Origin: a virus
Taxonomy: Duplodnaviria > Caudoviricetes
Length of the DNA stretch: 39,858 nucleotides
Reading direction: 5' to 3' (one strand)
Virus record (IMG/VR): IMGVR_UViG_3300011439_000008
Coordinates: 1 to 39,858 of that record
Shown here piece after piece: positions 1 through 39,858 of this stretch. The notes beneath the pieces were generated by a model. It was not told the DNA's origin and ran no database searches. It worked only from the letters and a program-made list of their open reading frames with translations. Position 1 is the first letter of the stretch. Every line of letters begins with the position of its first letter. The position numbers and the translations under genes are program-made.

Positions 1-123
1 ATTCCCAAGCACCTACACCGATCTTTTTAGACTGGGTGCGGAGTTGCGCTTCCGAACGGGTTTCATAATCCAAGATGAAATAGAGTGGATCTCTCATTGG
101 ATCTCGTGGGGTTGCACCCACTG
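1..123 (+). repeat. Terminal direct repeat, left copy (circularisation overlap)
   Basis: Identical to 39736-39858 (attcccaagc...gcacccactg). Confidence 0.97.
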
Positions 124-360
124 CGTTTCATCCAGGAAAGCGCCACCGAACCACCAACCACATTTCTTGCACAGTTGGTCGTCTTGATCAGTGAGTTTTT
201 GTCCGCCTTGAAACATGTGCGCGTGAACCTCTTCACGCCGAATGAGATCTCGCGCGGCGACTAGAATTAAATCCCCACACCCTTGGCAATAGAGCCGGCT
301 TAGTTTCACGACAAAGACGTTCTTTTTTACTTTTCCCACTCTTCCCATCGGTCTCTCCAA
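94..360 (-). CDS. Small Cys-motif protein, translationally coupled to the DNA polymerase
   Basis: CQGC...CKKC motifs. The TGA at 94-96 overlaps the polymerase ATG at 95-97 across the circular junction. Confidence 0.6.
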   Translation of the reverse strand: MERPMGRVGKVKKNVFVVKLSRLYCQGCGDLILVAARDLIRREEVHAHMFQGGQKLTDQDDQLCKKCGWWFGGAFLDETQWVQPHEIQ

Positions 361-647
361 AGCCCTTCCCGGGCGTTTCGGTAAGCGGTCCCGAACGCCA
401 TATCTATCTTACGTTCACAGCTCCCATCCGGATTCTTTGCAGCTTCATCATAATAGTCCGATGTTGCGTCCCGAAGTGCAATATCTAACCATAAAATTTG
501 GTCCACCAATTCGGAGCGGGTCATGGTTTGGAGTTTCCGCATCCGCGTGTAGTAGTGCGGAAGAGCCGCTTCCGAAATGTTGATGAGCGTGAACACCAAC
601 CAACTAATGGTGAAACCTATGGTCCAAAGTAGAAGTTTCTTTTTCAT
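327..647 (-). CDS. Hypothetical exported or membrane-anchored protein
   Basis: Likely start MKKKLLLWTIGF at 647 after GGAGGG. Hydrophobic N-terminus ends in SEA-A. Confidence 0.6.
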   Translation of the reverse strand: MKKKLLLWTIGFTISWLVFTLINISEAALPHYYTRMRKLQTMTRSELVDQILWLDIALRDATSDYYDEAAKNPDGSCERKIDMAFGTAYRNAREGLWRDRWEEWEK

Positions 648-730
648 CTTTTCAATCCCTCCCTTTTGCCTCATCGGTGAATTCACCGTTGGGCAATACG
701 TCTTTTGGGTCATGAACAAGGTTGCAGCTA

Positions 731-934
731 TTACACAAGGCGAGATCTCCGTTGTAGGATTCCACATTGTCCGATTTGCAGTATTGTCCTGGGCGGCGTT
801 AGCCACCAACCGAGAATTTTTACTGCCCCGCAACCGCGACAAAATGATGTCGGGACTAGTATGCTGTCCCAATCATCTTTTGCCCACCATTGGTGCATCC
901 CGAAGTAACAGAAAAAGATGCGAAAGAATTTCAC
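731..934 (-). CDS. Small zinc-binding phage protein (DUF1660-like pattern)
   Basis: FFCYFGMHQW...CRGCG matches the C-x2-G-x-H-x-W...CxxCG pattern. Its start overlaps the stop of the upstream gene. Confidence 0.55.
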   Translation of the reverse strand: MKFFRIFFCYFGMHQWWAKDDWDSILVPTSFCRGCGAVKILGWWLTPPRTILQIGQCGILQRRSRLV

Positions 935-1122
935 TTTTTAAAATCCTCTTTGGGCGGTACGCACTTGAGGGCGGAAAACCGAAGCCACTCACTGAGATTG
1001 CCCCCGGTAAATCGCTTCGCGTTTACCATGATGGCGGCCAGTTCATCTTTGGTTGCCCGAAAGACCAACACCTCTTCGCGCGCTTCAGCTTGTTTAGTAG
1101 GTTTAAGCTTTGCCGCTTTCAT
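931..1122 (-). CDS. Ribbon-helix-helix (MobC/CopG-like) DNA-binding protein
   Basis: REEVLVFRATKDELAAIMVNAKRFTGGNLSEWLRFSALK has the strand-helix-G-x-x-S-x-x-x-R-helix pattern. Confidence 0.65.
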   Translation of the reverse strand: MKAAKLKPTKQAEAREEVLVFRATKDELAAIMVNAKRFTGGNLSEWLRFSALKCVPPKEDFKK

Positions 1123-1312
1123 TCTCTTTCGCTTTCTCCCGGACGTACTGACTAGAGGCACGACCCATTTTAATTGTCGTATAGACGAACCACACCAAGA
1201 AAAGGGCGGTTAAAATCCCGAATCCCCAAGCCAGTTCGGTTTGATACGTGAGCCAAAAGCTCGCGTGCGGGTTAATGTCGTTGATGGTGACTTCAGTGAT
1301 TTTCTCTTTCAT
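1103..1312 (-). CDS. Small single-pass membrane protein
   Basis: Hydrophobic stretch LAWGFGILTALFLVWFVY; part of a chain of overlapping genes. Confidence 0.55.
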   Translation of the reverse strand: MKEKITEVTINDINPHASFWLTYQTELAWGFGILTALFLVWFVYTTIKMGRASSQYVREKAKENESGKA

Positions 1313-1527
1313 TTTAATTCAATCCTTGCACATTTTTGGTGTTGCATGCGGAGACCGCGAATCAGCTCCGCAAAAATAATCATACGTTGCGTGTTGGAAA
1401 GATTCGCCCGGTTCAAAATCCCCACGATATCTTTCTGCATGTCGATAGCGATTTTAAAATGGTGAGAGGCTTTTAGGTATCGCCTTTCAGCCGCTTTGCT
1501 CGATTTGATTTTTACTTTAATACTCAT
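1309..1527 (-). CDS. Hypothetical protein
   Basis: Preceded by AGGAAAA; stop overlaps the next start. Confidence 0.55.
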   Translation of the reverse strand: MSIKVKIKSSKAAERRYLKASHHFKIAIDMQKDIVGILNRANLSNTQRMIIFAELIRGLRMQHQKCARIELK

Positions 1528-1534
1528 TTTCCTT

Positions 1535-1786
1535 TTACCTTCCTATTATGGGCTCAAAATTTTCATAACTCTTACACCCCATCCAAGCTTTGATGGTAAT
1601 GCGCCTTTGACCCGACTCTCTGATATCCGGCATGCGGCTGGAAAACAAGTCCGAAGGTGGCTCTTGAATCAAACCATATTCAATGTTCACTTCGCATCCG
1701 TCAAAGCGGGGCCACACAATGGGAATATCCGCCTCATCGCAAACCAGAATAATCTTTCTCAACGTGAACCGTTTATTTAATTTCAC
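1535..1786 (-). CDS. Hypothetical protein
   Basis: Tiles the early operon with a GTGA overlap. Confidence 0.5.
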   Translation of the reverse strand: MKLNKRFTLRKIILVCDEADIPIVWPRFDGCEVNIEYGLIQEPPSDLFSSRMPDIRESGQRRITIKAWMGCKSYENFEPIIGR

Positions 1787-2061
1787 GCCGCTTTGCCTTT
1801 CTTTTTCCAGCCCACTTTCTCCATCACCAAGTATTCAATAAGTGCTCGACGATCGAAGAAACTCATGCCGTCGCAAACTCGGTTCAGCGCTTGGATAGCA
1901 AGCTTCAACGTGGGACTTTCATTCTTTTTGAACTTGGCATCTGCGCGGTCTTTGGCGCGTTTAATATCCACTAGAGCGTCTTCAGCTTCCCACTTCGGGT
2001 TATCAACGGGTGCAAAAATGGCCAAATCAAAAGCACACATTGTTAGGTAAATCAGTTTCAC
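1783..2061 (-). CDS. Hypothetical protein
   Basis: GTGA overlaps on both sides. Confidence 0.55.
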   Translation of the reverse strand: MKLIYLTMCAFDLAIFAPVDNPKWEAEDALVDIKRAKDRADAKFKKNESPTLKLAIQALNRVCDGMSFFDRRALIEYLVMEKVGWKKKGKAA

Positions 2062-2240
2062 GGTTCCTTCTTTCTCGATTCATACACGGCGAATCCGATA
2101 ATTAAGAGCACGCCCGCACTGAAGGTTGCGAGTGACGTGATTCGCATTTTCATCCATTCGATATCTGTGAACGCGAAAATCGTGGCGGATAAAATCAAAC
2201 CTAGACCAAAAGAAACTGGGTTAAACGGTGAGAGTTTCAT
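2058..2240 (-). CDS. Small two-TM membrane protein
   Basis: Likely start MKLSPF at 2240; two hydrophobic segments. Confidence 0.55.
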   Translation of the reverse strand: MKLSPFNPVSFGLGLILSATIFAFTDIEWMKMRITSLATFSAGVLLIIGFAVYESRKKEP

Positions 2241-2244
2241 TTTT

Positions 2245-2430
2245 CTACCTTTCCAAAAGTGCCCAAATAAAAGCTGCAACAGGGATGCAGCATGCGAGTA
2301 TCAAAGGAATCAACAGGCTCACTTCTAAACCTCTTGCAATGTACATCCATCGGCGGTCAAGACGGCATTGCATGCACTTACAACAAAATAAACAGTGCTT
2401 TCCATAACACACGTGTTGGTGTTGTCTCAT
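2245..2430 (-). CDS. Cys/His-rich small membrane protein
   Basis: HQHVC..KHCLFCCKCMQC followed by a hydrophobic C-terminus; ATGA overlap. Confidence 0.5.
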   Translation of the reverse strand: MRQHQHVCYGKHCLFCCKCMQCRLDRRWMYIARGLEVSLLIPLILACCIPVAAFIWALLER

Positions 2431-2633
2431 TTCTCGATCCAATACTTACTAAGATTGGTATAAATCGGAGATATTTGCATTTGTCGAATCAGTTCATCAT
2501 CACTTTTATCATGGCAAAACTCACGGTTAAATTCTTTTACCTTTTTCAAAGCAAATTCGATCGAAACTTTTTCCACTTGGTCACTGTCAGGTTTTACCCT
2601 AAACGCCCTTTTCTGTTTGAATGCTTTTTTCAT
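2427..2633 (-). CDS. Hypothetical protein
   Basis: ATGA overlaps on both sides. Confidence 0.55.
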   Translation of the reverse strand: MKKAFKQKRAFRVKPDSDQVEKVSIEFALKKVKEFNREFCHDKSDDELIRQMQISPIYTNLSKYWIEK

Positions 2634-3001
2634 TTCTTAAATCTCCCAAGTTCCGCTAGATCATTGAGCATTCTGAGATAATCAGGCAAATTTTCCTTGG
2701 GATAAAACGCATGCCCACCGGCTTTGCGAAACTCCTCGGCCATGTCGTCATTGCCACCACTGCACATAAAAACGATGGTGCCGGGGTACTTCGCAAGCAA
2801 TTCCTTGGTAAAGTCCATGCCATCCATCACGGGCATGTCTAAATCTGTACTCACCACGTCGAATTTGTCTGGCGAGTAAGCCTCAAGACCTTGCTTGCCA
2901 TCTTCGGCAACCGTGACGGTCCACCCGAACTTGGTGAGACGCATATGCATCATGTCGTAAATAAGGGAATCGTTTTCAACAATTAAGATTCGTTTGGCCA
3001 T
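2630..3001 (-). CDS. Single-domain response regulator receiver (CheY/DivK-like)
   Basis: RILIVEND, VAEDGKQGLE, phosphoacceptor DLDMPVMDG, MCSG, FYPK. Preceded by AAAGGAG. Confidence 0.93.
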   Translation of the reverse strand: MAKRILIVENDSLIYDMMHMRLTKFGWTVTVAEDGKQGLEAYSPDKFDVVSTDLDMPVMDGMDFTKELLAKYPGTIVFMCSGGNDDMAEEFRKAGGHAFYPKENLPDYLRMLNDLAELGRFKK

Positions 3002-3195
3002 TTGAAATCTCCTTTTTCAAGTAACGGGACAAGAAAATGGACCAACATCTCGGCGTCTTGCTTTCCGAGCTTCACTTTAAACACACGACTGTGCTTTTTT
3101 TCCGTCATGTAAAAGATTTCTATCTCCCACTGATCCGTGGCGGGCTTGTGAACTTTCGCAAGTTTAACGATGCTTCCCCGGCGGAACTTACTCAT
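2983..3195 (-). CDS. Hypothetical protein
   Basis: Likely start MSKFRRG at 3195. Confidence 0.5.
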   Translation of the reverse strand: MSKFRRGSIVKLAKVHKPATDQWEIEIFYMTEKKHSRVFKVKLGKQDAEMLVHFLVPLLEKGDFKWPNES

Positions 3196-3370
3196 CGTCT
3201 TGCTCCAAGTCCGCGCGCTCAAGGCGCTGCAATTCCAAACAATGAGCTTTCGAGCAAGCCGTGTGCTCATGCTCAACCCATTTGGTGGCACTAAGGTCTT
3301 TGCCGCAAAGGTCGCAATTGCCGCCGGTGGTGTTTTCGATTTTACGGGGTTCGCCGAATAGAGGTTTCAT
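3188..3370 (-). CDS. Small zinc-finger-like protein
   Basis: CDLCG...HEHTACSKAHC. Confidence 0.5.
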   Translation of the reverse strand: MKPLFGEPRKIENTTGGNCDLCGKDLSATKWVEHEHTACSKAHCLELQRLERADLEQDDE

Positions 3371-3495
3371 TTGCCACCTTGCCTTTGGTCGGCGGGCACG
3401 CCGCGAATCATCTCGAAATAGGTAAACCAGCTAATCAAGCCCTGAGAGAGGGCGGCGGCCAGGTTTGCTTTGTCGATGTTTTTTAGGTTGCTCAT
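3367..3495 (-). CDS. 42-aa protein not in the ORF track, probably leaderless
   Basis: MSNLKNIDKANLAAALSQGLISWFTYFEMIRGVPADQRQGGK. Its stop overlaps the next ATG (ATGA). Confidence 0.6.
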   Translation of the reverse strand: MSNLKNIDKANLAAALSQGLISWFTYFEMIRGVPADQRQGGK

Positions 3496-3501
3496 GAATA
3501 C

Positions 3502-3530
3502 AGTATGACAAAAACGTATGACAAAAGCAA
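3502..3530 (-). promoter_or_regulatory. Sigma70-type early promoter overlapped by an 11-bp direct repeat
   Basis: On the minus strand: TTGCTT-N17-CATACT with an extended TG. GTATGACAAAA occurs at 3503-3513 and 3516-3526. Confidence 0.65.
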
Positions 3531-3550
3531 GGGCAAAGATTGTGAATAAA

Positions 3551-3919
3551 TTACAAAGTTTCGTCGGGTGGCGGGTTGTATTTTTTGGGTGACGTGATTT
3601 TAATTGGCGGCTGAGAAGGCGGATTGGCCTCTATACGCGCGACTAAATCCACAAGAGCGTTGGGCTTAAGCATTTCAGCCGCACACCATGCCATCATATC
3701 CGCCGTCATCTCTGCTATAACTGGATTCACCTCCGGTTGTGGGCGCTTTATATGCACTTCCACGGTAACGTCTTCCAATTTGGCATTGGTCAAAGTTACT
3801 TCCAACTGCGCTATCCGATCGGTCTCAACTACATGCTCTATGCCGCGAGTAAACGCGTCTACCACTTGTGCCCAAACGGCGGAGTCAACCGCAATTACCG
3901 TTTTAAATCTTTCAGCCAT
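3551..3919 (-). CDS. Hypothetical protein
   Basis: 122-aa ORF with a Pro-rich tail that tiles the operon. Confidence 0.55.
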   Translation of the reverse strand: MAERFKTVIAVDSAVWAQVVDAFTRGIEHVVETDRIAQLEVTLTNAKLEDVTVEVHIKRPQPEVNPVIAEMTADMMAWCAAEMLKPNALVDLVARIEANPPSQPPIKITSPKKYNPPPDETL

Positions 3920-3920
3920 T

Positions 3921-4136
3921 TCACTTCCCGATCCGTATCTTGGTAGGGTTAAACTCGTTTAGACGCCCACATTTCACGCATCGACCCGCCAAAGTTGAGC
4001 GGGCTTCAAAGATTGCCGATCGACCGATATTAGGCCAATCTCTATCTTCGTCTTTTAAACCACTTCCCATAGTGGCAATCTTATAGAGTGACCTTTTGAA
4101 TTGTTTCTCTCGGTTCACTTTCTTTGGCTTTTTCAC
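3921..4136 (-). CDS. Hypothetical basic protein with CxxC
   Basis: GTGA overlap; RCVKCG. Confidence 0.5.
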   Translation of the reverse strand: MKKPKKVNREKQFKRSLYKIATMGSGLKDEDRDWPNIGRSAIFEARSTLAGRCVKCGRLNEFNPTKIRIGK

Positions 4137-4531
4137 CTGAGATCTCCCAACTCCCGCGACACCATGTGTTCCTTGATGATTGAGAGTAAAACTTGCCCCA
4201 CGATTTGAGCCCGCTTAGTATCAAAGACTTGTTTCTTGGGAGGTGGGTCCCAACACATCGACGCCGCGCCGATTGCTTCACCGATAGCCTTGATCACCTC
4301 TTCCGGCACCTCGGTCTCTTTTTTCAGTAGGCGCTGATCGAATGTGAGCCGGGCGGAAAACCGCCCTGTCATTAACTCGCCATCCACTTCTAAAGTGACC
4401 TTGGTGAGTTGGGAACAAGCTTGGCGAAAGGCGTGATGCACCTTAGCCCGACCACCAAAAAATGCGTAGATATGGTCGTTGGTAAATAGAGTTTTCGCGT
4501 ATTCTAAGTTTTTCTCTTCGTCATGGATCAT
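4133..4531 (-). CDS. Hypothetical protein
   Basis: Likely start MIHDEEK at 4531 after AGGAG; TAATG coupling to the upstream gene. Confidence 0.6.
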   Translation of the reverse strand: MIHDEEKNLEYAKTLFTNDHIYAFFGGRAKVHHAFRQACSQLTKVTLEVDGELMTGRFSARLTFDQRLLKKETEVPEEVIKAIGEAIGAASMCWDPPPKKQVFDTKRAQIVGQVLLSIIKEHMVSRELGDLR

Positions 4532-4746
4532 TATTTTAACTCCTGTTTGTCGCCGACAAAACAGTGGAACACCGATCGGTCTGAGTCTTTTCTGAGAGTA
4601 GATTTTGAAATATAAAATGTTCGGGTACTGTTGTGGCACCAAACGGTGAAATAGACGCGGTGTAAAATGGGGTCGGCGTGCTGTCGAAAATCTGTCACCT
4701 GGCGTTTACACACTTCACAGATAAGAACGATAGGTTGGGTGGTCAT
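4531..4746 (-). CDS. Small zinc-ribbon-like protein
   Basis: CEVCK...VWCH. Confidence 0.55.
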   Translation of the reverse strand: MTTQPIVLICEVCKRQVTDFRQHADPILHRVYFTVWCHNSTRTFYISKSTLRKDSDRSVFHCFVGDKQELK

Positions 4747-4764
4747 GGCGGTGGAGACCTTTCA

Positions 4765-4836
4765 TTTAAAAAAGCGCGGTGGGTTCTAGGGGATCGCCTA
4801 GTGTGTGAGTGTGTAAGAAACTCCCACCGCGCTTTT
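4765..4836 (-). terminator. Long-stem structure followed by a U-tract (terminator or structured RNA)
   Basis: Perfect 14-bp inverted repeat, 4770-4783 with 4823-4836. The minus strand ends GCGCTTTTTT. Confidence 0.6.
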
Positions 4837-4849
4837 CTTATTCGACCGC

Positions 4850-5197
4850 TTAGGTCAAATCCTCTTCCGTTTTCGGCGGGTGGCTCACGTTACCCGCACC
4901 GCTGTCGTCATCTACAGGAAGTTCGGGTTTCTTTTTAGCCGCGTCACCGGTCTTTGGTTTGGGTGTCTTCCCCTTTGGTGGGGAGACGGCGCTTCCATCC
5001 TCTTCTTTCGCGGCCACGGGTTCCGGCCCGTTTTTAACATCCGGACGTGCCCCTTCACGCGTGAGCCGTTTCTGCTTGCTCACGTAGATTTGTTTCGCGT
5101 CGCGAACGAGCGCCAACATCATCGCGTCTTCGCGAGTTGATTTGTTTTTCAGCTCCGCTTCCAGTTCGTCCAGGAGATAAGATAGTTTCTCTTGCAT
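4850..5197 (-). CDS. Hypothetical protein with a disordered K/P/D-rich C-terminus
   Basis: 115-aa ORF. Confidence 0.55.
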   Translation of the reverse strand: MQEKLSYLLDELEAELKNKSTREDAMMLALVRDAKQIYVSKQKRLTREGARPDVKNGPEPVAAKEEDGSAVSPPKGKTPKPKTGDAAKKKPELPVDDDSGAGNVSHPPKTEEDLT

Positions 5198-5357
5198 TGT
5201 CTTTTGCCTTTCGTTTTTTGTTCACGCAATTCATACACCCGGGTGACTCATCGATGACCTTCCACACTCGTTCAAGTGCGGGGGCCGTTAAGGTGTAATC
5301 CGTCCCGCAATGCTGGCATGGGGCATTTACTTTGAAAAGATATTTGATCGGCTTCAT
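5055..5357 (-). CDS. Zinc-finger-like protein
   Basis: CQHCG...CMNC. The 3' part overlaps the next gene. Confidence 0.5.
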   Translation of the reverse strand: MKPIKYLFKVNAPCQHCGTDYTLTAPALERVWKVIDESPGCMNCVNKKRKAKDNARETILSPGRTGSGAEKQINSRRRDDVGARSRRETNLREQAETAHA

Positions 5358-5635
5358 TAGGTGTCCCGTGCGGTGCCAATTCCAGACCGTGGTGCGGGTC
5401 CAGGTGTGTTACGGGGAAGTTCCGCCGAGGGGATACGTTCCCAACTCCATCCCGAGTACCACGTCCAATTAGGGTTATATCGTTCTACTACTTCTCCTCT
5501 GGGAACACCTTTCATAACTCTTCGGATCTTGGGTTGTTCAAATCCGAATTGTTGGAAGTGTTCTTGAGCGCTTCCCAATTCTTCTAAACCCGCCTGCACC
5601 ATCTGTCTGTCATCATCGTCAACCGGATTCACCAT
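5357..5635 (-). CDS. Hypothetical protein
   Basis: Likely start MVNPVDD at 5635 after AAGGGGG. Confidence 0.5.
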   Translation of the reverse strand: MVNPVDDDDRQMVQAGLEELGSAQEHFQQFGFEQPKIRRVMKGVPRGEVVERYNPNWTWYSGWSWERIPSAELPRNTPGPAPRSGIGTARDT

Positions 5636-5752
5636 CTTTATTTTCCCCCTTAGTAAGAGGCGGCGGGCCAAGCACGGATCGCAGCTTGAGATATGCCGAG
5701 CCCTTACGGGCACCCACCACCTTCGGTTGTCCACTCAACGCGGAGACCGATC

Positions 5753-5956
5753 CTAGTCAATATTCTCGTAAAAACGCCTCAACGCTTCCATCTGTTTGTC
5801 GCTCAGGTCCAGCCGATCGTCGAATTGCTCACGTAAAGATTCGATGAACGAGTGAACTTGATTGCCTTCGCTTTCAAAATAGATTTCCAGTTCCGAAAGC
5901 ATGTGCTCAATCAGTTTTTGACGTTCAATGCGTTTTTCGATTTGTGCCCGATTCAT
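5753..5956 (-). CDS. Small phage protein (F-x2-S-L...LSxKQ type)
   Basis: SFIESLREQFDDRLDLSDKQMEAL; abuts the SSB stop. Confidence 0.65.
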   Translation of the reverse strand: MNRAQIEKRIERQKLIEHMLSELEIYFESEGNQVHSFIESLREQFDDRLDLSDKQMEALRRFYENID

Positions 5957-6544
5957 TCAAAAACCTGCGTCATCATCGTCGTCACCGTCGCCGCTTGAAT
6001 CGTCTTCATCCGACTCGGTATCTTCCACGGCGTCAAAAACATCCTTAGGGTCTTTGCGGCCAGAAAACCGCTTCCCTTTTTTAATGTATTGGATGTTTTC
6101 CAACCCAAACGCAACACCATCTTCATAGGTGAAGGCATTTAATTCGGCCCGGACAAAATCACCGGCGAGCGCCTTGCCGTCGGCTTCGGTCAACTCCGTT
6201 TCCCCGTCCGCATCGACAACGCCCGGCGGATTGATGGCGTAGGCTGTGACATAAATGGTGTCTTTGTAGCCTTCCAAGTCTTTTTTCTCGTTTCCATCTT
6301 TAAACGTCTTGTGTTTAAATTTGGGCCACTTATCTTTATCCTTGCCCCACTTCTCTTCGATCGCGGCTCGGCGTGCTTTCTTAAGCGGCGTCAAGTCTTC
6401 GTTCTTGTCAAAAAGAAGAGTGGCACCGAAACGGGTCTTTCCCTTGTAAGTACGCGCCTTGAAGATGGCCGGAAAACTCAAGCGTCCCTCGGGCGTCACA
6501 CAACGTTTCTTCTCGCGGTATTTTTTCTTTTCTGCTGCATTCAT
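5957..6544 (-). CDS. Single-stranded DNA-binding protein (DUF2815 / T7 gp2.5-like)
   Basis: TPEGRLSFPAIF, FKDG, GVAFGLENIQYIKKGKRFSG, and an acidic tail ending in F. Confidence 0.9.
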   Translation of the reverse strand: MNAAEKKKYREKKRCVTPEGRLSFPAIFKARTYKGKTRFGATLLFDKNEDLTPLKKARRAAIEEKWGKDKDKWPKFKHKTFKDGNEKKDLEGYKDTIYVTAYAINPPGVVDADGETELTEADGKALAGDFVRAELNAFTYEDGVAFGLENIQYIKKGKRFSGRKDPKDVFDAVEDTESDEDDSSGDGDDDDDAGF

Positions 6545-6584
6545 TTGGTTTGCCTTTCAATGCATTTAATTTGCGTTATTTAAA

Positions 6585-6611
6585 GTGGCGGTGCCGACTT
6601 CTCACCGCCAC
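6585..6611 (-). terminator. 9-bp GC-rich hairpin (weak terminator or stabiliser)
   Basis: GTGGCGGTG-N9-CACCGCCAC followed by TTTAAAT on the minus strand. Confidence 0.55.
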
Positions 6612-6621
6612 CCCGACAAAA

Positions 6622-6714
6622 CTATTCAAGTTCAAAAAGTTCTAGCTGTCTCGGCTCGAAAAGATCGAGCTGGCTTTCATCATTTAGTACGATCTCATTT
6701 GTTTCATCCTCCAT
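6622..6714 (-). CDS. 30-aa acidic micropeptide with tandem beta-clamp-binding motifs
   Basis: Manual translation gives MEDETNEIVLNDESQLDLFEPRQLELFELE*. GGAGGAG lies 8 nt upstream. It fills the gap between two co-oriented genes. Confidence 0.8.
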   Translation of the reverse strand: MEDETNEIVLNDESQLDLFEPRQLELFELE

Positions 6715-6732
6715 GTTTTCCACTCCTCCACT

Positions 6733-6975
6733 TTAAGTCTTTTTAACGTGCGAACCTCGGACGGCACCCGTTTGATGAAGTGCTGAAACGCATATTCGGT
6801 AAAGCGCCATGCCCCAATGTTCAGCCGTTGTGTATTGGTCGGGAGAAATTTTCTTCAGTCGCTCTTGGTCAATGCCTTCTAAGAAAACGTTAAACCCCAC
6901 CCCGTCTTCTTTGGGGCCGGTCTCCTCGATAACAATCATCACCCGCTTTGAACCTGGCTTTGCTTCAATCGACAT
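6733..6975 (-). CDS. Hypothetical protein
   Basis: 80-aa ORF overlapping the nuclease stop. Confidence 0.6.
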   Translation of the reverse strand: MSIEAKPGSKRVMIVIEETGPKEDGVGFNVFLEGIDQERLKKISPDQYTTAEHWGMALYRICVSALHQTGAVRGSHVKKT

Positions 6976-8134
6976 CTTTGAACACCTCTTTAATTCGGTT
7001 TACCGCCGGCCGCGTATCATCGTCCGGCACCATGGTGGTGCCACTGGAAACAACGGCACATCGCTTTTCCACCCATTTCTTGCCGGCAAGTTTTTCCATT
7101 TGAGAGGGCGATTTAAGCTTAGATTCGAAAGCATCCGCACCATACGTGAGCGCGGCATACCGCTGCACCACGTGGGGCCGAAGCCACTCGCGCCGGCCGC
7201 GTTTGGCAACGAGTTTGAAACCTGGGATTTTCTTCCCCTTCTCCAATTGGTGATAGGCGAAGTTCCGCACCTCTTGTGCCCAGGTGTCTAGGAGATCCAA
7301 AGCCGTAAGCGTCTTACCTAAAATCTCTGGGTCATTTTGCCAGCCCGTGGGGAATTGGACCGACCCGGTCTTAGGGGCAAATGCCACGCGAGCTTTTTCA
7401 AGCGCTCGCTTGGAAGTCTCCGGGCAAATAAGTTTTGCCGGACACCAATGGCAGTGTGACCCAGAAACAAGGGGGGCGTCTTTTTTGCGAGCCGCTTTAA
7501 TTGCCTCTGAAAACTTTTTTTCCCACGAGAGAAGTTCCTGCATGGGCATCTCCCACGTGCGAATGGGTGTCTCCGGGGCATCGGCCGCACGCGGTTGAAT
7601 GATGGTGAGCCGAGCCACATCAAACGCATAATCATATTGTCGAGCCACGCCGATAGCGTAGGCGATGAGCTGAGGATTTTCTTTCACTTCCACCCAAACA
7701 CCGGCACCATATTTATAATCCATGATGTCCAGTGCGCCGAAGTCTTCAACGATCACGATATCGGCGGTACCGTAAAAATCTTTGTCAATGTGGGTGTTAT
7801 CGGATTTCACTTCAAAGAAGATTTCCCGCCCCTCTTGTTTTTTGCCCTTAACCCGGAACGCATGGTTTAACGCCATCTCCGCGTGTACCACCATCTGCAT
7901 GCCCCACTTCTTCCGGGCTTTATCGGCGGCCTGTAAACGGTTGTCCCACCTCTTCCCTAGATACTCCAAACACGCGTGAGCGGCGGTCCCTTCGGCGGCG
8001 TATTTACTCTCAGCCTGCAAAGGTGCCTTTTTGGATAGCTCGATTGAGCCGGGGCACGCCATGTATCTCTCAGCGCTCGACGGTGCGAAGAGCGCATGAC
8101 TTTTTTCGTCGCTCACGCGTGTTGGATTCTTCAT
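6965..8134 (-). CDS. Cas4-like PD-(D/E)XK exonuclease (DUF2800 type)
   Basis: HALFAPSSAERYMACPGS, GTAD, DYKYG, QLIAYA, HCHWCPAKLICP. Confidence 0.92.
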   Translation of the reverse strand: MKNPTRVSDEKSHALFAPSSAERYMACPGSIELSKKAPLQAESKYAAEGTAAHACLEYLGKRWDNRLQAADKARKKWGMQMVVHAEMALNHAFRVKGKKQEGREIFFEVKSDNTHIDKDFYGTADIVIVEDFGALDIMDYKYGAGVWVEVKENPQLIAYAIGVARQYDYAFDVARLTIIQPRAADAPETPIRTWEMPMQELLSWEKKFSEAIKAARKKDAPLVSGSHCHWCPAKLICPETSKRALEKARVAFAPKTGSVQFPTGWQNDPEILGKTLTALDLLDTWAQEVRNFAYHQLEKGKKIPGFKLVAKRGRREWLRPHVVQRYAALTYGADAFESKLKSPSQMEKLAGKKWVEKRCAVVSSGTTMVPDDDTRPAVNRIKEVFKDVD

Positions 8135-8140
8135 TGCTTT

Positions 8141-8671
8141 TTACTCACTGACTTTCTCAAGCGCGGCTTCATAGTCGTCCGGGCTCAAATCGCGAATCGC
8201 CGACACGCCGAAACTCTTCAAGACCTTGAGCGCCTTCTTACGATCATGTTCCTTGGCGTAAGCTTGAAACGCCTTGGTGAGTTTCGCTATTTGCTTTTCG
8301 GATAAGGCGTCTTTTTTGCCTTTCCCTTTTTTGGGGCCGTCGTCTTCATTTTCGTCATCGCCACTGTCTTCGTCCGATTCTTCGTCTTCATCATCGGCAT
8401 TCTCCTCTTCGTCGTCCGAGTCAGCGTCTCCATCGTCGTCACCGTCGGCGTCGTCTTCGTCGCTAGCTTTCTTGGACTTCTTTTTAGTTTTTTTCGGGGT
8501 CTCTTCCGCTTCGTCTTCATCAGCATCGGTGTCATCGTCTTCAGCTTTGCCACCCTTCAACTCTTTGAGCGCGGCTTTCAAATAGGTGACTTGCACCTCC
8601 AAAGCGCCGAGCGTCTTTTCAAGCGAATTGACGTGCGCGGTGAAGAGCGTTTTTTGTAGTTTCGCGGACAT
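8141..8671 (-). CDS. Replication-module protein with a highly acidic linker
   Basis: N-terminal coiled coil, D/E tract, and C-terminal LKSFGVSAIRDLSPDDY domain of the type found just upstream of DUF2800 genes. Confidence 0.75.
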   Translation of the reverse strand: MSAKLQKTLFTAHVNSLEKTLGALEVQVTYLKAALKELKGGKAEDDDTDADEDEAEETPKKTKKKSKKASDEDDADGDDDGDADSDDEEENADDEDEESDEDSGDDENEDDGPKKGKGKKDALSEKQIAKLTKAFQAYAKEHDRKKALKVLKSFGVSAIRDLSPDDYEAALEKVSE

Positions 8672-8687
8672 GTCGTGTCTCCTGTTT

Positions 8688-10247
8688 CTAAAGCGCCAAC
8701 GTTACCTTTTGCTTTCGCAAATTCGTTTCCATCTTGGCGCGGTCGATGGAATTCTTGAATACGAGATACTGCACCAACACTTCATTCTTTTGGCCACGCC
8801 GATGTGCTCTATCGGATGCCTGCATGTTGTCGCCGGGCACCCAGGAGAATTCAACGAAGATGACCAACTGTGCTTTGGTGAGATTAAAGCCTAAACCACA
8901 CGCTTGAATGTTGCCAACTAAAATCCGGTGGCGCTTTTCTTTTTGAAAGGTCTCGGCAATCTTAAATCGCTCATCCCGTTTGGTGTCGCCCGAAATCACA
9001 AGCGGCCGATACTTCCGAAGCCCGTTAACCAACAACTTCACCACGTCACGGTGATGAGCAAATACGATGGCGCTATCCACCGACTCCATACAGTCCCGGA
9101 TGTACTTTAGCGCGGGGTTTACCTTCACCATGCCTAGCTCCCGCAGATAGGTGGAAATCTGATCATCTTTGCCGGGGTCGCGCTCCAACTTCTCCGGTGA
9201 CAGCTCGCGGAGGATTTTCGCGTCAAGCTTTGCCACCTTAGCCGGTAAGTTTTCACCGATGATCACGATTTCTTCCGTCTTCGGGGGTAAACCCAAATGA
9301 CTCTTGTCCACCGAGAGCATGAAATTTTTCTGGACGTTCTTTTTCAGTTCATCAAAATTGCTTTCACCCGTGTAATCCCATGCCCATCGTCCGCCGTAGG
9401 TTTCCACTTTTCGTGGGTCACAGTACCGATGCGCAAACGCGTGGAAATCTCTGAAACCGATTGTCTCCGGAGCTAACCGTTTCAACATCGGATACAGTTC
9501 CATCGGGCGATTGGGCATGGGCGAGCCGGACATTAAAATGGTACGGGGGAAAAATCGGGTTAACGCTTTCTCGCCGAGCAACGCCAGTGTGCGTTTTGCT
9601 TCGGGGCTTTTGTACCGATGCGCTTCATCGATAATTACCGTTGAAGCCAATCGGTCACGTCGCAAAGATTGAAACAGGTGATAGGTCTCGGCGCGAATTA
9701 AAAAAGAATCCGGTACAAGGAAAATGTCATAGGCCAACCGAATGTCACTGGAAATGGATTTGCCGTTACACACGTAAATTCTTTTGTCCGGGCACCACTT
9801 GTTCAATTCATTTAAAACGTTCAAACACAATCCCGGCGGGGCCACGTAGACAACGCTTTTATCCCCTTTGGCGTGGATAGCATTAATGATGAGGGCCGCG
9901 ACAATGGTTTTGCCCACGCCCGGCCGACCGGCAAGGTAAGAGCGGTTTCGATCCAACGCCCACCTGGCCATGGTGAGTTGTTTCTTATCCGGTGACAAAT
10001 TCTTTGGGTAAGGGATGCGGCCCGTCCAGGGCGTCACCGAAATCATCACGCGGTTGATTTCTCTTTTCGCGGTAGAATCAGCGTAGTCGCGCAGACGGGC
10101 CGCAACCGGGTAAGAAGGAGTGAAAAGCACTCCGTCTAGATCTCGGTGCCAACCGCCGAAGAGCATCTCCAAAGGAAGAGGCGTACCTCGGGATCTATTA
10201 AAAATGAAATATTTGCCGTTAAAGGTTAACTGCATTTCAGCCCACAC
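8688..10247 (-). CDS. SNF2/HARP-like superfamily 2 helicase
   Basis: GRPGVGKT, IIDEAH, SGSPMPNRP, GLGFNLT, QASDRAHRRGQ. Alternative ATG at 10235. Confidence 0.93.
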   Translation of the reverse strand: MWAEMQLTFNGKYFIFNRSRGTPLPLEMLFGGWHRDLDGVLFTPSYPVAARLRDYADSTAKREINRVMISVTPWTGRIPYPKNLSPDKKQLTMARWALDRNRSYLAGRPGVGKTIVAALIINAIHAKGDKSVVYVAPPGLCLNVLNELNKWCPDKRIYVCNGKSISSDIRLAYDIFLVPDSFLIRAETYHLFQSLRRDRLASTVIIDEAHRYKSPEAKRTLALLGEKALTRFFPRTILMSGSPMPNRPMELYPMLKRLAPETIGFRDFHAFAHRYCDPRKVETYGGRWAWDYTGESNFDELKKNVQKNFMLSVDKSHLGLPPKTEEIVIIGENLPAKVAKLDAKILRELSPEKLERDPGKDDQISTYLRELGMVKVNPALKYIRDCMESVDSAIVFAHHRDVVKLLVNGLRKYRPLVISGDTKRDERFKIAETFQKEKRHRILVGNIQACGLGFNLTKAQLVIFVEFSWVPGDNMQASDRAHRRGQKNEVLVQYLVFKNSIDRAKMETNLRKQKVTLAL

Positions 10248-10264
10248 ACTCGGTTAGTTCTTTA

Positions 10265-10293
10265 GGCGTACTTGCAGGTTGCACGATTGTCAA
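10265..10293 (-). promoter_or_regulatory. Candidate leftward promoter in the divergent region
   Basis: Perfect TTGACA (10288-10293, minus strand), N17, then a weak -10 (TACGCC). Confidence 0.4.
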
Positions 10294-10330
10294 GCTCTTG
10301 GTAATGAAAAATGAAAAGGAGAAATGAAGT

Positions 10331-10702
10331 ATGCGTCTTTCCCATTGGATCAAAGAACAAGGTGGCACGGCAAAGGTCGGCCAGCTCCTCGATATCAAGC
10401 GTAACGCCGTCTATGCCTGGCTCGCGGGCACCGCCATCCCACGCCCCATCACCATGCAAAAGCTTGTGGTGAAGTCCAAGGGCAAGGTGACCTATGACGA
10501 TATCATCAACGAGTATAAGGCGAACCTTGCCCGACGCAAGGAAAAGCGTGCCGCCGCTCGCCCGGCCAAGGGTGCCAAAAAACCCAAAGTCAAAAACCCT
10601 GCGCCGGCCAAGACACCGAAGACGGTGGCGAAACCCGCGAAGCTGAAATCGTCCAAGCCTGCGAAAGCTGCAAAAAAGAAAAAGGTTGACCCAGGCTTCT
10701 AA
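10331..10702 (+). CDS. Cro-like HTH protein with a Lys/Ala/Pro-rich tail
   Basis: LSHWIKEQGGTAKVGQLLDIKRNAVYAWLAGTAIPRP...SKGKVT; first gene of the rightward arm. Confidence 0.8.
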   Translation: MRLSHWIKEQGGTAKVGQLLDIKRNAVYAWLAGTAIPRPITMQKLVVKSKGKVTYDDIINEYKANLARRKEKRAAARPAKGAKKPKVKNPAPAKTPKTVAKPAKLKSSKPAKAAKKKKVDPGF

Positions 10703-10756
10703 TCCCGTTCATTCTTTTTGTTCACGTCTTAACTCTCTTGTGTGGGGGAACTCTCA

Positions 10757-12994
10757 ATGTTGAAAGAGGGCAAACGCCTTCATGGGCTCGGCTTCGCCAT
10801 TCATTGGTTGAAAGCCAACTCGAAGATGCCGGTTGAAAGCGGTTGGACAACGGGTGAACGAAAAGAGTGGGGTTATCTCAAAGACCACTACCGTTACGGC
10901 CTTAACATGGGTGTCCGTCTTGGAAAGCCAACGCGCTTCCCGGACGGCACCCATTTGGCTGTCATCGACTGCGACGTTAAAAGTGAAAAGTACCGATCCG
11001 AGATGGAAGAGAAACTGGCGGAACTGGGCATCACTCACGCCCCGCAAGTTTCCAGCGGCCGGGGCAACGGATCTCGCCACCTCTATGTGCGCACGGCAAA
11101 ACCCGTGGAACCGTATCGCTATTCGCAAAGCGGTAAAAAGGTTCGCGTCTCGATGCCGTCTTCCGCACCGTCTCGCCAAGAAAAAGAAACTTTATCGGAA
11201 GCAGATTTAAAACAAGGCATCCGCCTTCGTTACGCCTGGGAAATCTCCGTCATGGGCACAGGCCAACAGGTGGTCTTACCGCCCTCGATTCACCCGGACA
11301 CGGGCAACACCTATGAATGGGTGAAGCCCCTGGACGCCTGGGAAGAAATCCCCTTGGTGAAATTAAGCGGCGCTACCGAAAAGCGTGACCGCCCCTGGGA
11401 AGAGTTTGAAGACAAAGCCAGCATCTTTACACCCGTACCGATTGATTACCTTTCGTTACGTATCCCGGATGAAATGGTAGATTTGATTTTATCAGGTGTG
11501 GGATGCCAAGACCGAAGCGCGTCGCTTTATAAAATCACCATCGCTCTTCTTAAGCATCGTTATTCGGATGATGAAATCCTTTCCATTCTTACAGACCGCG
11601 AAACGTACCTGGGCGAGACCGCTTTTGATCACGGGCACACACAATCGCGCGCTCGCGCCGCACAGTGGGTGAAGAAATACACGCTCGCACGCGCCAAGCG
11701 CGAGACGGCCGCAAGTCTTGCGTTCAAGGAAAATGTGGTTGAAGAGCGCCTGGACGACGTGGCGGCCGAAAAACAAGCGAGGGCACTTTTACCGCAAGAC
11801 TGGAAGGATAAGCTAGAGCGCTCTAGTGAACAAATGGGCGGAAAGCCCAAGCCCACGTTTGAAAACATCCGCCTGATTCTGCAAGGCGTGAGCGGTGTGG
11901 ATGTGTTCAAATACGATGACTTCACCTTCACCATCTATTGCGGGCACGACACACCTTGGGGCGGGAAGGCCAAAAAGGAGTTGGCCGAAATCGATTTGGT
12001 GCTCATCAAGAGTTGGCTTGCGAAAGATTATCGCATGGAACCTTCGATCAATTTAATTCTGGAAGTGGTCCAGAAAATCGCGCATCAAAATCGCTACCAC
12101 CCGATCCGTGACTACCTCAAGCGCTTGTCTTGGGATGGCACTGAACGGCTTGACAACTGGCTTACGGATTACATGGGAGCAAAAGGGCCGAAGGAGTATG
12201 TCCAAGCCATCGGGCGAAAGACACTCGTTGCAATGGTGGCCCGCGTGATGCGTCCGGGTTGTAAGTTTGATCACATTCTAATTTTGGAAGGTAAGCAGGG
12301 GTGTGGGAAATCCACCGCTGTACGGACTTTGGCCGAGCCATGGTTTTCAGATGCCTACATCAACGTGGGTGACAAAGACGCAGTGCTAGCGATGCGCTTG
12401 GCGTGGGTCATGGAAATAGGTGAACTCTCTTCGATGAACCGAGCGGACCTAGACATGATGAAACAGTTTACGTCTCAGGCGGTCGATCGTATCCGCGTTC
12501 CTTACGGGCGAGTGGCTGAAAGCTTTCCCCGCCAATCCATTTTCATTGGGACAACGAATTCTTCGGAGTACCTCAAGGATACCACAGGGAACCGCCGGTT
12601 TTGGCCGGTCCAGGTGAAGCAATGTCGGTTTGATGAGCTGGCCAGAGACCGCGATCAACTTCTAGCGGAAGCCCTCGCGGCGTACAGCCTTGGGGAACCT
12701 TTGTTTCTTGAACAACGTTCGGTGGAAGAGATTGCAAGCATTGAGCAAAATAAACGGCTCTTTGTGGATGAGTGGGTGTCCATTTTGGATGAATTCCTAC
12801 AGAAACCCAATGAAAACTTTCCGAAGGAATTTACCATTGGTGACTTGTTCGGGGGCAATGGGCCATTCCCCAATTCCAGGTGTGAACGTAAAGACCAAAT
12901 GCGTGCGGGAGACTGTTTACGTCTCCTCAACTACACCAAGCGGAAAATGCGCGTAGGTAACATCTACAAAAACGTGTGGGTTAAAATTGGGTAA
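10757..12994 (+). CDS. Bifunctional primase-polymerase fused to a VirE/VapE-like helicase
   Basis: NMGVRLG, VIDCD, GSRHLY, VVLPPSIHPDTG, Walker A EGKQGCGKST, GTTN, DTTGNRRFWPV. ATG at 10757 follows GGGGG. Confidence 0.93.
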   Translation: MLKEGKRLHGLGFAIHWLKANSKMPVESGWTTGERKEWGYLKDHYRYGLNMGVRLGKPTRFPDGTHLAVIDCDVKSEKYRSEMEEKLAELGITHAPQVSSGRGNGSRHLYVRTAKPVEPYRYSQSGKKVRVSMPSSAPSRQEKETLSEADLKQGIRLRYAWEISVMGTGQQVVLPPSIHPDTGNTYEWVKPLDAWEEIPLVKLSGATEKRDRPWEEFEDKASIFTPVPIDYLSLRIPDEMVDLILSGVGCQDRSASLYKITIALLKHRYSDDEILSILTDRETYLGETAFDHGHTQSRARAAQWVKKYTLARAKRETAASLAFKENVVEERLDDVAAEKQARALLPQDWKDKLERSSEQMGGKPKPTFENIRLILQGVSGVDVFKYDDFTFTIYCGHDTPWGGKAKKELAEIDLVLIKSWLAKDYRMEPSINLILEVVQKIAHQNRYHPIRDYLKRLSWDGTERLDNWLTDYMGAKGPKEYVQAIGRKTLVAMVARVMRPGCKFDHILILEGKQGCGKSTAVRTLAEPWFSDAYINVGDKDAVLAMRLAWVMEIGELSSMNRADLDMMKQFTSQAVDRIRVPYGRVAESFPRQSIFIGTTNSSEYLKDTTGNRRFWPVQVKQCRFDELARDRDQLLAEALAAYSLGEPLFLEQRSVEEIASIEQNKRLFVDEWVSILDEFLQKPNENFPKEFTIGDLFGGNGPFPNSRCERKDQMRAGDCLRLLNYTKRKMRVGNIYKNVWVKIG

Positions 12995-13013
12995 CGGGGC
13001 AAAAACGTCAATT

Positions 13014-13227
13014 TGTGGATACCTGGGGATACCTAAAGGATACCTTTTGAGCCGAGGTATCCACACTTTTTACCCCACCACGTATAGGGAGATTTGCCAC
13101 AATTTTGCGTTTTGTGGATACCGTGGATACCTATCTAGTTATAAATATAGCAATGTTACTGACAACGTGCGCGCGCGCGAGGCTTTTATATATAGTTTTG
13201 GCGAAACAGGTATCCAAGGTATCCACA
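13014..13227. repeat. Iteron array and putative replication origin
   Basis: GGATACC at 13017, 13027, 13038, 13116, 13125 and the inverted GGTATCC at 13056, 13209, 13218, around an AT-rich core with a (GC)n run. Confidence 0.75.
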
Positions 13228-13240
13228 AGGGGAACAAAAA

Positions 13241-13579
13241 ATGATTTTTGGGGAAGAGGCACAAAACATGTGGTGTGGACAAGTCATTGTGGTGGTTGCG
13301 TACAATTGGCAAGACTTCGCCGAATTTGTTGAAGCGCGAGAATTGGGAAAAGGCGAGATTCGATTTAAGCGAGCGTCCAGATATGCGTGGGTAAAAACGA
13401 AAGTACGGCTCGACAAATATATTTGGTGTCGCGAGCCCAGACACGTGCGGGGGATTAAAATCAAAGAGGCGCATTTTTTGGCGGGCTACCACTTGCTTGA
13501 TCGGCATCAAGAGCTAAGGGATACAATTAATTTTAGCATGCATCGGGGGAAGCATGGCCAAGCGAAAGAGAAAGCCTAA
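13241..13579 (+). CDS. Hypothetical protein
   Basis: Preceded by AAGGGGA; 112 aa. Confidence 0.55.
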   Translation: MIFGEEAQNMWCGQVIVVVAYNWQDFAEFVEARELGKGEIRFKRASRYAWVKTKVRLDKYIWCREPRHVRGIKIKEAHFLAGYHLLDRHQELRDTINFSMHRGKHGQAKEKA

Positions 13580-13916
13580 GAAAGTAAAAATCGATGGGTT
13601 GGGTCCGGATGATTTGAAACGGATTCACAACGCCGTAAGACAGGTATGGCAATGGAGCTATCCGTGGCGTTTGGCAAAAGCACGTGCGATCGGGAAAGAC
13701 GGTTTCCCCCGATGCGAGAAGTGCAAAAAGAAAGTGCCCAAGATTTTTGTGGATCACATCCACTCGGTCGGGAAAGTGGGCGGACCCAAATATATACAAC
13801 GGATGTTTATTCCGTCGGCCAGGCTCCAATCGCTTTGCAAAAAATGCCACGATGCGAAAACTAAAATCGATCGGGCGGCTCAAGAGTGGGAAGAGGCTTT
13901 TGGGGGTGCGGAATGA
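13554..13916 (+). CDS. HNH endonuclease-like protein (T7 gp5.3-like pattern)
   Basis: RCEKCK...VDHIHSV...LQSLCKKCHDAKT. Confidence 0.8.
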   Translation: MAKRKRKPKKVKIDGLGPDDLKRIHNAVRQVWQWSYPWRLAKARAIGKDGFPRCEKCKKKVPKIFVDHIHSVGKVGGPKYIQRMFIPSARLQSLCKKCHDAKTKIDRAAQEWEEAFGGAE

Positions 13917-14089
13917 AAACGGGTCCGCGCAAACCGCAATTGAAGCCTGGGCAACAGACTTGGCCTAGGACATGTCTTCACTGTAGCGCTAAGTTCAAGG
14001 CTCCTACGCCCTTCTTTCGCCTATGCCCATGGTGCCGTCGGTACTACGCTTACGTAGGGAGTTTTATCAATTCCGCATCTTTGGGTTGA
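13913..14089 (+). CDS. Small zinc-finger protein
   Basis: RTCLHCSAKF...RLCPWC; ATGA overlap. Confidence 0.6.
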   Translation: MKTGPRKPQLKPGQQTWPRTCLHCSAKFKAPTPFFRLCPWCRRYYAYVGSFINSASLG

Positions 14090-14166
14090 CAGCGTTGCAC
14101 TTTGCATGCTTTGCTAGAGTCAACTGAAAACTTCCGCCGCACCGACTAGGGGAGAAAAAAGGGGCA

Positions 14167-14841
14167 ATGGCAAAAAAGGGCGCTCAAGGGCGAAATTCTG
14201 TTGACAGTGACGTAAGCGAATCAAGTTCCAAAAACCAAGACAACGAAATCATGTCGGCCGATCCGGGGCCGGCGTCTCTTCCGTCCACACCACGTGTCGC
14301 GGCGGCCAAAGGGGGCGCGAGCGGAGGTATTGTGGGGTCCGAACCTACCGCTCGCGTCTTCAAGGGCTCGCAAGAGCTTCCACACGATTTGTTTAAACTC
14401 AAAGTGGCATCGATGAAACGAAACGTGAGCTACACCGACGTTCCGATTATCGATCACATCGAGCACGTGCACATTTTCCACACGATTGATTCGAGTGGGA
14501 AACGTCAAACGGAAAGCACCCCGGTAGGCGGACACTTTCATCAAATCGAAGTCCATCACAACGCCATGGGCGTGCCCCATTTGGTGGTGGGTCCGGCGAT
14601 GAAGTGGGTGAAAAAGCGAGTGAAGGGGCAACGTAAAGCGAAGCGTGTGGCCGTGCCAGTGCGTTGGCAAATCGGGGAAGACGAATGGGAGACGGACAAT
14701 CACACGCATCAATCGGAGTACTTGGGCTCCGAGATGATCCACCTGCGCAAGTCCAACCCGGAAGCTGCGAAAGCGGAGACCGCGATTCGCATGAAGATGG
14801 AACCACCGCCCGTTGAAGGCGTGATGACGGGAAGGAAGTAA
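14167..14841 (+). CDS. Protein with repeated HxH motifs (YmaF-like pattern)
   Basis: EHVHIFH, GGHFHQI, DNHTHQ. Confidence 0.6.
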   Translation: MAKKGAQGRNSVDSDVSESSSKNQDNEIMSADPGPASLPSTPRVAAAKGGASGGIVGSEPTARVFKGSQELPHDLFKLKVASMKRNVSYTDVPIIDHIEHVHIFHTIDSSGKRQTESTPVGGHFHQIEVHHNAMGVPHLVVGPAMKWVKKRVKGQRKAKRVAVPVRWQIGEDEWETDNHTHQSEYLGSEMIHLRKSNPEAAKAETAIRMKMEPPPVEGVMTGRK

Positions 14842-14842
14842 C

Positions 14843-15286
14843 ATGTCGGAGATTCGTCGGCTTGTCAGAAAGATTTACCAAGAGGTGATTGAGAAAGATC
14901 CTCGCGTGCCGGCGAATCTCCGCTCCATGTTGAAATCGCATGAGCGCATTCCGAGATTCATCGACAATGTGTCCATGCAAATTGAAAAGTTTCGGCCCAA
15001 TACAAAGCGGGAAACCGTGGAACGTATTGTGCGGGAAATGACGTTGCTCTTTGTTTCCACCGCAAAACAAAAAGCCGAAGAAAACGCGATGAGCCCAATC
15101 AATAAGACGTTGCTTCGGATGAAACAAGACGCCCAGCGAAGGCTAGATGCTGCCGCTGAGGCCGTCAATGCGGGGGAAACGTCCTATGTCGCGACTGACG
15201 ACAAAGGCAATGAAACGGAAAAAGGCGTCACAAAAATCGCCGGTAAAAAAGCCGACGACGCCATTGAAGAGTACCTCGAAAGCTAA
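14843..15286 (+). CDS. Hypothetical helical protein
   Basis: 147-aa ORF that tiles the operon. Confidence 0.6.
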   Translation: MSEIRRLVRKIYQEVIEKDPRVPANLRSMLKSHERIPRFIDNVSMQIEKFRPNTKRETVERIVREMTLLFVSTAKQKAEENAMSPINKTLLRMKQDAQRRLDAAAEAVNAGETSYVATDDKGNETEKGVTKIAGKKADDAIEEYLES

Positions 15287-15650
15287 GAGGGCAAGCGGGT
15301 ACGTTCGCGGCCGTCCCACCAAATACGATCCAAAGTACTGCGAAGAGATCGTTGAGTTTTCAAAGAAAATGAACGGCACGTTTACAGCGTTCGCTTGCCA
15401 CTTAGGTGTTGCGGTCGATACGTTGAACGAGTGGGCTCGCGTTCACAAAGATTTTTCCGTCGCTAAAAAGATAGCAAAACAGAATCAGGAAAAAGTTTGG
15501 TTTGAACTCGGGACGAAGGGTGTGCAGAATAAAATCCCGTTTTTCGGCCATTCTACTTACATTTTCATGAGCAAAGCTAAGTTCGGGTGGAACGAGCAAG
15601 GTCCAGATGAACAAGAGGACGACACGGATTTAGAGTTTGATCTTTCTTAA
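15210..15650 (+). CDS. terS: Terminase small subunit
   Basis: GRPTKYDPKYCEEI...LGVAVDTLNEWARVHKDFS HTH typical of TerS; upstream of TerL. Start is uncertain (15147-15210). Confidence 0.8.
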   Translation: MKRKKASQKSPVKKPTTPLKSTSKAKRASGYVRGRPTKYDPKYCEEIVEFSKKMNGTFTAFACHLGVAVDTLNEWARVHKDFSVAKKIAKQNQEKVWFELGTKGVQNKIPFFGHSTYIFMSKAKFGWNEQGPDEQEDDTDLEFDLS

Positions 15651-15663
15651 ACAGGGGGCATGT

Positions 15664-15804
15664 ATGGACGGCCGGCATCTCGAAGCATTTTTCAAATTCA
15701 TTTTGGTGTTGGGGTTGTTGGTTGCGGTTTCCACGGGGGCCATCGGCTATTCATGCGGCAAAGATAATCGAGCCGAGCAAGAAACCGAATTGGGCGACGT
15801 ATGA
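15664..15804 (+). CDS. 46-aa single-TM peptide not in the ORF track
   Basis: MDGRHLEAFFKFILVLGLLVAVSTGAIGYSCGKDNRAEQETELGDV*. Preceded by AGGGGG; ATGA overlap with the next gene. Confidence 0.65.
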   Translation: MDGRHLEAFFKFILVLGLLVAVSTGAIGYSCGKDNRAEQETELGDV

Positions 15805-16871
15805 ACTGGTTTTCTAAGATCAATCTCATGTGGGTTTTCCTGGGCGTCAACATTTGTGTTTGGTTTGCGGCGCTCTTAGCCACACGATTTCACGTGTTGG
15901 TGGGGGTGCTGTTTGCGGTGCTCACGGTAAGCGCCTTGTGGACGTTTGGATACCGGTATGATCAATTTGCCGCGCACCCCGAAATAGAATGGCTGTTGCT
16001 CGCGCGGGATAGTGCGCTTACGTTTGCCGTGCTGTTTACGACCGCCGTGTTCTTTGCGTCGCAAAGCAAACGCTCTGAATACGCCCTTTTGGTGGGTGTA
16101 TCCGTGATTTGGTTGGTGAGCTGTCTCAGCACCACGGTACAACTCTTTTACCCTTGGGAGCTGCGCCGGGGCTTGTCGGGCGATCCATCGATGAACGGGT
16201 GTTTGATTGCTATTACCCTTCCCGTTTTTTTGGAGCTGCACAGTCGTAATCGGGGGAATGGTGTTGTGGGTGCAAGCGCTATTTGGTGGACCGCTCTTTG
16301 CGTGTTCGCGTGTAACGCCAGTGTTCCGATAGGCGCGTTGATAGTCGTTACGCTTGCGGCGATCTCCTATCTGAAACTCCCGATCCGAAGTCTTCTCCTT
16401 ATGGGTGGTTTCACCGCGACGTTTATCCTCGCAGTCGGAGCACTCTTTCAAGGCCAACAACTTTTCAGTTCCAGTAATCGTTTCTACACGTGGGGTACGT
16501 GGCTCCACCATTGGTGGAACACGGATGCGTGGACGCGGCTATTTGGGTTTGGCACGGGCACGGGCATTTATCTTTTGCCGAAAGCCCTTGAGCAAGCAGG
16601 CTCAGATATCCGCTTGCTTTGGATTCACAACGAGTATCTGCAAACCCTTTTCGAAAACGGCACCGTTGGCTTAGCACTTTTAGTTTCGTTGGTGGGCGTG
16701 GTGCTTGTGAAAGCTCGCTCGCGGCCATGGCTGTTTTGCAGTGTTGCGGGTTTGGCCGCGTATTCGTTTTTCAATTTTCCAGCACGCCAACCGTTTCATG
16801 CGTTGGTGGGTGCAGCACTGATTTGGTTTACGTTTACTCCGGGGGAAAACTATGGTCGGCAAGACGCCTGA
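15801..16871 (+). CDS. O-antigen ligase / Wzy_C-family polytopic membrane protein
   Basis: About 10 hydrophobic segments; SSNRFYTW, LFGFGTG, WIHNEYLQTLFENGTVG, FNFP. Confidence 0.85.
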   Translation: MNWFSKINLMWVFLGVNICVWFAALLATRFHVLVGVLFAVLTVSALWTFGYRYDQFAAHPEIEWLLLARDSALTFAVLFTTAVFFASQSKRSEYALLVGVSVIWLVSCLSTTVQLFYPWELRRGLSGDPSMNGCLIAITLPVFLELHSRNRGNGVVGASAIWWTALCVFACNASVPIGALIVVTLAAISYLKLPIRSLLLMGGFTATFILAVGALFQGQQLFSSSNRFYTWGTWLHHWWNTDAWTRLFGFGTGTGIYLLPKALEQAGSDIRLLWIHNEYLQTLFENGTVGLALLVSLVGVVLVKARSRPWLFCSVAGLAAYSFFNFPARQPFHALVGAALIWFTFTPGENYGRQDA

Positions 16872-17094
16872 GAAAGAGTGTCCGCATTGTAAAGTGACGA
16901 AGGCTCGCACCATTAAGCATTGGCATTTGTTTGCGGACGGGAAAGACGGGCTCCATTCGGTGTGTAAGCCATGCCGACGCGCCTATAACCTTCCGCGATC
17001 CAAACAGTGGCGAAGAGATAATCGTGAGCGACGTAACGAGTACATGCGCATTTACTGGCGCAAGAAACAGCGTGAGCGACAAGAGCTAAAATGA
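16852..17094 (+). CDS. Zinc-finger protein resembling the N-terminal module of HNH/EndoVII homing endonucleases, with no nuclease domain
   Basis: KECPHCKVTK...KDGLHSVCKPC followed by an Arg-rich helix. Confidence 0.65.
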   Translation: MVGKTPEKECPHCKVTKARTIKHWHLFADGKDGLHSVCKPCRRAYNLPRSKQWRRDNRERRNEYMRIYWRKKQRERQELK

Positions 17095-18389
17095 AATACC
17101 GAATTCGGTATCATCGCAATCCTCACCAAGCGCAGTACCACGACGATATCACGTCTAAGTTTCTTCATCTCTCAACGGGGTTTGGTGGGGGTAAAAGTTA
17201 TTCAGCCGCAATGAAGGGGTTTCAACTTGGAAGGCTTAATAAAAATATCCCGGGTGGGTGTGTTGTCCCGTCTATCGCAGATTATAAAAAAGATCTTCTC
17301 CCACTTATTGAAGAAATTTTGGACGTTAACCGTATTAAATATAAGTACCACCGCACGGACAAATGGTTTCGTTTCCCGTGGTCCCGGGGTCGGATGTACG
17401 TTGCGACCGCCGAGAAAAAAATCCGTGGACCGAATTGGGGTTGGGCCGTCATCAACGAAGTGACGCTGATGAAACATGAAAGTTACAAAGAAACGATCGG
17501 CCGCGTCCGTGTGAAAGGTTCGCCCTATCCGCAAATCGCGTCAAGCGGTACGCCCGAAGGCACGGGACATTGGCTCCATGAGGTGTTCATAGAAAACCCG
17601 ATGAAGGGTAGTCGGATCATCTACGGTGACACGCGCGACAACCAAGAAAACCTAAACGACGATTACATTCCTACGCTAGAAAGCTCTTACGATTTGGTGA
17701 TGTTGGACGCGTATCTGCGCGGGCTTTTCGTTAACATGAAAGGGAACCGTTTCTATTATGCTTACGACCCCAAGCGAAACGACAATGCTAACATCAAGCA
17801 GGTGGAAGGCGCAGAGGTGCGAGTCACGCTCGATTACAACGTTGCCCCGATGGTGGCGACGCTTTGGAATATCGTCTACATCAAGAATCGCAACGGCGTC
17901 CCTCTTCTTATGCCCGATGGGTCTCCCGTTAAACGCGCCATTGCTTTTGACCAAATCGTTATCGACGACGGCGCCGACACTCAAAAAATGTCAGATGCCA
18001 TGTACGCCTACGGGCTTAATCCGGACACTACGACAATTTACCCCGACCCCGCCGGAAAGAATCGATCTACGCAAGGTCCGCCCGACAACGAACAACTGCG
18101 AAAAGCCGGGTGGTATAAGATCAAGGTTAAGAACGTGGCTCCGCAATTCCGAAAGCGCCAGCTCGCCACCAATAATTTGCTAGCCAAAGGTTTTATTCAG
18201 ATGCATCCTGTTAAGTGCCGGGCGCTGAAGAAAGACTGCGAAGCTGTCGAGCAAGACAAAGCCACATTTGAGAAAATCAAAACTAATCCGAAGCTGACTC
18301 ACGCTTCGGACGGAATGGACTATTTCGTTGATATTGAATTCCCGTTGAGCGGCACCAAGCCCAACAGCGGGAGCGCGAGGATTCGATAA
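17091..18389 (+). CDS. terL: Terminase large subunit
   Basis: PHQ, GFGGGKS, RG...WAVINE, GTPEG; nuclease motifs LDYN, YPDPAG, HASDGMDY. Confidence 0.95.
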   Translation: MKYRIRYHRNPHQAQYHDDITSKFLHLSTGFGGGKSYSAAMKGFQLGRLNKNIPGGCVVPSIADYKKDLLPLIEEILDVNRIKYKYHRTDKWFRFPWSRGRMYVATAEKKIRGPNWGWAVINEVTLMKHESYKETIGRVRVKGSPYPQIASSGTPEGTGHWLHEVFIENPMKGSRIIYGDTRDNQENLNDDYIPTLESSYDLVMLDAYLRGLFVNMKGNRFYYAYDPKRNDNANIKQVEGAEVRVTLDYNVAPMVATLWNIVYIKNRNGVPLLMPDGSPVKRAIAFDQIVIDDGADTQKMSDAMYAYGLNPDTTTIYPDPAGKNRSTQGPPDNEQLRKAGWYKIKVKNVAPQFRKRQLATNNLLAKGFIQMHPVKCRALKKDCEAVEQDKATFEKIKTNPKLTHASDGMDYFVDIEFPLSGTKPNSGSARIR

Positions 18390-18544
18390 TGAACGACGAA
18401 ATAGACGGACATATTCACGTGATGCCCACGGGCGGATTGAATCCGGTTCACGCGGAAAACTCTCACTGTTGGTGCCAGCCCGAACTACATTACCGAGATG
18501 AATTCACTTTAAAAGAAGTTTGGGTACATAGGGAGATCCAATGA
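18389..18544 (+). CDS. 51-aa His/Cys peptide not in the ORF track
   Basis: MNDEIDGHIHVMPTGGLNPVHAENSHCWCQPELHYRDEFTLKEVWVHREIQ*. TAATG and ATGA coupling at its ends. Confidence 0.65.
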   Translation: MNDEIDGHIHVMPTGGLNPVHAENSHCWCQPELHYRDEFTLKEVWVHREIQ

Positions 18545-18783
18545 CGAAAGACAAAAAACCAGCCGCATCGATTCATGGGTTGCACGGGAAACTCCCACCC
18601 GCCGAGCTTCACCAAACCGTGGGCAAATACATCGGCGAGTTGAAAGAAATGCTAGTCTTGGGAATTGATGAAGATGGTGGGATACGCATTTGGTGCACCA
18701 CCATGCGGCATCCTGATTTGGCGTACCTCAGTTGCGCCTTAAGCAAATTTGCACAACAAGAATGTTTCGGGGGATCAGTATGA
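18541..18783 (+). CDS. Hypothetical protein
   Basis: ATGA overlaps on both sides. Confidence 0.6.
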   Translation: MTKDKKPAASIHGLHGKLPPAELHQTVGKYIGELKEMLVLGIDEDGGIRIWCTTMRHPDLAYLSCALSKFAQQECFGGSV

Positions 18784-20483
18784 AAATTACAAATGAAGCA
18801 CAGTTACTTGACGTAGATGTCCGCAAGAAACTCATTGAGGGTTTCGAAAGCACCAACAACAAGCGCCGTAAGGACGAAGCATTCAAGGCGTATGAGTGTT
18901 TGAAAGACAAAACGATTAACTACGTACTGGCACTTTTGCTTCGTCAATTTGAGCCCGAGACCGTAGATGAAATGCAGTACGCCATGACCAACATTTCGAT
19001 TCTCCGGAAGGTCATCGATAAGCTGGCCAAGGTATACGCCAATGGTGTGAAACGAACCATGCCGGGTGAAGGTAACGAAGAAAACATGGTGGGCACGCAA
19101 GCGGTTGAGGAAATGGCCGATCTTCTCAAGCTCACCAAGACGATGAAGAAAGCGAATCGCTATTTCCGCACATTCAAAAACTGCGTGGTGTACGTGCGGC
19201 CCATGAAGGTGGAAGAAAAATTTGCTGTGAAGGTGGAAGCAAAAGCTCCCTTTAACTATGACGCTGTAGAAAATCCGGACAATCCCACCGAAGCATTGGC
19301 CATCGTGCTTTCTGATTACGCCCCCGCACGCACGACGCTGTATGCCCTGGGCAACCCGGCTACCGCTGGACGTGGCCGCGAGATCGGCGTGGTTCGCGAA
19401 GGCGAAGCCGAAGAGGCGAGACTTACGCAAGCGTACTCCTCCATCACCGATCAAACTAAAGGTGGCACGCAAGACAAAGAAGAGGACCGCCACTATATTT
19501 GGTGGTCCAAAAATTATCACTTCACCACCAACCAAAAAGGTGAACTGGTAGACACGGGTGAAGGCTTGCTTGCCGTGGACAACCCGATTCTGCAATTACC
19601 TTTCGTTAATCTCGCGGGCGAGCAAGACGAATGCTTTTGGGCCGAAGGCGGCTCGGATCTTGTTGATTCGGGTATCAAGATCAACGTGATGGTGACGAAC
19701 GTTCAACACGTGGGCGTGCAACAGGGGTACGGTCAAATGTTTATGACGGGGAAGAATCTTCCCAAGTCAGTGAAGGTGGGACCGACTCACTGTATTCAGC
19801 TTGAGCAAGCGGAAGGCGAGCCCCAACCTACCGTGGGATATCTTACGGCCAATCCACCCCTCGCGGAACTGAAAGAGCTTTGCGAGATGGCCGTGGCACT
19901 CATGTTATCCACCAACAACCTAAGCACTTCCAACTTCTCCATGAGCTTGGATGGCGCTAAGGATTTTGCTTCCGGTATTGCTCTTCTCATCGACAAGTCT
20001 GAAAGCACGGAAGATATCGGCGAACAACAGCAGGACTTCGTCGAAAAAGAACCACTGATTTGGTATCTCATCGGGCTATGGTCGGAGATCCTTAAAGAGA
20101 AAGACCTGTTGGTGGAAGATCAAAGCGCCATCGAATTGCCGGAAGCTGAGGAGTTGAAAAAGCTTCGACTCCAATTCCCCTCACCAAAACCGCTTGTGTC
20201 TGAGAGTGACCAACTCGACGTGATTAAAAAGCGCAAAGAGATTGGGCTCAACACGGAAGTGGAACTGATCATGCGCGACGATCCATCCTTGAACGAAGAG
20301 GCGGCCAAAGAGAAGTTGGCCAAGATCAAAGCCGAGAAACAGGCAAACGCGGAAGCCATGGGGTTAGGCGATGGAAATCAAAGTCAAGAAAACGACGGGA
20401 AGCAACAGCCGGACAACGGCAACGCTGGACCTGGGTCTAAGCCCAAAGCTCCCGGAAAGGGTGAAAGCCCGGATCAAGAATGA
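18780..20483 (+). CDS. Portal protein (SPP1 gp6-like)
   Basis: Size and position after TerL; NISILRKVIDKLAKVY, NPILQLPFV, ASGIAL, charged C-terminus. Confidence 0.85.
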   Translation: MKITNEAQLLDVDVRKKLIEGFESTNNKRRKDEAFKAYECLKDKTINYVLALLLRQFEPETVDEMQYAMTNISILRKVIDKLAKVYANGVKRTMPGEGNEENMVGTQAVEEMADLLKLTKTMKKANRYFRTFKNCVVYVRPMKVEEKFAVKVEAKAPFNYDAVENPDNPTEALAIVLSDYAPARTTLYALGNPATAGRGREIGVVREGEAEEARLTQAYSSITDQTKGGTQDKEEDRHYIWWSKNYHFTTNQKGELVDTGEGLLAVDNPILQLPFVNLAGEQDECFWAEGGSDLVDSGIKINVMVTNVQHVGVQQGYGQMFMTGKNLPKSVKVGPTHCIQLEQAEGEPQPTVGYLTANPPLAELKELCEMAVALMLSTNNLSTSNFSMSLDGAKDFASGIALLIDKSESTEDIGEQQQDFVEKEPLIWYLIGLWSEILKEKDLLVEDQSAIELPEAEELKKLRLQFPSPKPLVSESDQLDVIKKRKEIGLNTEVELIMRDDPSLNEEAAKEKLAKIKAEKQANAEAMGLGDGNQSQENDGKQQPDNGNAGPGSKPKAPGKGESPDQE

Positions 20484-21024
20484 CGTTGGCGATTTCTTGG
20501 TAGAACAAATCGTGTCGAGCGCGGGAGCGGCGCAAAGCCCGGTAGCGGGTGGCGAATGGGAGCGCAAACTTTCCCCGGAGTACCGGAAAAAGAAGAAAGC
20601 CGAAGGCCTACCCCCGACCGCTAACATGGAACTGGAGGGTGGTTTGTTGGATTCACTCACGTTCAAAAACAATGAACGCGGGGTGGAACTTGGGTGGTTT
20701 GGCGAAGAGGCGGGGAAAGCGGATGGACACAATAACTTTTCTGGAAAATCTTCTCTTCCACGTCGGCAAACCCTTCCGGATGTGGGTCAGGAGTTTAAGC
20801 CCGCAATCCAAGGCGCGGTTGAGAAGATTGTTTCGGATGCACTTGCCGACACGGTGACGTTCAAAGAGACAGATTTTGAAGCCGTCAATAATCGGACGGA
20901 GCTATATGAGGTGTTGGGCGAGTACTTCGAGGGAATGGGTCGAAGCGAGATTAAAGCCGTCGTATCTTCCGCTCCGGCACTTGTGGACTTGCTAGATAGT
21001 TTAAAGCTGTTACGCTTTTTATAA
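20371..21024 (+). CDS. Virion morphogenesis / tail-completion-like protein, paralog 1 (Mu gpG-like)
   Basis: SPVAGGEWERKLSPEY...NMELEGGLLDSL...ADGHN...LPRRQTLP. Confidence 0.65.
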   Translation: MEIKVKKTTGSNSRTTATLDLGLSPKLPERVKARIKNDVGDFLVEQIVSSAGAAQSPVAGGEWERKLSPEYRKKKKAEGLPPTANMELEGGLLDSLTFKNNERGVELGWFGEEAGKADGHNNFSGKSSLPRRQTLPDVGQEFKPAIQGAVEKIVSDALADTVTFKETDFEAVNNRTELYEVLGEYFEGMGRSEIKAVVSSAPALVDLLDSLKLLRFL

Positions 21025-21042
21025 ACATGGGGGATTGATGGA

Positions 21043-21213
21043 ATGGACCGCACGCCAAAGGAGTGGGATTGCATCAATCGGGATGGATACGTGGTGGGGG
21101 TAGCCTTGGGTGAATCGGCCGATGAAGCGGCCCTGTACGCCATCAAGGAATTGCGCATTGAAGATTTGAGTCACGTGGAAGAGCGGGAGCACAAAGAACT
21201 TGGCGAAAGTTAA
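21043..21213 (+). CDS. 56-aa acidic protein not in the ORF track
   Basis: MDRTPKEWDCINRDGYVVGVALGESADEAALYAIKELRIEDLSHVEEREHKELGES* fills the gap between two genes. Confidence 0.55.
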   Translation: MDRTPKEWDCINRDGYVVGVALGESADEAALYAIKELRIEDLSHVEEREHKELGES

Positions 21214-21679
21214 AGTCACCACAAGGTTTAAGATTTTGGAACTCATCGACCGTTTTGTGGACGGCACCTTGGTGAATCAGGTGGGCGGCGCAGTGGTGGA
21301 TGAGGCGAAACAATTGATCCGTTCCGGGCAAAGTCCGGTGCGCGGGTACGGGCGATTTGCCGCGTACAAAGATCGTGACAAGTACCCGGGCGGCATCAAG
21401 CCCGCACGCCCAGTGAATTTAGAACTGTCCGGCGATATGCTGGACGCTTACGGCTACCGACGCGGGGCCGGTGATTCGATCGAAGTGGGCATGGTGAAGG
21501 GATCTCCGGAAGTGAAAGAGATCGCGGAATTTCACAACGAAGGTACCGAACACATGGCCCAACGTCGGATCGTTCCAGGCGAAGGCGAAGAGTGGACTGT
21601 CTCTATCATGAGACGGATTCGAGACTTCTTCGGCAAGCGCTTTGAAACTTTAATTAGACAAGCAAACAAAAAGCGCTAA
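21200..21679 (+). CDS. Virion morphogenesis / tail-completion-like protein, paralog 2
   Basis: SPVRG...PVNLELSGDMLDAY...IAEFHNEGTEHMAQRRIVP. Confidence 0.7.
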   Translation: MAKVKVTTRFKILELIDRFVDGTLVNQVGGAVVDEAKQLIRSGQSPVRGYGRFAAYKDRDKYPGGIKPARPVNLELSGDMLDAYGYRRGAGDSIEVGMVKGSPEVKEIAEFHNEGTEHMAQRRIVPGEGEEWTVSIMRRIRDFFGKRFETLIRQANKKR

Positions 21680-21709
21680 GATTTTATCTTCAGCCAACGA
21701 GAGAGTCGG

Positions 21710-21750
21710 TCCACCCTGGGTGTCGGGACATCACCCGGGGTGGATTTTTT
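21710..21750 (+). terminator. Intrinsic terminator-like hairpin upstream of the scaffold gene
   Basis: TCCACCCTGGGTG...CACCCGGGGTGGA followed by TTTTTT. Confidence 0.6.
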
Positions 21751-21807
21751 AACCGAAGGGCGGTGCCCTTCACCAACGCGGGCGGTGCCTGCATGGGGGA
21801 TATAGCG

Positions 21808-22494
21808 ATGCCGGAAGATAACCAAAACCAAAACCTGGGCGACAAAAACACCAACGACGGCGGTGCCGACGGGGGCGACAAAAGCGGCGCGGGTGGCGGC
21901 GATAAGGGCGGAAGCCAAGATCAGGTTGCACGTGCAGACCACGAGCGAGCGCTTGCGGATATGCACAAGTTTAAGAAGGAAGCCGAGAAACTCCGTAAAG
22001 AAAAAGATGATGAAAAAGCCGCGAAGCTCAAGGAAGAAAAACGCTTCGAAGAGCTAGCAGCGGCCAAGGAACAAGAGGCAAAGGAAGCCCGCGAAGAGGC
22101 AGACCGAATCAAGAATTCGTTCCTAAATGAGAAGAAATTTAGCGCGGTGCGTCTTGCCGCCGAGAAATTGGGGCTCCGGCCCGAAGCGGTGTCCGATTTG
22201 GAAGAGCTTGACTTAGATAAAGTTCAAGTTGAAACTACTAACACGGGCAAAATCTCTGTGCTCGGCGCGGACAAATTCGCTGAAAGGCTTAAGACCCTTA
22301 AGCCTCACTGGTTTGCAGACAAATCCAAACCTAACGTTAATACCAATGGAACTCGCGTCATCGAAGGCGGTGACGGGACTGTCACCATTGACGATGTCAT
22401 TGCGGCCGAGAAGGAAGGGAAGAAAGCTAACGATATGACGAAATATCGCGAGCTTTTCAAAAAGTACCAACAACAGCGGGTAGCTAAACGCTAA
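21808..22494 (+). CDS. Capsid scaffolding protein
   Basis: Gly/Asp-rich disordered N-terminus, long coiled coil, KPHWF motif; directly before the capsid gene. Confidence 0.85.
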   Translation: MPEDNQNQNLGDKNTNDGGADGGDKSGAGGGDKGGSQDQVARADHERALADMHKFKKEAEKLRKEKDDEKAAKLKEEKRFEELAAAKEQEAKEAREEADRIKNSFLNEKKFSAVRLAAEKLGLRPEAVSDLEELDLDKVQVETTNTGKISVLGADKFAERLKTLKPHWFADKSKPNVNTNGTRVIEGGDGTVTIDDVIAAEKEGKKANDMTKYRELFKKYQQQRVAKR

Positions 22495-22515
22495 CCGTAA
22501 ATTCAAGGGGGTTAG

Positions 22516-23358
22516 GTGATGGATGAGATTATGACAAGCGCAACCGAGCTTTCGGCAATCGTGCCGGAAATTTGGTCCAGGCGCTATTACGAAGTTTTGC
22601 TGGCGGATCTTCCGTTCAACTCTTTGATTTCGACGGACTACACGGGTGACATTTCCGATCTTGGCGACACCGTCAATATCGCGACGTTCCCCGAATTCGA
22701 CGAAGGTGAAGAGCTGGAAGAGGATGCAGTCAGTGAAGCGCGTGGCATCACTGTCACTTCGCAACAGCTTGTCATCAACAAACGCGTGGTGAAGGATTTC
22801 ATCGTCACCAAAAAGGCCATCCTTCAGTCGCTCCCGCATATGGACAAGCTCAAGGAGCTTGCCGTGTATGCCATCCTCAAAAAGATCCAGTCCACCATCG
22901 TGGCCGCAATCGTTCCAAGCGCGTCCGCTCCGGACCACACGCTTGCGTTTGATTCGGGCACCACGTTGGCGCTCGCGGATTTGCTTGAGGCGAAGGAGTT
23001 GTTGGACGACGCCGACGTTCCGGGCACGGATCGCCACTTGGTGTTGGGTGCCGCTCAATTGAACGACATCTTCAACATTACGGGTTTCACTTCGAGCGAT
23101 TTCTTGCTCGCGGGTGGGCCGCTCCAAACGGGTAAAATCCCGCAAGAGCTGTTGGGTTTCATGCCCCATTTCACCACGGTTGTGGCGAACGTGGTCTATC
23201 TGTTTCATCGGTCTTTCATGACGATGGCTTCCCAACAGGGAATGGATGTCAAGGAATATGACCTTGGCTCCCAGGGCAAACGCGCAACCCGCGTGAACCT
23301 GGACACCCTATGGGGTCTCAAGCAGATGGACAATCAACGTGTGGTGACGATCGGCTAA
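22516..23358 (+). CDS. Major capsid protein (HK97 fold, P22 gp5/N4 gp56-like pattern)
   Basis: IVPEIWS, GDTVNI, LDDADVPGTDRHLV, LLGF, DTLWGLK. Confidence 0.9.
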   Translation: MMDEIMTSATELSAIVPEIWSRRYYEVLLADLPFNSLISTDYTGDISDLGDTVNIATFPEFDEGEELEEDAVSEARGITVTSQQLVINKRVVKDFIVTKKAILQSLPHMDKLKELAVYAILKKIQSTIVAAIVPSASAPDHTLAFDSGTTLALADLLEAKELLDDADVPGTDRHLVLGAAQLNDIFNITGFTSSDFLLAGGPLQTGKIPQELLGFMPHFTTVVANVVYLFHRSFMTMASQQGMDVKEYDLGSQGKRATRVNLDTLWGLKQMDNQRVVTIG

Positions 23359-23392
23359 GTTGTCGAGTTAGCCAATCCCTCCAAGGCTTGGC

Positions 23393-23427
23393 GGGGTAGT
23401 GGGAACTGCACTCACTACCCCATTTCT
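23393..23427 (+). terminator. Hairpin after the capsid gene
   Basis: GGGGTAGTGGG-N7-CTCACTACCCC followed by ATTTCT. Confidence 0.6.
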
Positions 23428-23456
23428 AAAAATTTTGAACGAAAGGAAAAAAGAAA

Positions 23457-24026
23457 ATGAGAAAGCTTTTGAGCATTTTCGGAGTAGTCGCGGTTCTCGC
23501 GGCTTCCAGTTATTGGGTCCACACTCTTGATTCGGGCAAGTCTTCGAAAGCCCACGCTTCAAGTTCGGGGTGGAAAGGCCAGAAATTCGTTAAACAGTTT
23601 TTCTTCTACGGTGCCGCCGGTAAGGGTTCCCGCACGGGGCTCGACGCCGGTAACGCCATGTCGATCGCGGATGGAGATATCTGGGCCATCCCGGCGGGTA
23701 CGGTCATTGAAAAAGTGTACATGATCGTGACTGCCGCGATCACGGGTACCACGGTGCTCACGGTCGGCGACGACGACGGGGCAACGAGTTTCATCCCGGC
23801 CGCTGCAATTACTCTGGGCACCCCTGGACTGTATGGATGGGACGCTAAAAATGCGGGGGCGTATCTGCGAGTAGAAACAGCCGGCGCATCCGACGCGGCT
23901 GATATCTACGTAGTGCCGCAAGCGAAGTACTACAGTGCGGCCGGCAAGGAAGTGAAGCTGGATAACACCACCACCAATACCGGCGGGGCTTTTAGCGTCG
24001 TGATTGAGGGGATGTACCTGAAGTAA
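23457..24026 (+). CDS. Capsid decoration/cement-like beta protein with an N-terminal signal peptide
   Basis: Directly follows the capsid gene; IPAGTVIEKVYMIVTAAITGTTVLTVGD pattern; N-terminus MRKLLSIFGVVAVLAASS...KAHA. Confidence 0.6.
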   Translation: MRKLLSIFGVVAVLAASSYWVHTLDSGKSSKAHASSSGWKGQKFVKQFFFYGAAGKGSRTGLDAGNAMSIADGDIWAIPAGTVIEKVYMIVTAAITGTTVLTVGDDDGATSFIPAAAITLGTPGLYGWDAKNAGAYLRVETAGASDAADIYVVPQAKYYSAAGKEVKLDNTTTNTGGAFSVVIEGMYLK

Positions 24027-24136
24027 CGAAGAACGCCGGGTGCCAGCGGTGGACACTCGGAATAGTGGGGGCAACGCGTGCGACCTTATCCGCGTGTGTT
24101 GCCCCCGCGTCCTAGAAAACGCTTGGGGGAAACAAA

Positions 24137-24604
24137 ATGGGAAAGCCACTGAATCCAAATCAATCGGTTGCGGCCCTCAAGCCTCAGACCGAACCGCTTC
24201 CGGAAGTGAGTCTGGTAACATGCACCGCCAGTGCCGCCGGTCTCAACAGTAAATATATTTTGTTCAAAAATGGCGCGGATGAAGCCTTCTATGCTTGGTT
24301 CAACCGGGGCGCGGCCGGTGTAGATCCGGCTCCGGGTGGAACTGGCATCGAGGTGGCCATCGGTGACAGCGACACAGCCGCTCAGGTAGCCGCCGCACTT
24401 ACGGCCGCCATTGATGCCCATGCTGATTTTCTGGCAACCCGCGATGGTGCGGTGGTGCAAATCACCAATGCAGCTGATGGAAGCGCAACCGACACGGGCG
24501 CGGGTGATAGCGGGCTTACGGTTTCGACTCACAAGCAGGGCCAGGCCGGGGATTATTACCCCTCGCTCAATCCTGGATCGATCTCCAACAACCCAAGCGT
24601 GTAA
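24137..24604 (+). CDS. Virion structural protein made of one domain shared with the major tail protein
   Basis: Aligns by eye with the central insertion of 26073-26942. Confidence 0.7.
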   Translation: MGKPLNPNQSVAALKPQTEPLPEVSLVTCTASAAGLNSKYILFKNGADEAFYAWFNRGAAGVDPAPGGTGIEVAIGDSDTAAQVAAALTAAIDAHADFLATRDGAVVQITNAADGSATDTGAGDSGLTVSTHKQGQAGDYYPSLNPGSISNNPSV

Positions 24605-24614
24605 GGGAAAATGA

Positions 24615-25637
24615 ATGCCGTTATTTCCGGTCCTCGACATCGAAACGAAGGTGCAAGAAAAAGACAAGACGCGCTTGGATGCGTCTAAATCTTTTGCTTC
24701 GGGTGGTGCCGAAATCTCTTCTATGACAATCACGCCGTCCGCGCTCGATTCGGCCGTGACTGTGACGGACGATGATTACATGTTGGATTGGCAATACGAT
24801 TTCAAAGTGGACGTGGTGACTGGGTTCAACGACAAGTTGAATTTCAAAGAGGGAAGCGGGGCGGAACTCACGGCCACGTTAACCCAAGGTTCTTACACGT
24901 TGACGTTGCTTGCGGCCGAGATCCAAACCCGCATGCGAGCCGTCGGAGCATTGACCCATGTGGTGGGCGTCACGGATGACGATGAATTCACGTTCCAAGC
25001 GGAGTCGGGATTTCAACTCCTGGGCGAGACGGGTACTGATTCAACTACTTCAATCCTCGCACACATTGGATTCACCGAAGATGAAACAGGTAAAGCCAGT
25101 TACACAGGAGACGAAGTCGAAACAGTCCAAAAGAAAGTGACCGTCACCATCGTAGATACCGAGCAAGACCCGGATGAAACGAAAACGTTGAGCAAGACAC
25201 TACTGATTGTTTCGGAAAGAGCGGATCGACTGTTTGCCACCGACGACATGCTCCGGCAAAAAGAAAGTGACATCCTGAGATATGTGGTGGATGGCCGTGC
25301 CACTTTTAAAGACGTGCATCGCCGAGCGCAAAAAGAAATCATGGAATGGTTAGACACTCAAGGGTTTGTCGATGACTTTGAAGACAAATTCACTGTGCGA
25401 CGGATTCGGGACACGGATGAGGTGGCGGCTTGGGCCACCAATCTAACCTTGAAGCTGATCTTTCGAAGCGTGCACAATGCGAAAGATGATGTGTTTGTTA
25501 CCAAGGCCAAATACTATGAGGGCCAGGAAACGTTTTACCGGGGGCGTGCGGTACTGAGAATCGACACCAACCAAGACGGGCAAGTGGATCTCCATGAGCA
25601 AGTGGATATCCGATCTTGCCGGGTGCTACGCCGATGA
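24615..25637 (+). CDS. Head-tail adaptor-like protein with an N-terminal accessory domain
   Basis: Position; helical C-terminus (FATDDML...AQKEIMEWL...IDTNQDG). Confidence 0.6.
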   Translation: MPLFPVLDIETKVQEKDKTRLDASKSFASGGAEISSMTITPSALDSAVTVTDDDYMLDWQYDFKVDVVTGFNDKLNFKEGSGAELTATLTQGSYTLTLLAAEIQTRMRAVGALTHVVGVTDDDEFTFQAESGFQLLGETGTDSTTSILAHIGFTEDETGKASYTGDEVETVQKKVTVTIVDTEQDPDETKTLSKTLLIVSERADRLFATDDMLRQKESDILRYVVDGRATFKDVHRRAQKEIMEWLDTQGFVDDFEDKFTVRRIRDTDEVAAWATNLTLKLIFRSVHNAKDDVFVTKAKYYEGQETFYRGRAVLRIDTNQDGQVDLHEQVDIRSCRVLRR

Positions 25638-26071
25638 GTATCGCAAGTGTTCGCCCTTACGCGCGCGCGAGACTAAACGCGCTTGGGTACAAAGAACACA
25701 ACGATGGTTTCGACGCCGAAAACATCGGTAAAACAGAATTGGAACGAGCCTACATTTTAGAAGTGCTCGACCCCACCAACACCGAAGTGCACAACGACAA
25801 TATGCACATCGACACACCCTTGGTGGTGAAACTGTTTAAGGCTCCGACTCGGAAGCCGAAAGAATTGATTGATACCGCGATTCAAGACAAAATCGACGCG
25901 GTAATTGCGGCGTTCATGGCCGCAGAAAATCGGTTAACACAAACCGGGTTTAAAAATGTGACTTTTAACTCTGCGTCGATTGAGCCTCTCAATGACTCAA
26001 ACGATAATGGAGTGATGATTAAATTAACGTTCACGATGCTAGTCATTGTTTCGACTAGAAGGGGGGCTTGA
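25634..26071 (+). CDS. Tail terminator-like protein
   Basis: About 145 aa directly before the major tail gene; ATGA overlap. Confidence 0.55.
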   Translation: MSIASVRPYARARLNALGYKEHNDGFDAENIGKTELERAYILEVLDPTNTEVHNDNMHIDTPLVVKLFKAPTRKPKELIDTAIQDKIDAVIAAFMAAENRLTQTGFKNVTFNSASIEPLNDSNDNGVMIKLTFTMLVIVSTRRGA

Positions 26072-26072
26072 G

Positions 26073-26942
26073 ATGGGTACGCTGGCAAACATTAAAGTTG
26101 AACCGTGTAAAGTAATTTGGGCTGACACGGACTTGGGTTTCACGGACGGCGACATTGAAATTGCCCCCGAAGAAATGGGCGTGGAAATCACCGCCCATCA
26201 AGAGGGCACCAACGTCCTGGACATGATCCGGACAGGTAAGAAAGTGGAAGTTACAGTAACGTTGAAAGAGACTTCGGCCGACCAACTGAAAGAGATGCTT
26301 TCGGCCGGCGGCGGCGAAGCCAGTGGTGCAGCGGAAGTCTTCACCATCCTGTGCGTGGGCGACACGGCCGGATCTCTCAACAACAAGGTTTTCTTCGTCT
26401 ACGGGGCAAGCGGTGCGGCCTATGCGGTGTGGATGAACGTGAACTCCGCTGGCACGGACCCAAGCATTCCCGGGTTCACGTCGGTAGAAGTGGCGGTTGC
26501 AACCGGCGCTTCCGCAGACACCGTAGCGGATGCGGTTGCGGCGGCGCTCGACGCTTACGCGGATTTCCAGGCTCCAAATCCGGCGGCGGCCACCATCACG
26601 GTGACCAACACCGAAACGGGTACCCGCACTCAACCCGACGCGGGGAACTCCGGGTTTACGCTTACCGTTACTACGACGGGCGTAAGCCAGCTCACGGGAT
26701 GGGGCAACACCAAGGATTTCACCGGCATGTTGGGTGACTCGGCCAAGTTAGTCCTGCACCCCGTGGTGAACGCTGACAACGATTATGATGAAGACCTCGC
26801 TTTCTGGAAGGCGTACCCCATGTTGGGGTCGATTGTGCAATCAGGTGAAAACCCCAAGACGGTGGCGATCACCTTCAAAATCTTCCCGGATACGTCGAAA
26901 GCCGACGCCATCCGGCTCTTTGCTTACGGAGATCATACCTAA
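26073..26942 (+). CDS. Major tail tube protein with an inserted domain
   Basis: DLGFTDGDIEI...VEVTVTLKE...LVLHP...FWKAYP...VAITFKIFPD. Confidence 0.85.
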   Translation: MGTLANIKVEPCKVIWADTDLGFTDGDIEIAPEEMGVEITAHQEGTNVLDMIRTGKKVEVTVTLKETSADQLKEMLSAGGGEASGAAEVFTILCVGDTAGSLNNKVFFVYGASGAAYAVWMNVNSAGTDPSIPGFTSVEVAVATGASADTVADAVAAALDAYADFQAPNPAAATITVTNTETGTRTQPDAGNSGFTLTVTTTGVSQLTGWGNTKDFTGMLGDSAKLVLHPVVNADNDYDEDLAFWKAYPMLGSIVQSGENPKTVAITFKIFPDTSKADAIRLFAYGDHT

Positions 26943-27202
26943 TGACCAGACTTGAACTGAAACCCGCCGCTTCTATTACCATCGTTTTTGGTGGTGAAGA
27001 ATTTCAGTGCATCCGACCCAACGTTGAGATGCAAATCAATATGGAAGCCGAGCTGGAAAAGGCAAGAGACAAAAAGGTGGGGGCCGCAAAAGTGATGGCA
27101 GATTACGTCATCGCGTGCGGTCTCCCACAACGAGTAGTCTATCAGCTTAACGAAGAGCAGATGGAAGCGGTCTGCGAAGTGCTCACTGCAAAAAAAAAGT
27201 AA
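26942..27202 (+). CDS. Tail assembly chaperone (gpG-like)
   Basis: Lies between tube and tape measure genes; ends GCA AAA AAA AAG TAA. Confidence 0.8.
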   Translation: MTRLELKPAASITIVFGGEEFQCIRPNVEMQINMEAELEKARDKKVGAAKVMADYVIACGLPQRVVYQLNEEQMEAVCEVLTAKKK

Positions 27203-27498
27203 GCGCTAGCGAATTCAAGGCGGCCAAACTGGCCAGGTTTTACGGGTGGTCGCCGGCTGAGATTCGAGAATTGAGTGGGGAAGAGGTTGCAACCTATTGG
27301 CTCGCCATCACGCAAATTGAAGCGCAAGAGTTGTTACTTGCGTTGCGTGTGGCGGGCCACCCCCACACCAAAAAGGAAGTGCAAAGGCGGCTACACCGCG
27401 AATGGTACCGCCTGGCATATCCGGTAACTGAAGAAACAACAGAGGTACTTTCGACAAAAGCATTCGCGGAGAAACTAAAGGCGGCGCTCCATGGGTAA
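27190..27498 (+). CDS. -1 frameshift extension (gpGT-like)
   Basis: A9G slippery run at 27190-27199. The -1 frame is open to 27498 and reads KVSASEFKAAKLARFYGWSPAEIRELSGEE... Confidence 0.85.
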   Translation, partial: KKKVSASEFKAAKLARFYGWSPAEIRELSGEEVATYWLAITQIEAQELLLALRVAGHPHTKKEVQRRLHREWYRLAYPVTEETTEVLSTKAFAEKLKAALHG

Positions 27499-29248
27499 TG
27501 AAATCATCACTGAGATCCGCCTAGAGCTAGATAAGCTCCGGGCGGATCTCAAGTTAGGCGAGAAGGAAGCCGCTGACAGTGGGAAGCGCGGGGGCAAGAG
27601 TTTCGGCGATAGCGTCGAAGCGGGGATGAGCAAAGGTTTCAGCTCCATCCGAAACCAATTCCTGGGTCTAGTCGCTACCCTGGGTGCCGCATTCACTGGT
27701 AAAGCACTTATCAGCGCGGCGTCCGAACAAGAGAAGGCCATCAATCAACGCAACGCCGCCATGGCTGTATCCGGCACCTTCTCGGACATGGCCGCTAAAA
27801 GTGCCGACCGATTCGCCGATTCTTTGCAGCGCACCACCACCGCGCAAGACGATGTCGTGCAATCGGGCCAAGCCACCTTGGTGACATTGGGGCGTCTTTC
27901 GGGCGAAGGACTGGACCGCGCAACAAAAGCCGCCCTGGATTTTTCGTCTACCGGATTGGTGAGTACCGAACAAGCTTTCACCCTATTGGGCAAGGCCGCG
28001 AACGGAAACGTTACCGCGCTCAACAAATTTGGTCTTTCCATCAAGTCCACGGGGGATGACACCCGGGATTTCCAACAAGCATTGCGCCAACTCGAAAGGC
28101 AATTTGGTGGGCTGGCGGCTCTTCAGACCAACACGTTTGCAGGTGCGTTCACGCAAATGCAAAATGGGTTCGGTGAACTTCTCGAATCCCTGGGCAACAT
28201 CGTGGTGAAGTCACCCACTGCAATTGCGTTTCTTAAGAAGATGACCACCACGTTTTTTGATCTTGCGGAAGCCGTTACCAAATTTGTGGGCAACCGAGAT
28301 ATGGTGGGCGAGTTTGCCAAAAGCTTTTTGCAAATCAGCATGATCATCACGGAAAATGTCGGGCCGATCATCGAGCTATTTTTCAAGGGGGTCAAAAACG
28401 GATTTTTGGCCATTCAAACCGGCATCTTTGCTATCGCGGGGCTTTTCGACAAAGATTTTGCCGCCGCTGCAAAAGAGTCATTTCAAGACTTGGCTGATAA
28501 TAGCGCCAAGATTTTTGATTTCGATGCGACCCAAGCAACCGCTAATTTTATCGCGAAGATGCAGACCTTCACCGAAAACGTCAAGCCCGTCGCTAAAGCA
28601 AACTTTGCGGGCATCGCGGCTAGTGCACGCGCGGGCATGGAACCGGAATTAGAATCCGGGTGGTCTTTCATGGTGCAGGGTTTCAGCATGGCCTTTGGCA
28701 AGGTGGCACTGCAAAGCGATAGCTTCAAAGCCCAATTGCAAAACAAACTCACTGGCGCATTCGCCAATTTCCGTGACGGAGTGGGGAATGCATTCGCTTC
28801 GATCGGTTCGGCGCTGGCAAAAGGGGAAGACGCTTTCGTTGCTTTTAGGAATGCGATTTGGGGGGTGTTCGGAGATCTCGCCATCCAAATTGGCCAGTTC
28901 TATTTCTTGATGGGTCTGGCAAACCTCTTTCTGAATCCAGCCGCCGCCGCTGCACAGATTGCCGGTGGTTTGGCCCTGATCGTTTTGGGTGGCGCTCTGA
29001 AAGCCTTCAGTGGTGGGGGCGGTGCTCAACCCGCTGGCGGGGGTGTCGCGGCCGGGGGCGGATCAGGTAGCCCACCCATTGGTGATGTGGGAGCTGCATT
29101 CCAAGAAACCGAACCACAAGAACCGCAAACCAAAATTGATCTAGTTATCCAAGGTAATGTCATGGATCGGCGTGAAACGGGGCTCGCAATCGTCGATGTG
29201 CTCCAAGAGGCTTTAGGGTCTAACGGCTTGGTGGTGACCACGCAATGA
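27491..29248 (+). CDS. Tape measure protein
   Basis: 585 aa, Ala/Gly-rich and helical, follows the chaperones. Confidence 0.9.
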   Translation: MGNEIITEIRLELDKLRADLKLGEKEAADSGKRGGKSFGDSVEAGMSKGFSSIRNQFLGLVATLGAAFTGKALISAASEQEKAINQRNAAMAVSGTFSDMAAKSADRFADSLQRTTTAQDDVVQSGQATLVTLGRLSGEGLDRATKAALDFSSTGLVSTEQAFTLLGKAANGNVTALNKFGLSIKSTGDDTRDFQQALRQLERQFGGLAALQTNTFAGAFTQMQNGFGELLESLGNIVVKSPTAIAFLKKMTTTFFDLAEAVTKFVGNRDMVGEFAKSFLQISMIITENVGPIIELFFKGVKNGFLAIQTGIFAIAGLFDKDFAAAAKESFQDLADNSAKIFDFDATQATANFIAKMQTFTENVKPVAKANFAGIAASARAGMEPELESGWSFMVQGFSMAFGKVALQSDSFKAQLQNKLTGAFANFRDGVGNAFASIGSALAKGEDAFVAFRNAIWGVFGDLAIQIGQFYFLMGLANLFLNPAAAAAQIAGGLALIVLGGALKAFSGGGGAQPAGGGVAAGGGSGSPPIGDVGAAFQETEPQEPQTKIDLVIQGNVMDRRETGLAIVDVLQEALGSNGLVVTTQ

Positions 29249-30027
29249 GCTTAACCACGCATTCTAAATTCTATTACGTTGAAGAGATCACCGAAGAAAA
29301 CTTCAACATTGAATTCGACGAAGGGGGTTCCACCCTCATCGCTGAAATTCCCGTGGGAAGTTATACGCTCACCGAACTCACTAATGCGATGGCCGCCGCC
29401 ATGACAGCGGCCGGGGGGCAAACGTATACGGGTGCATTTAACCGCACCACTCGTAAGATCTCAATTAGCGCCGCGAGCAATTTCAGTGTGCATGTAGAAT
29501 CCGGCATTGTACTTGATACTTGCGTCTACTCTTTAATTGGGTGGCTCACGGATCGCGCCGCCGGAACTACCTATCTCGGCGACGAAGAGGCGGGGATTGA
29601 GTATTCCACTCAATTCATCCTCCAATCTTACGTATCTGAAGAGGATTACCAACAAGCCGCCGAAGCAACAATCAATAAATCAGCTAGTGGACGTGTGGAA
29701 GTTGTTTCATTTGGCACTGAGAAATTTTACGAGATGGATTTTAAATTCATCACCAATATTGCTCAAGCATCGGGGTCGCCCATCCGAAACCGGGCCGAGG
29801 GCGTGGACGATTTCCGAGATTTTGTCCGCCACCTTACCGGAAAATTGCCTGTAGAATTCATGCCCGATGAAGGTGATGTGGACACCTACGTTAAATTAAT
29901 TTTGGATACTACTCCGCTTGATTCTAAAGGGGCGGGATACAAATTGAAGGAACTTTACGATAAAGGCTTGCCCGGATATTTTGAATCGGGTGTGTTTAAA
30001 TTCCGGGTCCAAGATCAAGACTTGTAA
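29245..30027 (+). CDS. Distal tail (Dit-like) protein with an inserted domain
   Basis: Directly after the tape measure gene; SASGRVEVVSFG motif. Confidence 0.6.
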   Translation: MSLTTHSKFYYVEEITEENFNIEFDEGGSTLIAEIPVGSYTLTELTNAMAAAMTAAGGQTYTGAFNRTTRKISISAASNFSVHVESGIVLDTCVYSLIGWLTDRAAGTTYLGDEEAGIEYSTQFILQSYVSEEDYQQAAEATINKSASGRVEVVSFGTEKFYEMDFKFITNIAQASGSPIRNRAEGVDDFRDFVRHLTGKLPVEFMPDEGDVDTYVKLILDTTPLDSKGAGYKLKELYDKGLPGYFESGVFKFRVQDQDL

Positions 30028-30039
30028 GGGGGATTTTTC

Positions 30040-31374
30040 ATGTCAGTTAGTAACGGACAAGTGGCAAATGCAACCACGTGGAATAATGCGTTTGTCTCAC
30101 GCACCCAAAATACGACGCTGGCGGGTACTCTCACACAGAGTAACACCACCCAAAGTACCACCAAAGACACGGGAGCGATTGTTACCGAGGGCGGGTTAGG
30201 TGTTGAAAAAAACATCAACGCGGGCGGAAACATCGCGGCCGGTGGCACTATCTCCGCGACCGGAAATATTTCGGGCGCAAACTTCTCAGGCACCAATACA
30301 GGTGACTTAGCTCTTGCGGCCGTAGGCTCGGTCCCCAACGCCAATGGTGCGAGTCTGTCAGGGCAAACGCTCACGCTTCAACCCGCAAGTGACACTCAAC
30401 CAGGTCTCATGACGGCAATCGCTCAGACTTTTGCGGGGGTAAAGACATGGGCCGCAAATCTCATCTTGCAAGCGGCACTTCTCCTCAACAAAGCCGATGT
30501 GGCAACCGCCGCCACCATCACGTCACTTTCTTCTACCACTTCTTATGTAAAATTCACCGGGTCCACTGTCACTTCCGTGCGGGGTATCGTGGCAGGTGGT
30601 AACGGGCAGATTCTCATCCTAAACAACGCGTCTAGCGCAGTTGTTACTCTATTGGATGAAAGCGGCTCGGCCGCCTCTGCGTCCGAACGAATTAACACCC
30701 ACGACGGAAACGATCTCGCTATTGCGGCGGGGGCATCCGTGAAACTTGTGTACGATACTTCCGCCGCCAGGTGGCTTGTCATTGGTGGGACTGCAACAGC
30801 GGGTGGCTCGGTATTTACGGGTGACTCGGGTGCCGGCGGGGTGCAAGGATTGGTACCCGCCCCGACCGCTGGCGATGCCGCCGCTGAAAAGTTTTTACAC
30901 GCGGATGGGACTTGGACGACGCCGGCGGGTGTCGGTGCACCTGTTGTCGCGATTTACCAGCGTAATACCGGGTACACGATGCCCAATAACTCAGATACCA
31001 TTATCGATTTCGATGACCTAATAGTGGACACCCACTCCGCCGTGACTACCGGAGCAAGTTGGAAATTTGAAGTTCCGGCGGGTAAGGGTGGGCAATATTA
31101 CGTGTCTGCGAGTTTCGGGTTTGAAGATAACGCAAATGGTATCAGGTATTCCTATTTTACGGTTAACGGAACTCCACAACCTTTAGCTGACACCTGTAAA
31201 GGGTCCGGCTCTTCGGGTTCACTTTGGATGAATCCTGGCGGACTGTTGGACCTCGCCGATGGCGATGAAGTAAGTTTACTGGGCTACCAAAACAGCGGTG
31301 GAAACTTAGATACCAACACCACGTTCTTAAGCAAAATTCAAATTTCGATTCACCAAATCTTGGGCACCTCATGA
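30040..31374 (+). CDS. Tail fibre / receptor-binding protein with a C-terminal C1q/TNF-like domain
   Basis: TGAIVTEGGLGVEKNI, GLVPAPTAGD...KFLHADGTW; C-terminal IDFD...WKFEVPAGKGGQYYVSA...LADGDEV. Confidence 0.75.
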   Translation: MSVSNGQVANATTWNNAFVSRTQNTTLAGTLTQSNTTQSTTKDTGAIVTEGGLGVEKNINAGGNIAAGGTISATGNISGANFSGTNTGDLALAAVGSVPNANGASLSGQTLTLQPASDTQPGLMTAIAQTFAGVKTWAANLILQAALLLNKADVATAATITSLSSTTSYVKFTGSTVTSVRGIVAGGNGQILILNNASSAVVTLLDESGSAASASERINTHDGNDLAIAAGASVKLVYDTSAARWLVIGGTATAGGSVFTGDSGAGGVQGLVPAPTAGDAAAEKFLHADGTWTTPAGVGAPVVAIYQRNTGYTMPNNSDTIIDFDDLIVDTHSAVTTGASWKFEVPAGKGGQYYVSASFGFEDNANGIRYSYFTVNGTPQPLADTCKGSGSSGSLWMNPGGLLDLADGDEVSLLGYQNSGGNLDTNTTFLSKIQISIHQILGTS

Positions 31375-34085
31375 CGCTGAGATTAACGGAGAAGACCGAA
31401 AACGCGGTAGCTAAGACGAAGATCGAGCCACAACTTGTGCTCAAGATCGAGGGCGTCGATACGCTTTTTGGTGCCGTACCTATTCTCCGCCTCATCCAAA
31501 TCGGCGACCCGGGATTAGAAATCGGTGACGACTGGGTCATTGGTGGGGTGACGACCGTGGAAGACCAAGAGGATATTATTTCTCTTGAAGGGACGGGGTC
31601 GAAAATTGATCAACAGATTCGACCCGATCTTGGTTCGGTTTCTTCCATTTCGTCTATTGCAGTGGCGCTGATCGACGCCGATGAAGTGGTGACACGTCTT
31701 ATCTCCCCCGGTGTCGTCGTGGACGATATCATGGGGAAAAAGGCCAAATTGTATTTGGGGATGCGTAGTACCGGATGGCCCGAAGACTACATTGAAATTT
31801 TCGGTGGCATCATCGACGACGTGGACAGTGGTGCGGGTAAAGTAGTTTTGAACCTGGCCCACCCGGAGCAAAAAAAACGCACCGAAATTTTTCCGAAGGT
31901 TGCGACGCGGTTAGCGGCTCGCACGGCTGTGTTCACTGTTACGATTGCGAGCCCAGGCGTTTTCAGTTCCGTCGGGCACAACCTGCAAAATGACCAAGCG
32001 GTACGGCTCACCACGACAGGCTCGCTTCCTTCGCCGTTAGTTCCCACTACAACTATTTACTACGTGGTCAATCGTGCCGCCGATACGTTTCAGTTATCCA
32101 CTTCAGTCGGTGGTGCCGCAATCAACACCTCGGGAAGCCAAAGTGGCGTTCACACTTTCCACACGGGCATCAACGATGTTGAAAATACGTCTATCACTTT
32201 GGAAGACGCCAGCATGCTAGTGCAACAGGTGAACGGTCCCAACGGTTCACCCGATGAAGACACCATCAAACATTACATTCGCATTGACGATGAAATCATC
32301 CGGTACACCACCGTTACGGGAAACGTGCTCACGGGAATTGAACGTTTTCGATTGGATACTACCGCTGTGAGCCACCTAGAGGGAGCGGATGTTGTCAGTT
32401 TTTACACTCTCGACGGGCTCGCGGTAGACCTTGCGCTTAAGCTCATGCTTTCCGGGGTGAACGGATATTACGTTACCGGCGTGGAAGTGGAAAGCATCAA
32501 CCAAGTGTCAGCGGATTTGAACGTGCCAAACGCTCTATTTTTCGCGGGCGTCGATGTGGCAGATGAATACGGCGTAGTAGAAGGAGATTACGTTACTCTT
32601 GCCGGATCTACTGGCAACGATTTCACCCTAAAGCAAATCACGCAAATTGAAGAATTAAACGGGGGGTCTTACATCGTTCTAGACGGAGTCACCCTAACGG
32701 ATGAGCTTACAACGGCCGGCACAGTTTCTCTTCGATCGCAATACGACACGTTAGGCGAGGGTCTAGGATTACACCCCGATCAAGTGGACGTAGAAGAGCA
32801 CCTGTTTTGGGATAACCTACAATTGTCCGCTTACAATTTTCATTTCTATCTAAAAGAGACGGTCAAGGGCAAAGAATTTATCGACAAACAAATCTACGCC
32901 CCCATTGGTGCGTTTTCTATTCCCAGGAAAGGCCGTTGCAGTCTTGGCTACCACATCGGCCCGATCGCGCGAACGGAAGTCAAAACCCTGGACAAAACCA
33001 ATATCCGGGAACCGTCCAAGATCCACATGCGGCGAACGATCAACAAGAATTTCTATAACTCTGTTGTTTATAAATACGACGAAGCGGTTTTAGAAGATAA
33101 ATTCTTGGGCGGCACAATCGTCATTGATGCTGACTCTGTAGAACGCATTCCCGTGGGGAAAAAACCTCTTACATTTGAGGCGTCAGGCCTGAGATCCGAT
33201 GACGACGCCTCTGGGATTGCCAGCCGCGCGGGCGAGAGAATTCTAAAACGGTATCGCTTTGGTGCGGAACACTTTGAAAATATCAAAGTGTTTTTTAAAG
33301 CCGGATTCAATATTGAGCCGGGGGATATCGTTCTTTTTGACCCGACCGATTTGAAGATATCCAATACCATCGACGGTAATCGGAAGAAAGCACCCAAGTT
33401 TTTTGAGGTGACCAACAAGTCATTCGATTTCAAAACCGGCGACGTGGTGTTGGCCATCACTGATACCAGCTTCGAAACCGATGAACGGTATGGGGTGATT
33501 TCACCTAGCTCCGTGATTACGGGCGGCACCACCACCATTCTGGAAATCGAGGATTCCTTTGGTGGAGTTTTCCCCGGCAATGAAAGCCGTAAATGGCGGG
33601 ATTATGTCGGTCTCCCCATTTTGGTGCATAGTGAAGATTTCAGTTTTTCCGAACAAGTGACGTTGTTGCAGTTGGACCCGGCTGATCCGTACAAGCTTTA
33701 CATCGATCCGTCTACCCCACTTTCGATGGCTCCGACCGCCGGATGGATCATCGATGTACCGCCATACCCGGATAGCACGGATCGCGATGAGAATCGGCTG
33801 TATAAGCTCTTTCATTGCTTTCTTTCGCCTCAAGTGGACGTGGTGTCGGGGGCCAGTGACACCGAATTTGACGTTGACCCGGGAGACGTTGACAAGTTTT
33901 TCGAAGGCGCTATAGTTAAACTACACAGTGAAGACTTTTCCACTGTTAGCGACGAAGTCCGCGTCTTGAGTATCGCGGGCGACACCATCACGGTTGACGC
34001 TAGTCTCGGGTTTACGCCCGATAACACCATTAAAATTTCGTTCATTGGTTTTGCCGATGAAGATCCAGCCTATCGGTGGATCTAA
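31371..34085 (+). CDS. Tail tip / baseplate hub protein
   Basis: 904 aa; IFGGIIDDV, NIEPGDIV; an inserted small beta domain at about 31920-32165. Confidence 0.7.
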   Translation: MTLRLTEKTENAVAKTKIEPQLVLKIEGVDTLFGAVPILRLIQIGDPGLEIGDDWVIGGVTTVEDQEDIISLEGTGSKIDQQIRPDLGSVSSISSIAVALIDADEVVTRLISPGVVVDDIMGKKAKLYLGMRSTGWPEDYIEIFGGIIDDVDSGAGKVVLNLAHPEQKKRTEIFPKVATRLAARTAVFTVTIASPGVFSSVGHNLQNDQAVRLTTTGSLPSPLVPTTTIYYVVNRAADTFQLSTSVGGAAINTSGSQSGVHTFHTGINDVENTSITLEDASMLVQQVNGPNGSPDEDTIKHYIRIDDEIIRYTTVTGNVLTGIERFRLDTTAVSHLEGADVVSFYTLDGLAVDLALKLMLSGVNGYYVTGVEVESINQVSADLNVPNALFFAGVDVADEYGVVEGDYVTLAGSTGNDFTLKQITQIEELNGGSYIVLDGVTLTDELTTAGTVSLRSQYDTLGEGLGLHPDQVDVEEHLFWDNLQLSAYNFHFYLKETVKGKEFIDKQIYAPIGAFSIPRKGRCSLGYHIGPIARTEVKTLDKTNIREPSKIHMRRTINKNFYNSVVYKYDEAVLEDKFLGGTIVIDADSVERIPVGKKPLTFEASGLRSDDDASGIASRAGERILKRYRFGAEHFENIKVFFKAGFNIEPGDIVLFDPTDLKISNTIDGNRKKAPKFFEVTNKSFDFKTGDVVLAITDTSFETDERYGVISPSSVITGGTTTILEIEDSFGGVFPGNESRKWRDYVGLPILVHSEDFSFSEQVTLLQLDPADPYKLYIDPSTPLSMAPTAGWIIDVPPYPDSTDRDENRLYKLFHCFLSPQVDVVSGASDTEFDVDPGDVDKFFEGAIVKLHSEDFSTVSDEVRVLSIAGDTITVDASLGFTPDNTIKISFIGFADEDPAYRWI

Positions 34086-34103
34086 CGGCCTTAAGGGGGT
34101 CCT

Positions 34104-34631
34104 GTGTCCGATTTAGCGGGTGCCAGAAAAATCATTCAAGTTGAGGAGACGCAATTTCAATTTGCTGTCTCCGAAAGCTTTGCCCAGAAAATGGGCCAAG
34201 CCATGAATTTCTTGAGCATGTACCAGCATTCCGAAAAACAGTTTTTCATCAACGGGAATTTCTCCCGTGTGGCGCTTCCTTTTGTCGGAATTGACGGGCT
34301 TACCTTTTTTCAATTCGATGCGTTTATCATTGACGTTTGGATGTTCGTTCAAAATGCGGGTTCGGGTGGGACCACGGAACTAGATTTGCGGTTAGCTACC
34401 TCATCGGGGGGTGCATTTTCCACCATCTTCTCGACAACGCCCAAGATCACTTCAGCGGCGGGAGACTATGCTTTTATCCACGTGGGTTCCGCCGTGGCCA
34501 ACACCACCGCGCCGGTTTTAAGCACCACTAACGTAACAGCGGGTTCGGCACTTCGGTGCCACATCATCGACGCGCAAACCGGAACGGCCGTTAACGGTGC
34601 CGGCATCGTCGTCCACTACAGACCGAGGTAA
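34104..34631 (+). CDS. Minor tail protein
   Basis: Beta-rich; TIFSTTPKIT...VTAGSALRCHI. Confidence 0.6.
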   Translation: MSDLAGARKIIQVEETQFQFAVSESFAQKMGQAMNFLSMYQHSEKQFFINGNFSRVALPFVGIDGLTFFQFDAFIIDVWMFVQNAGSGGTTELDLRLATSSGGAFSTIFSTTPKITSAAGDYAFIHVGSAVANTTAPVLSTTNVTAGSALRCHIIDAQTGTAVNGAGIVVHYRPR

Positions 34632-34633
34632 AC

Positions 34634-34915
34634 ATGGCAACTATCGGCAATGCATTTGAGATCAACGCGGCGGTAAGTAACAGTCGCACCTCTACGGGAA
34701 CACTGTACACGGCACCCGCAACGGGATTCGCGATAGTGAACTTAGCAACTTTTGGTGGGGGTGCTTCCACATTCACTGTAGATGGTCGGCGGGTTCACGT
34801 TGGAACCGAATCTTACGTTCAAGGCATTTATGTGGGACCCAGTCAGGTGTTAGCCGTCACCATCGGTGGTGGTGAGACGGCCCAAGTAAGCGGCGTCGAA
34901 TTTGTGAACGCCTAA
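34634..34915 (+). CDS. Small virion protein
   Basis: TLYTAPATG motif; preceded by GAGG. Confidence 0.6.
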   Translation: MATIGNAFEINAAVSNSRTSTGTLYTAPATGFAIVNLATFGGGASTFTVDGRRVHVGTESYVQGIYVGPSQVLAVTIGGGETAQVSGVEFVNA

Positions 34916-34939
34916 GAGAGTTACCTAAAGGAGGTAAGT

Positions 34940-35197
34940 ATGGTTGAAGCGGATATTGTTGAAGGGAAAATTGGTACGGTAGGTGACTATGACGTGGAAT
35001 TTAAGAGTGGCAAACTCATCGCGAAAGCGAAAGTGGGCCATTCGATAGAACTCCTTCCCGGCGTAAGTGTTGCGGTCCACGGAGATGTGGGCGTGGAACT
35101 GGGTGCCCGGGCGGTCCTGGAAGCGCTGAAAAAAGCAATTCCTGGCGTCCTGGACGATGCCGCCTTGGAACTTGCGGCGAAAGCGTTGGGGGTTTAA
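34940..35197 (+). CDS. Lysis-region hypothetical protein
   Basis: Preceded by AAGGAGG; amphipathic C-terminus LKKAIPGVLDDAAL. Confidence 0.6.
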   Translation: MVEADIVEGKIGTVGDYDVEFKSGKLIAKAKVGHSIELLPGVSVAVHGDVGVELGARAVLEALKKAIPGVLDDAALELAAKALGV

Positions 35198-35204
35198 GAT
35201 ATCC

Positions 35205-35408
35205 ATGGCATTTCTTAGCTGGCTCGGAAGGACCATCATTGAAATTACCATCTTGAAACTTTTCGAGCTGGCTAAGAACGCTTACACCAACTGGAAGCGC
35301 AAGCGCCAAATCAAAAAGGAAGCGGAAGAAAGCGCCAAAAAGTTGAAAGACGCGCAAACCGCCCAGGAAATCGACGATGCAACAGATGACATGTTGGACG
35401 GTATCTAA
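35205..35408 (+). CDS. Putative inner-membrane spanin-like or holin-like protein
   Basis: Hydrophobic N-terminus then coiled coil; overlaps the lipoprotein gene. Confidence 0.45.
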   Translation: MAFLSWLGRTIIEITILKLFELAKNAYTNWKRKRQIKKEAEESAKKLKDAQTAQEIDDATDDMLDGI

Positions 35409-35697
35409 TCTCTATGTGGCCGCCGCGCTTATCTTTTTTTCGTCTTGCGCGGAACCGGATTTTCCCGACACGGACCTTTGCGTGGTGAACGCCCCCGGGC
35501 AACGCCAGAAATGCTACAACTTGAAAAACGATTACACTAAAGAAGGATATTTAAAATCCGACGCAAAACCAAAATACAAACCCGCCGTCACCGTGGAAGA
35601 TCTCAACAAAAACGTTTGCACCGACGTGCCGGGATTTACCAATCTGAAAGCCTTCATGAAAGATCTTCGGGAAAACTATAGGGTGGTCAAAAAATGA
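35377..35697 (+). CDS. Lipoprotein, putative o-spanin
   Basis: VAAALIFFSSC lipobox plus three further Cys; lies in the lysis cassette. Confidence 0.55.
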   Translation: MQQMTCWTVSNLYVAAALIFFSSCAEPDFPDTDLCVVNAPGQRQKCYNLKNDYTKEGYLKSDAKPKYKPAVTVEDLNKNVCTDVPGFTNLKAFMKDLRENYRVVKK

Positions 35698-36125
35698 AAG
35701 CTGATCCGGATCTACTCAAGCGCTATCTGATTTCTCTTTTGGGGGTGCGCTATACTTACGGGCTCAATCCCGCCGGTGGTGATGACCCGGTGGGTGGGTT
35801 TGATTGCTCCGGTCTTGCGTGTGAATTCTTACGTGCAGCGGGTGCAGTACCGTGGAATTTTCGAATGTCTGCGCAAATGTTGTACCTAAAATATTCTTTC
35901 CAACCCCACGTTGCGGATTTCGGCGATCTCGCTTTTTACGGCAAAGATCGTAACCACATCACTCACGTGGGGATTTGTTGGGATTCAAAATTCATGGTGG
36001 AAGCTGGCGGGGGCGATGCGACGACGCAAACCCCGGAAGAATCAGCTAGGAAAAATGCCTTTGTCCGCATTCGACCCATTTTTTACCGGAAAGATTTTCT
36101 TTGTTTTGCACGGCCGTCTTACTAA
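35694..36125 (+). CDS. NlpC/P60 peptidoglycan peptidase (putative endolysin)
   Basis: LGVRYTYG, GFDCSGL, GDLAFYG, ITHVGI, MVEA. Confidence 0.9.
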   Translation: MKADPDLLKRYLISLLGVRYTYGLNPAGGDDPVGGFDCSGLACEFLRAAGAVPWNFRMSAQMLYLKYSFQPHVADFGDLAFYGKDRNHITHVGICWDSKFMVEAGGGDATTQTPEESARKNAFVRIRPIFYRKDFLCFARPSY

Positions 36126-36135
36126 GGGGGTAGGT

Positions 36136-36363
36136 ATGGCGGGGATTAAAACGGAAACCTGGGTAGCGTGGATTGCAGCGGTATTTGTGGTGTCGGTGGG
36201 CTCGCTTTTTACGGCCATGAATTTCGCGTATAGCACGTTTGAAACGATGAAGCGGGCGGATGATAAATACGCCGCTTTTCAAAAACAGATTGACCGGATC
36301 GAAGACAAAGTAGACATCATCGGCGATTTTCCAAAAGAACAACGCCGACCCGCGAACCGTTAA
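36136..36363 (+). CDS. Single-TM coiled-coil protein, putative holin or lysis accessory
   Basis: WVAWIAAVFVVSVGSLFTAM followed by QIDRIEDKVD; preceded by AAGGGGG. Confidence 0.5.
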   Translation: MAGIKTETWVAWIAAVFVVSVGSLFTAMNFAYSTFETMKRADDKYAAFQKQIDRIEDKVDIIGDFPKEQRRPANR

Positions 36364-37142
36364 AGGCAAGTGGCGTCGGCACCACCTTGGTTATTTCCGA
36401 TCGGCACCATTGGGCTGGACGTGAAGCCCGCGTAGTAACACCGAGCTGCACCACCCAGGTTGTTGCCGATCACGCGGCCCATCTGCGTGCCGCCCGACAC
36501 CGTGCCGTTGGCGTTACTGTCTGTTACGACACCCCCGCTTTGACTAATACCCACGATGCCGCCCGCGCGGGAATTCACTCCGCCCGCAAGCGTAATGGTA
36601 GCCTGGGAAGTTGAAAAAGCCACCGTACCGTAACTCTCACCCACGATGCCGCCGACTTTGCTTGTGCCTTTCACCAAACCGGAAAGGATGTGAACGCTGT
36701 TGATGAGCCCGCCCGCGTTCATGTATCCCGTCACCGCACCCACACCCGAACCACCTTGAACGTTCACGTTAGTGAGCACCAAATTTTCAATGGTGCCGCC
36801 CGCGAGTTGGACGAAGAGCCCTTGGGTGCCGCTGAGGTTGGCGATCGTGTAGCCTTGGCCATCGAATTTACCGACGAAGCCCGGGAGTGAAACCCAGGTA
36901 GCGGCCGAAAGATCCAGGTTCGCCGTGAGTTTGAAGTTATCGACGTTGTACGCGCCCGAGATCCGTTTCAGTTGATCCACGGTGCAAATGAGCCACGGTT
37001 CACTTACCGAACCGGTGCCGCCACCAAAGGGGTTGCCGGTGGTGTCGCAGTTCGCTTGCGCGGCCTGGGTGTTTCCGGTTTTCGGAACCGGGTTGCAACC
37101 GTTAAGAAGAGCTACCATCAAAACCAAAATTACGTACTTCAT
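36360..37142 (-). CDS. Lipoprotein with GLUG-type beta-helix repeats
   Basis: MKYVILVLMVALLNGC lipobox; GGTGSVSEPWLICT, FDGQGYTIANL; repeats VGAVTG, VGGIVG, AGGIVG. Confidence 0.85.
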   Translation of the reverse strand: MKYVILVLMVALLNGCNPVPKTGNTQAAQANCDTTGNPFGGGTGSVSEPWLICTVDQLKRISGAYNVDNFKLTANLDLSAATWVSLPGFVGKFDGQGYTIANLSGTQGLFVQLAGGTIENLVLTNVNVQGGSGVGAVTGYMNAGGLINSVHILSGLVKGTSKVGGIVGESYGTVAFSTSQATITLAGGVNSRAGGIVGISQSGGVVTDSNANGTVSGGTQMGRVIGNNLGGAARCYYAGFTSSPMVPIGNNQGGADATCL

Positions 37143-37148
37143 GCTTTC

Positions 37149-37177
37149 ATTATAAGTGAAAAATCAATCGGGGATAA
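37149..37177 (-). promoter_or_regulatory. Candidate leaderless promoter for the lipoprotein gene
   Basis: TATAAT (37149-37154, minus strand) 6 nt before the ATG; no Shine-Dalgarno; weak -35. Confidence 0.5.
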
Positions 37178-37412
37178 TGTGTCTAATTTGACCCTTCTTA
37201 TCTCGCAGTACGCGCTTTTTGAAGGGGCACCCGTTCACCCGGTACCGGCCCAAGTCACATATGCGGTCTTCGAAGATTCGGCGTATCACTATATTTGCAG
37301 GTTCCGTGCCCTCAACAAATTCATCCCATTCCAGCATTCGGCGCTTTGCTTCGCGAAGTACTTCAAGGTTCAACTCCGCGACGGTTCCGTTCACTTTGAA
37401 TTTAGCTGTCAT
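37164..37412 (-). CDS. Hypothetical protein
   Basis: 82 aa, tiles the operon. Confidence 0.5.
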   Translation of the reverse strand: MTAKFKVNGTVAELNLEVLREAKRRMLEWDEFVEGTEPANIVIRRIFEDRICDLGRYRVNGCPFKKRVLRDKKGQIRHIIPD

Positions 37413-37680
37413 ATTGATTCTTCTTTCTTAGAATCGTGGCGAACTCAACCACCGCGTTTACTTCTTTTTGAGTGAGCTGGAAATTTTTCGGCTTCAATAG
37501 AACCTTTTTGCAACGAACGCAGACCACCGCCCGGCCACTCGGGCGTAAAATAAAATGAACGGGGTCATGCGGTGGGCACTTCTTTTTCTTCAAAGAATCC
37601 CCACTGATCGTGCGCACCCACCACATAGGCGGTCTTCGCGTTTCGCCGCGAGTGACGACACCAACCCGCAATCGGCGCAC
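37402..37680 (-). CDS. Small C/H-motif protein
   Basis: CPPH...CVRCKK; start uncertain. Confidence 0.45.
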   Translation of the reverse strand: MRRLRVGVVTRGETRRPPMWWVRTISGDSLKKKKCPPHDPVHFILRPSGRAVVCVRCKKVLLKPKNFQLTQKEVNAVVEFATILRKKNQYDS

Positions 37681-37856
37681 AAGACCTTGGTGGGGATGAG
37701 CGGTGCTATTTTCTGTTTCACTTCTTTCACCTTGATCCAGCCTTCCACCGGGACCGTACTAATTCGTTGATCCCACTGTGTAAAGTTCATCCCCATCGGT
37801 ATCGCAAACGGTTTAATCCAAAACGTCCGTGCTTTTGGCTTTTGCCTCATCGTCAC
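37590..37856 (-). CDS. Small zinc-finger protein
   Basis: CADCG...LCGGC; GTGA overlap with the polymerase stop. Confidence 0.5.
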   Translation of the reverse strand: MTMRQKPKARTFWIKPFAIPMGMNFTQWDQRISTVPVEGWIKVKEVKQKIAPLIPTKVLCADCGLVSSLAAKREDRLCGGCARSVGIL

Positions 37857-39832
37857 CCTTTCTTGTACCTAAAACCCGTCCACCCCTTCACTTTGATCGG
37901 GATACCTTTGCCCCACGGGGGAAGCTCACCCATGATTCGCTCGAATTCTTCTAGCGAACCTTCGCCGATTTTTTTTTCGTCCAAAATTTCATCGTGTACC
38001 TTGATGAGCGTTTCATAACCTGCATCATCAAGACGAATCGTTGCCTCTTCCATGAAGTCCCGTGCGGTGGCTTGGACGATGTTTTCGGTGAGCTTCCCGC
38101 CATAGGTAGAACCATTGATCCATTTTTTCGAGACTGAATCAACCCCCCAATGCCATAGTTCCGGAACTTTTTCGCCCCACGGAGTGTGCTTCCACCGAAT
38201 GGTGGGACCGAAGTAGGCGAGCCGCCGGCCACTCGGAAGTTCCACATACAGAAACTTCCCTTTGACGAACCACTTGGTGCGATTGATCGTGTACGCTTTG
38301 CCCGGATTCATCACTGCCGCAATTGCGGCACGCTCTAGATTTTTCCAGAGCATCACAACAAAGGTGTGACGTTCGCGGTAAATCTGCACCGCACGTTTCG
38401 CCAGCGCTTCCGTCACGGGCATGCCGTATTGTTTGCAGGTGAGAAGGAATTTTTTCCACCCCATCCCGAAGCCCAAACCCAAGATGGCGCGTTTACCGAC
38501 ATCCCGTTGAGCGGAAGTAACTTCAGACGCTGGGATGCTGTAGATCTCCGCCGCCATTTCCACGTAGGGGTCTACCCCACTCGAAAAGAGCCTAAGACCC
38601 ACTCGGTCGCCCGCTAGCCAAAACACCACGCGGGCTTCGATCGCGTTAAAGTCACCACAAAAGAGCCGGTACCCCGGGGTGGCCTGGATCATCCCACGGA
38701 GCGCACTGGAAAACGCGGCCATGGGGTTTCCGAAGAGGGCACGTACCCAGGCTAGATCTCCCGTTGACAAGGCCTCTATAAGCGATTCTAGATCCCTAAC
38801 GGTGCCTTGGGGGAAGTTGTGCACTTGCAGACCGGTGCCCGCTTCCCGCCCGGTTGACGCGCCGTGGTACATGAGGTTATCGCGGACCCGCGAATCAGAC
38901 CTTGACCTAAGATCAAAAACCGTATATTTGGCCGTCGAAGTTTTAGAAAGAGCTTGACGGATTTCTAATAATCGTCTTGCGGTCCCAGGGATTTTTGTTT
39001 CCAGGATATCGGCGATGGTCTTGGCCTGCATGTTGGCCAAGGGAAGCATTTCAACATCGTTTAAATACTTTTTAACCGCGTCTCGCTGAGATGGTCTTAG
39101 CCCGGTCTTTTCCTGAAACTCGCGAGTCAGGTTCACTGTCTCTTCACTCATCATCCGGAGCACTTTTTTCACCGTGGAACGATCCACATGAATGCCCCGA
39201 AGATTGAGCTTTTGATTAATTTGCCAAATCCGCCGTTCTTTTTCACTTAGCTCCGGAAGAGTGAGAAACAACTCCACCTCGGCGTCCACGTCGCGCTCGC
39301 AGTAAAGAGTCAGCCGGCGCAACCCTTCCGGGTCGTTGTTCCACACATCCGGATTTTTCTTGGTGGGCTTTTGCGGCTTGCAGTGCCGCCGGATGAGCAA
39401 GTCACCCTCTTTATCCTTTTGGTGTTTAAGCTCTAGAACGTGGCACGCTTTTTCCAACGCGCGTGGGAGTGCATGAGTGGCGGCCTGGGCGGCGGTGCAA
39501 AACCATTTCTCAAGCGGGACTTTTTCACGCAAAACGTGCTGGGTAATAACTTGTTCAAAGTAGGCATTGTGTGCGCCGATTCGATCCGCTTCACCACGTA
39601 GATATTGCAACAGTTCTTTTTTGCTACCGTGTCCGATACGGGGGCACCAACTTTTTGTTTTAGATTTTTCGATTTGTTTCTTGGTGCCGATACGCCAGGC
39701 GGCACAAAGAATCTCAGTAGAAGGGTGAACCGCGTATTCCCAAGCACCTACACCGATCTTTTTAGACTGGGTGCGGAGTTGCGCTTCCGAACGGGTTTCA
39801 TAATCCAAGATGAAATAGAGTGGATCTCTCAT
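37853..39832 (-). CDS. Family A DNA polymerase (APSE-like) with a 3'-5' exonuclease domain
   Basis: Exonuclease motifs LDYETRS, AHNAYFE, YCERDV; motif A DFNAIEAR, motif B RDVGKRAILGLGFG, motif C VHDE. Confidence 0.96.
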   Translation of the reverse strand: MRDPLYFILDYETRSEAQLRTQSKKIGVGAWEYAVHPSTEILCAAWRIGTKKQIEKSKTKSWCPRIGHGSKKELLQYLRGEADRIGAHNAYFEQVITQHVLREKVPLEKWFCTAAQAATHALPRALEKACHVLELKHQKDKEGDLLIRRHCKPQKPTKKNPDVWNNDPEGLRRLTLYCERDVDAEVELFLTLPELSEKERRIWQINQKLNLRGIHVDRSTVKKVLRMMSEETVNLTREFQEKTGLRPSQRDAVKKYLNDVEMLPLANMQAKTIADILETKIPGTARRLLEIRQALSKTSTAKYTVFDLRSRSDSRVRDNLMYHGASTGREAGTGLQVHNFPQGTVRDLESLIEALSTGDLAWVRALFGNPMAAFSSALRGMIQATPGYRLFCGDFNAIEARVVFWLAGDRVGLRLFSSGVDPYVEMAAEIYSIPASEVTSAQRDVGKRAILGLGFGMGWKKFLLTCKQYGMPVTEALAKRAVQIYRERHTFVVMLWKNLERAAIAAVMNPGKAYTINRTKWFVKGKFLYVELPSGRRLAYFGPTIRWKHTPWGEKVPELWHWGVDSVSKKWINGSTYGGKLTENIVQATARDFMEEATIRLDDAGYETLIKVHDEILDEKKIGEGSLEEFERIMGELPPWGKGIPIKVKGWTGFRYKKG

Positions 39833-39858
39833 TGGATCTCGTGGGGTTGCACCCACTG
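39736..39858 (+). repeat. Terminal direct repeat, right copy
   Basis: Identical to 1-123. Confidence 0.97.

Follow-up and report, generated by a model that had tools for sequence, protein, structure and literature searches.

QL[S/D]LF or QLxLF is carried by Pol II, Pol III alpha and epsilon, Pol IV, Pol V, Hda, and MutS/MutL, in which the motif tethers a folded enzyme to the β-clamp, DnaN (PMC11139829). According to this source, the clamp consensus is Q-aliphatic-x-[L/M]-[F/L], QLxLF is the motif class of highest affinity, and its third position accepts various residues, with Asp slightly favoured. The flanks of natural motifs are mostly acidic, the rim of the clamp pocket is basic, and several motifs in one partner lead to a higher apparent affinity. 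The two clamp pockets belong to separate subunits, which surround a channel of ~35 Å. Isolated motifs bind at ~micromolar affinity, whereas the Pol III core binds the DNA-loaded clamp at < 5 nM. Engineered peptides with a single motif, Ac-QLDLF and MGPRQLDLF, act as bare motif competitors, the latter inhibiting the growth of E. coli when cloned (PMC11139829).

Phage proteins and bacterial toxins also act on the clamp. Twort Gp168 and G1 Gp240 are small staphylococcal phage proteins inhibiting the host β-clamp; as folded oligomers they fill the DNA channel without occupying the pocket, and they have no motif (PMC8565349). MuC of phage Mu has two clamp motifs, and its overexpression is lethal through the clamp (PMC12867686; bioRxiv 10.1101/2025.01.04.631326). 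However, MuC is a transcription activator with its motifs at opposite ends, and it uses the clamp rather than blocking it; overexpressed MuC causes over-initiation with the clamp depleted from Hda, and elongation is not blocked (PMC12867686). SocB of Caulobacter (PMC9690074) and RipA of Streptococcus pneumoniae (PMC12795458) block replication via the same clamp pocket. They are chromosomal toxin-antitoxin proteins with an antitoxin, neither motif-only nor phage lytic genes. SocB and RipA are precedents for pocket targeting, and MuC is one for a two-motif phage protein. The original prediction knew of no described phage peptide consisting of clamp motifs only, and we likewise found no natural one in the literature searched (mostly non-subscription journals). 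Mycobacteriophage screens naming clamps deal with phage-encoded clamps, not motif peptides, and a review of phage small proteins does not mention the clamp or DnaN.

Here we describe a 30-aa ORF with two QLxLF motifs in the replication operon of an uncultured phage. The window, the whole stretch of DNA that was analyzed, is the entire virus record of 39,858 bases, which is complete and has direct terminal repeats (a 123-nt repeat). The record was found in one freshwater-sediment run, possibly its source. The ORF and its surroundings contain the following features.

8688-10247, minus strand: SNF2-type helicase.
8141-8671, minus strand: acidic 176-aa gene between the helicase and DUF2800.
6965..8134, minus strand: DUF2800 PD-(D/E)XK exonuclease, in the same operon, upstream of the peptide ORF.
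6733..6975, minus strand: 80-aa gene, a stand-alone member of an unnamed family, directly upstream of the peptide ORF.
6723..6729, minus strand: Shine-Dalgarno sequence GGAGGAG, 8 nt 5' of the ATG.
6622..6714, minus strand: 30-aa acidic peptide ORF with two QLxLF motifs.
6658..6672, minus strand: clamp-binding motif 1, QLDLF, residues 15-19.
6634..6648, minus strand: clamp-binding motif 2, QLELF, residues 23-27, with PR just before.
6582..6614, minus strand: hairpin with a 12-bp stem (3 G-U), 7 nt past the peptide stop, with a weak U tail.
5957..6544, minus strand: Gp2.5-like SSB (PF10991, phrog_112), downstream of the peptide ORF.
37853..39856, minus strand: phage family A DNA polymerase (Pol A), without a clamp motif.

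The translation at 6714-6622 confirms the predicted tandem QLDLF-EPR-QLELF and assigns it to the minus strand. The placement in the replication operon just upstream of SSB also holds, as DUF2800, the 80-aa gene, the peptide ORF, and SSB follow one another on that strand. The genome wraps through the 123-nt terminal repeat, with the Pol A gene placed across it. The minus strand also carries many small genes beyond SSB, and the plus strand carries a Cro-like gene, a primase-VapE helicase, terminase, and capsid. The 176-aa protein contains a long Asp/Glu tract, and its one matched relative is in the viral locus of the closest syntenic phage (L009).

The sequence features of the ORF suggest a real small gene that is probably expressed. 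Its Shine-Dalgarno sequence is as strong as had been claimed: GGAGGAG at 6729-6723 pairs with the anti-SD at -9.3 kcal/mol, rank 3 in strength among 25 gene starts tested. An in-frame GTG at 6723 overlaps this sequence, which makes the ATG the more likely start. The ORF starts 18 nt past the upstream stop and ends 77 nt ahead of SSB. The in-frame codon log-odds of 0.19 compares with 0.16 ± 0.10 in 625 real-gene windows; of 1022 non-coding windows free of stops, 0.4% attain this value, and the score is negative in the five other frames. The hairpin after the ORF is present as described (6614-6582, -20.7 kcal/mol, z -3.4). It was not called by the terminator scan and has no Rfam match; it is possibly a weak terminator or a 3' stabiliser. 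A second assembly, which probably derives from the same reads, is identical letter for letter over 6000-7500. The ORF had been reported as unannotated, which needs correction: the exact 30-aa product has already been called in public collections, although in a single contig only. The peptide contains 11 Asp/Glu and one Arg among 30 residues, a composition that points to a disordered, unstructured-looking chain. It has no domain or family match, including DNA-binding activator, toxin, or antitoxin families.

The ORF shares its reading frame with the 80-aa gene upstream, with one TAA and six codons between them, a link that had escaped the original prediction. Such a shared frame could mean that the peptide is merely the split-off tail of the 80-aa gene, and we considered this very improbable. 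A profile search with the read-through frame against 1.84 billion representatives returned 62 proteins, namely two own products, five long repetitive proteins matching over a short stretch, which were dropped, and 55 proteins of 67-127 aa. All 55, well under 200 aa, align to the 80-aa part; most of them end where the 80-aa protein ends, and none contains a clamp motif (0/55). At four viral loci with the 80-aa family, sited among packaging, terminase, portal, or head genes, no motif ORF lies downstream. Together with the peptide's own Shine-Dalgarno sequence and the TAA kept in the second assembly, the motif-free relatives largely refute the split-gene reading, and we rejected it. The family of 55 relatives has the core MIVIEETG...FNVYLxG...AEFWG. 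The 80-aa protein has no Pfam, PHROG, or NCBIfam match, and all its ESM Atlas leads are sub-threshold.

The tandem clamp motif is statistically unusual. QLxLF occurs twice in the six frames of the whole genome, both times in the peptide ORF. In 1500 order-5 Markov genomes the mean number of QLxLF was 0.79, and two within 15 residues were seen in 0/1500. The two motif copies are separated by a 24-nt period with 16/24 nt identical, and they look like an old 24-nt duplication rather than a fresh DNA slip. Over six codons (the motif plus one), the copies differ 0, 0, and 4 times at codon positions 1, 2, and 3, and over the eight-codon units 1, 1, and 6 times. This third-position pattern may point to selection but is no proof; it is only suggestive since choosing the ORF by its motifs forces part of the pattern. 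The main source of spurious QLxLF motifs appears to be the antisense frame of Lys/Glu-rich genes. This artefact is ruled out for the peptide ORF, because it is co-directional with its neighbours and has no long ORF on the opposite strand.

We scanned sequence collections for analogous motif peptides. The tandem pattern with the same spacing gave seven loci in viral contigs, one a true QLDLF pair and six QL[D/E]FF low-complexity frames. The true pair, QLDLF-GNP-QLDLF with an 8-residue period (L005 / L234, 3001-3039), lies within a frame of 2013 codons on a viral contig of 64 kb. A loose tandem pattern, applied to 4/64 parts of the viral contigs, showed in-frame spacing in 97/122 matches. We discarded this enrichment as support, as the matches are L/F/Q-rich frames, almost none with an SD-led start. 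We infer that they resemble antisense frames of Lys/Glu-rich genes, which appear to dominate the loose scan. An acidic tandem pattern (first codons CAG-CTN only) gave 16 loci in the whole collection and no small peptide that stands alone; L239, the best candidate, was dropped because it is antisense to a 652-aa gene. A pattern of Shine-Dalgarno sequence, ATG, and motif, run over 31/64 parts, was in frame at 74/119 loci, of which 28 are in ORFs of 60 aa or less. None of these 28 short ORFs in the 31/64 parts has two motifs, and several overlap longer genes (context of at least 12 of the 28). By these scans, single motifs are common in phage proteins, often near the N-termini, and a stand-alone tandem peptide is rare.

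Some proteins met in the scans deserve description in their own right. L232 and L240 (about 2501-2550) contain polymerase-like phage proteins in 688-codon frames with an internal QLDLFEP, which suggests that some phage family A polymerases may use the β-clamp. At L233 (2501-2553), two consecutive genes overlap; the first has QLELF-GVAA at its end and the second QLDLF at its start. L290, L291, and L344 (about 2501-2680) are phage genes of 56-58 aa with one QLDLF close to the N-terminus; of these, L291 and L344 are homologous, and both retain the motif.

Relatives of the peptide were not found by any search. In the profile search of 1.84 billion representatives, which is insensitive at 30 aa, the peptide stretch matched only itself. 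Its tblastn search gave no match in plasmids and one in cultured phages (E 2), which was dismissed as antisense to a gene. The ESM Atlas gave no usable match, and scanning viral contigs with SSB and with DUF2800, each as a single protein, gave no relative. The loci with a related SSB comprised 79 viral loci, 13 metagenome loci besides the own record, one genome, and two annotated loci. In these loci, SSB is at most 49% identical and the order DUF2800-SSB-Pol A is kept. The gap between DUF2800 and SSB is empty or contains unrelated small genes, and in the closest syntenic phage (L009) DUF2800 directly adjoins SSB. Tandem QLxLF was found in 0/99 related loci (1.38 Mb), where five small SD-led frames fit a broader motif, none as QLxLF. 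Among related whole records, 0/50 matched the peptide, with the own genome detected as a positive control. Motif counts across 69 related records were no higher than those of reversed-pattern controls (20 vs 35 in 20 records and 43 vs 52 in 49 records). The two closest SSB relatives are 58% identical, encoded on a 42.6-kb contig, and 52% identical, and the neighbouring DNA was read only in relatives of at most 49% identity. The peptide gene is a singleton in these searches. Conservation in related phages had been proposed as a check, and the missing conservation does not refute the prediction at such distances of the relatives reached.

The phage has its own family A polymerase, as had been stated, and a clamp domain was not detected in its genome (controls were detected in 10 and 11 of 14 genomes; a divergent clamp could escape the search). 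A domain search with detected controls found no tyrosine integrase or serine-recombinase domain in the phage, and the minus strand scanned over 5500-11000 has no sigma-70 promoter. A host search against prokaryote genomes gave one short distant contig only, and the major capsid had no match among cultured phages. The best matches of Pol A, at ~37% identity, are spread over many hosts. A stand-alone response-regulator receiver domain (PF00072) is encoded in the phage early region (2630-3001, minus strand); its homologs are at most 46% identical and gave no host signal. Just 5' of terminase, the plus strand encodes a membrane protein of 356 aa that weakly matches O-antigen ligase (Wzy_C; 15801-16871). 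The 260-aa lipoprotein-like gene at 36360-37142 (minus strand) has a signal-like N-terminus with Cys and weakly matches the N-terminal repeat region of M26 protease, and its product is possibly an exclusion or surface protein. The AT-rich gap after the primase-helicase gene contains a 38-nt inverted repeat (13112-13228; 79% complementary, 41 nt apart), possibly an origin or a regulatory site.

The peptide can be compared with the described clamp ligands. It has the same exact highest-affinity consensus as the bacterial motif proteins, twice and with acidic flanks, but unlike them it has no other domain. It shares the bare motif with Ac-QLDLF and MGPRQLDLF, and PR precedes its second motif as it precedes the motif of the latter; those peptides are engineered with a single motif, whereas this one is natural, tandem, and phage-encoded. 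The peptide is too short, acidic, and motif-based for the Gp168/Gp240 type, and no PDB sequence matches it at E 10; as predicted, it is not an inhibitor of the kind of Gp168, which fills the DNA channel (PMC8565349). With 30 aa and no match to a DNA-binding activator family, it also falls outside the Mor/MuC activator class. As regards toxin-antitoxin pairing, the neighbours are SSB and the unnamed 80-aa gene, which is found elsewhere without the peptide, and there is no match to a toxin or antitoxin family.

We propose that the peptide is a motif-only decoy occupying the protein-binding pocket of the host β-clamp, with a probability of roughly 0.55. Both QLDLF and QLELF match the clamp consensus, and the QLxLF class, the residue at the third position, the acidic flanks, and the multiple motifs fit the binding rules in PMC11139829. 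In the proposed mechanism, the peptide would be translated together with the replication genes, and each QLxLF would enter the DnaN pocket with the acidic flanks assisting. The contribution of the second motif is limited by geometry. A three-residue linker spans ~11 Å at most by our own estimate. This is too short for both pockets of one ring, so that the second copy would instead rebind one pocket or join two rings. The weaker clamp clients, such as the clamp loader delta, Hda, translesion polymerases, MutS/MutL, and ligase, would be displaced first and clamp loading would be hit, and at a high peptide level host replication may be slowed. The phage Pol A, helicase, and SSB are presumed to be clamp-independent; for Pol A, this is judged from the missing clamp motif.

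The original prediction of a minimal competitor that displaces host polymerases is thus retained in part. The sequence anatomy suits a ligand of the clamp pocket, but displacing Pol III to stop host replication is the weakest step when judged by known ligands, with < 5 nM for the Pol III core against ~micromolar for isolated motifs. Because of this affinity gap and the over-initiation caused by MuC, the weaker clients and clamp loading would be expected to be affected first.

Other explanations of the same ORF have to be weighed. The peptide may be an adaptor whose motifs bind the host clamp while its acidic N-terminal 14 residues bind a phage enzyme, such as Pol A, the helicase, or the DUF2800 nuclease. 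We regard this as unlikely, but the most plausible among the rivals. Its ORF is placed among replication genes and QLxLF is absent from every other phage frame, and the family A-like polymerases of L232 and L240 indicate that phage polymerases can hold the motif. However, related phages possess the same SSB-Pol A module but lack the peptide, so the module evidently works without it. Furthermore, the N-terminal stretch is short and of low complexity, and two motifs are present where one would suffice. Alternatively, the ORF may be a leader or coupling ORF that acts by being translated as far as the hairpin, thereby adjusting read-through into SSB, whatever peptide it encodes. The very strong Shine-Dalgarno sequence and a significant hairpin within ribosome reach, 7 nt beyond the stop and inside the 77 nt leading to SSB, agree with a leader. 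Two perfect motifs with codon divergence confined to third positions do not, and the hairpin escaped the terminator scan; we consider a leader improbable.

About equally improbable is a young neutral ORF, in which one chance QLxLF and a 24-nt internal duplication were picked out of a very large motif-read scan. The ORF is a singleton, relatives show variable insertions between DUF2800 and SSB, phage proteins often carry a single QLDLF close to the N-terminus, as at the 74 in-frame loci, and the 24-nt period is still visible. On the other hand, 6/8 differences between the eight-codon units fall at third positions, which is rare under neutral decay after duplication, and the strong Shine-Dalgarno sequence and gene-like codon use are those of a gene. 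Acidic aromatic tails are a common phage device, and the peptide, with 11/30 acidic residues and spaced Leu and Phe, might mimic another partner, e.g., an SSB-tail pocket, a protease adaptor, or a defence sensor, with the clamp consensus a chemical coincidence. The SSB of this phage does end in an acidic tail with a terminal Phe. The peptide has no terminal Phe, unlike SSB tails, and both copies keep Gln and the exact spacing of the clamp consensus, so we rate such mimicry slightly lower still.

The decoy reading, if correct, has consequences beyond this phage. The pocket of the clamp is a conserved hub that bacteria cannot do without, and it is a target for antibacterials. Gp168, the phage clamp inhibitor with a solved structure, acts at the DNA channel, and chromosomal toxins and synthetic peptides are known to compete for the pocket. 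If the peptide binds, it would be a new form of clamp-pocket inhibitor, natural, tandem, motif-only, and phage-encoded. This would provide a minimal third route to clamp inhibition and show how evolution tunes flanks and valency against the host clients. If the decoy reading is false, what is left is a small orphan ORF that occupies a variable position within a widespread replication module. As a broader and tentative idea, which we hold with less confidence than the decoy itself, phages may have repeatedly evolved motif-only micro-decoys that titrate DnaN, of which this peptide would be a bivalent form rebinding the pocket or cross-linking clamps. If such a class is true, its genes would be mostly overlooked, being below annotation cut-offs and without shared homology, and short-linear-motif mimicry would be a means of host takeover in bacterial viruses.
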